64,000 bases of DNA from an uncultured cyanobacterium (GCA_963749915.1 CAVVOP010000008.1:480001-544000); one strand, 5' to 3'; counted from the first letter of the stretch, positions 1-64,000 are shown. The notes: generated by a model from the sequence alone, not told the origin. Numbers and translations are program-made.

Positions 1-612
1 CCAATACTTTAACAAAATAATACCAGATCTGACTAACATACGCTCAAATTCTGGGCAGTCTTGCATAAAATCTCGATACTGCTCATCGTTACAAAAACCC
101 ATTACATGCTCAACTCCAGCACGGTTATACCAACTACGGTCAAAACAGACTATTTCACCTGCCGCAGGCAAATGAACTATATAGCGTTGGAAGTACCATT
201 GTGTCTTTTCTATATCACTCGGTGTACCTAATGCTACAACTCGACAACCTCGGGGATTGAGGGGTTCGGTAATACGTTTGATAGTACCACCTTTGCCTGC
301 GGCATCACGTCCTTCAAACACGATAACAATACGGGCACCAGCATGTTTAACCCAATATTGCATTTTTACCAGTTCTAGTTGCAGACGAGCAAGCTCTTTT
401 TCATAAAACTTTTTGGGTAGTTTTGAGCTACCTTCCCCTTCAGAAATGTATCGGATAGTTACTCTTTCGCGAATTTTAGGTTGGGATTTCTTCTGGTTCT
501 TAGATTTTTTGTTTTTTTTCTTTTTGTTATCTACTTTGTTGTCGACTTTGGGAAGATTATTTTCAGGGATTACAGCTTTACAATTATTACCTTTCATAGA
601 TTTAGCATTCAT
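1..612 (-). CDS. ppk2: Polyphosphate kinase 2 (partial; runs off the left edge)
   Basis: Not in the ORF track. My translation from ATG at 612 gives ...YEKELARLQLELVKMQYWVK...VFEGRDAAGKGGTIKRITEPLNPRG...WYFQRY...FDRSWYNRAGVE, the PPK2 Walker A/B motifs. Lys-rich N-terminal extension. Confidence 0.93.
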   Translation of the reverse strand, partial: MNAKSMKGNNCKAVIPENNLPKVDNKVDNKKKKNKKSKNQKKSQPKIRERVTIRYISEGEGSSKLPKKFYEKELARLQLELVKMQYWVKHAGARIVIVFEGRDAAGKGGTIKRITEPLNPRGCRVVALGTPSDIEKTQWYFQRYIVHLPAAGEIVCFDRSWYNRAGVEHVMGFCNDEQYRDFMQDCPEFERMLVRSGIILLKYW

Positions 613-716
613 AAACACCTACTTGTTATCTCTGGATTTACTTTTTTTCATCATAGCCATAATCAAGCTAGCTGACATGTATTGAAGATCACTAAAGAGA
701 CAAAGGACATAAAACT

Positions 717-938
717 TTACAGATCAATATTTTCTTCTTCATCGGGTTTATTTTGTATAATAACTTGGTAACTAGCACCAATAACAAAGCCTAAAACTGC
801 TCCTCCAATTACTGCAACTTTTCTGCGGGAAGGTCTTTCGCTAATATAATTAATTGCCAAACCAAGCATAGCAAAAATAAGGGCATTCATGATTCCCGAA
901 AAAATAATCATTTTAATATTCACGCTTTCACCTTCCAA
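717..938 (-). CDS. Small membrane protein, two TM helices, unknown function
   Basis: 73-aa ORF with two hydrophobic segments, co-oriented between iscS and ppk2; start uncertain. Confidence 0.6.
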   Translation of the reverse strand: MEGESVNIKMIIFSGIMNALIFAMLGLAINYISERPSRRKVAVIGGAVLGFVIGASYQVIIQNKPDEEENIDL

Positions 939-1101
939 ATAATGACAAAATTTAGGATATTTCCATTATTAAATATATAGCATTTATCCTATTTATTTTG
1001 AGTTTTGCTATATTCACCTTATTTGATAACAAATGGCACATTTAAGCTGACAAATTCTTCACAAAAGTTGATTCCAAATATTTTGTTCGCTTTAGATTTT
1101 T

Positions 1102-2262
1102 TTATATTTTGGCACGGCGTAAGTTATTAATAGCATTAACGGTGAATTCGGCGACTTTTTTTATCTCCGCGATAGTATTGAATCTGCCAATGCCAAAACG
1201 TAAAGAGGCCTTTGCTAAGTTGTCAGGGTGTCCTAATGCTTTTAATACATGAGAGGGTTTTGTGGAAGTGGAAGAACAAGCCGAACCCGATGAAACAGCG
1301 ATGGCCGATTGTAAAGCTAATAATAATGCTGAACCGTCAACGCCATCAATGCTGATATTCAAGTTTCCTGCTAATCGTTGATTTAAGTCGCCATTTAGAT
1401 ATATTCCCTCCGATTGGCTTAGTTTTTCCCATAAATAATTTCTTAACTCCTGTTGTCGTTGATTTTCGGTACCTAACTCTTGTAAAGCGATTTTTACGGC
1501 CTCAGCAAAACCGACTATTTGCGGTGTACAGAGTGTCCCCGATCGAAAACCCCTTTCTTGTCCTCCCCCGTGAATTTGTGGAGCTAATTTTACTCGTGGA
1601 TTTTTTCGCCGTACATATAACGCTCCAATGCCCTTTATACCGTGAATTTTATGAGCTGTTAATGACATTAAATCAATATTCATTTTTTGCACATCTAAAG
1701 AAATTTTACCGATAGCTTGAGCAGAATCTGTATGAAAAATAATCTCATTTTCGTGACAAATGGCCCCAATTTTAGCAATATCTTGAATAACACCGATTTC
1801 ATTATTTGCCGTCATTACCGACACTAAAATAGTATCAGGGCGAATAGTTTTAGTTAGTAAATTTAAGTGTAATAAACCATTTTTTTCCACTGGTAAAAAA
1901 GTTACCTCAAAACCCAAAGTTTGTAAATACTCGCAAGGCTCAATAACTGCTTTATGTTCTGTTTGTACTGTTATAATATGTCTGCCTTTACTAAAATAAG
2001 CCTCTGCAACCCCTTTGATAGCTAGATTATTGGCTTCCGTTGCTCCACTGGTAAAAATAATCTCCGTTTCTTCGGCGTTAATAGCTTGCGCAATAATACT
2101 TCTAGCCTGTTTTACTGCCGCTTCTGCCTCCCAGCCATAAACGTGGGCGTTGCTGGAAGGATTCCCAAAATAATCGGTAAAATAAGGCATCATAGCTGTT
2201 AAAACCCTCGGATCTACTTGGGTGGTGGCATGGTTATCAAGATAAATAGGATGATTGATCAT
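1102..2262 (-). CDS. iscS: Cysteine desulfurase (IscS/NifS family)
   Basis: IYLDNHATT, FTSGATEANN, PLP lysine in LTAHKIHG, catalytic Cys in SSGSACSS. Confidence 0.93.
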   Translation of the reverse strand: MINHPIYLDNHATTQVDPRVLTAMMPYFTDYFGNPSSNAHVYGWEAEAAVKQARSIIAQAINAEETEIIFTSGATEANNLAIKGVAEAYFSKGRHIITVQTEHKAVIEPCEYLQTLGFEVTFLPVEKNGLLHLNLLTKTIRPDTILVSVMTANNEIGVIQDIAKIGAICHENEIIFHTDSAQAIGKISLDVQKMNIDLMSLTAHKIHGIKGIGALYVRRKNPRVKLAPQIHGGGQERGFRSGTLCTPQIVGFAEAVKIALQELGTENQRQQELRNYLWEKLSQSEGIYLNGDLNQRLAGNLNISIDGVDGSALLLALQSAIAVSSGSACSSTSTKPSHVLKALGHPDNLAKASLRFGIGRFNTIAEIKKVAEFTVNAINNLRRAKI

Positions 2263-2319
2263 AAGTAATCAGTAGTAATCGGTTTAAAATTTTATACTGA
2301 GCCAATAATATCAAAATCA

Positions 2320-2513
2320 ACCCAGCCGTAGTCCAAGCACTCAAAATGTTCTGTCAAATCATCCCTGTAAAAGATTCCGGATTCACAACTGCGGTGCAGT
2401 TAGTGGTGAGCTGTTTCAACTGGATTAGGATTGGATTATAGCCGAAAGAAAACTACTGCTGCTATGAGAGAGAGATAGGGGATCCGTGAAGCGTTGAGTC
2501 TCTTGTAGTTGGC
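2320..2513 (+). ncRNA. ssrS: 6S RNA (ends approximate)
   Basis: ~190-nt irregular rod. 5' arm caagcactcaaaatgttc...atccctgt pairs with 3' arm ataggggat...gaagcgttgagtctcttg around a central bubble. Inner stem gcggtgcagttagt/actactgctgc. Blocks atgttc, ccctg, cacaa, tggtgagc and agcc...aaaact occur in the order I recall for 6S RNA. Confidence 0.72.
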
Positions 2514-2650
2514 ATGAATTAATAATCTATCCCACACGTCTTTGATGGACTACCAAAATCTTTTTTATTGAGGCCGTTTTAATAATTCTTAATAAAAAAT
2601 TCATGTTTATCTCATATTTGTGATCATCCATCGATGATATTTTCTTACTT

Positions 2651-3520
2651 ATGTTAATCTTAAAACTAAAATCATTTTTAAATTTAATTCTTAAACTATA
2701 TAAAAGATCTATGAACAGTTCTCAATCTTCTCCCATTCCTAAACCTTCTTTAACTAATATGGATTGGTATGCCATCGCCTGTAAAATAAGGAAACAAAAT
2801 CAGGAATTAAAAGAAAAAACCGTCCAGTTGGAAAAAATAATAGAAGAACAAAAAAACCAAATGAAAGTCCCAGTTATTAAAAATCAAGAATATCAAAAAC
2901 AAAAATCTGTCATTGAAAGTTTAAATAGTGAATTAAAAAAAAATCAACAATTAGCGGCGGGTTTAGAAAGAGAATGCTCCTTACTTCAGGATAAATATAA
3001 CGAAATTCAACATCAATTAAAACAAACAGAAAAGGAAAATAAAGAGTTACAGATTAGACTGCAAAGACAACAACGATATAATATTCAATATAAAGCTGCA
3101 CTAGATCAATATTTAACAGTTTCTTCCCCAACTTCTCCCGATGTTGAAAGCCTGAGAATTGAATCTTGGTCGGAAGATCGGCCCCATAGTCCAATACAAA
3201 ATCCCTCGATCAATTTGTCGTCGGAAGATAAAAATATAAATCAAGAAAATCCTGAACTTGTTTTTAATAATTTAAGTCAAAAAACTGACGAAGATATAGT
3301 ATATGACCTACCAAAAAACCTAGATAATTCTCAATCATTAAATGAAGGCATAAAGCCGAGTATATCTTCTATTTTATCGATAAAAAACCTAAGTCTTCCT
3401 CCTTTAAATAAATCAGAAAAAACCGATAATAATTTAGAGGTAAAAAACTCAGATCATTCTGATAATAGTAAACAAAAAAGTCGTCAATCGTTTTTGAAAT
3501 TACCTAAATTTGGCAAATAA
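2651..3520 (+). CDS. Coiled-coil hypothetical protein (start may be ATG 2711)
   Basis: Q/E/K-rich heptad region ending RLQRQQRYNIQYKAALDQYL, then a low-complexity tail. Confidence 0.7.
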   Translation: MLILKLKSFLNLILKLYKRSMNSSQSSPIPKPSLTNMDWYAIACKIRKQNQELKEKTVQLEKIIEEQKNQMKVPVIKNQEYQKQKSVIESLNSELKKNQQLAAGLERECSLLQDKYNEIQHQLKQTEKENKELQIRLQRQQRYNIQYKAALDQYLTVSSPTSPDVESLRIESWSEDRPHSPIQNPSINLSSEDKNINQENPELVFNNLSQKTDEDIVYDLPKNLDNSQSLNEGIKPSISSILSIKNLSLPPLNKSEKTDNNLEVKNSDHSDNSKQKSRQSFLKLPKFGK

Positions 3521-3562
3521 ACCCCATTGGCAGTTCGCAGTTACTTCTGACAACCAATTTAT

Positions 3563-4294
3563 CTATTTTTTTAGCAAACCCTCATTATTATTACCCTGTT
3601 TCAATTCTAAACAGTATCCAGCACCATATACTGTTTTAATATAACGAGGACGACGGGGATCAGGTTCTAATTTTGTGCGCAAATGTCTAACATGAACTCT
3701 AATGGTTTCAATGTCATCATCCGGATCGTACCCCCATACTTCCTTGAGAATATCACTGGGAGAAACCGTTTGTCCATGACGTTGTAATAAACAATGTAAT
3801 AAATCAAATTCTAAATGAGTTAGTTTGATAGTTTTCTCGAACCAAATTGCCTCAAATCTTTCCGGTACAAGGGTTAAAGATCCATAGTTAAGAATTTCGC
3901 TATATTTTGTTACTTGTGACGTGCGTTCACTTCTTCTTAATAAGGCTTTTACCCTTGCCAACATTTCCTCAACTTCAAAGGGTTTTGTTAAATAATCATC
4001 TGCACCTGCATTAAAACCATCGACTTTATCTTTAGTTTGTGCTAGAGCAGTTAACATTAATACAGGTATATTGGAAGTTCTCTCATCTCGTCTCAATCTT
4101 TGACAGACAGTAAAGCCATCAACTTTCGGTAACATGAGGTCTAACATAATTAAATCTGGTTGGATTTGTAATGCTAAAGCCTGACCTTTAATGCCGTCCT
4201 CTGCCTGGCAAATATCATATCCTGCCATTTCTAAGTTAATGGATACTAGTTCGGCGATCGCTGGGTCGTCATCAATGACTAATATTCGAGACAT
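3563..4294 (-). CDS. rpaA: OmpR-family response regulator RpaA
   Basis: [87 protein letters not shown]. Confidence 0.95.
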
Positions 4295-4457
4295 TATCAG
4301 TTCTACCTATAATAATTGGTGAATAAAAATTGTATTTGTTTAAAAAAACAAAAACTTATCTTACGGTAAAGATTATAAGCAATATTGTTAAAGATGAATA
4401 AGTTTTATTAACTTTTTATAACTTATAACTTTGGTTCCTCATTTCTGTCTTGATGGA

Positions 4458-4563
4458 CTAGTGGTCTAGCAATTTTGAAATGAGGGATAGCAGGATTCTC
4501 CAAAATCTAAAATCCAAAATTATCCGTTCCCAGTCCCTCAAAACTATCTTGACAGACCACTAG
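4458..4563. mobile_element. MITE-like element, family A (CTAGTGGTCT...AGACCACTAG)
   Basis: Terminal inverted repeats bounded by CTAG and internal CCAAAAT-type heptamers. Partial copies at 24364-24425 (inverted) and ~16931-16963. Confidence 0.7.
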
Positions 4564-4568
4564 TACGC

Positions 4569-5120
4569 TTATCTATCACTGGGCAATTTTACACCAATTT
4601 TACTCACATCAACAGCGTAACCTCCCACGGTTAAATATACGGTGTTGGCGATGCCCCCTACTAAACGGATGACTTTGCCCAAACGTTCACGAAATAAACG
4701 CCCTAAAGGGTAAGCAGGAATAACTCCCCAACCTGTTTCTTCTGCTACTAAGATAATTTCATTAGAGGTATTTTCCAAACTCGACACTAATTTTTCCACT
4801 TGAGTTTGCCAATTAGATTCATCTTTCTCTAAACTGTTGGCAACCCATGTGCCGAGGGAGTCGATTAAGACACAATTATCTTCAGAAGTTTGCCCAATGG
4901 CTGAAGATAAATCCAGGAGAATTTCCCATGTTTGCCAATTTTTTGGTCTTCTTTCCCGATGTTGCTCTATTTTAAGTGCCCATTCTTTATCATTGTCAAC
5001 TTTTTGAGCTGTTGCAATATAAATTACCGGTTTATGACTATTATTTGCTAAATATTCTGCCCATTCACTTTTACCTGAATTTGCCGCTCCTGTGACTAAA
5101 ATTATATTAGAATCGTTCAT
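4569..5120 (-). CDS. cobU: Adenosylcobinamide kinase/adenosylcobinamide-phosphate guanylyltransferase
   Basis: LVTGAANSGKSEWAE, YIATA, IEQHRERRP, LIDSLGTWV, EETGWGVIP, GRLFRERLG. Confidence 0.92.
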   Translation of the reverse strand: MNDSNIILVTGAANSGKSEWAEYLANNSHKPVIYIATAQKVDNDKEWALKIEQHRERRPKNWQTWEILLDLSSAIGQTSEDNCVLIDSLGTWVANSLEKDESNWQTQVEKLVSSLENTSNEIILVAEETGWGVIPAYPLGRLFRERLGKVIRLVGGIANTVYLTVGGYAVDVSKIGVKLPSDR

Positions 5121-5252
5121 ATTGTCACCTAAATATCATTCGAAAACTCAAAAAAAAGATTAGTATTTTTAAACTACTATTTTCGGCTGATTGTGGCAAA
5201 ATAGTAGATAGTTAATGATGATAACCTTATAGTTGAGTAAGAACTAAAAATC

Positions 5253-5687
5253 ATGAATAGTTGTGTTTTAATGGCAAAAATCGTCCGCAATCCCCAATTA
5301 AGATACACCCAAGATAATCAATTGGCGGTTACAGAGATGATGGTAGAGTTTGAAAATCTTTCCCCCAATAGCCCTCCTTCCATGCTCAAAGTCATAGCAT
5401 GGGGTAATTTAGCCACCGATGTTGAACAAAAATACACAGAGGGTAATCAAGTTGTTTTGACTGGACGTTTAAAGATGGATGTGGTGGAAAGACAAGGATA
5501 TAAGGAAAAAATTGCTGAGTTGACGATTTCTCATATTTATCCCCTGGATGGAAATGGTAACAGTAATTCTCCTAGTAATAATGTTGTCAATCTAAATAAT
5601 TATCAACCCGATGATAATGGCGATGATGATGCCATTTTACATGATGACACTGTTGACCCTAATAAATTAGATAATATTCCTTTTTAA
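5253..5687 (+). CDS. ssb: Single-stranded DNA-binding protein
   Basis: MNSCVLMAKIVRNPQLRYT OB-fold start; acidic C-terminal tail ending DNIPF. Confidence 0.88.
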   Translation: MNSCVLMAKIVRNPQLRYTQDNQLAVTEMMVEFENLSPNSPPSMLKVIAWGNLATDVEQKYTEGNQVVLTGRLKMDVVERQGYKEKIAELTISHIYPLDGNGNSNSPSNNVVNLNNYQPDDNGDDDAILHDDTVDPNKLDNIPF

Positions 5688-5843
5688 TCATTGACCATTG
5701 ACGGTTAACAAGGTAAAAAGTCAGAAGGCTGGAGTAAAAATATTTGACCATTAAACTAAATAAATTAATTGTTTGATTTTTTTATTTTTTATTTAGTGTT
5801 TCCCTGAGGCAATATTTTAGAATTCATAATTGACAAATTATAG

Positions 5844-7538
5844 TTATTTTTTTACTAAAAGCTTGATTTTATTAACTATTTTAATGATAATTTCCTCCAG
5901 CCATAGGATAAATTGATCTAGTTTTTCTAGTATGATTTGCAAGAGGTGTTTTTCATATTTTATTTCGACAACTTTAGCCTCTATTTCTTCTAAAACTACT
6001 GTTTCTTTCTCCAATTTAACCGGGTTTTCTTCCTGAATAGTGATACTTTTAGAGCCACTTTTTCTTTCTACTATTTTATCATTTTTGTTATGGGCGATCA
6101 CTGATTTTGGAGTTATTTTGATTGTCTTTTCGACAGTTCCGGTTATAATTTCCCTATCATCGGTAAAACTAAGACAATTATTATTAATAGAAGAATCGGA
6201 TAAAGCAGCATAACCATATAAATCTTCCCATGACAACCAAGGATCTGCGACCTCTTCATTAATTACGATAATTTCTGTTTCCGAAAAACTAGGTAAAAAA
6301 CTGTTTTTATTATGATTAGAGGATAAATCATTGGCTTTATTTTTCTTATTAAAAAAGTAATTAATTGCCGCCCAAATTAAAATTTTTACTTGAAAAGGAT
6401 CATCAGGATTATTGAGTTTATTATTGAGATTGTTTTTAGCAATATTAAGTTGATTTAAACCGTAACTAATTAACTTTTTGTTAGTATCTTGCACAAGGAA
6501 AATAATTTTTTCCATGCTATCTTGCCATCGAGTAACTATGTTTTGAATATTGTTATTAGTCGATGAATTTGCTAGAGGGAAATAAGAACTATTTTCATCG
6601 AAAGAAGGCAATTTATAATTATTATTATCACTATTTTCTGTTAAATTATGATGATTACTACCCCGTTTTAAAAAATAGTCAATAGCGGCTTTAATTAAAA
6701 GAAAGATAGATAACTTTTCTTTATTTTCTGGGTTTAATGCTTGGGAACAATTAGCGATATTATTATCTTGATTCTTACTGTTAGCAATTGGACTATCCGC
6801 ATTTGATATATTAAGATTACCTGAAAATATTAGGCTTTCTAAACTGGCAAAAAAATTATCAATTAAGGAGACAATATTATTCTGCTTTGATAGGAATAAG
6901 CTAGAATGTGATTGATTATTTAGTACCAAATCTGATGGATTAAGATTATTAATATCTTGAGAAATCTTAACATCCATTTTTGACTTGTCGAAAATATTAA
7001 ACCAAGCTAAAAATTTAGAAAGAAAGTTAGATTGTGAATCGCAAGGTAAAAGTTGGGCATTAGTCAACTCATCGGCAATATGATCAATAAGCTTCTTAAC
7101 CTCTCCTTGTTTATTGACAGGAATAAGATCAGTAGATTTATTATTTTCTAAAATGCAAATGATATGTTTATCTTTTAAGCGACTGGCAAAACCTTGAAAA
7201 TTTTTGACAGGAAAAGAGATTAATTGAGGGTTAAGATTAATGGCCTCATTAACACTCTTAATTAAGTCATCTCCAGAGGCTAGAGTTTTGGATTGAGGAG
7301 AATCCCTTAAAGGAGACGAGACAGAGGAAGAAACAGGAGAAAAAGTTTTACTAATTTTTTTCGTGGTTTCCCATAGCCAAAATAAAGGAAAAACTAGAGT
7401 TTGTAAACCAGTTTTTGCTACATATCCAAATTCACGGAATTTAACATTAATTTGACTATTAAATTTGATATAATTTCGGTTGATAAAATTAAATAATCGA
7501 CTTTTGTAAGGTTTATTTGATGGTGACGGTGAAGACAT
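5844..7538 (-). CDS. Hypothetical protein, low complexity, with a repeated (I/L)xAAI(D/N)YF motif
   Basis: 564-aa ORF; N-terminal PYKSRLFNFINR; two AAI(D/N)YF motifs; DPWLSWEDLY. Confidence 0.7.
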   Translation of the reverse strand: MSSPSPSNKPYKSRLFNFINRNYIKFNSQINVKFREFGYVAKTGLQTLVFPLFWLWETTKKISKTFSPVSSSVSSPLRDSPQSKTLASGDDLIKSVNEAINLNPQLISFPVKNFQGFASRLKDKHIICILENNKSTDLIPVNKQGEVKKLIDHIADELTNAQLLPCDSQSNFLSKFLAWFNIFDKSKMDVKISQDINNLNPSDLVLNNQSHSSLFLSKQNNIVSLIDNFFASLESLIFSGNLNISNADSPIANSKNQDNNIANCSQALNPENKEKLSIFLLIKAAIDYFLKRGSNHHNLTENSDNNNYKLPSFDENSSYFPLANSSTNNNIQNIVTRWQDSMEKIIFLVQDTNKKLISYGLNQLNIAKNNLNNKLNNPDDPFQVKILIWAAINYFFNKKNKANDLSSNHNKNSFLPSFSETEIIVINEEVADPWLSWEDLYGYAALSDSSINNNCLSFTDDREIITGTVEKTIKITPKSVIAHNKNDKIVERKSGSKSITIQEENPVKLEKETVVLEEIEAKVVEIKYEKHLLQIILEKLDQFILWLEEIIIKIVNKIKLLVKK

Positions 7539-7643
7539 ATAAGTGAATGGGCTTTATTGCATCAAATCAGAATAAAAGTATTGCCAAGAAAAAATCAACT
7601 AAAATAGGGAACAGCTACACAAGACTTACTGTTTCTAAAACGA

Positions 7644-8036
7644 CTACTGAGAGGAATCAAAACCGATCACAAAAAATTGATTTAAAATACCAATGGTTTC
7701 AAAATTATAAATATAGAGATTAGTTTCATAAATGCTAAATAGCAGATAATTACGCTTTTGAGTGGTTTTCTCGATTAAATTTGGTACTTGACTTTTACCC
7801 GTATCTATCATCAAGTTACACACCTGACTTTTAATCGCCTCCTCGATGTTTTCGGATTTAGCGATACAAACATTTTCTTTAGCATATTTTATCAACTGCT
7901 CGGCGGCAAACTCCTCGTATTTTTTCTGTGAGGGATTAGTAAAAAACAATAACACACCGAATATTAAAAATAAACTGCCTCCAATGGTCATAGTAACAGA
8001 TAGAGGACTTCCTTGTTCAGAGGCTAGTGGATTCAT
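7644..8036 (-). CDS. DUF4359-like membrane-anchored protein
   Basis: TM helix followed by TNPSQKKYEEFA, two Cys, RNYLLFSIYET and FETIGILNQF. Confidence 0.7.
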   Translation of the reverse strand: MNPLASEQGSPLSVTMTIGGSLFLIFGVLLFFTNPSQKKYEEFAAEQLIKYAKENVCIAKSENIEEAIKSQVCNLMIDTGKSQVPNLIEKTTQKRNYLLFSIYETNLYIYNFETIGILNQFFVIGFDSSQ

Positions 8037-8101
8037 AGGGCCAAATTTTTAATAATTACTGGATCATTTTGCTAAAATATGTTATTATAGTGTGGTGTGA
8101 C

Positions 8102-8175
8102 GGCGAGCGTCGCCAAGTGGTTAAGGCAGTGGTTTGTGGTACCGCCATCCGTGGGTTCGAATCCCATCGTTCGCC
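8102..8175 (+). tRNA. trnH: tRNA-His(GTG)
   Basis: Cloverleaf with encoded G-1, acceptor stem GCGAGCG/CGTTCGC, anticodon loop TT-GTG-GT, GGTTCGAATCC T-arm and C discriminator; CCA not encoded. Confidence 0.97.
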
Positions 8176-8311
8176 CTTTTTATAAAACTGGGAGACTACC
8201 AGAGTAAACTGTTAGTGTCCGTGGGAGAAATGCAAAAAACAACAACTGCATTGAATATTTAAGATCTTTATTATTAATATAATCTATTCCTTGCCCTCCC
8301 CAAAACATTTT

Positions 8312-9604
8312 TTAGCAATTCTTTAAAAACTTTGCCACTTCGGGATAATGGTTATACTCAGCTAAACTGGCGGCAGTGTAACCTTCTCGATTTCGGTGGT
8401 GAATGTCAATATCTTTTCCCTTCAGTAATAATTTTACCCCTTCCAAATGTCCTCGATGTGCCGCCCACATTAATGCTGTGCCTCCCCCTTTATCTTCCAA
8501 GTTGAGATCAGCTCCAGCTTTTAATAGGTGTGACATCAATTCCAAATTGTTTTGATCACACACTTTCATTAATACTGTCTTTCCATCTCCTAGTCGTGTA
8601 TTCGGATCTGCTCCGGCTTGTATTAAATATATCGCTATTTTTTGCCAACCATTGACGATGGCTAAACCGAGGGGAGTGTCTTGTTGATTATTAAAGTTGG
8701 GATTTGCTCCATAGGTCAACAATTCTCCTACTATTTCTGTATGACCTTGTAAAGTGGCAATCAGTAAAGGGGAATCTCGATCTTGGTTGATGATATTAAC
8801 TTCTACCCCTGCTTTCAATAGTCGTTCCACGATGTCTAAATGACCTTCTAATACCGCTAAATGTAGAGGGCTATCCCCTGTAATGTCTTGATGATTAACC
8901 TCTGCTCCTGCTTGTAATAACCTCTCTACAATAGCCGAATTGCCGTGAGCCGAAGCCGTCATTAAAGGAGTTACTCCGTCGCGATTACCTTGATTCACAT
9001 TAACTTTTTTTTCGAGTAATAAATTGACCATCGTTAAATTATCGGTGTCAATGGCGATACTTAAGGCACCATCATCAATATATAAATCTGCCCCATAATC
9101 AGTTAAAAGGCTAACAACTTGCCTATGATTGGATTTAATAGCTAAATAAAGGGCGTTATCTCCATCTAAATCTTGATGGTTAATATCAGCATTATTTTTT
9201 AATAGCATCTCCACAATGGCGGTAAATCCTTTATAACTAGCAATCATCAATGACGAAGTTTCATCATCGTTGGTAAGGTTAACGTCTGCACCATGAGCAA
9301 TTAATGTTTGACAAATTAAGAGATGGTTTCCTGCACAGGCAAACATTAAAGGTGTCATGAGATGGGGAGGAATTCGAAAGTTAACCTCTGCCTTAGCATT
9401 GATTAATATTTCGACAATTTCCGTGTATCCCTGTTGGATGGCATAAATGAGAGATTGATTTTTTTCTTCTTGGCTAATGAGATCAAAGTCAGATTTCGAT
9501 TCTAATATTTTTTTTAGTTCGTTGATATTATTGCTGATGACTGCTGGATGTACACGGAATTGATGATTCATAATTTTATTCTTGGCTGGCATAACCGAAG
9601 ACAT
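8312..9604 (-). CDS. Ankyrin-repeat protein
   Basis: Many G-x-TPL/TAL-x-xA...G-H...V..LL..GA repeats. Confidence 0.92.
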   Translation of the reverse strand: MSSVMPAKNKIMNHQFRVHPAVISNNINELKKILESKSDFDLISQEEKNQSLIYAIQQGYTEIVEILINAKAEVNFRIPPHLMTPLMFACAGNHLLICQTLIAHGADVNLTNDDETSSLMIASYKGFTAIVEMLLKNNADINHQDLDGDNALYLAIKSNHRQVVSLLTDYGADLYIDDGALSIAIDTDNLTMVNLLLEKKVNVNQGNRDGVTPLMTASAHGNSAIVERLLQAGAEVNHQDITGDSPLHLAVLEGHLDIVERLLKAGVEVNIINQDRDSPLLIATLQGHTEIVGELLTYGANPNFNNQQDTPLGLAIVNGWQKIAIYLIQAGADPNTRLGDGKTVLMKVCDQNNLELMSHLLKAGADLNLEDKGGGTALMWAAHRGHLEGVKLLLKGKDIDIHHRNREGYTAASLAEYNHYPEVAKFLKNC

Positions 9605-9736
9605 CGAGACTTGAATTTACTTAGTCACTCGAATAACAAAAAAATAGACTGAGCAATTGCGGTCAAATTTGAGTATCATAGGATAGGTTAATTAAATCTT
9701 AACTCAAGAAGTCGAATTGCAATTAATTAAATTAAT

Positions 9737-9985
9737 ATGGTTAAATTACGTTTGAAGCGATTAGGAAAAAAAAGAGAAGTTAGTTATCGTATTGTCGCGA
9801 TGAATAGTCGTGATCGTCGAGATGGAAGAGCTTTAGAGGAATTAGGCTTTTATAACCCCAGAAGTGATGAAACTAGATTAAATGTACCGGCTATTCTCAC
9901 CAGACTAAAACAAGGCGCTCAACCCACCGAGACTGTACGCCGTATTTTAGACAAAGCAAAGGTATTTGAACAAGTAAATGCTTAA
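9737..9985 (+). CDS. rpsP: 30S ribosomal protein S16
   Basis: [12 protein letters not shown]...[25 protein letters not shown]. Confidence 0.98.
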
Positions 9986-10397
9986 TAGTGAACTAAACAT
10001 CAATATAAATGATAGTGAATCCAAACCTGATTATGACGGGTTAGTGCGTTTTTTGATTGAGCCTTTACTCGAATCCCCAGAATTGTTGAGCTTTGATTGT
10101 GAGCAAATTTCTAGCACGAGAAGGATTTGGATTCGTCTAGCTTTTGAGGAAAACGAGAAGGGCAAAGTATATGGTAGAGGCGGTCGTAACATTCAGGCCG
10201 TGAGAACTGTATTACAAACAGCCGCACAAGTTGCTGGAGATACTCTTTATTTGGAAATATATGAGGATCAAGAACGCACCAGATTGAGACGACAAAAACC
10301 TCCTTTGCGTTCCTCTGTACCCCCTAGATCACCCGGTGATGACATTTCTCGCCCTCCTATTAGAAGACGTAGTCCTGTCATTAAACCTCAGTTTTAG
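9978..10397 (+). CDS. khpA: KH-domain RNA-binding protein (KhpA-like)
   Basis: GxxG loop in [15 protein letters not shown]; usual position after rpsP. Confidence 0.85.
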
Positions 10398-10430
10398 TGA
10401 TTAAAACAATCTCGATTATTAGATAAAAAT

Positions 10431-10474
10431 ACGCTACAATTTTTCAGATCAAACTGATTTTGTGGCGTTTTTTT
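10431..10474 (+). terminator. Putative intrinsic terminator
   Basis: acgctacaa...ttgtggcgt hairpin followed by a T-tract, downstream of khpA. Confidence 0.55.
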
Positions 10475-10486
10475 GTAAATTAGGAG

Positions 10487-11272
10487 TTGTTGGGGATGGT
10501 GAAAATTTTGGTGAGTGATTTTGATGGTGTTATTTGTGACGGTTTAAAGGAATATTTTTATAGTAGTAAGCTCGCTTATCAAGAAATTTGGCAAGATTCT
10601 ATTACAGCAGATTTAGATAGTTTGCAAACCACCTTTAATTTATTACGTCCTGTGGTCGAAATGGGGTGGGAGATGCCTTTATTATTGAGGGTTTTAACTT
10701 GGGGTGAAACCCCCGATAATATTTTAAAAAATTGGCATATTATTAAGGAAAAAGCCATTAAAATTCTTGATTTAGAAGGAATTAAAATTGTCAATATATC
10801 TAAAAAATTAGATTTAGTTAGGCAAAGGCAAATTAGTCATAATTTAGAACATTGGTTAGATTTACACTGTTTTTATGATGGTGTTATTAGTAAACTTAAA
10901 CAGTTAATTAAACAGGATACTAAATTATATATTATCACAACAAAAGAAGGTAAATTTACTAGAAAAATTTTAGAGAAAGCAGGATTTTTTTTACCAAAAA
11001 ATGTTATAATTGGCAAAGAAGTTACACGTCCTAAATATGAAAGTCTGCGGTTAATTATTAAGGCTGAAAAAGCTCACCCTTCAGACATCAGTTTCATCGA
11101 AGATAGATTGGAAGCCTTAGAATTGGTTAATCAACAAGAAGATTTACAAGGGGTTAAATTATTTTTGGCGTTATGGGGTTATAACCATGAATTGACAAAG
11201 GCTAAGGCGGAAAGTAATCCTCACATTAACGCTTTATCTTTAGCTGATTTTATCGGTAATGATGTATTCTAA
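10487..11272 (+). CDS. HAD-superfamily hydrolase (start probably 10496)
   Basis: DFDGVICD motif I, IITTK motif II, FIEDRLEAL motif IV, WGYN. Confidence 0.85.
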   Translation: MLGMVKILVSDFDGVICDGLKEYFYSSKLAYQEIWQDSITADLDSLQTTFNLLRPVVEMGWEMPLLLRVLTWGETPDNILKNWHIIKEKAIKILDLEGIKIVNISKKLDLVRQRQISHNLEHWLDLHCFYDGVISKLKQLIKQDTKLYIITTKEGKFTRKILEKAGFFLPKNVIIGKEVTRPKYESLRLIIKAEKAHPSDISFIEDRLEALELVNQQEDLQGVKLFLALWGYNHELTKAKAESNPHINALSLADFIGNDVF

Positions 11273-11306
11273 AGTTTAATGATGTTTACTAGCTATTTTT
11301 TCGGAA

Positions 11307-11900
11307 ATGACTTATACCACAGACGAGTTAATTAAATTTTTAGAGTTGGAATTAAGGGCGACTTGGGGGGGGATGAGATTAATTTTCAATGCAGAGGAAA
11401 AATTAGATAATCCCGCAGTGGCGAAGGCGATTAATATGCAGAAAACTAGCCGGGTTTTCGTGTTTCGTGATTTTCGGCAACAAATCCATGAGTATCAGCA
11501 AAAACATCAAGTTTCCGGGATTATTTGGCGCCATATTACTTTTAAGGATAAATCTTTTAGTTGTCCAGAGGTTTATAATCAATTAATTCCCATCGACGGG
11601 GATAAAGAAATTTTAATGGGGGCGAAGGTTTCGGTTCTCGATTTTTGGGGAGAAGTTACTGAAGATATGAACTATTATTTAAACAACAATATTGACAATA
11701 ATATTCTCATAACTAAAGATAAATTAGAATTGTTATATCAAGAAGGAGAATGGGCAGAATTAGACGCTGGAAAAGAAGAAATTTATTTAGGTTTATGTTG
11801 GGGAAATCCTCAAGAATATATTTATAAATGGGCGAATCCTGAATCTGGTTGTCATCGCATTATTGCTGCTTATAATGAGCCCAGTGGCATTAGTATTTAA
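11307..11900 (+). CDS. Hypothetical protein
   Basis: 197-aa ORF with host-like composition; family not recognised. Confidence 0.7.
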   Translation: MTYTTDELIKFLELELRATWGGMRLIFNAEEKLDNPAVAKAINMQKTSRVFVFRDFRQQIHEYQQKHQVSGIIWRHITFKDKSFSCPEVYNQLIPIDGDKEILMGAKVSVLDFWGEVTEDMNYYLNNNIDNNILITKDKLELLYQEGEWAELDAGKEEIYLGLCWGNPQEYIYKWANPESGCHRIIAAYNEPSGISI

Positions 11901-12241
11901 ACTCGACTCTCTACTTTTTTGTTTAAGTATCCATTCTTTCATTTTCCATCGATGCTGTATTCGAGACATTCAAGAAAACAACGGAATCAATCGCTGGTTT
12001 TGTGCAATGGGTAGCAAAACCGATTCGGGATAAAGATTGGGGTTCCCTGATTTGCCTTATTCTTGCTGCCATTATTCTCGGTTGGCTGTCGAGAGCGGCG
12101 ATCGCCCTAGGAGTAAAAAGGTTTCAAATGCTTATAATGAAAGAATCATAAATTTTTGGAGATGTCTATTGAAAGGGCTGGTCGATTGTGGCTCTAATTC
12201 GCCTTCGATTGGACTAGCCTCACTTTACACCCACTCTCTCA

Positions 12242-12661
12242 ATGAATTTCCCACTTAGTCTAAGCTCGCTTCTAGCCTTATATCTGCTGACCTTAACTAG
12301 TCCAGGTTGGTCGGCATTACCTTTTTCCTCAAAACAAAAAGCTGACATCATTGAGCGCATTAATATTTGTCAGCAACCTATATTTGAGGACGGTTATGAA
12401 ACTGGCGATTTTAAAATTTCCATCTTTAAAGAGCAAAATGGTAGTTTTATTTACTGTGGCTATAGTAAAAAAACTCAAGCTAAAATCATCCTTACTGCTA
12501 TTAGAGGAAACAAGTTTAACCCCGAAGTTATTTGGCAAGCAAGGAATGGCACGGTACTTTACACGATCAAGGTGTCAGGGGAGTCTAGCTATATATTTAG
12601 CATAACCGAAAGAGGTTCGAGAATCTATCAGGCTGAAGCTTGGTCTGTTTATCCCCCTTAA
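12242..12661 (+). CDS. Small secreted beta-rich protein, unknown function
   Basis: Signal-peptide-like N-terminus (LLALYLLTLTSPGWSA), two Cys, alternating beta-strand pattern. Confidence 0.65.
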   Translation: MNFPLSLSSLLALYLLTLTSPGWSALPFSSKQKADIIERINICQQPIFEDGYETGDFKISIFKEQNGSFIYCGYSKKTQAKIILTAIRGNKFNPEVIWQARNGTVLYTIKVSGESSYIFSITERGSRIYQAEAWSVYPP

Positions 12662-12787
12662 TCGTTACAAAAATTAACTTTTGGCGTGTAACCCATACCT
12701 GGGAGACCTACTAAAATTAAGCTGTAAACTTTTTTGACTATTGTCTATAAAGACTTACAAAATCGAAATGTAACTAGGGGGTTTATT

Positions 12788-14440
12788 ATGGCTGATGCTC
12801 CTATTCTATTTGACAAACCTTTTCCTGAAACTCAAGTAAGTGCGCCTTACCAGAAATACACCAATAAGATCATGGGAACTGTCTTAGTGACAGGCGGTTT
12901 TATGGAACCTCGTGGTCATGGGTATAAAAGCTTTGTCAGTCAAGCGATTCGCCGAGATGGTTCGATGTTTAGTATTGGTCCTGGCAACTATAATATCGGC
13001 TTTGACTATTCTAAGGGCTTCGGTACTTCAGTTATCTGTATGTATTCCGGGATAGTGACTAAGGCGGGTCGAGAGGGGGGTTACGGCTATCGAATTCATG
13101 TCAAATTAGATATCCCCTTTATCTACCAAGGCAAAACCTATACTTGTTACCAAGCTTATGCCCACTGTTCTAAACTGTTGAAGACAGTGGGACAGAGAGT
13201 AGCTCAAGGAGAAGCAGTTGGGATTGAAGCCGGACACGGTTCTAACGGACCTCATGACTATGGCTCTCACGTAGATCTCGATACCTATTGCACGATTAAG
13301 GGTCAAAAGATTCACCTCAACTTTGAATTCCTGGCAGAGGGAGTAGACGAAGACGATTTTGTGGAAACTATTGAGGTAATGAAGGTTGGCTCTCGCGGCT
13401 TAGACGTTCGTTGGCTTCAGCAAACATTGAAGATTAATGCTGATGGAAAATTCGGTAATGCTACTAAAGCAGCAGTTGAGAACTATCAACGTAGCCAGCC
13501 AGATTTAGTTGTAGACGGAATTGCCGGTGAAAATACCTGTAAACAATTGGGGTTGTACAATTTTGCCATTTATGCCAAACAAGAAACGATTATCAAACAT
13601 CAACCCGTCCAGTCGTCGGAAATCACCGACCCCCAAGACAAATTTGACTTCGTCCCTGAAACTGAGATGGAACCAATACTGGCCAATTGGGTTGAGGACG
13701 AAGGAGAGCACTGGAAATTTGAACTCAAAACTCCTCAAAATGGCAAATTTAATTGGTATGCCTTTAAACCTCACGTTGCTATCGTCCAAGGTTATGAGGA
13801 CGATCGGGAAGATCTTGGTGATATAGATGAAGCCACTCTAGAAACAAGTGGAGAGGCCAACCGTTGGGAGAAAGCTTTAAAAAATTGCCCAACAGAAGGT
13901 TGTAAACCAGCAACCGCTAACCCGGAAGGGCTTAATTATGCAGGAGTTCCCGCGAGTCATGAAATTGCACGCAAAGACATGGCTAACCTCAATCAGGAAA
14001 GACTGACTTCAATCGACAAAGCTGCTCGAAAGCTTAACGTTCCCGCCGCGATTATTACTGCTCTAGCTAGTCGTGAAAGCCATCTCGGTTCAATTCTCGG
14101 CGAGTTTGGTAACCAACCGGGTTGGGGAGATAATAATCATGCTTGGGGAATCTTGCAGGTCGATCGCCGCTATCATTCTCCTCTCGCCGGATTAGACGAC
14201 CCCTATTCACAAGCCCACATCGAGCAAGCCATTGGCATTTTCAGCAATTACCGGGATCAGGTAGAGAAAAAACATCCCACTTGGCCGGACGAACAAGTTC
14301 TCAAGGGCGCTTGTGTTGCTTATAACTCTGGGGTGAGTAATGTTATTACCATTGGCGGAATGAATGAGGGGACAACACATGATGACTATGGGGATGATGT
14401 GATCGCCCGAGCTCAGTTCTATCTGGAAAACTTGAGCTAA
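12788..14440 (+). CDS. Multidomain peptidoglycan hydrolase: M23-like + PG-binding + small beta domain + goose-type (GH23) lysozyme
   Basis: ATG 12788 has an AGGGG SD. M23 elements GYGYRIHV, YAHCS, VGQRVAQGEAVG. PG_binding_1 GSRGLDVRWLQ...DGKFGNATKAAVENYQ...VDGIAGENT. Lysozyme g motifs SRESH, GWGD, GILQVDRRYH, AYNSG, GTTHDDYGDDVIARAQFY. Confidence 0.9.
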   Translation: MADAPILFDKPFPETQVSAPYQKYTNKIMGTVLVTGGFMEPRGHGYKSFVSQAIRRDGSMFSIGPGNYNIGFDYSKGFGTSVICMYSGIVTKAGREGGYGYRIHVKLDIPFIYQGKTYTCYQAYAHCSKLLKTVGQRVAQGEAVGIEAGHGSNGPHDYGSHVDLDTYCTIKGQKIHLNFEFLAEGVDEDDFVETIEVMKVGSRGLDVRWLQQTLKINADGKFGNATKAAVENYQRSQPDLVVDGIAGENTCKQLGLYNFAIYAKQETIIKHQPVQSSEITDPQDKFDFVPETEMEPILANWVEDEGEHWKFELKTPQNGKFNWYAFKPHVAIVQGYEDDREDLGDIDEATLETSGEANRWEKALKNCPTEGCKPATANPEGLNYAGVPASHEIARKDMANLNQERLTSIDKAARKLNVPAAIITALASRESHLGSILGEFGNQPGWGDNNHAWGILQVDRRYHSPLAGLDDPYSQAHIEQAIGIFSNYRDQVEKKHPTWPDEQVLKGACVAYNSGVSNVITIGGMNEGTTHDDYGDDVIARAQFYLENLS

Positions 14441-14505
14441 TCTTCCCAGTATAAGGAGTTAAAGTAACCTGAAACCTGAGTATTGGATAAGGGAATCAGC
14501 TCTAA

Positions 14506-14586
14506 TAGACATCTCCAACAATTCCTAAAAAGAGGGCTAAAACCCCTATTCTATCGTTTTAAAATCATAGTTTCTGGAGATGTCTA
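14506..14586. mobile_element. 81-bp MITE, family B (TAGACATCTCCA...TGGAGATGTCTA)
   Basis: Perfect 12-bp TIR with TA ends. Colinear 81-bp degenerate copy at 22661-22741; isolated ends at 12157-12168 and ~30150-30161. Confidence 0.75.
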
Positions 14587-14623
14587 GTGGCTACCACGGT
14601 AATTCCGGAAGAGCCAGATATTG

Positions 14624-15742
14624 TTAATTGTTAATGCTTTTTGGATCAAGAGCGTCTCTTAGACCGTCCCCCAATAAATTAAAAGATAATACTGTCAAAA
14701 TAATTAAAATTGCCGGGGGAAAAATTAACCAAGGTTGTAAAACTAATACAGAGGCGTTAGTGGCTAATGATAGTAAATTACCCCAACTCGGATCTGGTTG
14801 CTGAATGCCTAAGCCGATTAAACTCAATACGGATTCAGCCACGATAAAACCAGGAATTGATAACGTTGCTGAAATGATGATATAAGTAGCCGTTTGCGGT
14901 AGGATGTGTTTGACAATAATCTGAAATGAATTTGCCCCGATGGCCTTAGCTGATTGTACAAATTCTTGCTCTTTTATGGTTAAAACCTGTCCTCTGATGA
15001 CTCTAGCTAATCCTGACCAACCTATTAAAGAAGTAATTAAAACGATTAATAAAAATCTTTGGGCACTGCTTAAGCTAGGAGGTAAAACGGCGGCTAATGC
15101 AACCAACAAATAAATACCCGGAATCGTCATTAAAACTTCCACAAGTCGCATTAAAATATTATCTAGAATACCTCCAAAATAACCAGCAACACCTCCAATT
15201 ATCATGCCCAATGGAAAAGAAATTAAAATCCCAATTACGCCGATAAAAAGGCTAATTCTACCACCATAGAGTAATCTACTTAGTTGATCTCTGCCTTGTT
15301 CATCTGTGCCCAAAAGGTTTATTTTTCCTTCTCCGATAGTGCCAAATAAACGTCTATTTAATTTAAACCCAGAAAATATTTCCACCTCTTCAAATTTTGG
15401 TGGTAAAGGTAATTTTATCTGCAAAAATTGAAAAGGTTCATCTTCTACAAATAAACGTATGGGTGATGGTTTTGTATAGTCTATTTCTAATAAGCGGTCG
15501 CCTGTTTCTAAATCCGTTCTCCCTTGAGTGGTAGGATAAACATGAGGACCAATAAACTGCTTTTGTGAAGTAGTATGCCAATGAATCGTAGTTGGTGGCA
15601 ATAAAGAGCCATTTTCCTGGGCTGAATAAGGATTATAAGGTGCAATAAAATCCGCTCCCATGACTATAATATAAAAGAATATTAAAGTAATAGCTCCTAA
15701 TTTTGCTAAAGGATTTTTATTTAGTTTATGCCACCAATTCAT
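14624..15742 (-). CDS. Oligopeptide/dipeptide ABC transporter permease (OppC/DppC)
   Basis: LLGTDEQGRDQLSRLLYGGRISL, EAA loop EFVQSAKAIGA, GDGLRDALDP. Confidence 0.9.
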   Translation of the reverse strand: MNWWHKLNKNPLAKLGAITLIFFYIIVMGADFIAPYNPYSAQENGSLLPPTTIHWHTTSQKQFIGPHVYPTTQGRTDLETGDRLLEIDYTKPSPIRLFVEDEPFQFLQIKLPLPPKFEEVEIFSGFKLNRRLFGTIGEGKINLLGTDEQGRDQLSRLLYGGRISLFIGVIGILISFPLGMIIGGVAGYFGGILDNILMRLVEVLMTIPGIYLLVALAAVLPPSLSSAQRFLLIVLITSLIGWSGLARVIRGQVLTIKEQEFVQSAKAIGANSFQIIVKHILPQTATYIIISATLSIPGFIVAESVLSLIGLGIQQPDPSWGNLLSLATNASVLVLQPWLIFPPAILIILTVLSFNLLGDGLRDALDPKSINN

Positions 15743-15938
15743 AAATTTAATGATGATTATTGAAGTTTATATTTCCCATCCTACTCGTCTTGAGGTTGGT
15801 TTTTCGGGAAACCCTATAGTCACAGTACGAAAACTAGCTCTAAAAGTCAAGATTTTAAGTTATTATCTATAAACAAACTAAGAGCAAATTAATTAAACTG
15901 TCTAAATTAAATTAAGTTCCCCTTATAAATAAATTATT

Positions 15939-16916
15939 ATGACAAATGCAGATAATCGTTTACGCAATGAGTTTTTGAATACTCAGGTGATAACGAGAAG
16001 TACGGGTAAGCGACTCGGAGTAGTAAGAGAAGTATTAGTAGATATTGATCGTAGAGAAGTGGTAGCTTTGGGATTAAGAGATAATCGTCTAGCGATGTCA
16101 GGTATCCCTAAATATATGTATCTTAACAGTGTGACTCAAACAGGAGATGTCATTTTAGTAGAAGACGAAGAAGTAATTGAAGATGTAGATATAGACCTTT
16201 ACAGTCCTTTGATTAATTGTGAAGTGGTGACGGAAACAGGTGAACCTCTAGGTAAGGTCAGAGATTTTCAATTTAACTTAGTAGATGGCCAAGTCTATTC
16301 TTTAACTCTGGCTGTTATCGGTTATCCTCAGATTCCAGAGCAGTTAATCAGTACTTATGAATTATCAGTTGATGAAATCGTCAGTAGTGGACCCAGTAGA
16401 ATTATCGTGTTTGAAGGTGCGGAGGAACGGTTAACTCAGCTTACCGTCGGCCTTTTAGAACGATTGGGCATTGGCAGACCCATTTGGGAAAAAGAGGATG
16501 AGGAAATGTACTATGCACCCACAACTCCTCCTGAAAATCAGTTACCAACGGGAACTCCTATGAAGCCTGTAGTACAAACCGTCAAAAATCGTCCAAAGGT
16601 AGTCCAAGAAAATTGGAATGAGGATGAATGGGAAGAAGCAAGACCGATGAATACCCCTCCCATGGGTCGAAAATCACAATCTATGGCTTATGATGAATAT
16701 GAAGATGACCTAGAAGAAGATAATTGGGGTGAGAGTATGGTGAAAAGAGAACCCGCACCTCGTTATCAATCAGATAATTATGATTCCTCAAATAAACGGG
16801 ATTATGATGATGATTCTTTGGAAGAAGATATGTGGGATGACGATGTAGAATCTGATTATCGTCCTCAAAAAGTGAACATTCCTCAAAAACAAAAAATTCC
16901 TGAATACGAGGAATAA
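15939..16916 (+). CDS. PRC-barrel domain protein with acidic tail
   Basis: Two PRC-barrel repeats (VITRSTGKRLGVV; VVTETGEPLGKV) and a D/E-rich C-terminus. Confidence 0.85.
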   Translation: MTNADNRLRNEFLNTQVITRSTGKRLGVVREVLVDIDRREVVALGLRDNRLAMSGIPKYMYLNSVTQTGDVILVEDEEVIEDVDIDLYSPLINCEVVTETGEPLGKVRDFQFNLVDGQVYSLTLAVIGYPQIPEQLISTYELSVDEIVSSGPSRIIVFEGAEERLTQLTVGLLERLGIGRPIWEKEDEEMYYAPTTPPENQLPTGTPMKPVVQTVKNRPKVVQENWNEDEWEEARPMNTPPMGRKSQSMAYDEYEDDLEEDNWGESMVKREPAPRYQSDNYDSSNKRDYDDDSLEEDMWDDDVESDYRPQKVNIPQKQKIPEYEE

Positions 16917-17324
16917 ATCCATATCCCCAACAGTACCTCAAAACCATCTTGACAGACCGCTACTGCTTTCTGGTTAATGGCACTTCCCGAATGTTCACAG
17001 TGTTAAAGCAAGTTCTGTAAATATTGATAAACCATGACATTTAACCATAAGTAAAGATTATGTCATTCATTAACGTCAGGAATCCTTGACATAATGATCC
17101 CCTTAACCTATATTTCTCGTTAAGAGAGGGTAAATAAAAGCTTATACCCCTTGACGAATCAGGGTTAGATTTTGTTACATAAAGTTAAGTGATTGATCCC
17201 CGTGGAGAAGTTCAAAGTAATTTAGGCCTCAATATGGTGTATTAAGCACTGAATCAGTTTAGCGATAAAGTACTATTGTGATTCTAATCTATTTCATAGA
17301 TAAAAGTAACAAAGATTTAATCTT

Positions 17325-18680
17325 ATGTCTAAACAACTACCACCTATAGAGGAAATGACCCTAAGGCAACTGCGAAAAATCGCTAGTTTGCTGAATATTC
17401 CTCTTTATAGCCGAATGCGCAAAGCACAACTGTTAAGTGCTATTCAAGAAAAAGAGAGCTTAACTATTTTCACAGATACCATAAGTTCTAATAATAAGAC
17501 CAATTTATCAAATCAATTTAATATTCAAGGGGAGCAAAAAATGGAAGCATCTAAATTCGAAGTGGGACAAGTGGAAGCATCTAAATTTGAAGTGGGACAA
17601 GAGGATTTAACAGGAGGTCCCCTCGCTGATGTGGATCAAGGTTTCGGGGAATTACCCGGCGGATACGGTGACAGTCGTATTGTGTTAATGCCTCGTGATC
17701 CCCAATGGGCTTATACTTACTGGGATGTTCCCCATGAAAGAAAAGAAGATTTACGTCGTCAGGGTGGACAACAGTTGGCTTTAAGATTATATGATGTTAC
17801 GGATATTGATTTAAACTATCAAAGTCCTCATAATATTCAAGAATATCTTTGCGATGAATTAGCCCGTGAATGGTACTTACCTATTCCTGTAAGCGATCGT
17901 GATTATGTAATTGATATTGGTTATCGTTGTTTTGATGGACGTTGGTTAGTTTTAGCCAGATCTGTGCCCGTAAGAGTTCCCCCTGTATATCCTAGCGATT
18001 GGGTAGAAGATATCTTTGTAACCGTACCTTGGGAAGAAGATTTAAGAACCAAAACCGTTTATAAATTAACTCCCCCCGCGAAAAAAGCAGCTATGGCGGC
18101 ACAACAACAAGCCACTTATCACAATCAAATTCATGATGAGATCTTTGGTTTAGCCCACGGAGTAGAAGCTCAAAGAGTAGCAGGATCCTTATACGGCAGT
18201 ATGCAACACGTACCTAGCTCAATGATCCCCGAAAATGCTCTTAGTTCCTATATCTTCCCTTCTGGAGTGGGGATGTGGGCGACGACGACAGGTTTAGCCT
18301 CTGGTTCAGGTTTAGGGTTAATGTCTGGCTCAGGTTTAGGGTTAATGTCTGGTTCAGGTGCTGGATTCTCCTCTGAGATGATTCCCCATAAACCTCGTAA
18401 ATTCTGGTTAATTGCCGATGCAGAGTTAATCGTTTATGGTGCTACTGAGCCTGACGCAAAAGTGACGATTGGCGGCAGGGAAATAAAGTTAAATCCTGAT
18501 GGTACTTTCCGTTTCCAAATGTCCTTCCAAGACGGTAATATTGATTACCCCATCGTGGCCGTAGCATCTGATGGTGAACAAACCCGTTCAGTACATATGA
18601 CCTTTAACCGTGAAACTCCTTCTCGTAATACTAATACCAAAGAAGAAGCGGTTTTAGAGTGGTTTCCTCCCGTTAAATAG
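17325..18680 (+). CDS. DUF4912 protein with N-terminal Rho_N-like domain
   Basis: EMTLRQLRKIA...YSRMRKAQLL; RIVLMPRDPQWAYTYW; C-terminal RKFWLIADAELIVYGATEPDA. Confidence 0.85.
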   Translation: MSKQLPPIEEMTLRQLRKIASLLNIPLYSRMRKAQLLSAIQEKESLTIFTDTISSNNKTNLSNQFNIQGEQKMEASKFEVGQVEASKFEVGQEDLTGGPLADVDQGFGELPGGYGDSRIVLMPRDPQWAYTYWDVPHERKEDLRRQGGQQLALRLYDVTDIDLNYQSPHNIQEYLCDELAREWYLPIPVSDRDYVIDIGYRCFDGRWLVLARSVPVRVPPVYPSDWVEDIFVTVPWEEDLRTKTVYKLTPPAKKAAMAAQQQATYHNQIHDEIFGLAHGVEAQRVAGSLYGSMQHVPSSMIPENALSSYIFPSGVGMWATTTGLASGSGLGLMSGSGLGLMSGSGAGFSSEMIPHKPRKFWLIADAELIVYGATEPDAKVTIGGREIKLNPDGTFRFQMSFQDGNIDYPIVAVASDGEQTRSVHMTFNRETPSRNTNTKEEAVLEWFPPVK

Positions 18681-18849
18681 CAGGAGAGGAGAGGACAGGT
18701 GGCTAGTGCAAGAATGCAGAATTAAAAAGGTAGAGTTTACAATGAAAAATCCTTAATTTTCAGGGCTTACAGGAATTTAACACTCTCGTTTTATTTCCGC
18801 ACTCTCTCACCAGGAGATTAATTTTTCCGAACCCTGAAACTTGGAAAAG

Positions 18850-20010
18850 TTATTTCGCCGATTGAATTAATAACCATGTACCTGTACCCAATCCTAGAAA
18901 ATTAGGTAACCATGCCGCCATAAAGGGGGTGAGAATCCCCCAAACTCCCATGGATTCACTGACAAAAGAAAGCAGATAATAAGAGAAGATTAAACCGACA
19001 CAAATACCGAAACTCGTTGCTTTACTGGTATTTTGAGGACGTACCCCCAAGGCCGCCCCAATTAATCCAAACACTACACACACAAAGGGCAATGATATTT
19101 TTCCTTGAATGCGAACTAATATTTTCCGGATTTCTTTTTCGTTGGCTTCTAGTTTAACTATTTTTAAATATTCCCGTGCTTGGGCGATGCTCATTTCGTC
19201 ATAACTGGGAGGGCGTTGTGCCAAATCAAGAGGGGCTTTGGATAAGGCTAATTGTTGATGTTCAAAACGAACAATATTGCGGTATGCACCATCGGGAGAA
19301 ATTAGGTAAATTGTGCCGTTGAAAAAATCCCAAACATTTTCCCCCATATTCCATGTGGCGGTTTGAGAGGTGAGAATCTGGTTGACCCCTTCCCTCGACA
19401 AGTCTAAGATGGTTAGGTCTTTCATTTCCTTACCATTAAATTCTTCGGCGTAAAATAATCGTACTAATACTGAGTGACGACTGCCATCTTCCTGAGTTAT
19501 GGTCTTATATTCGGGATAAAGAATGTTACGATCTTTAAAGGTTGGTCTAACTCGATCCAGGGCTTTTTGTAATGTTAAAGTGGCTTGCCGATTGGCGGAA
19601 GGGGTGACAACATCGTTAATAAAAAAAGTCATCCCCGCAACCACTAAGCTCAAAATAATAGCAGGTACAATCAAACGATAAACATTAATGCCAATACTGC
19701 GTAAAGCAATGATTTCACTATCACTAGATAATCGACTATAGGCCATTAAAGTTGCCAATAATACTGACATGGGAAAGGCTAAAGCAATAAACTCTGGCAT
19801 TCTCAACAATAAAATTTTTAAAGCAACGTTTAATAATAATCCTGATTCTGTTACCCTACGAATTAACTCAAATAATGTGCCGATGGATAAACCCAAAGAG
19901 GTAAATAAACCAATACCAAACAGGAATGGTAGCAATAATTCAGTCATAATGTATCGATCCATGACCGATATTTGCGGTAACGATAGTTGGAATTTTGGTT
20001 CTTTTTCCAT
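18850..20010 (-). CDS. lptF: LPS export permease LptF/LptG (YjgP/YjgQ family)
   Basis: MDRYIMTELL, RLSSDSEIIALRSIG, AAWLPN; downstream of lptB. Confidence 0.88.
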   Translation of the reverse strand: MEKEPKFQLSLPQISVMDRYIMTELLLPFLFGIGLFTSLGLSIGTLFELIRRVTESGLLLNVALKILLLRMPEFIALAFPMSVLLATLMAYSRLSSDSEIIALRSIGINVYRLIVPAIILSLVVAGMTFFINDVVTPSANRQATLTLQKALDRVRPTFKDRNILYPEYKTITQEDGSRHSVLVRLFYAEEFNGKEMKDLTILDLSREGVNQILTSQTATWNMGENVWDFFNGTIYLISPDGAYRNIVRFEHQQLALSKAPLDLAQRPPSYDEMSIAQAREYLKIVKLEANEKEIRKILVRIQGKISLPFVCVVFGLIGAALGVRPQNTSKATSFGICVGLIFSYYLLSFVSESMGVWGILTPFMAAWLPNFLGLGTGTWLLIQSAK

Positions 20011-20015
20011 GAGGT

Positions 20016-20744
20016 TTAGGCTTGAAAATTATCTCCTAAATAGTATTGTCTAACTAAGGGGTTGTTATAAAGTTCTTCTGCTGTACCAGAAGCTAATATT
20101 TGTCCCTCCCTCATAATATAAGATCTGCTAGTAATAGCCAAAGTTTCTCTGACATTATGATCTGTAATTAAGATTCCCATGTCCTTATTTTTGAGATCGG
20201 CAATGATTTTTTGTATTTCTGATACAGCGATGGGGTCTACTCCAGCGAAAGGTTCGTCTAAGAGGAGAAATTTAGGACCTTGTTTCCCCACTGCCAACGC
20301 CCTTGCTAATTCAGTTCTGCGTCTTTCCCCCCCCGAAACTTGAGATCCTTTCGTATCTACTACTTTTTCCAGACGAAATTCGGCGATCAACTGATCCAAA
20401 CGCATCTTACGGAAACGGGGGGAAAAGTTTGTTTGTTCTAATACTAATTGTATATTCTCTTTAACGGTCAAATTACGAAAAATACTGGCCTGTTGGGTTA
20501 AATAACCAATGCCTAACTTCGCCCGTTGATTCAATTGTAAGCTGGTAATATTTTGGTCATCGAGATAAACATTACCCTCATTAGGCTTAACTAAACCAGT
20601 AGTAATATAAAATGTAGTCGTTTTTCCCGCACCATTGGGTCCTAATAAACCAACAATTTCCCCCTGAAAGACTTTAATATTAACTCGATTAACAATACAT
20701 CTTTGACCGTAAAATTTGTGGACATTTTCTAGCAGTAATTTCAT
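20016..20744 (-). CDS. lptB: LPS export ABC ATPase
   Basis: GLLGPNGAGKTT, SGGERRR, LLDEPFAGVDP, ITDHNVRETL, VRQYYLG. Confidence 0.95.
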   Translation of the reverse strand: MKLLLENVHKFYGQRCIVNRVNIKVFQGEIVGLLGPNGAGKTTTFYITTGLVKPNEGNVYLDDQNITSLQLNQRAKLGIGYLTQQASIFRNLTVKENIQLVLEQTNFSPRFRKMRLDQLIAEFRLEKVVDTKGSQVSGGERRRTELARALAVGKQGPKFLLLDEPFAGVDPIAVSEIQKIIADLKNKDMGILITDHNVRETLAITSRSYIMREGQILASGTAEELYNNPLVRQYYLGDNFQA

Positions 20745-20850
20745 AAATAGTTAATAATCAATAATTAATAATTAGGAATTAACAACAGAGTTTCCTCAGA
20801 AGTCAGGCAAAAATCAAAAATCATCTGAACTCTGAACTCCGAACCCATTA

Positions 20851-21315
20851 TTACTTATTTTCTGTTTCATCCACTAAATAAACAGATTCTACCTGTTGTT
20901 TTGTCTCAGGAGTAGCAATAAATCTACCTTCATCAATTAAATATGTCATAGTTTCTGCTCTCATAGTATTACCTTCTTGAAGAACGTAAACATTACCACT
21001 TAAAACTAAACGTCTTTCTCGGCTAAAATATTGAGCCTGAGTAGAAGTAGCTTGAAGATCTCTTGCAGGGTAGTTAATATAAACATTCCCCCTAGCAGTA
21101 ATTACCCCCGTTTCTGAGTTAGCCTCTTGTATGTCAGATCTTACCGTTAAAGGTTGTTTTGGGATCGCTGATTGTGCTTTTACTTGGTTAAAATTAAAAT
21201 TACTAGAAATAAGCCAAGGGGTTATTAAAGAGATAGCTAGTAATGATGAATAAAAAGTTTTTTTAGTTTTAAGGAACATTTGTAAGGGATTCATAGCAGT
21301 AAATGGGCAAATCAA
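20851..21315 (-). CDS. lptA: LptA/OstA-family protein
   Basis: Signal peptide, SDIQEANSETGVITARGNV, LVLSGNVYVLQEGN; upstream of lptB. Confidence 0.82.
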   Translation of the reverse strand: MICPFTAMNPLQMFLKTKKTFYSSLLAISLITPWLISSNFNFNQVKAQSAIPKQPLTVRSDIQEANSETGVITARGNVYINYPARDLQATSTQAQYFSRERRLVLSGNVYVLQEGNTMRAETMTYLIDEGRFIATPETKQQVESVYLVDETENK

Positions 21316-21372
21316 TGATTAATTCTACTTCTTATTTTAACGGATGGCAGTAATTAGTCTGTTTGACTCTAT

Positions 21373-21620
21373 TAGACCTCTTGCAAAAATAGATTTCTCG
21401 GTTAGGTAATTTTGGATCTCTTGGTCGGCATTCCCTCTCTTGGTGGACGTTCCCTTGCGACTTCCGTCGTCGCGGGCTTCCACCGCTTGCGCCTTTCGGC
21501 GGCGCGGGGTCCGACCGCTTTTGGATTTTGGATTTTGGATTATCCAAGCCTTTCTGACTCCTGACTCCTGACTCCTGACTCCTCTGACGGCCAGATTTTT
21601 TAACTTTTGCAAGAGGTCTA
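21373..21620. mobile_element. 248-bp MITE (16-bp perfect TIR TAGACCTCTTGCAAAA) carrying heptamer arrays and a GC-rich multi-stem insert
   Basis: TIRs at 21373-21388 and 21605-21620; (TTTTGGA)n and (CTGACTC)n arrays; structured core at 21423-21516. Confidence 0.8.
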
Positions 21621-21702
21621 TTTTCTCGTTAAAGTTGCCTGTTAAGAGTTTGGAGTTTGGGCAAAAAGAAAATTAATTGTTAATTGTTCATCAATTCCTA
21701 AT

Positions 21703-22308
21703 TTAATCTCTAGGGGCAAAACGTTCTAAAATAAAAACATTCCCTTCATTACCTCTACCAATACGCAAATTGGCGTCCAAATAGGTAATTTCTAACCATC
21801 CTTGTTGATTATCTTTATTAAAAATTCCCAAGTTAAAATCTAAGGGTAGAAAAGACCTTCCGCCTTCAATTTCATTCACAAAGTCTTTAGGAGAAACATA
21901 ACCTAATAATCTTTGCAAACCAATAATTGACCGCTCAAACTTAACACTAACTCTTTTCGTGGATACTATTTCAAAATTGGCCGCTACACTCACCAATCCT
22001 TCTAAAAAAGGTAAGCCTTTTATCTCCGCCAGATTATAAATTTTATTTGTCCCCGTGCGAATACATTGATAAATTTCGCCTAACTGTAGCAAAGGAATAT
22101 TATCCAAACCCAAAATACTTTTGCTGGTGGTGTAAAGTAGTCGCCAATCACCGTTTACTAATGCTAAGTTATTGAGGGGATTAAGGTTAGGATTATGATC
22201 CTCGATTTTTTCTACGGCGGTTAAAATTTTTACCTTATCAATTTCCGTCGCCAATAAACCCCGATTTTTACCCTCGATGATTTGTAGTAGTTCTGTTTTT
22301 AAACTCAT
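21703..22308 (-). CDS. PAP/fibrillin family protein
   Basis: NRGLLAT, GDWRLLYTTS, GWLEITYLDANLRIGRGNEGNVFIL. Confidence 0.9.
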   Translation of the reverse strand: MSLKTELLQIIEGKNRGLLATEIDKVKILTAVEKIEDHNPNLNPLNNLALVNGDWRLLYTTSKSILGLDNIPLLQLGEIYQCIRTGTNKIYNLAEIKGLPFLEGLVSVAANFEIVSTKRVSVKFERSIIGLQRLLGYVSPKDFVNEIEGGRSFLPLDFNLGIFNKDNQQGWLEITYLDANLRIGRGNEGNVFILERFAPRD

Positions 22309-22380
22309 AATTGATTATTTACAATACTTTGAATAAATGCTATGATGTTTTGTTGCTCAAATTTAACTATTAATTAGTTT

Positions 22381-22641
22381 ATGAAAAATCCTGCCTTGCG
22401 TAAAGAGAAACGTTATGAACCTGCTCCTGTGATACCTTTAAAACAGGATGGTTCTCTCTTAGATTGGTTAGACGCAAATAATCGAATCATCTATCGAGAA
22501 GAAAAAGAAGAAACAGCGGAAAAAGTGGTCGGTTTAGGAGTACCTGAAGATGAGGAAATTTCAGATCTCATCGAGGGTGAAGAGGAAGAATTTGAAGTTG
22601 ATTTGGATGAGGTCGATTCTGACGACGATGATCTCCTGTAA
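22381..22641 (+). CDS. DUF3134-like acidic small protein
   Basis: NPALRKEKRYEPAPVIPLKQDGSLLDWL followed by an acidic tail. Confidence 0.75.
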   Translation: MKNPALRKEKRYEPAPVIPLKQDGSLLDWLDANNRIIYREEKEETAEKVVGLGVPEDEEISDLIEGEEEEFEVDLDEVDSDDDDLL

Positions 22642-22660
22642 TACCCCTATGTCCTTATAT

Positions 22661-22741
22661 TAGACATCGACCACATTTAAGAAAAAGGGGGTTAAAATGC
22701 TTGTTCTACCGTACCAAAATTATAATTTATGAAGAGGTCTA
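22661..22741. mobile_element. Degenerate family-B MITE
   Basis: Same length (81 bp) as 14506-14586 and colinear with it; ends TAGACATC.../...GAGGTCTA. Confidence 0.65.
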
Positions 22742-22847
22742 TTGGGGCATTCTCAGTTTAACAGATAATCTAAGGGAGTTTTTTAAGGGGGAAATTTATC
22801 AGGTTGTTTTCAGGAAACAAATTTATTAGAAAGTCGATTATATTAAA

Positions 22848-23849
22848 ATGACAATTTTTATGAGTAACGAGAAAATAAGAGTCGGGGTTTTAGGTTTTGG
22901 TGGTTTAGGGCAAGCGGCGGCAAGAATACTATGCCCAAAATCAGAAATGCACTTAGTCGCCGTAGCAGATCAAAAAGGTTATGCTTACAACCCAGAAGGC
23001 TTAGATGCCGATACCCTAATCCCAGTGTATCATCAACAAGGTTCTAGCGGATATTTACTAGAATACGGGGTTTTGAGCAATAATAGCATTGAGGATTTGA
23101 TTTCTCATGCTGAGGTTGATGGCTATTTTTTAGCCTTGCCTAACTTACCCAATACCTTTATGGCAGATGTCGCCCGTCAATTTATTTCTGCGGGTTGGCA
23201 TGGGGTTTTAGTAGATGCTTTAAAACGTACTAGTGCGGTAGAACAACTATTACAGCTACAAGAAGACTTAAGCCAAGCAGGTATTACTTATCTAACAGGT
23301 TGTGGTGCAACCCCCGGATTATTAACCGCTGCTGCTTCTATTGCTGCCCAAAGTTTTGCCGAAATTCACCAAGTAAAAATTACTTTCGGAGTAGGCATTG
23401 CTAATTGGGATGCTTATCGTGCCACCATTCGGGAGGATATTGCCCATTTACCCGGATTTGATGTAGATAAAGCCAAAGCCATGACTGACGAGGAAGTGGA
23501 GACATTTTTGGATAAAACCAATGGTATTCTTACCCTCGAAAATATGGAACACGCAGACGATATTATGTTAGAGTCGGCAGGAATTTGCCATCGCTCACAA
23601 GTGTCAGTGGGTGGTATCGTGGATACCCGTAACCCGAAAAAGCCTATTAGTACAAATGTACGAGTAACAGGGCGCACTTTTGAAGGTAAAATTTCCACCC
23701 ATACCTTTACTTTAGGGGATGAAACTAGTATGGCGGCTAATGTTTGTGGCCCAGCTTTTGGTTATCTCAAAGCAGGAATCAAACTTCATCGACAAAATCT
23801 TAACGGCTTATTCACGGCGGCGGAAGTTATGCCTTTATTTGTGAGATAA
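22848..23849 (+). CDS. bioU: BioU, the cyanobacterial/haloarchaeal replacement for BioA in biotin synthesis
   Basis: [11 protein letters not shown]ossmann motif, [14 protein letters not shown] (reactive Lys), [24 protein letters not shown]. Confidence 0.9.
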
Positions 23850-23923
23850 CTCCCGACTATTATGATTAAAGTATTCATTTTTCATTGATTATCTGCTCCA
23901 TTAAAATTTATCAACTACTATTC

Positions 23924-24367
23924 ATGGCTAATCTTCTTCATAAAAAAATCGGTGTTGCGGTGATTATTAACGAGAAACAAGAGATTTTAATTGATAAACG
24001 ATTACCGAAAGGTTTAATGGCGAATTTATGGGAATTTCCGGGGGGGAAAATAGAAGCAGGGGAAACCCCCCAAGACTGTATCCAAAGAGAAATTAAAGAA
24101 GAATTAGAGGTTGATATTATTGTTGGTGACCATTTAATAGATATTACTCATACTTATAGCGAATTTATGGTGACGTTATCTGTTTATCTCTGTCAGATTA
24201 TCATGGGGGAACCCCAACCTTTAGAATGTGCCGAAATTCGTTGGGTAACACTATCTCAATTGCATAATTTTGAGTTTCCTTCTGCCAATAAAGCTATAAT
24301 TTCCGCCCTAGAAAATTATGAGATAACAATAGACAATTTTAAAGTAAGAAAATTCATAACTGCCTAG
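23924..24367 (+). CDS. mutT: 8-oxo-dGTP diphosphatase (Nudix)
   Basis: LWEFPGGKIEAGETPQDCIQREIKEEL Nudix box; FPSAN. Confidence 0.88.
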   Translation: MANLLHKKIGVAVIINEKQEILIDKRLPKGLMANLWEFPGGKIEAGETPQDCIQREIKEELEVDIIVGDHLIDITHTYSEFMVTLSVYLCQIIMGEPQPLECAEIRWVTLSQLHNFEFPSANKAIISALENYEITIDNFKVRKFITA

Positions 24368-24425
24368 TGGTCTGTCAAGATAGTTTTGAGGGACTGGGAA
24401 CGGATAATTTTGGATTTTGGATTTT
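24364..24425. repeat. Inverted, truncated copy of MITE family A
   Basis: Near-exact reverse complement of ~4502-4563; its terminal CTAG overlaps the mutT stop codon. Confidence 0.8.
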
Positions 24426-24604
24426 TTCAAAATAACCTTCCAATTTGAATCAAACTAATTATCAAGAAATACTCACAATATTAATTACTTATTTAAGTTT
24501 TTATATCTATAATGTAAATATATAGTTCGAAGTTAAAAAATTCTCTGAAAACGATTGTACTGTAAAACTTATTTTTCCCCGAATACTTAGAGTAGGAGGA
24601 GACT

Positions 24605-24829
24605 ATGGATGTCTATATTACTCGTGAAGGAACTAAATTAACCGCAGAATTCCCCCAGGAATTAATGGAAAGGCTCTCTCAAGTTGAACCTGTTTGTGAT
24701 TTTTTGTTTAAACAGTTCAAAGAAAAATCGAATTCTCAAAAAAAACCTCAGAAGATTAACTGCGAAAGCTTTATCGCGGAACTGATTCAAAACGATTACT
24801 TATCGGTAATAGATCCTGTTGACGGTTAA
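24605..24829 (+). CDS. Small hypothetical protein
   Basis: 74-aa ORF with a strong AGGAGGAG SD; leads the MFS-acs cluster. Confidence 0.6.
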   Translation: MDVYITREGTKLTAEFPQELMERLSQVEPVCDFLFKQFKEKSNSQKKPQKINCESFIAELIQNDYLSVIDPVDG

Positions 24830-24951
24830 TTTCAAAAAAGTTAATAACAATAACTTTAAATATAGCGGTGGGGCGATTAGTAGCAACGGGAGCAACACAT
24901 CACCATTTTCAGACTGCGATCGCTTCCCATCAGTCAAAATGGAGGTACAAA

Positions 24952-26217
24952 ATGAATAACCAGAAAAATTGGCAACTGTTTGGATTACCAGCAGAAAAAG
25001 GAAGATGGTTGTATGTACTGTTAGGATTGCTAGTTCTTTTGTGTCTAGGTACGGTGTATTCCTGGAGTATTTTTCGAAAACCCCTCGAATCTTTATTCGA
25101 CATCAGTGCCACCCAAAGCCTATTACCCTTTACCATTTTATTGCTAGTGTTTGCGATTTTAATGCCCATCACTGGCTTTTTTATTAATAAATTAGGCTTA
25201 CGTTTGATTACAGTAATTGGGGGCATAGTTATGGGTATGGGCTATATCCTTTCGAGCTTTGCCTCTAATATCACGACTTTGGTGATAACTTATGGTGTAA
25301 TTGCTGGAGCTGGAGTCGGTATAGTCTATGGTGTACCCCTGGCAGTGACAGCTAAGTGGTTTCCCGATAAAAAAGGATTAGCAGTGGGTTTAACGGTGAT
25401 CGGTTTTGGTTTATCCCCTTTTATTACTGCACCTTTAGCCAAAACCTTAATTGGTAGTTATGGTGTTTTATTTACTTTCGCCATTTTGGGGTGCCTTTTC
25501 ACCGCGATTATACTTGCCGTTGCCACTACCCTAAAACTACCCCCGCAAGAATGGAAACCCGTTACCTATAATCCACCCCTTACCTCAGCAGGAGAGAGAG
25601 CGAAAGAAACGGCATTGTTAAAATCCCCTTCTTTCTACTCCCTTTGGGTATGTTATGCCATTGGTACTTTTGTGGGATTGTCGGCGATAGGTATTTCTAG
25701 TCCTGTAGCAGAAGAAATTATTAAATTAGATGCCACGACTGCCGCTCTAACTGTTTCTCTATTTGCGATCTTCAATGGTGTTGGCAGACCCTTATTTGGC
25801 TGGTTAACGGATAAAATTCAACCCAAAGGAGCAGCGATCGCTTCATATATCTTAATCTTAATCGGCTCCATTATCATGATCTCTGCTAGTGAAGGGCAAA
25901 TAATATCCTATGTTGTCGCTTTTTCCTTTTTCTGGTTGGCTTTAGGAGGTTGGTTAGCCATCGCACCCACGGCTACTTTAACTTTTTTCCATCCAGATAA
26001 CTATGGGAAAAATTACGGTATTGTTTTTACCGCTTATGGAGTTGGTGCTTTATTAGGCACTTTAGTGGCTGGGCAATTAAGAGATTTATTTGGTAGTTAC
26101 ATCTTAGCTTTTTATCCCATGGCTGGCTTAGCCATCGCCGGAATTGTTATTGCTGAATTGACTCTGCACTACCATCATCCGCGTCAAATTCAGTTGAAAC
26201 AAGACTTACGCTGTTGA
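24952..26217 (+). CDS. MFS transporter, oxalate/formate antiporter (OFA) family
   Basis: GGAGG SD before ATG 24952; LCLGTVYSWSIF, KWFPDKKGLAVGL, FNGVGRPLFGWLTD, YGKNYGIVFTAYG; ~12 TM helices. Confidence 0.88.
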   Translation: MNNQKNWQLFGLPAEKGRWLYVLLGLLVLLCLGTVYSWSIFRKPLESLFDISATQSLLPFTILLLVFAILMPITGFFINKLGLRLITVIGGIVMGMGYILSSFASNITTLVITYGVIAGAGVGIVYGVPLAVTAKWFPDKKGLAVGLTVIGFGLSPFITAPLAKTLIGSYGVLFTFAILGCLFTAIILAVATTLKLPPQEWKPVTYNPPLTSAGERAKETALLKSPSFYSLWVCYAIGTFVGLSAIGISSPVAEEIIKLDATTAALTVSLFAIFNGVGRPLFGWLTDKIQPKGAAIASYILILIGSIIMISASEGQIISYVVAFSFFWLALGGWLAIAPTATLTFFHPDNYGKNYGIVFTAYGVGALLGTLVAGQLRDLFGSYILAFYPMAGLAIAGIVIAELTLHYHHPRQIQLKQDLRC

Positions 26218-26277
26218 AGCAGAATCAATCTTCAACCCAAAAACAAATTTTAAATTTTAATAAAAGGAGATAAGACC

Positions 26278-28242
26278 ATGACTCAAACTGTAATTGAATC
26301 AACTCTTAAAGAAGAACGTTTATTCCCTCCACCCTCTGAATTTGCTCAAAAAGCTCACATCAAAAGTTTTGCCGATTATCAAAAACTTTATGATTATGCC
26401 AAAAACGAACCCGAAAGATTTTGGGCACAGTTAGCAGAAACAGAATTACATTGGTTTCGCAAATGGGATCAGGTACTAGATTGGCAACCACCTTTTGCTA
26501 AATGGTTTGTGGGCGGAAAACTCAATGTTTCTTATAATTGCTTAGATCGTCATCTCGAAAGCGAAAAACGAGACAAAACCGCTTTAATTTGGGAAGGTGA
26601 ACCCGGAGATGTACGCACCTTTACTTATGCTCAATTGCATGAGGAAGTCTGTCGCATGGCGAATGTACTGAAAAAATTAGGGGTTGAAAAGGGCGATCGC
26701 GTCGGTATTTATTTACCGATGATTCCTGAAGCGGCCATCGCCATGTTAGCTTGTGCCAGAATTGGGGCTCCTCATACCCTTGTTTTTGCTGGTTTTAGTG
26801 CCGAAGCCTTGAAAGGCAGATTGTTAGATGCCCAAGCCAAATTAGTAATTACTGCTGATGGTGGTTGGCGTAAAGATGCCATTGTTCCTCTCAAAGAGCA
26901 AGTAGACCAAGCTTTGGAAAATAATCGCGTTCCCAGTGTTAAAAATGTTTTAGTAGTTAAACGCACTGCACAAGGGATCGCCATGAAACCAGAGCGAGAT
27001 CACTGGTGGCACGAATTAAAAGCAGACGCTTCCACTGATTACCCGGCTGAAGAAATGGATAGTGAAGATGTACTTTTTATCCTCTATACCTCTGGTACAA
27101 CTGGTAAACCCAAAGGGGTAGTTCACACCACTGGTGGTTATAATCTTTACACCCATATCACCACTAAATGGGTTTTTGATCTCCGTGATGATGATATCTA
27201 CTGGTGCAGTGCAGATGTAGGTTGGATTACTGGTCATAGCTATATTGTTTATGGTCCTTTGTCCAATGGTGCTACCATCGTCATGTATGAAGGAGTCCCT
27301 CGCCAGTCCAATCCAGGTTGTTTTTGGGATGTGATCGAAAAATATGGTGTCACTATCTTCTATACTGCTCCCACTGCCATCAGAATGTTTATGAAAATGG
27401 GAGAAGAATTACCCAAAGCCCGTAATTTATCATCCTTGCGTCTGTTGGGTACCGTAGGCGAACCCATAAACCCCGAAGCATGGATGTGGTATCACAAAGT
27501 AATTGGTGGGGAACGTTGTCCCATTGTAGATACCTGGTGGCAAACGGAAACAGGTGGCATCATGTTAACCCCTTTACCAGGTGCCACAACCACAAAACCT
27601 GGTGCGACAACTTTTCCCTTCCCTGGAATTATTGCTGATGTAGTTGATTTAGAAGGTCATCCCGTTGCTGAAGGTCAAGGCGGTTACTTAATTATTAAAC
27701 ATCCTTGGCCGAGTATGATCCGTAATGTTTATGGGGATCCCGATCGCTTCCGTCGTACCTATTGGGAACATATTCCGCCCAAAGATGGTAATTATGTTTA
27801 TTTTACTGGTGATGGAGCCAGAAAAGATCAAGATGAATATTTTTGGGTAATGGGCCGTGTGGATGATGTAATTAATATTGCTGGCCATCGACTGGGTACC
27901 ATGGAAATTGAATCTGCTCTTGTCTCTCATACTTCTGTGGCGGAAGCCGCAGTTGTTGGGCGACCAAGTCAAGTTAAAGGAGAAGAAATCGTTGCTTTCG
28001 TTACTATCGAAAACAATTATGTTGCTTGCGAGGGACTCGAACAGGAACTAAAAAAACACGTTGTGGCTAAAATAGGTGCGATCGCCCGTCCAGCACAAAT
28101 TCGTTTTACTGAGGGCCTGCCCAAAACCCGCTCAGGTAAAATTATGCGTCGTTTACTTCGTTCCCTAGCTTCGGGAGAAGAAGTTAGTGGAGATACCTCC
28201 ACTTTAGAAGATCGTGGCGTTTTAGAAAAATTACGTGGTTAA
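26278..28242 (+). CDS. acs: Acetyl-CoA synthetase (AMP-forming)
   Basis: [46 protein letters not shown]. Confidence 0.95.
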
Positions 28243-28272
28243 GCTCACAAGTACAGGTAGACTCTGTGCTCC

Positions 28273-28420
28273 CTAGCCTGGATTGTTCACCAAAGGCTAA
28301 AACCCTTATTATGAAATAACTTCAAAAAAAAACAGTCTGTTTTTTGAAGCGGTTGCGAGGATGTTTGTGGGACACTGCCTTTGGAGATTTTCTTTGATCT
28401 TCATGAATAATCCAGGCTAG
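28273..28420. mobile_element. 148-bp MITE-like element, family C
   Basis: CTAGCCTGGATTGTTCA ... TGAATAATCCAGGCTAG: 17-bp TIR with one mismatch and CTAG ends. Confidence 0.7.
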
Positions 28421-28459
28421 CCATTTTAGCAAAGTAAATAAGAACTAATTCGGAGATAA

Positions 28460-29174
28460 TCGGTTTTTTTTTGTCTAAATCCACTAACACTGCGGCGTAA
28501 TTCTTTCCTCCTTTTAACTGAGTTATTTCATCAATTCCTAATCTTTTTAAATCCTTTGGTTTTTCTTCTAATAAATCCTCTGATTTTTCTTTTAATAAGG
28601 TTTCTATTTCTCTGGGATTCATTCCATTTCTTTTGGCAGTTTTTAAAATATCACTTTCTAGCACTTCCTTAACTACTTTCTCTGCCAATCTAGTTGTATA
28701 AGTCCTTCTTTTTTTGACAAAATTTAACTCTTCACTAAAAATTTTCTGGCAATGAATACATCGAAATTGACGGCGGTTAATATTTAAAAACACATCATAA
28801 CCACTCAAAAGTATATCTCTAATTCGATAATAATGATCTTGGTGTATTTTATTAGTAATAGTATGACAATAAGGGCAAGTTGACTCTGATGTTTGATTCG
28901 ATAATGTAATTAAAATTTCGTTGTCAGTAATAAAATGGTAATCAGTAGCTTTGACTCCCTCAAAATTAATAAGTTTAGTGATAAGATGAAGAGAGGAATT
29001 AGAAGGCATAAGATAAAAATTATTGTTTTATTTAAAAATTTGATTAATTTTCCTAATAGTTTAAAAGCGAGGTAGCATGTATTTATCAGAACTGATCGCT
29101 TCACTTGTGTAAAATTTTACCATTTTGTGACTTTGTTTTTGTACTTAATTTGTCATACTCACTGTAGAAGAGCC
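28460..29174 (-). mobile_element. Truncated ISL3-family element
   Basis: Transposase N-terminal part (29009 down to ~28460) with CPYC/CIHC zinc finger, RRQFRC and LGIDE. The ORF drifts into unrelated sequence after KKPI. GGCTCT-type end at 29174. Confidence 0.85.
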
Positions 29175-29348
29175 ATAAATTTTTTCTTGGGGATTAGGAA
29201 TTCGAGATTAGGTCAAGGGGAAAATCTCCCATTTAAATCCCGTTTAAGTTGAAAACCGTAGTTTTTACGATCTAGATTAAAGTCTGTTTTTAATTCATAT
29301 ATTGATCGTCTAAAACAGCGATCGGAATATGAACATTTTTGAGAACAA

Positions 29349-29580
29349 GCATTTGATAGTCATGAAACGGTGAAAAATTTGATGACCAAAGCAAAAACTC
29401 GTTCAGGATTAAAAGTATTTTGCCATATAACTGATAAAGTCTATGAAACAGGAAAAAAAGTGGCTCAAGACTTCAAAGAAAATATGAGTATCATTTTTGA
29501 TCAAGATCTCCCTCAATGGAATTATGTAGCCACACCAAAATCTTCATAAGTTTACTAAATAATTAAATCCTCATTGCTAA
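29349..29580 (+). mobile_element. ISAzo13-family transposase C-terminal fragment plus element end
   Basis: My translation of 29349-29549: AFDSHETVKNLMTKAKTRSGLKVFCHITDKVYETGKKVAQDFKENMSIIFDQDLPQWNY; no start codon. Confidence 0.75.
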
Positions 29581-29634
29581 TTGTTCTTCGGGAATTTTGT
29601 CTATTTCTGATTGAATAAGTTGTTTAAGTGTCAT
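29575..29634 (-). pseudogene. N-terminal stub of a DUF2281-like small antitoxin
   Basis: ATG 29634 gives MTLKQLIQSEIDKIPEEQL, then runs into the ISAzo13 end. Confidence 0.4.
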
Positions 29635-29714
29635 GGTTTTAAGCAATAAGTAATCTTAATACAAGCCCTCATCTTCGGGGGCATATCCCTTAAAAAATGT
29701 CTTATGAGAGCGTC

Positions 29715-30171
29715 TGGACTTTGGACAAAAAGGAATCAGTTAGCGTAATTCCTACAATAACTAAAAAGGAAAAACAAGAGGGATTGTCATCAGCCGTCCA
29801 ATAGCTGAAAATACTGTTAAATTAACCTTTAGCTAGGCCGTTTTTTTCTTACTTGCCGTTTTTTTCACGGTGGGATAACGTAATCTTGAGGGTAACTTTG
29901 TACCTTTTTCCCGCCCCGATGAATAACCTCGGACTTTGGGTGAAGGTGAAGAAGTGCCAAAAGTACGAATTATCCTTTTATAGTCTCTTTGCACTATACA
30001 TGGTCCAAAAAACATAAACATATTGGCTACATCATTACGCTCATATTGATAGTCATACCTTTTATCCGCCAACATTTGAAGTGTCCATTTTGCCTTTCCC
30101 ATGGGTGTTTCACTACAAGCGATTGAAATCAGAAAAGATCGTAAATTATTGGAGATGTCTATTTTAGTCAC
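29715..30171 (-). mobile_element. Chimeric transposase remnants (IS630 pieces fused to an IS4/IS701-like C-terminus)
   Basis: IS630-like LISIACSETPMGKAKWTLQMLADK and RYDYQYERNDVANMFMFF, joined to FGTSSPSPKVRGYSSGREKG...RYPTVKK; probable element end near 29715-29730. Confidence 0.65.
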
Positions 30172-30462
30172 TGGTGCTGGTTTTTTTTTGATGATCTATG
30201 AGCTACATTGCCACTGGGTAGGTGCGACCTCAATATAATAGGATTGCTATAGATAATCGGTTTTAGATAAATGTGCCAAAATCCGCCATCTCTAAGTGTG
30301 TCACAACGTTACTTTGATTATTTCTTGATCATTCATTTGTTTCAGTTGTTTTGCTGGGACTTCTTTTTTTACGAGTTCATTGCTGGCTCTAAATGTACCT
30401 CTGACGCCAGAAAGTAAAAATTTTTTATTTGATATACTGTTAAGTTTAGTGTGAGTGTTAAT

Positions 30463-31746
30463 ATGAAAGCAAAGACTTTTTTCCGTACCACTTTCTTTCC
30501 CTTATTTTTAATCCTGGTGTGTCCCATCACTGTTGTCCTTATGTGGCTCACCTATACCGAATATGGGGGATCTGTGGTGAGTATGCTGTCAGAAATTGAC
30601 ATGGGGAATTTTTTCCAAATCTTACCTAAGCCTACAGTGTTAGCCTGTAAAATATTACTTATCTTTGTTGCCATAGAAGGGGTGTTGATGATCGTGCTTC
30701 CGGGGAAAACATATAATGCACCAGTTACTCCATCTGGAAATACAATTAGATACAAAGACAACGGTTTCCTAGCCTGGATAATTACACACCTATTGTTATT
30801 TATTTTTGCCTATGAATTAAAGTGGTTTCCCTTAACTGTTGTTTATGATAATTTCGGTTCAATTCTCACTACTTGTAGTGTATTTAGCTTGCTGTTTTGC
30901 GTTTTTTTATACATCAAAGGGATCTGGTTTCCCTCTAGTAATGACATTAATAAAAGTGGCAACCTCATCTTTGATTATTATTGGGGAGTTGAACTCCATC
31001 CACGCATTTTCGGGTTTGATTTAAAACAGTTTATGATTTGTCGATTGGCGATGATGGGATGGAGTCTTATTATCTTATCTTTTATGGCAAAACAGTATGA
31101 GATATATGGCTATGTTAGTAATTCCATGATTTTGGCTGTTGTCCTTCAGAGTATCTACATTCTCAAATTTTTCTGGTGGGAGACTGGATATCTTGCTACT
31201 CTTGATGTGATGCACGATCACTTTGGCTTTTATATTTGTTGGGGAGTAATCACTTGGCTACCCTGTGTTTATCCATCACCTATTCTCTATTTAGTTGAAC
31301 ATCCCTATGATTTATCAACTCCTCTTTTTGGAGGAATTTTACTTTTAGGGTTGTTGGCTATCTATATCAATTACAATGCTGACAACCAGCGCCAGAGAGT
31401 AAGGGAAACCCAGGGCAACTGTACTATTTGGGGCAAACAACCAAACTTAATTGTTGCCAACTATAAGACAGAAGATGGCAATACCAGAGAAAATTTATTG
31501 TTGGTTTCTGGGTGGTGGGGTGTTTCTCGCCATTTTAACTACATTGCTGAGATTACCCTTGCCCTTTGCTGGACGTTACCTTGTTTATTTAGCCATATCC
31601 TGCCCTATTTCTATGTTACTTTTCTCACCATTCTGCTTGTGCATCGTTCTTTTCGTGATGATGAACGCTGTCACCAAAAATATGGTATCTTTTGGGAAAA
31701 ATATTGTGCTATTGTTCCTTATCGACTTGTTCCGGGTTTATACTGA
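30463..31746 (+). CDS. Sterol Delta7-reductase (7-dehydrocholesterol reductase)-like, ERG4/ERG24 family
   Basis: FDYYWGVELHPRI, DLKQF, YLATLDVMHDHFGFYICWG, LLVSGWWGVSRHFNY, HRSFRDDERCHQKYG, WEKYCAIVPYRLVPG; multiple TM helices. Confidence 0.9.
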   Translation: MKAKTFFRTTFFPLFLILVCPITVVLMWLTYTEYGGSVVSMLSEIDMGNFFQILPKPTVLACKILLIFVAIEGVLMIVLPGKTYNAPVTPSGNTIRYKDNGFLAWIITHLLLFIFAYELKWFPLTVVYDNFGSILTTCSVFSLLFCVFLYIKGIWFPSSNDINKSGNLIFDYYWGVELHPRIFGFDLKQFMICRLAMMGWSLIILSFMAKQYEIYGYVSNSMILAVVLQSIYILKFFWWETGYLATLDVMHDHFGFYICWGVITWLPCVYPSPILYLVEHPYDLSTPLFGGILLLGLLAIYINYNADNQRQRVRETQGNCTIWGKQPNLIVANYKTEDGNTRENLLLVSGWWGVSRHFNYIAEITLALCWTLPCLFSHILPYFYVTFLTILLVHRSFRDDERCHQKYGIFWEKYCAIVPYRLVPGLY

Positions 31747-31925
31747 GAGCTTGTGAATCAAACCTAGCTCAAATACTGTGATGACTGAGATGTCAGGGTT
31801 TGATGACTAGGTTAAGTTTTATCAGGGAGCGGGATCTTTATCAGGGGGGATGACTATGATTAAGTTATTTAATTTGCCATTCATTGGTGTTTGTTTGGTT
31901 GCGCTTTCGCTTTAAGGGTTAAATT

Positions 31926-34460
31926 ATGACACTTTCGACAGATTCTATGGACACTGTTCAACTGATAATTGAGGACGATCGCACTGGATTAAGTGTGGAG
32001 ACCTTAAAAAGGGCTTTTTTAGACAATCTCTTTTATGTTCAAGGTAAATTTCCTGGGCTGGCCTCGGAAAATGATTACTATCTGGCCTTGGCCTATACCG
32101 TTCGCGATCGCATGTTGCAGCGGTGGGTCAGCACGGCGGCGGCCTATACGGATCAGACTTCCCGAACGGTCTGCTATTTGTCCGCAGAATTTTTGATGGG
32201 ACCTCATCTGGGCAATAATCTCATTAGTTTGGGGGTGTACGACCAATTCAAAGAAGCTATGGAGTCTCTTTGCATCGATCTTGACGAGCTATTAACCATA
32301 GAAGAAGAACCCGGTTTAGGTAATGGAGGTTTAGGTCGATTGGCGGCTTGCTATCTCGAATCCATGGCCTCCTTAGAAATTGCCAATATCGGCTACGGCA
32401 TTCGCTATGAATTTGGCATTTTCGACCAAGAAATCCGCGATGGCTGGCAGGTCGAAATTACCGATAAGTGGCTCCGCAAAGGGAATCCCTGGGAGATTGC
32501 TCGTCCTGATTGGGCCGTATTAGTCAAGTTTGGGGGTCATACCGAATCTTTTCTGGACGATCTAGATCATTATCGCGTGCGCTGGGTTCCCGAGCGAGAG
32601 GTGAGAGGGGTTCCCTACGATACGCCGATTTTGGGCTACAAAGTTAATACAGCGAATACCCTTAGGCTTTGGAGTGCAGAAGCCCAAGAATCCTTCGATT
32701 TTCAGGCGTTTAATCAGGGGAATTATTATGGAGCTGTCGAGGGCAAGTTGGTGTCAGAAACCATTAGCAAGGTGCTGTATCCCAATGATGAAAAATTTGA
32801 AGGGAAGCAATTGCGCCTAGAACAGCAATACTTCTTTGTTTCCAGTTCCTTGCAAGATATGCTACGGATTCTTCAAGGCCAGGGACTGCCTGTCGAGCGC
32901 TTTCACGAAAAGTTTTCGATTCAACTCAATGACACCCATCCCTCCATCGCGGTGGCCGAACTGATGCGTCTTTTGATCGACGAGCATCGCCTAGATTGGG
33001 ATACTGCTTGGACGATTACTCGCCAGTCTTTTGCCTATACCAACCATACCCTTTTGCCCGAAGCCCTAGAAAAATGGACGATCGATCTGTTTGGTAAATT
33101 GTTGCCGCGCATTTTAGAAATTATTTACGAAATCAATCGTCATTTTCTCGATGAAGTTCGCATCAAATTCAGTGGAGATGAGGGGCGCATTGCACGGATG
33201 TCTCTGATTGATGAAAGTGGCGATCGCTATGTAAGAATGGCGAATTTGGCTTGTGTGGGGAGTTTCGCCATTAATGGCGTGGCTGCCTTACATAGCGAAC
33301 TTCTGAAGGAAACAGTGCTGCGAGATTTCTATGAGTTTTCCCCGGAAAAATTCTCCAATAAAACCAATGGGGTCACACCTCGTCGTTGGATTGCCCTGAG
33401 CAACCCTCGCCTGACCCAACTGCTCAGCCAGAAAATTGGTGATGGTTGGATCAAACACCTGGAAAACCTGCGGCAACTCGAAGGCTATGCTCAAGATTCG
33501 GGATTTCGCGAAGACTGGCGTCAAACCAAACAAGCGGTTAAGTACGATCTAGCCCGTCATATTGAAGGTACCTTGGGTATTACTATCGATCCCCACTCCT
33601 TATTTGATGTCCAGGTGAAGCGCATCCATGAATATAAACGGCAGCATCTCAACGTTTTACACATTATTTCTCTTTACTGGCGGTTAAAGAACGATCCTAA
33701 TCTGGATATTTCCCCTCGTACCTTTATTTTTGGGGGCAAGGCAGCTCCAGGCTATTACATGGCGAAGTTAATTATTAAACTGATTAACTCCGTTGGGGAA
33801 GTCGTCAATCGTGACCCGATTTCTTGCGATCGTCTGCGAGTGGTTTTCATTCCTGATTTTAATGTATCCAATGGTCAGCGGATCTATCCCGCGGCCGATC
33901 TTTCTGAGCAAATTTCTACCGCAGGCTACGAAGCTTCGGGAACGGGTAATATGAAATTCATGATGAACGGATCTCTGACCATTGGGACCCTAGACGGCGC
34001 CAATGTCGAAATCCGCGAAGAAGCTGGGCCCGAAAACTTTTTCCTCTTTGGTTTGACCGCGGAGGAAGTTGTGAAACTCCGCCAAGCCGGTTATCGCCCT
34101 TGGGAGTATTATCAAAACAATAACGAACTTAAACAGGTACTCGATCTCATTTCCTCGGGCTACTTTTCCCATGGAGATGGGGAACTCTTTAAGCCGATTG
34201 TCAATAATTTGCTGAGTTACGATCCCTTTTTGTTGCTGGCGGATTTCCAATCTTATATCGATTGTCAAAACACCGTTGGGCAAAAGTATCAAGATAGGGA
34301 CCAGTGGTCACGAATGTCTATTCTCAATACGTCAAGAGCGGGCAAATTCTCTTCCGATCGGGCGATTAAGGAATACTGTGACGACATTTGGAAAGTCTCT
34401 CCTCTTGAGATCGACCTGAATGCAAATCATTTTGATGCGGGGAGTTGTTCGATTGTTTGA
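31926..34460 (+). CDS. glgP: Glycogen/alpha-glucan phosphorylase
   Basis: GLGNGGLGRLAAC, QLNDTHP, KTNGVTPRRW, QVKRIHEYKRQ, PLP motif EASGTGNMK. Confidence 0.96.
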   Translation: MTLSTDSMDTVQLIIEDDRTGLSVETLKRAFLDNLFYVQGKFPGLASENDYYLALAYTVRDRMLQRWVSTAAAYTDQTSRTVCYLSAEFLMGPHLGNNLISLGVYDQFKEAMESLCIDLDELLTIEEEPGLGNGGLGRLAACYLESMASLEIANIGYGIRYEFGIFDQEIRDGWQVEITDKWLRKGNPWEIARPDWAVLVKFGGHTESFLDDLDHYRVRWVPEREVRGVPYDTPILGYKVNTANTLRLWSAEAQESFDFQAFNQGNYYGAVEGKLVSETISKVLYPNDEKFEGKQLRLEQQYFFVSSSLQDMLRILQGQGLPVERFHEKFSIQLNDTHPSIAVAELMRLLIDEHRLDWDTAWTITRQSFAYTNHTLLPEALEKWTIDLFGKLLPRILEIIYEINRHFLDEVRIKFSGDEGRIARMSLIDESGDRYVRMANLACVGSFAINGVAALHSELLKETVLRDFYEFSPEKFSNKTNGVTPRRWIALSNPRLTQLLSQKIGDGWIKHLENLRQLEGYAQDSGFREDWRQTKQAVKYDLARHIEGTLGITIDPHSLFDVQVKRIHEYKRQHLNVLHIISLYWRLKNDPNLDISPRTFIFGGKAAPGYYMAKLIIKLINSVGEVVNRDPISCDRLRVVFIPDFNVSNGQRIYPAADLSEQISTAGYEASGTGNMKFMMNGSLTIGTLDGANVEIREEAGPENFFLFGLTAEEVVKLRQAGYRPWEYYQNNNELKQVLDLISSGYFSHGDGELFKPIVNNLLSYDPFLLLADFQSYIDCQNTVGQKYQDRDQWSRMSILNTSRAGKFSSDRAIKEYCDDIWKVSPLEIDLNANHFDAGSCSIV

Positions 34461-34648
34461 GAGGCATTACGACTATCCAGACAGGTAAATTTAATATTGG
34501 TGAATGGGGCATGGCAAAAACCAAAATTAGGTGTCGAACCGTACAAAGGTACAGAAATTTTTGCTTTTAACCCTCTCTTTATCTAAATGTGCAAATAAGA
34601 CCCCCTTCCAATACTACTCGGTTAAGCTGAAAAACTTGATCAAATGAG

Positions 34649-34730
34649 AAGTGTGGGGAGTGTGGGAAGTATGGGATTTTTCTTTCCCATCTTCCCCATC
34701 TTCCCCCTCTTCCAAGTCTCACCTTCCCCC
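34649..34730. repeat. Short tandem/inverted repeats (GTGTGGG(G/A)A then CCCATCTT)
   Basis: aagtgtggggagtgtgggaagtatggga followed by cccatcttccccatcttcccc; partly self-complementary. Confidence 0.55.
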
Positions 34731-35058
34731 AAATATAAAAAACCTACACCCGAAAGCTTCCCCCTCTTCCCTATCCTTGTCACAACACATAATTATTCTG
34801 TTACAGTCGATGGGGCATGAATTTGCACCAACAAAGAAAACCGAGCGACAGCGAGTCCTTCTTTAAAGCTGTTTCTGCCTATGTCCGGACAAAAACCCTT
34901 GGTATTTAGGGGACAGGTATTTAACCTACAAGACTATCAAGTGATCCAGGTATAATAGTTTGTATCCCTTTCTAATTAACACTTTGAGGGAAAACCTCAC
35001 CATTTTTGATGAGAACGAATACGCACTATGAATGTTTATTATATCTTATTCCTAATCT

Positions 35059-37812
35059 ATGAATCACTGGTACCAACTAGAAGTTGCACAAGTACTGCAG
35101 CACTTTGAGGTAGATCCTCTGTCTGGTCTAAGCCAGAAGGAAGTGAATCAAAGGCGATGGCAACATGGCACAAATGAGTTGATCGAACATCCTCTCAAAA
35201 ATCCCTGGCGAATTCTTTGGGAACAGTTGAGCGCAACCCCTGTGATGATGCTCCTCGTGGCGGGAGTCATCTCCGCCATTTTGAGAGATTACAAAGATGC
35301 CGTGGCGATTCTGGCGATCGTCATCTTCAACGCTATTTTGGGACTAACCCAAGAGTATCGTGCCGAAAAAGCGATCGCAGCCCTGAAAAAGCTAGCGGTG
35401 CCCACGGTCAGAGTTTGTCGTCAAGGCAAGTGGCAGGAACTATCCGCTTGTCAATTAGTGTTGGGAGATATAGTGTATCTGGAGGCTGGAAATTCAGTAC
35501 CAGCAGATGGTCGAGTGCTGGAGAGTACTAATCTGCGGGTTCGGGAAGCCGCATTTACTGGGGAGTCTTTCCCGGTGGAAAAGGACCCCCGTACCTGCTC
35601 TGAGAACAAGCTACCACTAGGGGATCGCTCCAACATGGTTTACATGGGTACCATCGTCGCCTACGGGCGAGGGCAAGTCGTGGTTACCGAAACGGGCATG
35701 AGTACGGAACTGGGCAAAATTGCCCATTTAGTCCAGACTGTCCAAAGGGAACCGACACCCCTGCAACGTCGCCTAGATCAATTGGGGCAGAAATTGGCGA
35801 TGGCATCGTTGCTGCTGGTTGCCATTATCTTTACCCAGGGATTACTGCGGGGTGAGAGCATTAATCTGATGATTTTGACAGCAGTGAGCATGGCCGTGGC
35901 GATCATTCCCGAGGGCTTGCCGGCCGTGGTCACCATTGCACTGGCACTGGGATCGCGGCGAATGCTACAACGTCACGCCCTGATCCGCAAATTGCCCGCG
36001 GTGGAAACCCTAGGGTCAGTCACCACCATTTGTGCCGATAAAACCGGCACCTTGACCGAAAACCGGATGAGTGTAATCGTCCTAGATGTAGCAAACCAGC
36101 GGGTCGATTTAAGAGCCACCCCAGCCATAGCCGCCACCGATGGCACTTCTGAAATTATACAATCATCCTCTGCTCTGTCACTCCTCCTGATGGGTTGTGC
36201 CCTCTGCAACAATGTCCTGCCTTCGTCTAACTCCAAGGCATCTGTCACCCTTGAAGCCTTAGGGGACCCCACGGAAGTTGCACTCGCGGCCGCATCTGCC
36301 CGTTTCGGATTTCAGAAAGCTGAACTCAATGAGCAGTTCCCCTGTGTTGCAGAAATGCCTTTTGCCTCGGAACGCAAGCGCATGACCACGGTTCACCCCA
36401 TTCCAAGCCCCCAATTCCAGAACTTGTCCATTCTAGACAGCATTTGGCAATGGGGCCGTCAGGGAAAAGCTTCCCACATCGCCTTTACGAAAGGGGCCGT
36501 GGATAGTCTACTGGAAGTCTGTAATTATGTTTGGGTGAAAGATCGGGCTGAGCCACTCCATGCAGAATGGCATGAGCGGATTACCACAAGCAACAGTCAG
36601 TCAGCGCAGGGGGGAATGCGGGTTCTGGGAGTTGCCTTCCGACTGTTAGAAGCTTTACCAGCTAATGGGGCGGCGGCCATAGAGCAAGACCTGATTTTCA
36701 TCGGACTCATCGGCATGATTGATCCCCCTCGCCCGGAAGTCAAGACTGCGGTGCAAACCTGTAGCATCGCTGGAATTCGTCCAGTAATGATTACGGGTGA
36801 CCATCCGCTCATGGCTCAGTACATTGCCCAAGCGGTCGGCATTACGAATAATCATCACGTCCTGACGGGTTTAGAATTGAGCCAGCTTTCGTTGCCTGAA
36901 TTAGAAGCCCAAGTGGAATCCGTCTCTATCTATGCACGGGTTTCTCCTCAGCAGAAACTCAACATTGTCAAGGCATTGCAAAACCAGGGGCATATTGTCG
37001 CCATGACGGGTGATGGCATCAATGACGCACCAGCCCTCAGGAAAGCAGACATTGGTGTGGCAATGGGCATGGCCGGTACGGACGTCTCAAAAGAAGCCGC
37101 TGACATGGTGCTACTGGATGATAACTTTGCCACTATTGTCGCCGCAGTGGAGGAAGGACGAGTGATCTACGACAATATCCGTAAGTTCATTAAATACACC
37201 CTCACAGGCAACGCAGGGGGAGTCTGGATTATGGTACTGGCTCCCCTATTGGCGATGCCCTTGCCCCTGTTGCCTTTGCAAATCCTCTGGATCAATCTTA
37301 TGGCAGATGGGCTAATGGCCTTGGCACTCAGCGTAGAACCCTCTGAAAGCAATGTGATGCAACGCTCACCCCACAGTCCCCAGGAAAATATCTTTGGGCG
37401 TGGTGTGGGCAGAGGGATTATCTGGGTCGGGTTTCTGGTCGGACTGACTATTCTGCTGATGGGCTACGAGTACTGGTTGGCGGGGCAACCAAATTGGCAG
37501 ACGATGGTGTTCACAACCCTTGCTTGTTCACGGGCGAGTCTAGCACTGGCAATGCGGTCTGAACACGATTCCCTGTTTCGGTTAGGATTACTCACAAATA
37601 AGCCGATCTTGGGGGCTGCGGCAATGACCCTGATTTTACAGATTGCAGTTATTTACACCCCCTGGTTACAAACTCTGTTTAAGACAAAAGCACTGTCGGT
37701 TCCAGAACTAATTATCTGCTTGGGTTTGAGTCTTGTGGGTTTTTTAGGAGTAGAGCTTGAGAAATGGATTGTGCGTCGTCGGATAGCTCTGGCTGCCAGT
37801 GAGCACAAATGA
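35059..37812 (+). CDS. Type IIA cation (Ca2+)-transporting P-type ATPase, PacL-like
   Basis: TGES, PEGL, DKTGTLT, KGA, MITGDHP, MTGDGINDAPAL; 10-TM layout. Confidence 0.93.
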   Translation: MNHWYQLEVAQVLQHFEVDPLSGLSQKEVNQRRWQHGTNELIEHPLKNPWRILWEQLSATPVMMLLVAGVISAILRDYKDAVAILAIVIFNAILGLTQEYRAEKAIAALKKLAVPTVRVCRQGKWQELSACQLVLGDIVYLEAGNSVPADGRVLESTNLRVREAAFTGESFPVEKDPRTCSENKLPLGDRSNMVYMGTIVAYGRGQVVVTETGMSTELGKIAHLVQTVQREPTPLQRRLDQLGQKLAMASLLLVAIIFTQGLLRGESINLMILTAVSMAVAIIPEGLPAVVTIALALGSRRMLQRHALIRKLPAVETLGSVTTICADKTGTLTENRMSVIVLDVANQRVDLRATPAIAATDGTSEIIQSSSALSLLLMGCALCNNVLPSSNSKASVTLEALGDPTEVALAAASARFGFQKAELNEQFPCVAEMPFASERKRMTTVHPIPSPQFQNLSILDSIWQWGRQGKASHIAFTKGAVDSLLEVCNYVWVKDRAEPLHAEWHERITTSNSQSAQGGMRVLGVAFRLLEALPANGAAAIEQDLIFIGLIGMIDPPRPEVKTAVQTCSIAGIRPVMITGDHPLMAQYIAQAVGITNNHHVLTGLELSQLSLPELEAQVESVSIYARVSPQQKLNIVKALQNQGHIVAMTGDGINDAPALRKADIGVAMGMAGTDVSKEAADMVLLDDNFATIVAAVEEGRVIYDNIRKFIKYTLTGNAGGVWIMVLAPLLAMPLPLLPLQILWINLMADGLMALALSVEPSESNVMQRSPHSPQENIFGRGVGRGIIWVGFLVGLTILLMGYEYWLAGQPNWQTMVFTTLACSRASLALAMRSEHDSLFRLGLLTNKPILGAAAMTLILQIAVIYTPWLQTLFKTKALSVPELIICLGLSLVGFLGVELEKWIVRRRIALAASEHK

Positions 37813-38035
37813 TGATGAAAACAAAAATGAAAGGTGCGGCAGACAGCTATCTGCATCAGTTTTTGGGTTTTTCCTCTGGGGGAGTTTTTATTAGTCAAAT
37901 TTCGACCCAAATGTTAAAAACCTACACCTGTGAGAACCCCTGTACTCGGGACTGCGAACTCACTGATTACTTGCTTATTGATGGTTAATGAATGATAATT
38001 GATCAGTGTTGGCCAATAGTTAAATCATTTAAAAT

Positions 38036-38674
38036 ATGGGTGTTGAACTCCGAAGTTACGTTTACTTAGACCGATTACAATCTCAACACGCCTCCTATAT
38101 TGGTACCGTTGCCCTGGGTTTTTTACCCTTACCTGGTGATGCTTCCCTGTGGATTGAAATTTCTCCTGGTATTGAGATCAACAGAATAACCGATATAGCA
38201 CTAAAGTCGGCGGTAGTACGTCCGGGAGTTCAATTTGTGGAACGTCTTTACGGATTATTAGAAATTCATTCTAGTAATCAGGGGGAAACTAAAACTGCAG
38301 GTAGAGCTATTTTAGATGCTTTGGGAGTCAGTGAAAAAGATTGCATTAAGCCAGAAGTCGTGTCAAGTCAAATCATTCGTAATATCGATCCCTATCAAGC
38401 ACAAATTATTAACCGTAACCGTCGAGGACAAATGTTGTTAGCGGGGCAAACTTTGTACGTTTTGGAAGTAAAACCTGCGGCTTATGCAGCATTAGCGGCC
38501 AATGAAGCAGAAAAATCCGCTTTAATTAACATTCTCTCAGTTCAAGCAGTGGGTAGTTTTGGCAGACTTTATCTCGGTGGTGCAGAAAGGGATATAAAAG
38601 CAGGATCCCAAGCGGCTTTAGAGGCGATCGCCAATGTTGGGGGGAGAATTGGTCTGTCAGAGGTAAAAGAGTAA
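38036..38674 (+). CDS. ccmP: Beta-carboxysome shell protein CcmP (tandem BMC)
   Basis: [51 protein letters not shown]. Confidence 0.92.
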
Positions 38675-38689
38675 GGAGAAGAAAAGAAG

Positions 38690-39238
38690 ATGAATAATCA
38701 AGAATACTGGGCAAAATTAATTAAAAATGTTCACCAATGGAATCAGTGGCGAGAATTTAATGATGATGTCAAAATCGATCTGTCAGGAATGAATTTTAGT
38801 AATTATGATTTAGAGGGAATTAACTTAAGTGATTGTAATTTGAAGGAAACTAACTTTATTGGGTGTAACTTGCGATTAGCTAATTTAACTCAAACAGGTT
38901 TAACAAAAACTAATTTAATCGGGGTTAATTTAAGATTAGCTAATTTAAGAAAAGCAATTTTAATTAATACCAAGCTACACCGAGCTAACTTGAGTGAAGT
39001 GGATTTAAACCGGTCAATTATCACCGAATCGGACTTAAGTAACAGTATTTTATACGAAACGGAACTGGGAGAAGCCAAAATATATAAAAGTAACTTCAGC
39101 TATGCTCAATTAGTCAATACTCATCTTATCAAAGCTGACATAATTTTAAGCAATTTTGAGGGGGCAATTCTTAAAAATGTTGATTTTCGTTGGGCAAATT
39201 TAATTAAAACGTCGATTTTAGATCTACAACAATTCTAA
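38690..39238 (+). CDS. Pentapeptide-repeat protein
   Basis: WNQWR leader followed by A(D/N)L-type repeats. Confidence 0.85.
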   Translation: MNNQEYWAKLIKNVHQWNQWREFNDDVKIDLSGMNFSNYDLEGINLSDCNLKETNFIGCNLRLANLTQTGLTKTNLIGVNLRLANLRKAILINTKLHRANLSEVDLNRSIITESDLSNSILYETELGEAKIYKSNFSYAQLVNTHLIKADIILSNFEGAILKNVDFRWANLIKTSILDLQQF

Positions 39239-39459
39239 TTTGCTTCCTATATCTCGGAAAATAAATATTTTTTTGTTATAGTAGGGGTAAGTGAGTATTG
39301 AAAATTTTTAAAAGGTAGGCTACGGCAAATTTAAAAATAATACTATTTACCTTTAATTAATCGTTACCTAATTCAGAGCCTATAGTCACGTAACCTTTAT
39401 TTTATAAATAGTCTTAAATCTAATTTTTTTACATAATTAAACTCGGAGAGGAAAATAAC

Positions 39460-39957
39460 ATGGATGCACAAGAACTTCTTCAAAAATATACTGATGGTCA
39501 AAGAAATTTTAGTCGTGTTAATTTAGTCAGATTATGTTTGAATAAAGCATATTTACAAGGAGTAGACTTAACTTCGGCTCAACTTTCCCAAGCTAAACTC
39601 AATGAGGCAAATCTCGTCCAGGTTAATATGATTGAAGCCTGTGCGATGGATGCTGAAATGACCAGTGCGGATTTAAGTGGTGCTAGTTTAGTTTCTGCTG
39701 ATTTTAGAGGCTCTAATTTAAGAGGTGCTAAATTAGGAGGAGCAGATTTAAGAAATGCAGATTTAAGTGGTGCGGATTTTTCCCATGCTGACTTAAGAGG
39801 TGCAGATTTAAGTGGTGCTAACTTACAAAATACCGATTTAAGTAATGCTAATTTGGAAGGTGCTTATTTAGATGAGACAGACTTAACACAAGCAAATTTG
39901 GAAGGTGCTAATTTAAGGGGTGCAGATTTATCGGGGGCAAAAATGCCTATTGTTTAA
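39460..39957 (+). CDS. Pentapeptide-repeat protein
   Basis: ELLQKYTDGQRNF leader and ADLSG/ANLEG repeats. Confidence 0.9.
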   Translation: MDAQELLQKYTDGQRNFSRVNLVRLCLNKAYLQGVDLTSAQLSQAKLNEANLVQVNMIEACAMDAEMTSADLSGASLVSADFRGSNLRGAKLGGADLRNADLSGADFSHADLRGADLSGANLQNTDLSNANLEGAYLDETDLTQANLEGANLRGADLSGAKMPIV

Positions 39958-40060
39958 CTAACAATTAATTTCGGGGTGAGGGGCTTAAACAAGGAAATTG
40001 TGCGAGATCTCCCAGAGGTAGGGTATGATTGAAAATGTAAAGTTTTATTGAGCATAATAG

Positions 40061-41341
<1,281 letters not shown>

Positions 41342-41345
41342 TTTT

Positions 41346-41373
41346 TAAGTAATAAGTAATAAGTAATAAGTAA
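41346..41373. repeat. Heptamer STRR (TAAGTAA)x4
   Basis: Four exact copies. Similar arrays: (TATCCAT)x4 at ~61140-61167 and (TAATTGT)n at ~44420-44440. Confidence 0.8.
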
Positions 41374-41421
41374 TAAATTGTTGATTAGATTTTAATTCCT
41401 AATTCCTAATTATTTTGATTT

Positions 41422-41922
41422 ATGTTTCAAAAATTAACTCGTTTTTTTTTCTTAATTTTAGCTTTAATAATTCTTTTTATTCCCGATTATGCGATCGCCG
41501 CTAGTTCGAGTGCGGTAACATCAACTTTTGAAAGTAAAGATTTAAGCGGGGAAAATTTCTCGGGACAAAATTTACAACTAGCAGAGTTTACTAAAGTTAA
41601 ATTAGAAGGTGCAGATTTAAGTAAAACTGACTTGCGTGGAGGGGTTTTTAATGGTGTTTTCGCAGAAAAAGTTAACCTCTCTGGTGCTAATTTTACCAAT
41701 GGTTTAGCCTATGTAACTAACTTTGACAATGCCGACTTAAGGGATACTATTTTTAGAGAAGCGATTATGTTACGATCGACTTTTAACAATGCTAAAGTTG
41801 AGGGTGCAGATTTCACTCAAGCGGTGTTAGATAATCAACAAATCGCCAAACTTTGTAAATATGCTGATGGGATCAATTCTCAAACAGGTGCGAGTACCCG
41901 TCAATCTTTAGGATGCCCATAG
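41422..41922 (+). CDS. Exported (probably lumenal) pentapeptide-repeat protein
   Basis: Signal peptide, pentapeptide repeats, C-terminal LC...G.N..TG.STRQSLGC. Confidence 0.88.
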   Translation: MFQKLTRFFFLILALIILFIPDYAIAASSSAVTSTFESKDLSGENFSGQNLQLAEFTKVKLEGADLSKTDLRGGVFNGVFAEKVNLSGANFTNGLAYVTNFDNADLRDTIFREAIMLRSTFNNAKVEGADFTQAVLDNQQIAKLCKYADGINSQTGASTRQSLGCP

Positions 41923-41943
41923 CAATGTAAAATTAACGATTAA

Positions 41944-42381
41944 TTATTCACTGATTAATTCTTTGTCAATTAAATCATCTAATCCCACAGAAATTAATAA
42001 CTCCTTCCACTGTTGGGGTTGAAGTTCCTTCATACTGGCCACCAAAGATAGAGTATCTTGCCAAACACCCTGATGAGCGAAAATTTCTGCCTTTTTAAGG
42101 GTGTCTGGATTAGCTGATAGTTCATTTTTAGCCTCTCCATTCAGAGAAACTCTTTCAATGAATCCCTTAGTGTGATTGCTAGTATTGATAAACATGGGAC
42201 TACATACGAGGGATACTTCCCATATATACTTTTTATCGTTTTCCAAATTAACTTGATCCGATACATTAATATTAATAATACGATCACTGACTGTTATAGG
42301 TATTTCTTGAATATCTATATCTTTACCGTTTTCTTCCCTGAGAATAAACTGGGCAAATTTAGCTTGGGTTGGAGGTATATA
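41944..42381 (-). pseudogene. 5'-truncated DUF928 gene
   Basis: The frame extends upstream of the track ORF as YIPPTQAKFAQFILREENG...LENDKKYIWEVSLVC...GFIERV...GVWQDTL. No start or N-terminal part before an in-frame stop near 42451. Confidence 0.65.
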
Positions 42382-42450
42382 ATCTTTTATCCCAAAAATG
42401 GAGGAAATTCTGTCATTGTTTTCAGGGCTTAGACATAGAATCCGGTAGAG

Positions 42451-44313
42451 TTAGGAATTTTTAACAAGAGTATTACTGACAAAAATTAAGTGGCGAGGAA
42501 GTCCTACCACAATATCAGATTTCTCAAATGCTTTTTTCAAACGACGCCGGTACTCACGAGCTACAGCCCATTGCTCTAAGGGTTTAGTTTTAAGTAAAAT
42601 GCGAATATTTACTCCTGTATGATCTAGGCGTTCTACTCCTAACATTCGAGGAGAACCTAGCAGCCTATCCTGCCAGAGAGGATCTTCATAAATCTGTTCA
42701 GCTACTTGTTCCATGACGGACATGGCGACTTCTATATCAGTATCGTAGCTGACATCAATGGCAAACTTAACCTGGGACCAGCGACTAGACATATTACGAA
42801 CCCTACTAATAGTTCCGTTAGGAATAGTAATCAGTTCACCTTCTAGGTTGCGCAATTGAGTCATTTGTAAACTTAGATTCTCTACCGAACCCTCGAGATC
42901 TTCAATAGCAATCCAATCCCCTACTGCATACCAATCTTGCCACAGGATGAGGAAACCATTAATTATGTCCTTGATAAAGTTCTGAGCCCCAAGGGAAATT
43001 CCCAAACCAATGACACCAAGAATAACCGTTACCGTATTGGGGAGGGCACCTAACTGACGCAAAATAAAAATTCCTAGAAAAAAATAAGTCAGTAATGTTA
43101 CCAAGCCTTTAAAAGCGGAGGCTAAGGTAGGACCTCGTAGTTGATAGCGTGTAAGAGAAGGAGATTGAGAGGCTTTCCCTTCTAACCATAGTCTAAATAA
43201 AGAGTCAATCAGAATATAACTTCCTTGATTGAATAACCTGAGACCCAGAAAAAGCAATAAAAGCATTAGCGGAACTCCTAAGGTAGCTCTTTGTCCCCAA
43301 TGAGTTAGCCAATCGAGAGGGGCAAAACCATCCCATCCAGTCACTCCTAAAAGCCAGTTGCTGAAGGGACGACTTTGGAAAAAGAGGCTACAGATATAAC
43401 CAAGACCAATAACCCACAACAAGATTTGCCCTCCCAGTAAGATGACTCTCAAGAAGCCATTAATACTATATTTTTGTCGATAGGAGAGTTTTTCGAGTCG
43501 AGCAGTAATTATATCCAAAGCTAACTCTATCGGTTTGGATTTCATCCCTAGGTCAAATTGATTATCATCAATGACTTGACCGAAATTGTTGGGAGTAGAA
43601 ATAAGAGCTTGCAGTTCTCTCATTCTGGCATGGAGGTATTTCTGACCCCAGAAGAAGCTTAAACTCAGTATTATCATGGCCAAGAAAATTTTGAGGGCGA
43701 GTTGGGCCTGACTCCATAAATAATCACTTTGGCGTTCTTTCCAGGCTCTAAGTAACAGTTCTCGACCATATTTGACTGAAGCGTTAGCAAATTTATCTTC
43801 GGACAGTCCGGCTTTTTGAGCATCGGCTTTAGTGACACTAAAAACTGTCTCTGGGGGTGCGTCTCGGGGAAAAGCAATTAAAATAATGAAGGTATCCTGG
43901 GACTTGGACGCAGTTATCTCTAATTGTTCGGCAACTATTTTTTCTAGTTCTTCCGGTTGGGATCTGCCCTGATTCAATTGATAATTTTTACTATACTGAC
44001 TCATCTGTTGGAGAATGCCCTGAAGTTTACGACGAATCAATTCCGCACGAGAAGCCGCATCAGGGATGTTGGGTTCAAGTCCAATTTTTGAGGAGACAAA
44101 GCCTACCACTTTGCCGTCAATAAAAACTGGGGCTAAGTGTAAATTGCCTTCCGTAAAGGTAGGTACATTGAGGAGAAAACTGTCATGGTTACGAGATACA
44201 CTAATGCCAGGCAGAAGCTCTTGGGCTGTTAGATTTGAAGCCCCGATAACAAAGAAAATGAGGGCTAGCAGCCCACTGAAAACACGGGAGACCAAAAAAG
44301 TATTGCGATACAC
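42451..44313 (-). CDS. MscS-family mechanosensitive channel with long N-terminal region
   Basis: GVIGLGISLGAQNFIKDIINGF, YAVGDWI, GELITIPNG, VSYDTDI, QWAVAREYRRRLK. Confidence 0.9.
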   Translation of the reverse strand: MYRNTFLVSRVFSGLLALIFFVIGASNLTAQELLPGISVSRNHDSFLLNVPTFTEGNLHLAPVFIDGKVVGFVSSKIGLEPNIPDAASRAELIRRKLQGILQQMSQYSKNYQLNQGRSQPEELEKIVAEQLEITASKSQDTFIILIAFPRDAPPETVFSVTKADAQKAGLSEDKFANASVKYGRELLLRAWKERQSDYLWSQAQLALKIFLAMIILSLSFFWGQKYLHARMRELQALISTPNNFGQVIDDNQFDLGMKSKPIELALDIITARLEKLSYRQKYSINGFLRVILLGGQILLWVIGLGYICSLFFQSRPFSNWLLGVTGWDGFAPLDWLTHWGQRATLGVPLMLLLLFLGLRLFNQGSYILIDSLFRLWLEGKASQSPSLTRYQLRGPTLASAFKGLVTLLTYFFLGIFILRQLGALPNTVTVILGVIGLGISLGAQNFIKDIINGFLILWQDWYAVGDWIAIEDLEGSVENLSLQMTQLRNLEGELITIPNGTISRVRNMSSRWSQVKFAIDVSYDTDIEVAMSVMEQVAEQIYEDPLWQDRLLGSPRMLGVERLDHTGVNIRILLKTKPLEQWAVAREYRRRLKKAFEKSDIVVGLPRHLIFVSNTLVKNS

Positions 44314-44442
44314 TACTAAAATTTGCTAATTGAGCAAAATTCTGCAATAGTCCAAAAAATAGGAGAATAGAAGATCATATTGTAAGAAATTATAACTCCT
44401 CCGAACTCCAAACCAATTATTAATTGTTAATTGTTAATTGAT

Positions 44443-45219
44443 TTAATACTCTTTTTTTAATTGTTGGCGTAACTGTTCTAATTCATCATCAACAACACTA
44501 GAAGAAGGGCTGGAGGTGGGAATATCAACACTAGGAGGGAGGGAGGTAGTCGCTTGAGGTGTACCTGATAATTGTGCTTTTAACATGGCTAATTCATCGT
44601 CAACAGCAGTGCCTCCTTCTAGTTGAGCCCATTTAGAATCTTCTCCCATTCCGGCTAATTCCCCAGCAGACTGTGAAACGGCTTCCATTTGCAAAACTTT
44701 GTCTTCCATACGCTCGAAAGCAGACATTGCTGAGCTAGTATTGATATTACTAATAGTATTCTGCAATTGTTGATTGGCTTTGGCGGCACTAAGACGGGCT
44801 TTAAGCATATCTTTCTTGGTTTTAGCCTCAGAAATTTTACTTTCCAAAGCGGTGAGATTGCGACGTAAAGAATCGATTTGTCCCACTTGTCCATCTAATT
44901 GAGTTTTTAAAGCAGAGGCAGTCTCGGCATTGGTTTTTTTTCGCACTAGGGCCTCTCTGGCTAAACTTTCTTCTCCCTTACTTAAAGCTAATTGAGCCCT
45001 TTGTTGCCATGTATTAGCTTCAGAAAGATTTTTTTGATATTGTTGTTCTGTGCGTTTTTGAGCGGCTATGGCCTGTGCTACGGCTTGACGCATTTTTATT
45101 AGATCATCACCCATTTCCCGAATACTTTGTTCCAGAACTTTTTCGGGATCTTCGGACTTATCAATTATATCATTAACATTTGCTCGTACTACTCTACTGA
45201 TGCGATCAAAAATTCCCAT
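44443..45219 (-). CDS. vipp1: Vipp1/IM30 (PspA family)
   Basis: MGIFDRISRVVRANVND, EDPEKVLEQ, AFERMEDKV; C-terminal extra helix VDDELEQLRQQL. Confidence 0.92.
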   Translation of the reverse strand: MGIFDRISRVVRANVNDIIDKSEDPEKVLEQSIREMGDDLIKMRQAVAQAIAAQKRTEQQYQKNLSEANTWQQRAQLALSKGEESLAREALVRKKTNAETASALKTQLDGQVGQIDSLRRNLTALESKISEAKTKKDMLKARLSAAKANQQLQNTISNINTSSAMSAFERMEDKVLQMEAVSQSAGELAGMGEDSKWAQLEGGTAVDDELAMLKAQLSGTPQATTSLPPSVDIPTSSPSSSVVDDELEQLRQQLKKEY

Positions 45220-45657
45220 AATGATTTCAACCTTTTGTTCTACTTCTATCTTTATATTACTTTATCACTTTTGACTTTATTCTATTTTAAATCATCATTT
45301 TATCATCTCAATCATTCGAGCTTTTGCCCATAATTAAAAAACTGTCAATAATCGATGGTCACTTTGTTACAAATCTTGATAATAAATGCACTCTTCTCAT
45401 TGTATAAATAGATCTGAACTAGGGGAAGCATCCCTACATTTAAAATTAACCTTAAATTAACTCATCAATTATTGCTAAATAATCGGCCAAAATCCCTGTT
45501 TAGTAAATGTTTGAAGAGTTTATAAGTACAAATGCTTAAAAGTAAAAGATCAATGATTAAACTGTTCTGACCACCGTTTGTCATTGTGTAGCTTATTAAG
45601 TTTTGTTAAGAAAATTAAAACCAAAAAATTAACACACTCATAAAAGGAGACTAATAA

Positions 45658-46527
45658 ATGTCTTTACAACAAAGCGCTAATTTGGGTATTAGCTTTTTTG
45701 AAGAAGCCAACATTATTGAAAGAAAACCCCATGATTCCGACGAAACAATTACACAGATTATTAATGCTGTTTATCGTCAAGTGGTGGGCAATTCCTACAT
45801 TATGGGTAGCGAAAGAGTTGTTAACGCTGAATCTCGCTTCAGAAATGGACAGTTAACCGTTCGTGAACTTGTACGGGAGATCGCCAATTCTGATTTATAC
45901 CGTCAACGCTTTTTTGAACCTTGTCCCCGTTATCGTTTTACTGAACTCAATTTCAAACACTTTTTAGGTCGTACCCCCGAAAATCAGGAGGAGATGAGAT
46001 ACCATAGCGATATCTTGGACACTCTTGGTTATCAAGCTGATATTAATGCTTATATCGATAGCGAAGAATATACCGAAGCCTACGGAGATAATATTGTACC
46101 TTTTTATCGCGGTTATAAAACCAATAATAATCGTACGATGGTAGAATTTACTCATATGTTTGCTATGCTCAGAGGTGCGGCGAGTAGCGATGTCGGCAAA
46201 CGTTTACAATCTCCTGTAATTCATAAGAGCGTCTTAACTCAAACTCCCCTTGCGGTAATTCCCCCTTCTGGTGGTGCGTCAGGCAATGGCTGGGCATTCC
46301 AAGACACTCCTTTGACATCTGCCACCCGTCAAGGTGTAGGGGCTAGTGATGACGGTAAAATTTATAAGGTGGAAGTTACCGGCTATCGTGCGAAGGTGTA
46401 TAATTCTTTTCCAAAATATCGTCGCCCGAATAAAGTTTACATGGTTCCTTTCAATAAGTTATTTGAGCTTTATGTAACTTTACACAAACAGGGTGCAAGT
46501 GTAGCTAGTGTAACCCCCGTTAACTAA
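45658..46527 (+). CDS. cpeC: Phycoerythrin-associated rod linker (CpeC-like)
   Basis: PBS linker domain (AVYRQVVGN, ELNFKHFLGR) plus CpcD-like C-terminus GKIYKVEVTGY...HKQGASVASVTPV; AGGAG SD; next to cpeR. Confidence 0.8.
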   Translation: MSLQQSANLGISFFEEANIIERKPHDSDETITQIINAVYRQVVGNSYIMGSERVVNAESRFRNGQLTVRELVREIANSDLYRQRFFEPCPRYRFTELNFKHFLGRTPENQEEMRYHSDILDTLGYQADINAYIDSEEYTEAYGDNIVPFYRGYKTNNNRTMVEFTHMFAMLRGAASSDVGKRLQSPVIHKSVLTQTPLAVIPPSGGASGNGWAFQDTPLTSATRQGVGASDDGKIYKVEVTGYRAKVYNSFPKYRRPNKVYMVPFNKLFELYVTLHKQGASVASVTPVN

Positions 46528-46537
46528 AATGAACTGA

Positions 46538-46555
46538 AGAGAAGCGAACTTCTCT
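46538..46555 (+). terminator. Hairpin directly after cpeC
   Basis: AGAGAAG-CGAA-CTTCTCT; no clear U-tract. Confidence 0.4.
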
Positions 46556-46772
46556 AAAGATAAGTAACTGAATATTGATGAAGTAATGGAAGTGGTTGAG
46601 TTGTCGGCAAAAAGATTATTGAGCCTGATCTTAAATAGTCATTAACTTTGACCTAAAATTACTCACTGCTTCTGTTACTCCTCCCTCAATGGTATTCCAC
46701 CAGTGGGAGTTAGTATTTAAACTCTAAATATGTAATCCTAACGCAAATGACTCGAAGTTGTTACTGATTGTC

Positions 46773-47102
46773 ATGAGTAATCGCACCCTAACGGTAAAAA
46801 TAACCCCAACTTTAGCCACCAAAAAACTACAAATTTGGATTAAAAGTCGGCATTTAATTTGCTCAGGAAATTTTTTTGTGTTGGAAACGGTAGAATACTC
46901 GATGATTGAGCGTTTTGAGGAGTATATTACCATATTAGGTGGCAGTTTAATTTCCGTTGAATCCGTCAAAAAACTATCTATGGGAAATCATCGTCAAGTC
47001 ATTCTCTACCAAGCTAAAGCTAGTTTACACACTCCTCATCATCAACTCAAAGAGTATTGGCAAAGATACGGTGCTATTTGTAGTAAATTTGACAAAAGAT
47101 AA
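46773..47102 (+). CDS. cpeR: Phycoerythrin gene activator CpeR
   Basis: WIKSRHLICSGNFFVLETVEY, MGNHRQVILYQAKASLHTPHHQLKEYW. Confidence 0.88.
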   Translation: MSNRTLTVKITPTLATKKLQIWIKSRHLICSGNFFVLETVEYSMIERFEEYITILGGSLISVESVKKLSMGNHRQVILYQAKASLHTPHHQLKEYWQRYGAICSKFDKR

Positions 47103-47147
47103 TCTTCACTTTGGATAAAGTTCATTGATAATCTCAACAAATAAAGT

Positions 47148-48017
47148 ATGGGTAAAAGGGCTTTATTATTGATCAATCGTCATTCTCGCAAGGGAGAAAA
47201 ATCATTACCTTCCGCCGTAGAATTTTTTTATGCCCACGATATGGAATTAATTATTAAACCCGTTAAACATGCCGACGAATTAGGTGCGGTAGTCAGAGAA
47301 CACCAAAATCATTTGGATTTAGTAATTGTCGGCGGTGGTGATGGTACTCTCAATGCGGTGGTTGATAGTTTAGTCGAGGCTAATTTACCTTTGGGTATTT
47401 TACCATTGGGTACGGCAAACGATCTCGCGCGGACTTTAAATCTTCCTTTAACCATGAAAGGGGCTTGTGATGTCATTGCTAAGGGTAACTTAAAATCCAT
47501 TGACTTAGGAAGGGTGAATGGCAAATATTTTTTTAATGTCGCTAGTATCGGTTTAAGTGTTGATATTACGGAAAAATTATCCCGTGGCATGAAGCGTCGT
47601 TGGGGGATTTTGGCCTATGGTATCACCGCTTTACAAGTTATTAGCTCTACTAGGCGTTTTCGGGCTACCATAAAAGTGGACGATCACGTTTTTCATGTGA
47701 AAACCATTCAAATTGCGGTCGGTAACGGTAGATATTACGGAGGAGGGCTGGCGATCGCCGAATCTGCCGCTATTGATGATCAAAAATTAGATTTATATAG
47801 CATAGAATTAAAACACTGGTGGCAGATTTTTCCGCTGATTTGGCGTTTACCAAAAGGACATCATCATCAGTTGGATTGGGTTAGAAGTATTGAAGGAAAG
47901 GAAATCGAAATTTACACCCACAAATCCTATAACATTAATACTGACGGTGAAATAACAACTATTTCTCCGGCTAAATTTCAAGTTATTCCCCATGGGTTAA
48001 AAGTATTTGTGCCATAA
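47148..48017 (+). CDS. YegS/DAGK-family lipid kinase
   Basis: GGGDGT, LPLGTANDLAR, GNGRYYGGG, NTDGE. Confidence 0.9.
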   Translation: MGKRALLLINRHSRKGEKSLPSAVEFFYAHDMELIIKPVKHADELGAVVREHQNHLDLVIVGGGDGTLNAVVDSLVEANLPLGILPLGTANDLARTLNLPLTMKGACDVIAKGNLKSIDLGRVNGKYFFNVASIGLSVDITEKLSRGMKRRWGILAYGITALQVISSTRRFRATIKVDDHVFHVKTIQIAVGNGRYYGGGLAIAESAAIDDQKLDLYSIELKHWWQIFPLIWRLPKGHHHQLDWVRSIEGKEIEIYTHKSYNINTDGEITTISPAKFQVIPHGLKVFVP

Positions 48018-48084
48018 ATAACTGACAATTCTATCCCTTATGGTTGTCTGTTGGAAGCTTTTCCCATAAAGATTTTAACCATTA

Positions 48085-49104
48085 TTAGAATTGAGACAAA
48101 TCCCAAATTTTGACTATTTTATCTTCAGCACCACTATAAAGAGTTTTACCATCGGGACTAAAAGCAATAGATTGAACCCATCCTTTATGTCCTTCCAATT
48201 TAACTAATTCTTTACCGTTAGCAAGATCTATAATTGTGATTTTTCCATCTCTGTTGGCAGTGGCGACCAAACGGTTAGCAGAAGAAACCGCTACTTGATT
48301 CAGTTCTAATTGGGATGCTTTCACACTAAACTTTTCTTTGTTGGTACTTAGATCCCAAACTTTGACAAAATTTCTCACAGCACCTACTAATTCTTTGCCA
48401 TCAGGTGTAAAAGCAAGACTATTGATAAAACCAGGTTGTTGTGGTGAGGTATTTAGTAATTGAAAGTTTTCTCCATCCCAAAATTTAATGGTGCGATCTG
48501 TTCCAATTGCCCCGGTAACAAAGAATTTCCCATCGGGATTAAATGCTACCGTTGTTACAGGCCCAATATCTTCACCAATTTCTTGAATAGGGCTTCCGTT
48601 CTCTAAATCCCAAATCTTAATTGTCCAATCTTCACCACTAACACTCACTAGGATGCGATTATCAGGGCTAATCGCTAAATCACTTATATTGCCAGTATGT
48701 TTACTTAAAGTTTTAACTCTTTCTCCGGTTTCAGTATTAAAAATAATAACTTGCTGTTTACTCGCAACTGCAAATAGTTTTCCATCAGAACTAAAGGCAA
48801 TGCCAGAATAAGGATTAGCCCTCAAAGGTTCTGAATATTTTTGTTCTAAAGTTTGTAAATCTATGTTCGTAACTCTACCGTCATTTGAAGCCACTATCAA
48901 AGTTTGCCCATCTGGGCTAACTTTCAAACTCACAATCACCCCGTTGAATCCCTTGATATCTTGTACTTTAATCGGTAGGAGTGACTGGGCGATTATACTT
49001 CCTCGAGTGTCCTGTGCCAAAGTATTCAATAAATGCAAGGGATCGGTAAATATTCCGATTAAGGCAGTACCAGTTAATATCGTAATGATAGTTTTATTAA
49101 ACAT
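48085..49104 (-). CDS. Exported WD40-repeat protein
   Basis: Hydrophobic N-terminus and about seven repeats (AFSPDG...IKIWD). Confidence 0.9.
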   Translation of the reverse strand: MFNKTIITILTGTALIGIFTDPLHLLNTLAQDTRGSIIAQSLLPIKVQDIKGFNGVIVSLKVSPDGQTLIVASNDGRVTNIDLQTLEQKYSEPLRANPYSGIAFSSDGKLFAVASKQQVIIFNTETGERVKTLSKHTGNISDLAISPDNRILVSVSGEDWTIKIWDLENGSPIQEIGEDIGPVTTVAFNPDGKFFVTGAIGTDRTIKFWDGENFQLLNTSPQQPGFINSLAFTPDGKELVGAVRNFVKVWDLSTNKEKFSVKASQLELNQVAVSSANRLVATANRDGKITIIDLANGKELVKLEGHKGWVQSIAFSPDGKTLYSGAEDKIVKIWDLSQF

Positions 49105-49180
49105 TTTTCTCTCTTAATATTGGAGTTTATTGTCCAATTTTACAGGCGATCGCTCAATAAGACAACAATGTTTAGAATGT

Positions 49181-52100
49181 TTAAACTAACTCAGACTTCG
49201 TGACATTTCCTTTTTGTCGGATATTATTTCTTTTTGTCCATCGAGAAATCCAATGGATGAACGGTGAGTTAATAGTCGGACAACTAATACCACTGCTGTC
49301 TAATCCCACGGTAGTATTGTGACAATCAAATATTTTGCTACCTACTAACCATATTTCTAAACGGGTTAAATACGACTCGCCAATGGATTCGGTCAGGACT
49401 GGAGCAAGGGTGTTCAAAGCATTCTGGTGGTTCCTGAGAATCGTTTTTTTCCACTCCTCATAGCTAACCTGCTTAATGGAATTGGAATGCCCAAAAGAGT
49501 TGAGCAGAGCGACAATGTTATCGAGAGGCATAGGTTGAGGATTGACTAAGTGAAAAGCCTTGCCGAGGGAGACTGGTTGACGAGAGAGATAGACGATCGC
49601 CTTGCTGACGTAATCCACAGGAGTCAGATCGAGCATCACATCTAGATCGGGGGCACTTTTGAGTTCAATCAAACTTCTCAGAAAACGACACATCAAGTCT
49701 TCAGGATTAGAGATTCCCGTTTGCGAATGTCCCGTTACCATGCCAGGTCGATAAATACAAATTGGTAGTCCTTTAATACCCGCAGATGTTACCAACTGCT
49801 CTGCTACCCATTTACTTTGAGCATAGCCCCCCGTAATCCCACTTCCTTGGACAGGCAAGGCTTTCTCATGAATAATCTCTACTCCAGTAGCTACTAGGGA
49901 TTCAAAAACATCTAAGGTAGAAATATAATGCAGTGGTTTGAGTTTAGTCCTGCTCGCAAGCTCTAATGCTGATTGTGTTCCCCCAACATTAACAGCTTTT
50001 AAACTTTGATAGGGATAGAGCAAATTAGTATTTGCCCCAATGTGATAGATGACATCTATCATAGCTGCGAGTCGATTAAATTTCTCTTCTGAGAGGGCGA
50101 ATAGAGGATGGGACAAATCCCCAAGAACAGGAAAAATTCGGGACTTGGGTAGTTGAAAACCAGGCAGATATCGCTCAAATGTTCCCTGAAGTTTTTGGTG
50201 TGCCAGTTCTGGTGTTTGGGCACGGATTAAACAATATATATTAGCTTGAGTCTGTTGTAAAAGTTCAGCCAAAACAAACGCTCCAATGAATCCTGTTGTT
50301 CCCGTTAAAAAAATTGATTCTGGTTGAGTCCAACAACTGACATCAGGAGTGGGAATAGATGCTGGCAGGGTGATCTCTACATTAGCTTCAGACTGTAACT
50401 GTTCCAAGGTCATTCCCTCGCCGAAGGCGGACCGAAGGGGTTCGCTGGAACTGGGAGTATCCGAATGCCCTATTTGTTTGACCAAGCCAATGATCGTAGG
50501 ATTGCTGAAAAAATCGTTAAAGGATAAAATGTTGGGATAAATGTCCTCGATTTGCGAGAGTAACTGCATAAGGCGTAACGAATCACCACCCAATTCAAAA
50601 AAGTTATCATTGACACCAATATCATTGATCTCAAGCACTTTAGACCAAATGTCTGCAAGTTCTTGTTCTAAAGGCGTTTTTGGTGCAACAAATGGGACAT
50701 CTAAAGCGACCCTGGTAAAATAAGGTTTCGGTAAGGCACGACGATCGACCTTGCCATTGGGTGTGACGGGAAAAGCGTCTAAGAAGACAAATGCTGAAGG
50801 CAACATATAGCTAGGTAGCTGCTGCTTCAAATAGGTGCGAAGTTCCCCCGATAGATGGCGAGTAACCCTAATCTGTAGGGGATGATTGTAATAGCCAGAA
50901 GGGGATTTTGGCTCTATTTTTTGGGGCAATTGTCCTCTAAGCCCGGAAGATTGCCCTCTGGGTATGGCCGATTTGTGCTCAAACAAGACGGTGTAAGCTC
51001 CATCCTTTCGGGAACCCATCCAACTCAGGGTCACCCTATAGGGCATGTCTTGAACAAGTTGCCACAGGTCTTCAGGGTTTACACTTTGATGGAGATCGAT
51101 GTTAGCCAGACATCGCCTTAAAACTCCAGTACTGTGAGGACAATTAGGCCCATTCAGTAATTCCAAGGCTTTGACAGCCCCGAATACTCGTGCATTTGGC
51201 ACCCCAACAACCCCTAACGCAAGAGGGTTATCATCTTGAAGCCGTTGCCGCACTTTAGCAAGGGTAAGATTCTGTTCCTGCCAGTCTAACCAAGAAATCT
51301 GTACGGGGGGAGCAGGAGTAGCTCCTACTTGCAAGATTACGTCATAGCGAAATTGAGTTAGCTCATTCTGGAACTTGCCACGCTTTACTAAAACTTGCAC
51401 CTGACTAATTTGAGGCAAGGCTTGCGGCAGTGCCCAGAAGAAATCGGGAGCGATGGTCAGTTCTTCTTCCCGATGAACGCGATAATGGATCTGTTTTAAG
51501 AGTTCTTCCGTTGCTAGCTCATCCGCTGCCTGACTTAGCTCTACCGCAGTAGCGAATACTTCTAGTAGACTATAATTACGAATATCTCCGATAAAGATAA
51601 AACCACCAGGTTCGACGACCTGGATGCACTGTTCCAGCACCCTGAAAAGGTAGTTGATGCTGGGAAAATACTGAATTACTGAATTCAAAATTACAGTGTC
51701 CACGGAATGAGGTTGTATCCCCTGAAAATTATCTGCTATACGTCGCTCAAGGGTTACTTGAGGAAGATCTAGGGATGGGTCTTCTAGTTGCTGTTCCAGG
51801 TACTGTAATGCGACTTGAGAAAAGTCTGTGCCTAAATAGCTTGAGCAGTGGGGGGCGATGCGAAAGAGTATCAAACCAGTGCCGCACCCAATTTCTAGAA
51901 CTCGTTGGGGTTGTAGTTCTAAAATTCGTGGGATGGTGTTGTCAACCCATTCTTCCATCTCCACATCGCCGATAAGCTCTTTTGTATAACTGCTAATCCA
52001 GCCACTGATATTAAAGGTTTTATCCCAGTTGCTCTTAACAGTGTTTAAGCGGATATCATTATGAATAAGTCGCCATTGATTAATTTGCTCTGCATCGAAT

Positions 52101-53530
52101 TGAGCTTGATTGCTCAGATAAGCCACAATGTACTCTTGCAAATTCGATAGAATATAGGCGACTAAGCATTTATCTCCAAGAACATCTTCTCTAACCAGGG
52201 CGATCGCTTCTTTGACTACGGGATGCTGTTCCAGAACTTTCTCAATTTCCTGCAGTTCAACGCGAAACCCCCGAATTTTCTCCTGATGATCAGCTCGACC
52301 CAGAAACTCTAAATTCCCATCCCTTCGGTAGCGAACTAAGTCACCGGTTTTATACAGGCGAATCTGATTCGTGTCATTAATGGCAAAATTAATAAATTGC
52401 TCCTGGGTGATCTCAGGACGATTTAAATAACCTCGGGCCAGTCCCCCTCCAGCAATGTGTAACTCCCCCTTACTTCCATGCTGGACATGCTTTCCCTCGG
52501 AATCGAGTATATATACTTGCAGATGGGGTAGGGGTTTGCCGATGGGCACCGAGGGATCGCCGAGAGGGACGGCGTTAGGTCCCGTCAAGTCACAGCAGGT
52601 CGCAATAACAGTTGATTCTGTGGGACCATAGGCATTGATAAGCCTGATCTGTGGATTGACAGACTGTTGCCATACTTTTAACCAATGAGGTATGGCCCGC
52701 TCCCCACCAATAAGAACTAAACGTAATAATTCCGGTAGCTTAAGCCTCGGTAGTTCCCCACAAATTTTGTGCCAGAAAGCGGTCGGTAAATCCAAAACGG
52801 TTATCCTTAAATCATCACAGCCTTTTAGAAAGACGGCAATAGATTGCAACATTTCCGGGGTACGAAGTACCAAGGTAGCTCCCTGGGTTAGAGTAATAAA
52901 GATTTCTTCAACAGCAGCATCAAAACTTATTGAGGAAAACTGGAGGACGCGATCTCCGGCAGAAACACCATATTCATAACTAGCAGACTGTACAAATTGT
53001 GAAAGTGCTTGGTGCTCAATCATCACCCCTTTGGGCCGACCTGTAGAACCAGACGTATAGATTACATAGGCCAGATGGTTGGGTTCACAGAGGGGCTCAG
53101 GATTCTCTGTTTTCTCTGCCATAATGGTATCCCAATCAGTATCGAAACAAAGCACTTGGGCAGAATGGCTGGGGAGGGTGGCAAGATAGCTTTGCTCTGT
53201 GAGTAATACAGAGACTTGAGTATCCTCAAGGATAAGGGCAATCCTTTCCCTAGGATAATAGGGGTCTAGGGGAACATAGGCTCCACCGGCTTTGAGAATC
53301 GCTAATAAAGCAATTATCTGATTGATCGATCGATCTAGACACAATCCCACGAGTGTCTCTGGTCCTACCTGCAACCGACGGAGGTAATGAGCGAGTGCAT
53401 TGGCACGCTGATTAAGTTCCTGATAGCTAAGTTGCTGATGCCCGAATGCAATCGCAGTGGTATTAGGGTTACGAGATACTTGCTCTTCAAACCACTTAGG
53501 GATACCATGATAATTTTTCTTTTTTTCCAT
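49181..53530 (-). CDS. Stand-alone NRPS-like enzyme: adenylation (interrupted by methyltransferase) - thiolation - terminal reductase
   Basis: A motifs LSYQELN, YTSGSTGRPKG, NAYGPTE, YKTGD, KIRGFRVE; MT VLEIGCGTG, LNSVIQYFP; A10 NGKVDR; PCP FFELGGDSL; R domain TGTTGFIG, GYAQSKW, YRPG. No C domain. Confidence 0.93.
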   Translation of the reverse strand: MEKKKNYHGIPKWFEEQVSRNPNTTAIAFGHQQLSYQELNQRANALAHYLRRLQVGPETLVGLCLDRSINQIIALLAILKAGGAYVPLDPYYPRERIALILEDTQVSVLLTEQSYLATLPSHSAQVLCFDTDWDTIMAEKTENPEPLCEPNHLAYVIYTSGSTGRPKGVMIEHQALSQFVQSASYEYGVSAGDRVLQFSSISFDAAVEEIFITLTQGATLVLRTPEMLQSIAVFLKGCDDLRITVLDLPTAFWHKICGELPRLKLPELLRLVLIGGERAIPHWLKVWQQSVNPQIRLINAYGPTESTVIATCCDLTGPNAVPLGDPSVPIGKPLPHLQVYILDSEGKHVQHGSKGELHIAGGGLARGYLNRPEITQEQFINFAINDTNQIRLYKTGDLVRYRRDGNLEFLGRADHQEKIRGFRVELQEIEKVLEQHPVVKEAIALVREDVLGDKCLVAYILSNLQEYIVAYLSNQAQFDAEQINQWRLIHNDIRLNTVKSNWDKTFNISGWISSYTKELIGDVEMEEWVDNTIPRILELQPQRVLEIGCGTGLILFRIAPHCSSYLGTDFSQVALQYLEQQLEDPSLDLPQVTLERRIADNFQGIQPHSVDTVILNSVIQYFPSINYLFRVLEQCIQVVEPGGFIFIGDIRNYSLLEVFATAVELSQAADELATEELLKQIHYRVHREEELTIAPDFFWALPQALPQISQVQVLVKRGKFQNELTQFRYDVILQVGATPAPPVQISWLDWQEQNLTLAKVRQRLQDDNPLALGVVGVPNARVFGAVKALELLNGPNCPHSTGVLRRCLANIDLHQSVNPEDLWQLVQDMPYRVTLSWMGSRKDGAYTVLFEHKSAIPRGQSSGLRGQLPQKIEPKSPSGYYNHPLQIRVTRHLSGELRTYLKQQLPSYMLPSAFVFLDAFPVTPNGKVDRRALPKPYFTRVALDVPFVAPKTPLEQELADIWSKVLEINDIGVNDNFFELGGDSLRLMQLLSQIEDIYPNILSFNDFFSNPTIIGLVKQIGHSDTPSSSEPLRSAFGEGMTLEQLQSEANVEITLPASIPTPDVSCWTQPESIFLTGTTGFIGAFVLAELLQQTQANIYCLIRAQTPELAHQKLQGTFERYLPGFQLPKSRIFPVLGDLSHPLFALSEEKFNRLAAMIDVIYHIGANTNLLYPYQSLKAVNVGGTQSALELASRTKLKPLHYISTLDVFESLVATGVEIIHEKALPVQGSGITGGYAQSKWVAEQLVTSAGIKGLPICIYRPGMVTGHSQTGISNPEDLMCRFLRSLIELKSAPDLDVMLDLTPVDYVSKAIVYLSRQPVSLGKAFHLVNPQPMPLDNIVALLNSFGHSNSIKQVSYEEWKKTILRNHQNALNTLAPVLTESIGESYLTRLEIWLVGSKIFDCHNTTVGLDSSGISCPTINSPFIHWISRWTKRNNIRQKGNVTKSELV

Positions 53531-53754
53531 AAATTGTCAAGCATCCAAATTACTAATCGTAATAATTTCCTTTTTTCAAAATTTATGCCACTAGGAAATT
53601 ACTGAATATTCGATTTTTTAAAGATGCTTCTCTCAGTGAAAACACTGAAGCTGAAGGGTGACGACTATTCTAAAACCTTTAATCAGTAACAATTTTAGCC
53701 TTTGAGTTGACTATTAAAGCAACTAAAATTCTCTTCAGACCGATTATGATAAGT

Positions 53755-54384
53755 TTAATTATAAAAAGGAGTTAAATTCTGCCACTTATTTGCTTTTAAA
53801 TCTTTACTGTTTTGAGCTTCAAACAAGGCAATTTTTAGTAAGGTTTCGGTAGTAAAAGCTAATTTATCTGGTGCTTTAATTAACTTTAAATTATTGCCAA
53901 ATTTATCTTTATATTCGGTAAGTAGATATTGCCATTCTTCTACTTTAAATAATTGATCCGGTATTATATTTAATAACTCAGCCATAGATGATTGAAATTG
54001 ATAAATGGATCCAAAAACTTCTTTATTATTAGCCTTCATTTCTACTGCCAAAATTGGATGATGTAACTCTTTTTTTCCGTGATACCAAGCTAAAGACTCT
54101 AAGGTAGAAATACCAAAAACAGGGATATTTAACTGTTGGGCTAAAGTTTTGGCGGTAACGATCCCTATTCTTGTACTGGTAAAACTTCCGGGTCCTTTTG
54201 CTACGGCGATAAATTCTAAATCTTGCCATGATAAAGGAGGTAAAAATCCCCCTAGTTTTTCATGTAAATTATTGGCTAAATTTCGCCCCAAATCCCATGA
54301 ATTAAAACGGTATATATTTTGCCCATTAATAATAGCAATACCTAATTCCCCGCTAGTGGTGTGTAAGGCTAATCCTTGTTTCAT
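53755..54384 (-). CDS. tsaB: t6A biosynthesis protein TsaB
   Basis: LALHTTS, VAKGPGSFTSTRIG, LAQQLNIPVFGISTL. Confidence 0.9.
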   Translation of the reverse strand: MKQGLALHTTSGELGIAIINGQNIYRFNSWDLGRNLANNLHEKLGGFLPPLSWQDLEFIAVAKGPGSFTSTRIGIVTAKTLAQQLNIPVFGISTLESLAWYHGKKELHHPILAVEMKANNKEVFGSIYQFQSSMAELLNIIPDQLFKVEEWQYLLTEYKDKFGNNLKLIKAPDKLAFTTETLLKIALFEAQNSKDLKANKWQNLTPFYN

Positions 54385-54414
54385 TATTTTTATGGCGATT
54401 TGATTTCTGTTTTA

Positions 54415-55221
54415 TTATTCAGTTTGAAGGGGTTTATTTTCAGGAATAAGTTTATTCTGATTATTAAGTTTATTGATCAAATCCTGATTTTGTTGATTTA
54501 ATTTTTGAATTTCACTTTTAAATATTTGTATTTGTAATTGGATATCTTCATCTATTTCTTCTTGAGTTTTAACTTTTTCTGATAGTTGATCATACAATAT
54601 TTTTTGTTCATCTTTTAACGCCTTAATTTCATTAACTAATTCTTCCTTAAAACTCAGCAATTTTTTATCATTTTGAGAGAATAAATTAAGGGAAATATTA
54701 TTTGATAAAAAAAAGCCAATACCTGAACCAACCATGACTAAAACTAAGGCAATAAATCCCCATAATCGATATTTATAATTGTTAATAACACGATCTAATT
54801 TTGCCAACAATTTTAATGATTCTTGATCATCTGGTTGAATTTCTAAACACTGTTTTACTCTAAATTTAATTTGTTCTTCATCTTGTTTATTATGTTTTTT
54901 TTGCCATCTTCCTAAATAAGCATTAACTAACAAATGCAACATGGGTAAATTGAAAGGATTAAAAGCTAAAGCCTCCTCTAATTCTGCGATGGCATCATCC
55001 CAATAACAAAGGGTGACATAACCTTGTGCGCGAATAAAATGGGCTTGAGATTGTTTTTGTGCGGAATGAATTTCTGTATCACTAATACCCAATTCAGAAG
55101 CAATGGTTAATAATTCTTCACTGGTGGGAATTTTTTGTCCTAATTGACTCAATTCTGTTACCCTTTGAATATAAGTTTCAATCGCCTGATTGGGAGTAGA
55201 AGGGTTTTTATTTTCTGTCAT
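54415..55221 (-). CDS. Hypothetical membrane protein (TPR-like, TM helix, coiled coil)
   Basis: WDDAIAELEEALAFNP TPR-like segment, one TM helix, coiled-coil tail. Confidence 0.7.
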   Translation of the reverse strand: MTENKNPSTPNQAIETYIQRVTELSQLGQKIPTSEELLTIASELGISDTEIHSAQKQSQAHFIRAQGYVTLCYWDDAIAELEEALAFNPFNLPMLHLLVNAYLGRWQKKHNKQDEEQIKFRVKQCLEIQPDDQESLKLLAKLDRVINNYKYRLWGFIALVLVMVGSGIGFFLSNNISLNLFSQNDKKLLSFKEELVNEIKALKDEQKILYDQLSEKVKTQEEIDEDIQLQIQIFKSEIQKLNQQNQDLINKLNNQNKLIPENKPLQTE

Positions 55222-55293
55222 ATAAATTTAAAATATCATCAAAAATAACATTAAGTAGTCACATTAAATATAAACTTGCTTAATTAATAATTT

Positions 55294-55540
55294 TAACGGC
55301 TACTGATTTAAACCGGGACATTTTCGGTGAGGGGGGGTTTTAGGTATTAGAGGTATTTGTGTTAGGTTATAAGTTTTTTAGCTATTCTAAAGGTTGATAC
55401 CAGAATGAATCGTAATTTTTGACTAGTAAATCGAGTTTACTTCTTTTTTCTTGACCTAAAACCCAAAACCTAATACCTAATACCTAACACCTGATACCTT
55501 GTCTCAAGCAGTTTGTCCCGCCTTAAGTTGATAGCCGTTA
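55294..55540. mobile_element. 247-bp MITE, family D (TA ends)
   Basis: Imperfect 27-bp TIRs TAACGGCTACTGATTTAAACCGGGACA / TGTCCCGCCTTAAGTTGATAGCCGTTA; internal (ACCTAAT)-type heptamers in both orientations. Confidence 0.75.
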
Positions 55541-55604
55541 CATTCTATTTTTTAAAGGCTAGAGGTTAAAATATAGCAGTAAGTGCTTATAATTATCCCA
55601 GAGA

Positions 55605-58094
55605 ATGACTAACATTAACGATAAGACCCTTGATTGGCAGAGAATCGAGCAAGCCTTAACGGTAGAAAAAGAATATGGTTATCAAAATTTACAAGGGAGA
55701 CAACATCGCTTCAGTGAATTTTTATGGTTAACTTTTGGCAAAATTCCTCCAGTTAATAATTTATTAATTGCTTTTCGTTGGCAAAAAACTGCTAAACAAT
55801 TCGCCCTTTATCCTCAGTTAACTTTACAAGATAGAATCGATTTAATTAAGGATACCGAGGGATTAATCGCCGAAGTTCGGGAATTACAGACAAATCCAGG
55901 CAATTCCTATGATATAGCCGAAATATCTTCTCCTTATCGGATTAAAGGCTCTGACATTGCTAACTTTACTCCTTCCTCGACACCAAAAAAAATCACTTTA
56001 GATGAGTCCGTCACAAGTCTGACGACGATTATCTATCGACAAAAAGACTTACTAGCTAAATTAGGTATTAATACTGTTCGAGATTTATTGTTTTATTATC
56101 CCAGAGATCACATTGATTATGCCCGTCAAGTTAATATTTGTGACTTGGAACCAGGAGAAACTGTCACTATTATCGGCAAAGTGAAAAAATGTGATTGTTT
56201 TAGTAGTCCCAAAAATAAAAAGCTAACAATTCTGAATATTATTATCCGAGATCAAACAGGAGAGTTAAAAATTAGTCGTTTTTTCGCTGGGAATTTTTAC
56301 AGTAATCGGGGTTGGCAGGAAAAAATGAAGCGAGTGTATCAAACTGGTGCATTAATTGCCGCTTCGGGGTTGGTGAAGGGAAATAAATACGGTATCACCC
56401 TTGATAATCCTGAATTTGAGGTTTTAGACGGTCAAGGGGGTAATATTAATTCTCTCAAAATTGGGCGCCTATTGCCAGTTTATCCTCTAACCGAGGGCAT
56501 CCCCGCCGATGTTATTCGGAAAAGTGTCATGGAAGCTAATCTCGCCATAGAACAAATTGATGATCCTTTACCCGCCATCCTTAAACAACAGTATAGTTTA
56601 ATTGATTTACAAACTGCGATCGCTCAAATACACTATCCTGAAGATCAAGAAAAACTAGGTCAAGCCAGACGGAGACTGATATTTGACGAATTTTTCTATT
56701 TACAATTAGGATTTTTAGACCGTAGGCGGCAGGAAAAAGAAAGTCGTCAAGCCGTAGCATTTACCCCTCAAGGAAGACTAATTGAGGAATTTAACCACAT
56801 TTTACCTTTTAAGTTAACCAAGGCTCAACAACGGGTTATCAACGAAGTCGAGAAGGATTTACAGTCAGACTCTCCCATGAATCGCTTAGTACAAGGAGAT
56901 GTAGGTTCAGGAAAAACGATCGTAGCAGTATTTGCCCTATTAACCGCCTTACAATCAGGGTATCAGGGTGCATTGATGGCACCCACGGAAGTATTAGCAG
57001 AACAACATTATCGGAAGATAGTAGAGTGGTTTAATCTCCTGCATTTGCCGGTAGAATTGCTGACAGGGTCAACCAAAATGAGTAAACGTAGGAATATATA
57101 CGCCCAACTCGAAAGTGGTGAATTACCCCTATTAGTCGGTACTCATGCCTTAATTCAAGATCCTGTAAACTTTTGTAACTTAGGACTGGTTGTAATCGAT
57201 GAACAACATAGATTTGGAGTGCAACAACGGGGAAAATTATTGGCAAAAGGAAAAGCGCCCCATGTGTTAAGTATGACGGCAACCCCTATTCCTCGCACCC
57301 TTGCTTTAACCCTTCACGGGGATTTAGATGTCAGTCAAATTGATGAGTTGCCCCCCGGCAGGCAGGCAATTCAAACGACAGCTTTAACAGGCAGACAACG
57401 GCAAAATGCCTATGAATTAATTAAACGGGAAGTAGTACAAGGAAGACAGGCTTATGTCATTTTTCCAATGATTGAAGAATCCGAGAAATTAGACGTAAAA
57501 GCGGCAGTGGCCGAATATGAGAAATTCCGCGACAAAATTTTCCCTGAGTTTAACATTGGTTTGTTACATGGGCGAATGTCATCGGCGGATAAAGATGCGG
57601 CGTTGAATGCTTTTCGAGATAACGAAACCCAGATTATTGTCTCAACCACAGTTATTGAGGTAGGTGTAGATGTACCTAATGCTACAGTAATGTTGATTGA
57701 AAATGCCGAACGTTTTGGATTATCTCAATTACATCAGCTTAGGGGTAGGGTCGGGCGAGGTGGTCATAAATCTTATTGTTTGTTACTCAGTAGCAGTAAA
57801 ACAGGGGATGCGATGCAGAGATTAAGTGTTTTAGAACAATCACAAGATGGTTTCTTTATTTCCGAAATGGACTTAAGGTTAAGAGGACCGGGGGAAGTAT
57901 TAGGTAGTCGTCAATCGGGTTTACCAGATTTTGCCTTAGCAAGTTTAGTAGAAGATCAAGAGGTTTTAGTCTTGGCCAGGGAAGCTGCGGAAAAAATTTT
58001 ATTACAACACAAATATTTGAAAGAGACTTCTTCTTTAAAAGATGAATTAGAGAGACGTTATCAAAAGTTAATTGGTAGTCAAATTTTAACCTAA
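55605..58094 (+). CDS. recG: ATP-dependent DNA helicase RecG
   Basis: RLVQGDVGSGKT, DEQHRFG, MTATPIPRT, QLHQLRGRVGRG. Confidence 0.97.
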   Translation: MTNINDKTLDWQRIEQALTVEKEYGYQNLQGRQHRFSEFLWLTFGKIPPVNNLLIAFRWQKTAKQFALYPQLTLQDRIDLIKDTEGLIAEVRELQTNPGNSYDIAEISSPYRIKGSDIANFTPSSTPKKITLDESVTSLTTIIYRQKDLLAKLGINTVRDLLFYYPRDHIDYARQVNICDLEPGETVTIIGKVKKCDCFSSPKNKKLTILNIIIRDQTGELKISRFFAGNFYSNRGWQEKMKRVYQTGALIAASGLVKGNKYGITLDNPEFEVLDGQGGNINSLKIGRLLPVYPLTEGIPADVIRKSVMEANLAIEQIDDPLPAILKQQYSLIDLQTAIAQIHYPEDQEKLGQARRRLIFDEFFYLQLGFLDRRRQEKESRQAVAFTPQGRLIEEFNHILPFKLTKAQQRVINEVEKDLQSDSPMNRLVQGDVGSGKTIVAVFALLTALQSGYQGALMAPTEVLAEQHYRKIVEWFNLLHLPVELLTGSTKMSKRRNIYAQLESGELPLLVGTHALIQDPVNFCNLGLVVIDEQHRFGVQQRGKLLAKGKAPHVLSMTATPIPRTLALTLHGDLDVSQIDELPPGRQAIQTTALTGRQRQNAYELIKREVVQGRQAYVIFPMIEESEKLDVKAAVAEYEKFRDKIFPEFNIGLLHGRMSSADKDAALNAFRDNETQIIVSTTVIEVGVDVPNATVMLIENAERFGLSQLHQLRGRVGRGGHKSYCLLLSSSKTGDAMQRLSVLEQSQDGFFISEMDLRLRGPGEVLGSRQSGLPDFALASLVEDQEVLVLAREAAEKILLQHKYLKETSSLKDELERRYQKLIGSQILT

Positions 58095-58176
58095 AAAGAT
58101 GTTTTTAAATTAATCTTTTTTCAATAGTTACAATTTTAAGTTAATCTTTAAAATACCAGAAACTTTAATAATATCA

Positions 58177-59919
58177 GTGATGGTCATTGAATATAATTTG
58201 CCTCATCAGCGTTGGAAATTTTACCCACAAAATCATAATTTAGTTAATGATTTAGTCCATGGTTTGGCATTATCCCCTATTGTGGCTCAGATAATTGTCA
58301 ATCGTGGTATTATCAACCTGGAAGAAGCTCAAGGTTATGTTGATCCTGAAATTATCAATTTACCTTCCCCTTTAATGGAATTTCCAGATTTATACAAAAG
58401 TATTGACATTTTAAAAAATGCCATCGCCTCCAACCAGAAAATAGCAATCTGTGGTGATTATGACGCTGATGGTATGACTAGCACCGCTTTACTCTTGAGA
58501 GGTTTAAAACATTTAGGGGCACAGGTGGATTATGCTATCCCTAGTCGCATGACAGATGGTTATGGTATCAATCGTCGTATTGTGGAAGAATTTAAGCTGG
58601 AAGGGGTAAGTTTAATTTTAACTGTTGATAATGGTATCTCAGCCTATGATGCCATCGTCAGGGCTAAAGAGTTAGACTTACAAGTAATTATCACCGATCA
58701 TCATGACTTACCGCCAAAATTACCCCCCGCCGATGCCATTTTAAACCCGAAATTATTGCCAGAAGATTCTCCTTATCGAAGTTTGGCAGGGGTTGGCGTT
58801 GCTTATGTTTTAGCTGTTACCCTTGCCCAAAATTTACACAAATTACAAGGTTTGACTAAACCCCTCCTAGAATTATATACCGTTGGGACGATCGCCGATC
58901 TAGCACCCTTAACGGGGGTAAATCGTCGTTGGTTAAAAAGAGGTTTAAAATTATTACCCAATTCCGACATTTTAGGCATCAAAGCCTTGAGTAAATTAGC
59001 AGAGGTTGATGGACAAAAAAAACTTTTAAATTCTGATGATATAGGCTTTAAAATAGGTCCTAGAATTAACGCCATTGGGCGAATAGATGATCCTCAAATT
59101 GTCATTGAACTACTCACGACAGAAGATGAAGAAATTGCCATAACAAGGGCAATGCAATGTAATTTAACTAATCAAACCCGTCAAAATTTATGTAAACAAA
59201 TTGAACAGGAAGCCATTAAAATAATCGAAGAAACTCCTTTACATTGGCAAGAAGATCGAGTGTTGTTGATTATTAATCATAATTGGCATCATGGAGTAAT
59301 CGGAATAGTCGCCTCCCGTTTAGTAGAAAGATATGGAGTCCCCGTTTTTATTGGTACTTACGAAGAAGAAAACGAAGATATTATAAGAGGTTCAGCTAGA
59401 GGAATCGAAGAATTTAATATTTTTTTAGCCCTACAGTATTGTGATGATTTATTAGGCAAATATGGAGGACATAAAGCGGCTGGAGGATTTAGTTTTCCTC
59501 GTGAAAATTTACCTTTAATTCATAAGCGTTTAACAGAATTTGCTCACCGATGTTTAAGACCAGAATATCTCAAGCCTTTGATAAAAATAGATACTAGTAT
59601 TAATTTTTCAGAAATTACCTTTAAATTATTGAAAGAAATAGATAGTTTATACCCTTGGGGTATCGAAAACAAAGTCCCAACTTTTTGCACATCAAAGGTG
59701 AGAATTAGCTACCAAAAATTAACTAAAACAGGCGAACATTTACAATTAACTTTGGCTGATGAAACGCAGAAATTAAGAGGAATAGCATGGGGTTGGTCTC
59801 ACTATTATCCCTTACCCCCAGTTGTTGATATCGCCTATCGACTCAAGGAAAATCAATGGAATGGAGACAAGTCAATTCAACTAGAAATTATTGGTGCAAG
59901 GGAATGTCAAGTCAGTTAA
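58177..59919 (+). CDS. recJ: ssDNA exonuclease RecJ
   Basis: GDYDADG, TVDNG, ITDHH, PRINAIGR, GGHKAAGG. Confidence 0.95.
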   Translation: MMVIEYNLPHQRWKFYPQNHNLVNDLVHGLALSPIVAQIIVNRGIINLEEAQGYVDPEIINLPSPLMEFPDLYKSIDILKNAIASNQKIAICGDYDADGMTSTALLLRGLKHLGAQVDYAIPSRMTDGYGINRRIVEEFKLEGVSLILTVDNGISAYDAIVRAKELDLQVIITDHHDLPPKLPPADAILNPKLLPEDSPYRSLAGVGVAYVLAVTLAQNLHKLQGLTKPLLELYTVGTIADLAPLTGVNRRWLKRGLKLLPNSDILGIKALSKLAEVDGQKKLLNSDDIGFKIGPRINAIGRIDDPQIVIELLTTEDEEIAITRAMQCNLTNQTRQNLCKQIEQEAIKIIEETPLHWQEDRVLLIINHNWHHGVIGIVASRLVERYGVPVFIGTYEEENEDIIRGSARGIEEFNIFLALQYCDDLLGKYGGHKAAGGFSFPRENLPLIHKRLTEFAHRCLRPEYLKPLIKIDTSINFSEITFKLLKEIDSLYPWGIENKVPTFCTSKVRISYQKLTKTGEHLQLTLADETQKLRGIAWGWSHYYPLPPVVDIAYRLKENQWNGDKSIQLEIIGARECQVS

Positions 59920-59976
59920 TTAAGATAACCAGAAAAAAGTTAAAGGCCATTAATAAATACAAATACACGTTAAAAG

Positions 59977-60012
59977 CTATTGACATTAATCTATCTATTA
60001 ATTATCATAGAT
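59977..60012 (+). promoter_or_regulatory. Sigma70-type promoter / probable NdhR operator
   Basis: TTGACA (59980-59985), 17-nt spacer, TATCAT (60003-60008); near-duplicate at 61044-61079. Confidence 0.7.
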
Positions 60013-60045
60013 TAACAAAAATCAATAGAAGAAGGAGGAAAATGT

Positions 60046-60945
60046 TTGATTCAAGCAACCTTACATCAGTTGAAAGTCTTTGAAACCACCGCACGTTTGG
60101 AGAGTTTTACCAAAGCGGCGGAAGAATTAGACATTACCCAACCAACGGTATCAAGTCAGGTTAAACAACTCACTAAAACCATTGGATTACCGTTATTTGA
60201 GCAAATTGGAAAGCAACTTTATCTCACAGAGGCAGGGAAAGCATTGTTGACTACTTGCCAGGATGTTTTTACCCAATTAGATAACTTTGAGATGAAAATT
60301 GCTGACTTTAAAGGCACAAAAGAAGGTAAATTGCGTTTATCCGTTATCACCACCGCCGCTTATTTTATCCCCCGTATCTTAGGCTCATTTTGTCAACTGT
60401 ATCCAGACATTGATGTTTCTTTGGAAGTAATTAACCATCACCAAATACAACAGAGAATATTGAGTAATCAAGATGATTTATATATTATGAGTCAACCACC
60501 AGAAGAAATTGATCTCAAAAGTCAATCCTTCATTGATAATCCATTAGTAGTCATCGCAAGAAAAGATAATCTTTTAGCTAATGAAAAGAATATACCTTTA
60601 GAAGATTTACAAGCCTATCCTTTCATTATGCGCGAATCGGGTTCAGGTACTCGAAAAGCCGTACAGAATTTGTTTCATAATCATAATATTAATGTAAAAG
60701 TACGTTTAGAATTAGGGAGTAATGAGGCGATTAAACAGGCTATTTTAGGTGGTTTAGGAATTTCTGTGTTGTCAAAACATACTTTGACTTCTGCTTGTCA
60801 TGAGGATTTAATTATCCTCGATGTGCAAAATTTCCCGATTCCTAGATACTGGTATATTTCCTATTTAGCCGGGAAACAATTATCGGTAATTGCCAAAACT
60901 TTTTTAGATTATTTGATTGATAGAACTCAACTTATGGAGGTTTAA
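60046..60945 (+). CDS. ndhR: LysR-type regulator NdhR/CcmR (TTG start)
   Basis: QATLHQLKVFE...ITQPTVSSQVKQL, RESGSGTR, LGSNEAIKQAI; AGGAGG SD; upstream of ndhF/ndhD. Confidence 0.82.
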   Translation: MIQATLHQLKVFETTARLESFTKAAEELDITQPTVSSQVKQLTKTIGLPLFEQIGKQLYLTEAGKALLTTCQDVFTQLDNFEMKIADFKGTKEGKLRLSVITTAAYFIPRILGSFCQLYPDIDVSLEVINHHQIQQRILSNQDDLYIMSQPPEEIDLKSQSFIDNPLVVIARKDNLLANEKNIPLEDLQAYPFIMRESGSGTRKAVQNLFHNHNINVKVRLELGSNEAIKQAILGGLGISVLSKHTLTSACHEDLIILDVQNFPIPRYWYISYLAGKQLSVIAKTFLDYLIDRTQLMEV

Positions 60946-61043
60946 CCATGGCAATCTTACGGGGATGATAATCACTATGTCAACAAAATCTCAGAAAAGA
61001 TAAGTTAATCTGAACTGCACCATTTGATTTTTTTTCTGATCTA

Positions 61044-61079
61044 CTATTGACATTAGTCTATCTATTCACTATGGTAGAT
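61044..61079 (+). promoter_or_regulatory. Sigma70-type promoter / probable NdhR operator of the ndhF operon
   Basis: TTGACA (61047-61052), 17-nt spacer, TATGGT (61070-61075); spacer nearly identical to the ndhR promoter. Confidence 0.7.
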
Positions 61080-61175
61080 GTACAAAAATCAATGATAATA
61101 GCTCATCAGATAATACTTTATGACGATGAATATAGCAATTATCCATTATCCATTATCCATTATCCATTGATAATC

Positions 61176-62993
61176 ATGAATTTTTTTAGCGAAACTATCT
61201 GGTTTATACCCTGTTATACCTTGATTGGTGGTTTCTTTGCCCTATTATGGTCCCCCGGTGTTATTCGCAAAACAGGATCACGTCCGGCAGGTTATATAAA
61301 TATTTTGATGACATCTTTTGCTTTTATTCACAGTGTCATTGCTTTATATCAAATTTGGGAAAAACCTGCCCAGGAATTTAGATTTACATGGTTAGAAGCC
61401 GCAGGAATAAATATCTCTTTTGATATACAAATTTCTTCTATCAGTGTTGGCGCTTTAGCCTTGATTACTGGGTTAAATGTCTTATGTCAATTATACGCTG
61501 TCGGTTACTTAGAGATGGATTGGGGATGGGCGAGATTTTACGCCTTAATGGGATTTTTTGAGGCAGGAATGTGTGGTTTAGTCTTGTGTAATTCTCTTTT
61601 CTTCAGTTATGTCTATTTAGAAATTCTTACCCTAGGCACTTATTTATTAGTAGGTTTTTGGTTTGCACAACCTCTCGTTATCTCCGGCGCTAGGGATGCT
61701 TTTTGGACAAAACGGGTGGGAGATATTTTATTATTGATGGGAGTAATCGCTATTTACCCCTTTTCTAGGACATGGAATTATAATTATCTGGGTTTTTGGG
61801 CAGAAAATTCGCCTATCGATTCGAATATCTCTACTTTACTGTGTTTAGCCTTAATTTTTGGACCTATCGCTAAATGTGCCCAGATCCCTTTACAATTATG
61901 GTTGGATGAGGCTATGGAAGGTCCTTTACCTGCTTCTATCCTCCGTAATGGTATTGTTGTGGCTGTTGGGGCTTATGTTCTTATTCAGTTACAACCAGTA
62001 TTAACAATCTCCCCCATAACTTCAACAGTAGTAATTGCTATTGGTGCTGTAACTGCCGTATTATCATCTTTAATTGCCATCGCCCAAATTGACATTAAAC
62101 GGGTACTTTCTTATACTGTAAGTGCTTACATGGGTTTAGTCTTTATCGCCGTTGGTAGTAATCACCCCAACACCGCCTTATTGTTAATCGTGATTTATGC
62201 CGTTGCCATGGCTTTACTTTACATGAGTATTGGCACTGTTATTATTAGTAACATCACCCAAAATATAACTCAATTAGGTGGTTTATGGTCTCGTCGTCCT
62301 ATTTCTGGTATATCTTTCTTAGTAGGCACATTCGGTTTAGTGGCTTTTCCTCCCCTCGGCGCTTTTTCGATTCTTCCCCGTCTTGGTAATGAGTTGTTTT
62401 CGACTCAATCTTGGTTACTAGGAGTATTACTGTTAGTTAATGCCTTAACTGCTTTTAGTCTCTTACGGGCTTTTTCTTTGATATTTCTCGGTGAGGCAAA
62501 ACCAATGACAGTTCGATCGCCCGAAGTTTTATGGGCGATGGTGTTACCGATGATGATTTTAACAGGAGTCACGTTACATTTACCCTTAATTTTGGAACAA
62601 TTTCACCTGATTGATTTCGATGTCAAATTAGGAATTTTTTTCACTTTATCAACACTAATTGGAGGGGGATTAGCGATATTAATTTACGGTAAAAAATCAA
62701 AGGATGAAACCATAACAATTGTCCCCGAATTTATCCGCAATTTCTTCACCTATGATCTTTATATTCAAGACATATATAAAGTAACAATTGTAGGCTTAGT
62801 AAATCTTGCCGCAAAATTAGCCTATTGGTTCGATCGATATATAGTAGATGGAGTCGTAAATTTAGTCGGTTTAAGTACTATTTTTGGAGGACAAGCCCTT
62901 AAATATAGTACTTCTGGGCAATCGCAACTCTATATTTTATCAATACTTTTAGGATTGGTTTTTGTAGCGATAATATTCGGCTTAACTCAATAA
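61176..62993 (+). CDS. ndhF3: NDH-1 subunit F, CO2-uptake type (NdhF3-like)
   Basis: Start moved to ATG 61176. WSPG..RKTGSRPAGY, GYLEMDWGWARF, WLDEAMEGP, STSGQSQ. Confidence 0.78.
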   Translation: MNFFSETIWFIPCYTLIGGFFALLWSPGVIRKTGSRPAGYINILMTSFAFIHSVIALYQIWEKPAQEFRFTWLEAAGINISFDIQISSISVGALALITGLNVLCQLYAVGYLEMDWGWARFYALMGFFEAGMCGLVLCNSLFFSYVYLEILTLGTYLLVGFWFAQPLVISGARDAFWTKRVGDILLLMGVIAIYPFSRTWNYNYLGFWAENSPIDSNISTLLCLALIFGPIAKCAQIPLQLWLDEAMEGPLPASILRNGIVVAVGAYVLIQLQPVLTISPITSTVVIAIGAVTAVLSSLIAIAQIDIKRVLSYTVSAYMGLVFIAVGSNHPNTALLLIVIYAVAMALLYMSIGTVIISNITQNITQLGGLWSRRPISGISFLVGTFGLVAFPPLGAFSILPRLGNELFSTQSWLLGVLLLVNALTAFSLLRAFSLIFLGEAKPMTVRSPEVLWAMVLPMMILTGVTLHLPLILEQFHLIDFDVKLGIFFTLSTLIGGGLAILIYGKKSKDETITIVPEFIRNFFTYDLYIQDIYKVTIVGLVNLAAKLAYWFDRYIVDGVVNLVGLSTIFGGQALKYSTSGQSQLYILSILLGLVFVAIIFGLTQ

Positions 62994-63096
62994 AAAATAG
63001 TATGTAAAGTATAGAGTAAAAAGCATTGAAACCTCCGAATGATATCAGTACTGACTTAACTCCTGTAATAAATTTAATTATAAATAACCAGTAAAA

Positions 63097-64000
63097 ATGC
63101 TTAACTTAACTTTAATATTGCCAATTATTGGAGCAATAATTATAGGTATTTTACCTACCCAAAAAGAAAGTAACCTCAATAAAAATATTGCTTTAATTTT
63201 TAGCAGTGCCACCTTTATTATTAGTTGTTTAATTGCTCTTAACTTTGATTATAATAACGGTGATTTTCAATATCAAACATTTCTGTCATGGTTACCATTT
63301 TTAGGGTTAAATTATACCGTTGGTGTTGATGGCCTATCTTTACCCTTAATTATCTTAAATGGATTAATCGTTACTCTGGCTATTTATAACGGAGAAACCA
63401 AAGAAAATAGTGTAAATAAACCCAAACTTTACTATATTTTAATTCTCCTATTAACTACCTGCGTAAATGGTGTATTAATCGCCCAAAATCTGTTATTATT
63501 TTTCCTCTTTTATGAAATCAAATTAGTGCCAATTTACCTCTTAATTTCTATTTGGGGGAAAGATAAACGCAATTATGCCGCTACGAAATATTTACTTTAT
63601 ACAGCCTTTTCTGGCATCTTTGTTTTAACCGCATTTTTAGGCTTAAATTTCCTTAGCGATGGCAACAGTTTTGACTTCGATAAAGTAACAACGGAAGTTT
63701 TACCCCAAGCCAAACAAATTATCTTATTACTAACCATATTTATCGGTTTTGCCATCAAAATTCCCATTTTTCCTCTCCATACATGGCTACCTGATGCCTA
63801 TACCGAAGCCTCTACCCCTGTATCGATGTTATTAGGAGGTATTATCTCGAAACTTGGCACTTATGGCTTAATTCGCTTCGGGTTACAACTATTTCCTGAT
63901 ATTTGGAAAGATATATCGTCATATTTAGCGATCATTGCGGTTATTAGTGCTATTTATGGCTCATTGGTAGCGATTTCACAAACAGATATGAAGAAAATGA
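63097..64000 (+). CDS. ndhD3: NDH-1 subunit D, CO2-uptake type (NdhD3-like; partial)
   Basis: Not in the ORF track. My translation from ATG 63097 gives GVDGLSLPL, AQNLLLFFLFYE, YAATKYLLYTA, KIPIFPLHTWLPDAY, KLGTYG; open to the window end. Confidence 0.78.
   Translation, partial: MLNLTLILPIIGAIIIGILPTQKESNLNKNIALIFSSATFIISCLIALNFDYNNGDFQYQTFLSWLPFLGLNYTVGVDGLSLPLIILNGLIVTLAIYNGETKENSVNKPKLYYILILLLTTCVNGVLIAQNLLLFFLFYEIKLVPIYLLISIWGKDKRNYAATKYLLYTAFSGIFVLTAFLGLNFLSDGNSFDFDKVTTEVLPQAKQIILLLTIFIGFAIKIPIFPLHTWLPDAYTEASTPVSMLLGGIISKLGTYGLIRFGLQLFPDIWKDISSYLAIIAVISAIYGSLVAISQTDMKKM

Follow-up and report, generated by a model that had tools for sequence, protein, structure and literature searches.

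How a protein ending in a goose-type (g-type) lysozyme domain came to be encoded by a cyanobacterium, and what it does there, are the questions raised by a gene at 12788-14440 (+) of the window, the 64,000-nt stretch of DNA analysed here, which comes from an uncultured cyanobacterium (GCA_963749915.1, CAVVOP010000008.1:480001-544000); positions are those of the window unless another contig or locus is named. The open reading frame has no internal stop, and an alignment shows that its ATG start is common to the homologues. According to its translation, the homologue alignment and an AlphaFold model, it encodes a 550-residue modular peptidoglycan hydrolase (P0001). From N to C terminus, the domains are an M23/LytM-fold domain with an altered zinc site (approximately residues 23-185; 12854-13342), a PG_binding_1 peptidoglycan-binding domain (residues 204-254; 13397-13549), an SH3-like beta domain (residues 259-335; 13562-13792), an acidic linker (residues 336-356; 13793-13855) and the goose-type lysozyme (GH23) domain (13856-14437), all on the + strand. 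Pfam scores for M23 (PF01551, residues 70-156, 35.7 bits) and PG_binding_1 (PF01471, 36.4 bits against a cut-off of 23) are above their cut-offs, and the latter domain forms three helices in the model. The linker is modelled with low confidence (pLDDT <50 at 341-356) and is variable in the homologue alignment; over the whole protein the mean pLDDT is 84 and the pTM is 0.45, the latter suggesting that the modules are loosely joined. Inspection of the N-terminal sequence reveals no hydrophobic signal peptide, as the original prediction had also observed. No NCBIfam family scores above its cut-off for P0001, and promoter-like sites are not in excess (3 seen versus 5.1 by chance).

The C-terminal domain is a genuine member of the g-type lysozyme family by sequence, fold and residues, and the resemblance is real and far beyond chance. 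When residues 358-550 were compared by phmmer with 177,635 PDB sequences, all six matches at E<=0.001 were vertebrate lysozymes g (black swan 1gbs, E 3.4e-41; goose 153l, 2.3e-40; ostrich, cod and salmon; range 3e-41 to 3e-32). In a Foldseek search with the AlphaFold model, ranks 1-9 are lysozyme g chains (E 1e-13 to 4e-12, target TM 0.84-0.89), and M23 peptidases come next. Goose E73, D86 and D97, named as catalytic or candidate catalytic residues in the accessible text of PMC4243810, align by phmmer with E430 (14075-14077), D448 (14129-14131) and D459 (14162-14164). Each of the three is conserved in 39/39 close homologues, and across 115 family rows the Glu is present in 114, the first Asp in 103 and the second Asp in 111. 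All of the lysozyme g motifs originally quoted from the last ~190 residues were found, and the proposal that the Glu and both Asp residues are kept was borne out; the structure comparison suggested there as a check agrees. The animal enzymes (goose 153L, swan 1GBS, cod 3GXK, salmon 3MGW and Trichoplax PLys) share the fold, the full-length motifs and Glu73/Asp86/Asp97 with P0001. Unlike them, P0001 has three further domains fused, a neighbour gene, a prokaryotic host, 4-5 additional residues between its SRES and GWGD motifs and a place in a separate clade.

The M23 domain is a different matter. Canonical M23 zinc ligands are H-x3-D and H-x-H. Here the motifs read N69-x3-D73 and H161-x-D163, so that two of three canonical zinc ligands are replaced; in PDB alignments, N69 takes the place of the His of HxGxD present in M23 enzymes of known structure. 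The site residues (N69, D73, H126, H161 and D163, plus an extra conserved H44) are kept in 38-39 of 39 homologues, and on this alignment evidence the domain is under selection, yet has no canonical zinc site. Its fold matches in Foldseek include both active M23 enzymes (LytM, lysostaphin) and degenerate LytM factors (EnvC, DipM), but a site with N-x3-D, H-x-D and two further conserved His is neither canonical like the former nor decayed like the latter. A binding or non-canonical module is a somewhat better description than a standard zinc endopeptidase. The proposal of two catalytic domains survives as to the M23 fold, found by both Pfam and Foldseek; it is doubtful as to catalysis, because the zinc motifs read N-x3-D and H-x-D, canonical ones being missing in nearly all 39 aligned homologues. 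The SH3-like domain is all-beta in the model, and its Atlas neighbours are SH3 and amidase-associated clusters (0.86-0.88, under the 0.9 mark); it is probably a second wall-binding module, a prediction to be taken as a lead only. A 555-residue protein of unknown function in the same genome (C11:2490-4154, - strand) starts with a paralogous SH3-like domain. The original prediction mentioned neither the SH3-like domain nor the partner gene upstream nor the link to an injection system.

In a representative library there are 651 matches at E<=0.001, the best 150 of which were inspected, and 87 at 1e-30. In a separate search, 87 proteins of 302-963 residues matched, and 42 of them, query included, carry M23 together with PG_binding_1; the architecture is therefore not unique, and bacterial g-type proteins are in print for myxobacteria (PMC11576321, PMC12855814). 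A single pattern scan of GTDB genomes, which sets a lower bound, found at least 91 relatives, of which 80 were retained. By record title 34 of these are cyanobacterial and 24 myxobacterial, and the remainder come from Pseudomonadota, Thermodesulfobacteriota, Acidobacteriota, Bacteroidota, Chloroflexota and unnamed bins. The g-type family spans seven bacterial phyla plus phages, and the domain is shuffled with VanY, M15, CHAP, amidase, C39, LysM, SH3 and phage lysozyme modules, and once with MACPF-jacalin. Viral contigs contribute 18 loci, 10 of them stand-alone full domains. The g-type domain has no match in the GenBank phage or GenBank plasmid collections, and in PHROGs it has only a weak transglycosylase match, with no clear PHROG for the stand-alone phage versions. 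The stand-alone phage or prophage proteins (L081-L090, L073; 187-216 residues) are candidate endolysins. In three loci (L003:1210-2868, L024:3514-6392 and L026:4078-5573) the homologue is split in two ORFs, through turnover or assembly error. On a contig binned, probably wrongly, as Bathyarchaeota (L014), the protein branches almost as sister to gammaproteobacterial copies and has the partner gene that they have.

Within the phylum the gene is rare: the full domain occurs in 4/401 genomes and a shorter relative in three more, and 0/19 genomes of the same family carry the gene. It is nested among cyanobacterial relatives of 63-88% identity. Its GC content of 45.3%, against 38.3 ± 5.2% for 2,541 long ORFs of the genome, falls in the top 7%. 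Together with a gene for a 139-residue protein, it forms a two-gene cassette bracketed by copies of a dispersed repeat. The left copy (12151-12170, 20 nt) is inverted relative to the right one and 95% complementary to 14504-14523; the right copy (14504-14589) contains a palindromic pair, 14506-14517 and 14575-14586. The 10-mer core of the repeat occurs 51 times in the genome, and the repeat is also present at many sites in four related genomes. The rarity, the GC content and the bracketing repeats together make a recent acquisition from another cyanobacterium likely; in the four related genomes the genes that flank the cassette lie far apart, so that no empty insertion site can be recognised there. 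Contamination is unlikely, because the flanking genes on the 940-kb contig look like what, judging by sequence, we take to be cyanobacterial housekeeping genes. Left of the cassette, a 74-codon open stretch lacking a start (11927-12151) runs into the left repeat copy, up to 12170; it has matches elsewhere solely via the dispersed repeat, and is perhaps a gene remnant.

The first gene of the cassette (12242-12661, +) ends 126 bases upstream of the lysozyme gene, and its product has a signal-peptide-like N-terminus and a predicted eight-stranded beta-barrel (model pLDDT 79). Close homologues lie directly upstream of a lysozyme gene in L004, L006 and L107, but not in L108; of the five known close copies, four adjoin a lysozyme gene. 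In L107 the homologue also follows an amidase-like gene, and it may therefore belong to that enzyme. Among the 401 genomes, close homologues are found in the focal genome only; distant relatives occur in 41 at E<=0.001, and in the 18 distant loci read by eye no recognisable wall hydrolase adjoins.

Other lysozyme subfamilies have other small exported neighbours. Under a fixed rule, 80 loci were scored for a small signal-peptide-like gene adjacent on the same strand; 13 proved unscorable, an overlapping antisense ORF having been picked, and 21 of the other 67 have such a gene, though the 21 are not independent and represent about four families and a few singles. The same rule yields 106/1,659 genes of the focal genome (6.4%) and 12/139 of the other genes at these loci. 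The partners belong to four or more families that do not cluster together by BLASTP, and one of them accompanies the lysozyme gene from Microcystis to Gammaproteobacteria, switching sides. No small exported neighbour was found in any of 13 membrane-anchored forms, or in the closest relatives (L001-L003).

The 139-residue protein has no Pfam match, and Foldseek with its model gave nothing at E<=0.001. Structure comparison places it near PliC (Z 7.5, rmsd 2.8, 76 aligned), BtaiB (Z 8.1, 2.9, 82) and PhiA (Z 6.5, 3.3, 75), with a globin linker chain at Z 8.7; PliG is absent among the 50 structural matches listed. PliC/MliC, PhiA and the T6SS immunity protein BtaiB are small eight-stranded barrels like the model. 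However, the protein is only 4-8% identical to them and the matches are middling, tied with unrelated barrels, so that the likeness needs no kinship; a common barrel is enough to explain it. It is nonetheless plausible that the protein is a periplasmic inhibitor or immunity partner.

A second lead comes from contractile injection systems. The lysozyme gene is on contig C8, and the focal genome has an eCIS locus on contig C19 at ~194.8-228 kb (194,800-228,200) that comprises two sheath genes, tube-like genes, a baseplate and Pvc16; VipB has no match in the genome. Two long related ORFs in this locus (995 and 1,071 residues) may be effectors. The eCIS marker Pvc16_N is present in 24/42 lysozyme-bearing genomes (the focal genome and 41 genomes of the 80 loci, with myxobacteria left out and G404 dropped as a duplicate of G715), including 19/30 named cyanobacteria, compared to 29/251 genomes of a phylum sample and 0/9 kin of the focal genome. 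It is absent from the remaining 18 of the 42, some of which are incomplete. In one genus of 111 genomes, Pvc16_N occurs in 6/7 with the full domain versus 34/104 without (p 0.009), a shorter relative in G807 being counted as without and six of the seven carriers being already in the 42-genome sample; in a second genus the figures are 1/2 versus 1/30. Pooled within genera or close kin, they are 8/10 versus 35/143, but kin are not independent, and shared lifestyle and genome size can inflate such an association, larger genomes having more accessory genes. DUF4157 was not found by Pfam in P0001 or in 22 further family members scanned. In L075, an AAA ATPase gene, a lysozyme fusion and a lipoprotein-like gene stand in a row.

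Taken together, the evidence tips slightly towards P0001 being a recently acquired modular wall hydrolase of the bacterial and phage lysozyme g branch, whose likeliest role is that of an antibacterial toxin paired with a periplasmic immunity protein. It would be synthesised in the cytoplasm and would reach its target through the eCIS of the genome or when producing cells lyse; that it is eCIS cargo in particular is unlikely. At a wall, PG_binding_1 and the SH3-like domain would hold the protein, and E430, as general acid, with D448 and D459 would very probably hydrolyse the MurNAc-GlcNAc bond, leaving reducing rather than 1,6-anhydro ends. The 139-residue neighbour may protect the producer, at slightly less than even chances. 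A role in antagonism or lysis had been suggested from the start, and it fits both the small exported neighbours and the co-occurrence with the eCIS marker. T6SS Tse, Tae and Tge are peptidoglycan-targeting effector-immunity pairs. As in those pairs, a signal-less hydrolase is found here beside a small exported protein; the genome also encodes an eCIS, for which a peptidoglycan-hydrolase toxin, EAT10, offers a precedent (PMC8213781, as far as its accessible text goes). P0001 differs from EAT10 and the T6SS pairs in lying outside the eCIS locus and in its g-type catalytic domain, and its toxin-immunity role is putative.

Alternatively, the protein may be an endolysin that the producer has domesticated to open its own wall, for instance when eCIS particles are released or during stress lysis; the neighbour would then restrain it or have no part in the process. 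The signal-less modular architecture is endolysin-like, and ten viral contigs carry the stand-alone versions of 187-216 residues, some beside short hydrophobic genes that we take to be holin-like, PHROGs having given them no holin label. However, there is no holin-like gene next to the focal gene, and a self-directed lysin would also have to be reconciled with the gene's position outside the eCIS locus and with the exchange of unrelated exported partners seen in the family. Such exchange is more typical of toxin-immunity pairs. The Pvc16_N co-occurrence does not discriminate: it fits eCIS cargo and a release lysin equally, because eCIS are released by lysis and Anabaena forms ghost cells lacking peptidoglycan (PMC8894136, accessible text). 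A lysin turned on its own cell is, on balance, somewhat unlikely, and the toxin with an immunity partner is preferred.

The origin of the domain was approached with a careful tree of 56 hand-chosen rows and 187 columns, a subset of a 118-row set from which a quick tree only was made; the rows include no sponge, cnidarian, bivalve or brachiopod sequence, all of which are present in published trees. Six cyanobacterial and phage proteins with the catalytic residues and a shorter N-terminus served as the outgroup, where the tree tool warns of long branches, and the g-type clade separates from them at 100/100. In the unrooted 56-row tree, a group supported at 100/99 unites 11 animal rows with one from Choanoeca flexa (99 for the animal group in the 118-row quick tree). 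The query falls in a 20-row cyanobacteria-rich group at 100/99, and six myxobacterial rows join a Blastocatellia row at 98/86. One split thus divides animals, with one choanoflagellate row, from bacteria and phages, and the tree alone gives no direction; parsimony favours transfer from bacteria to animals, because the nearest outgroup is prokaryotic. Over the tree columns, the query is 39% identical to vertebrates and 43% to myxobacteria, so a special likeness to vertebrates, as read in the original prediction, is not supported; the label 'animal-like' reflects which family members are famous. AU tests reject a union of the query's group with vertebrates (p 0.005). They do not reject a sister relation between animals and the bacterial rows as a whole (p 0.63, +6.4 lnL versus the free tree), two roots inside animals (p 0.66 each, +8.4 and +8.3 lnL versus the free tree) or all bacteria with vertebrates (p 0.19). 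The constrained tree beat the free tree in three of the five tests, so that the free search was suboptimal and the root is unplaced. As between the inter-kingdom transfer and the bacterial sister lineage first offered as explanations, the sister lineage fits the trees, and a vertebrate transfer to the query clade alone does not.

The kept roots inside animals, and the retention of all bacteria with vertebrates, are what would be expected if every bacterial and phage g-type domain went back to a single ancient event in which a lysozyme g gene was captured from an animal, a widening of the model in PMC12855814 in which the focal gene is a late descendant; the bacterial rows also all lie on one side of the 100/99 split. 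This too is unlikely. Animals as sister to all bacterial g-type rows fit about equally well, and a single transfer between domains of life is then enough where the capture model calls for two, given that the closest outgroup consists of cyanobacterial and phage proteins that for the most part retain E/D/D. The bacterial rows are also somewhat more diverse (mean identity 46% versus 50%) and span seven phyla, and introns make a direct transfer unlikely according to the accessible text of PMC12855814 itself.

The same alignments bear on a third alternative, in which P0001 is an ordinary housekeeping lytic transglycosylase that merely resembles lysozyme g. The GH23 fold is common to both, many members are labelled SLT in databases, and the accessible texts of the papers on bacterial members (PMC11576321, PMC12855814) report no assay of any. 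Family-1 lytic transglycosylases of Escherichia coli (Slt70, MltC and MltE) share the GH23 core and catalytic Glu with P0001, but have neither aspartate, and the N-terminal segment and C-terminal GTT-x2-DY motif of its domain are missing from them. Pfam SLT (PF01464) reaches 13.2 bits on P0001, below its cut-off of 21.3. Animal and bacterial g-type sequences form one clade apart from Slt-type enzymes across a long branch (99 SH-aLRT in the 118-row quick tree), which is how the GH23 phylogeny recommended at the outset came out, and the gene's absence from all 19 same-family genomes searched is at odds with a housekeeping role. A housekeeping transglycosylase is thus very improbable, and the initial assignment to the g-type rather than the Slt type, with hydrolase residues present, appears sound. 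Least credible of all is that the focal cyanobacterial lineage took the gene directly and recently from an animal, vertebrate or other. The motifs in common and the 44-48% BLASTP identity with two bird enzymes are outweighed by the 49% identity of Stigmatella and Microbulbifer proteins in the same test, the rejected union with vertebrates and the nesting among cyanobacterial relatives.

A tentative and rather speculative scenario is that lysozyme g arose in phages and bacteria as a hydrolytic muramidase and was passed around as a modular antibacterial warhead, with immunity proteins that could be exchanged and with links to contractile injection systems. An ancestor of animals and choanoflagellates would have acquired it in a single capture, and a second eukaryotic lineage may have taken the focal subfamily independently. 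If such a bacterial origin is correct, the immune enzyme of animals would be a weapon domesticated from bacteria; it would not be a housekeeping transglycosylase put to new use, nor would the bacterial copies have come from it. Shorter 'proto-g' proteins of cyanobacteria and phages (L103-L105, L091, L094 and L098) have the Glu and both Asp and are intermediate between Slt-type enzymes and lysozyme g; L094 is flanked by an amidase-like gene and a membrane-anchored gene. The Choanoeca flexa row is a EukProt transcript (P0090) of 601 residues with two g-type domains, which groups with animals at 100/99; as a single transcript it could be contamination, and choanoflagellates are stated to lack g-type lysozyme in the accessible text of PMC11576321. 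Four unlabelled Logan/JGI records (P0145, P0154, P0166 and P0174) give a eukaryotic impression through signal peptides and low-complexity leaders. They share the focal subfamily's loop insertion and branch beside it, and could represent a second transfer into eukaryotes.

Myxobacterial homologues were already known and, in the accessible texts of PMC11576321 and PMC12855814, are read as professional lysozymes. The two papers disagree on the direction of transfer: PMC11576321 proposes transfer from myxobacteria to animals, and PMC12855814 finds myxobacterial sequences nested in animals and argues for the reverse, with only myxobacteria discussed as close bacterial relatives in the accessible parts of either. 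In the present trees the myxobacterial rows are not nested in animals, unlike in the published tree of PMC12855814, though sponge and cnidarian rows are absent from this sample. The myxobacterial proteins resemble P0001 in having a bacterial g-type domain, often PG_binding_1, and no evident signal peptide. They differ in that their lysozyme domain is usually N-terminal rather than C-terminal, in their separate clade (98/86 with the Blastocatellia row) and in having no small exported neighbour by the fixed rule. What appears to be new here is the cyanobacterial and phage branch of the family. The string 'cyanobacteri' occurs 0 times in the main texts of both papers, whose supplements or figures may hold such sequences, and no account of a cyanobacterial or phage g-type lysozyme was found in a literature search that most subscription papers fall outside; databases already know bacterial members, since UniRef names a Stigmatella member 'Lysozyme g'. 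The focal gene leads to what is missing from the debate: cyanobacteria, five more phyla and phage forms, together with a closer outgroup that has the catalytic triad and a transcript from a choanoflagellate. Given better sampling, the origin of lysozyme g thereby becomes a question that can be tested. The gene is also a pointer to a so far undescribed system in cyanobacteria, in which wall hydrolases and pore-former fusions occur with small exported partners, and to candidates for new lysozyme inhibitors and lysins.

One such fusion is a 1,732-residue protein (L013:393-5588) that combines a membrane domain, MACPF, jacalin, M23, PG_binding_1 and g-type lysozyme. A ~380-residue N-terminal domain with membrane helices and no Pfam match recurs in L005, L013, L019, L021-L023, L029 and L045 and in P0008 and P0019; it was not found in the focal genome. 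It heads proteins that end in g-type lysozyme, MACPF-jacalin, phage lysozyme with C39, or M15, often encoded by tandem genes, and looks like an undescribed polymorphic-toxin family.
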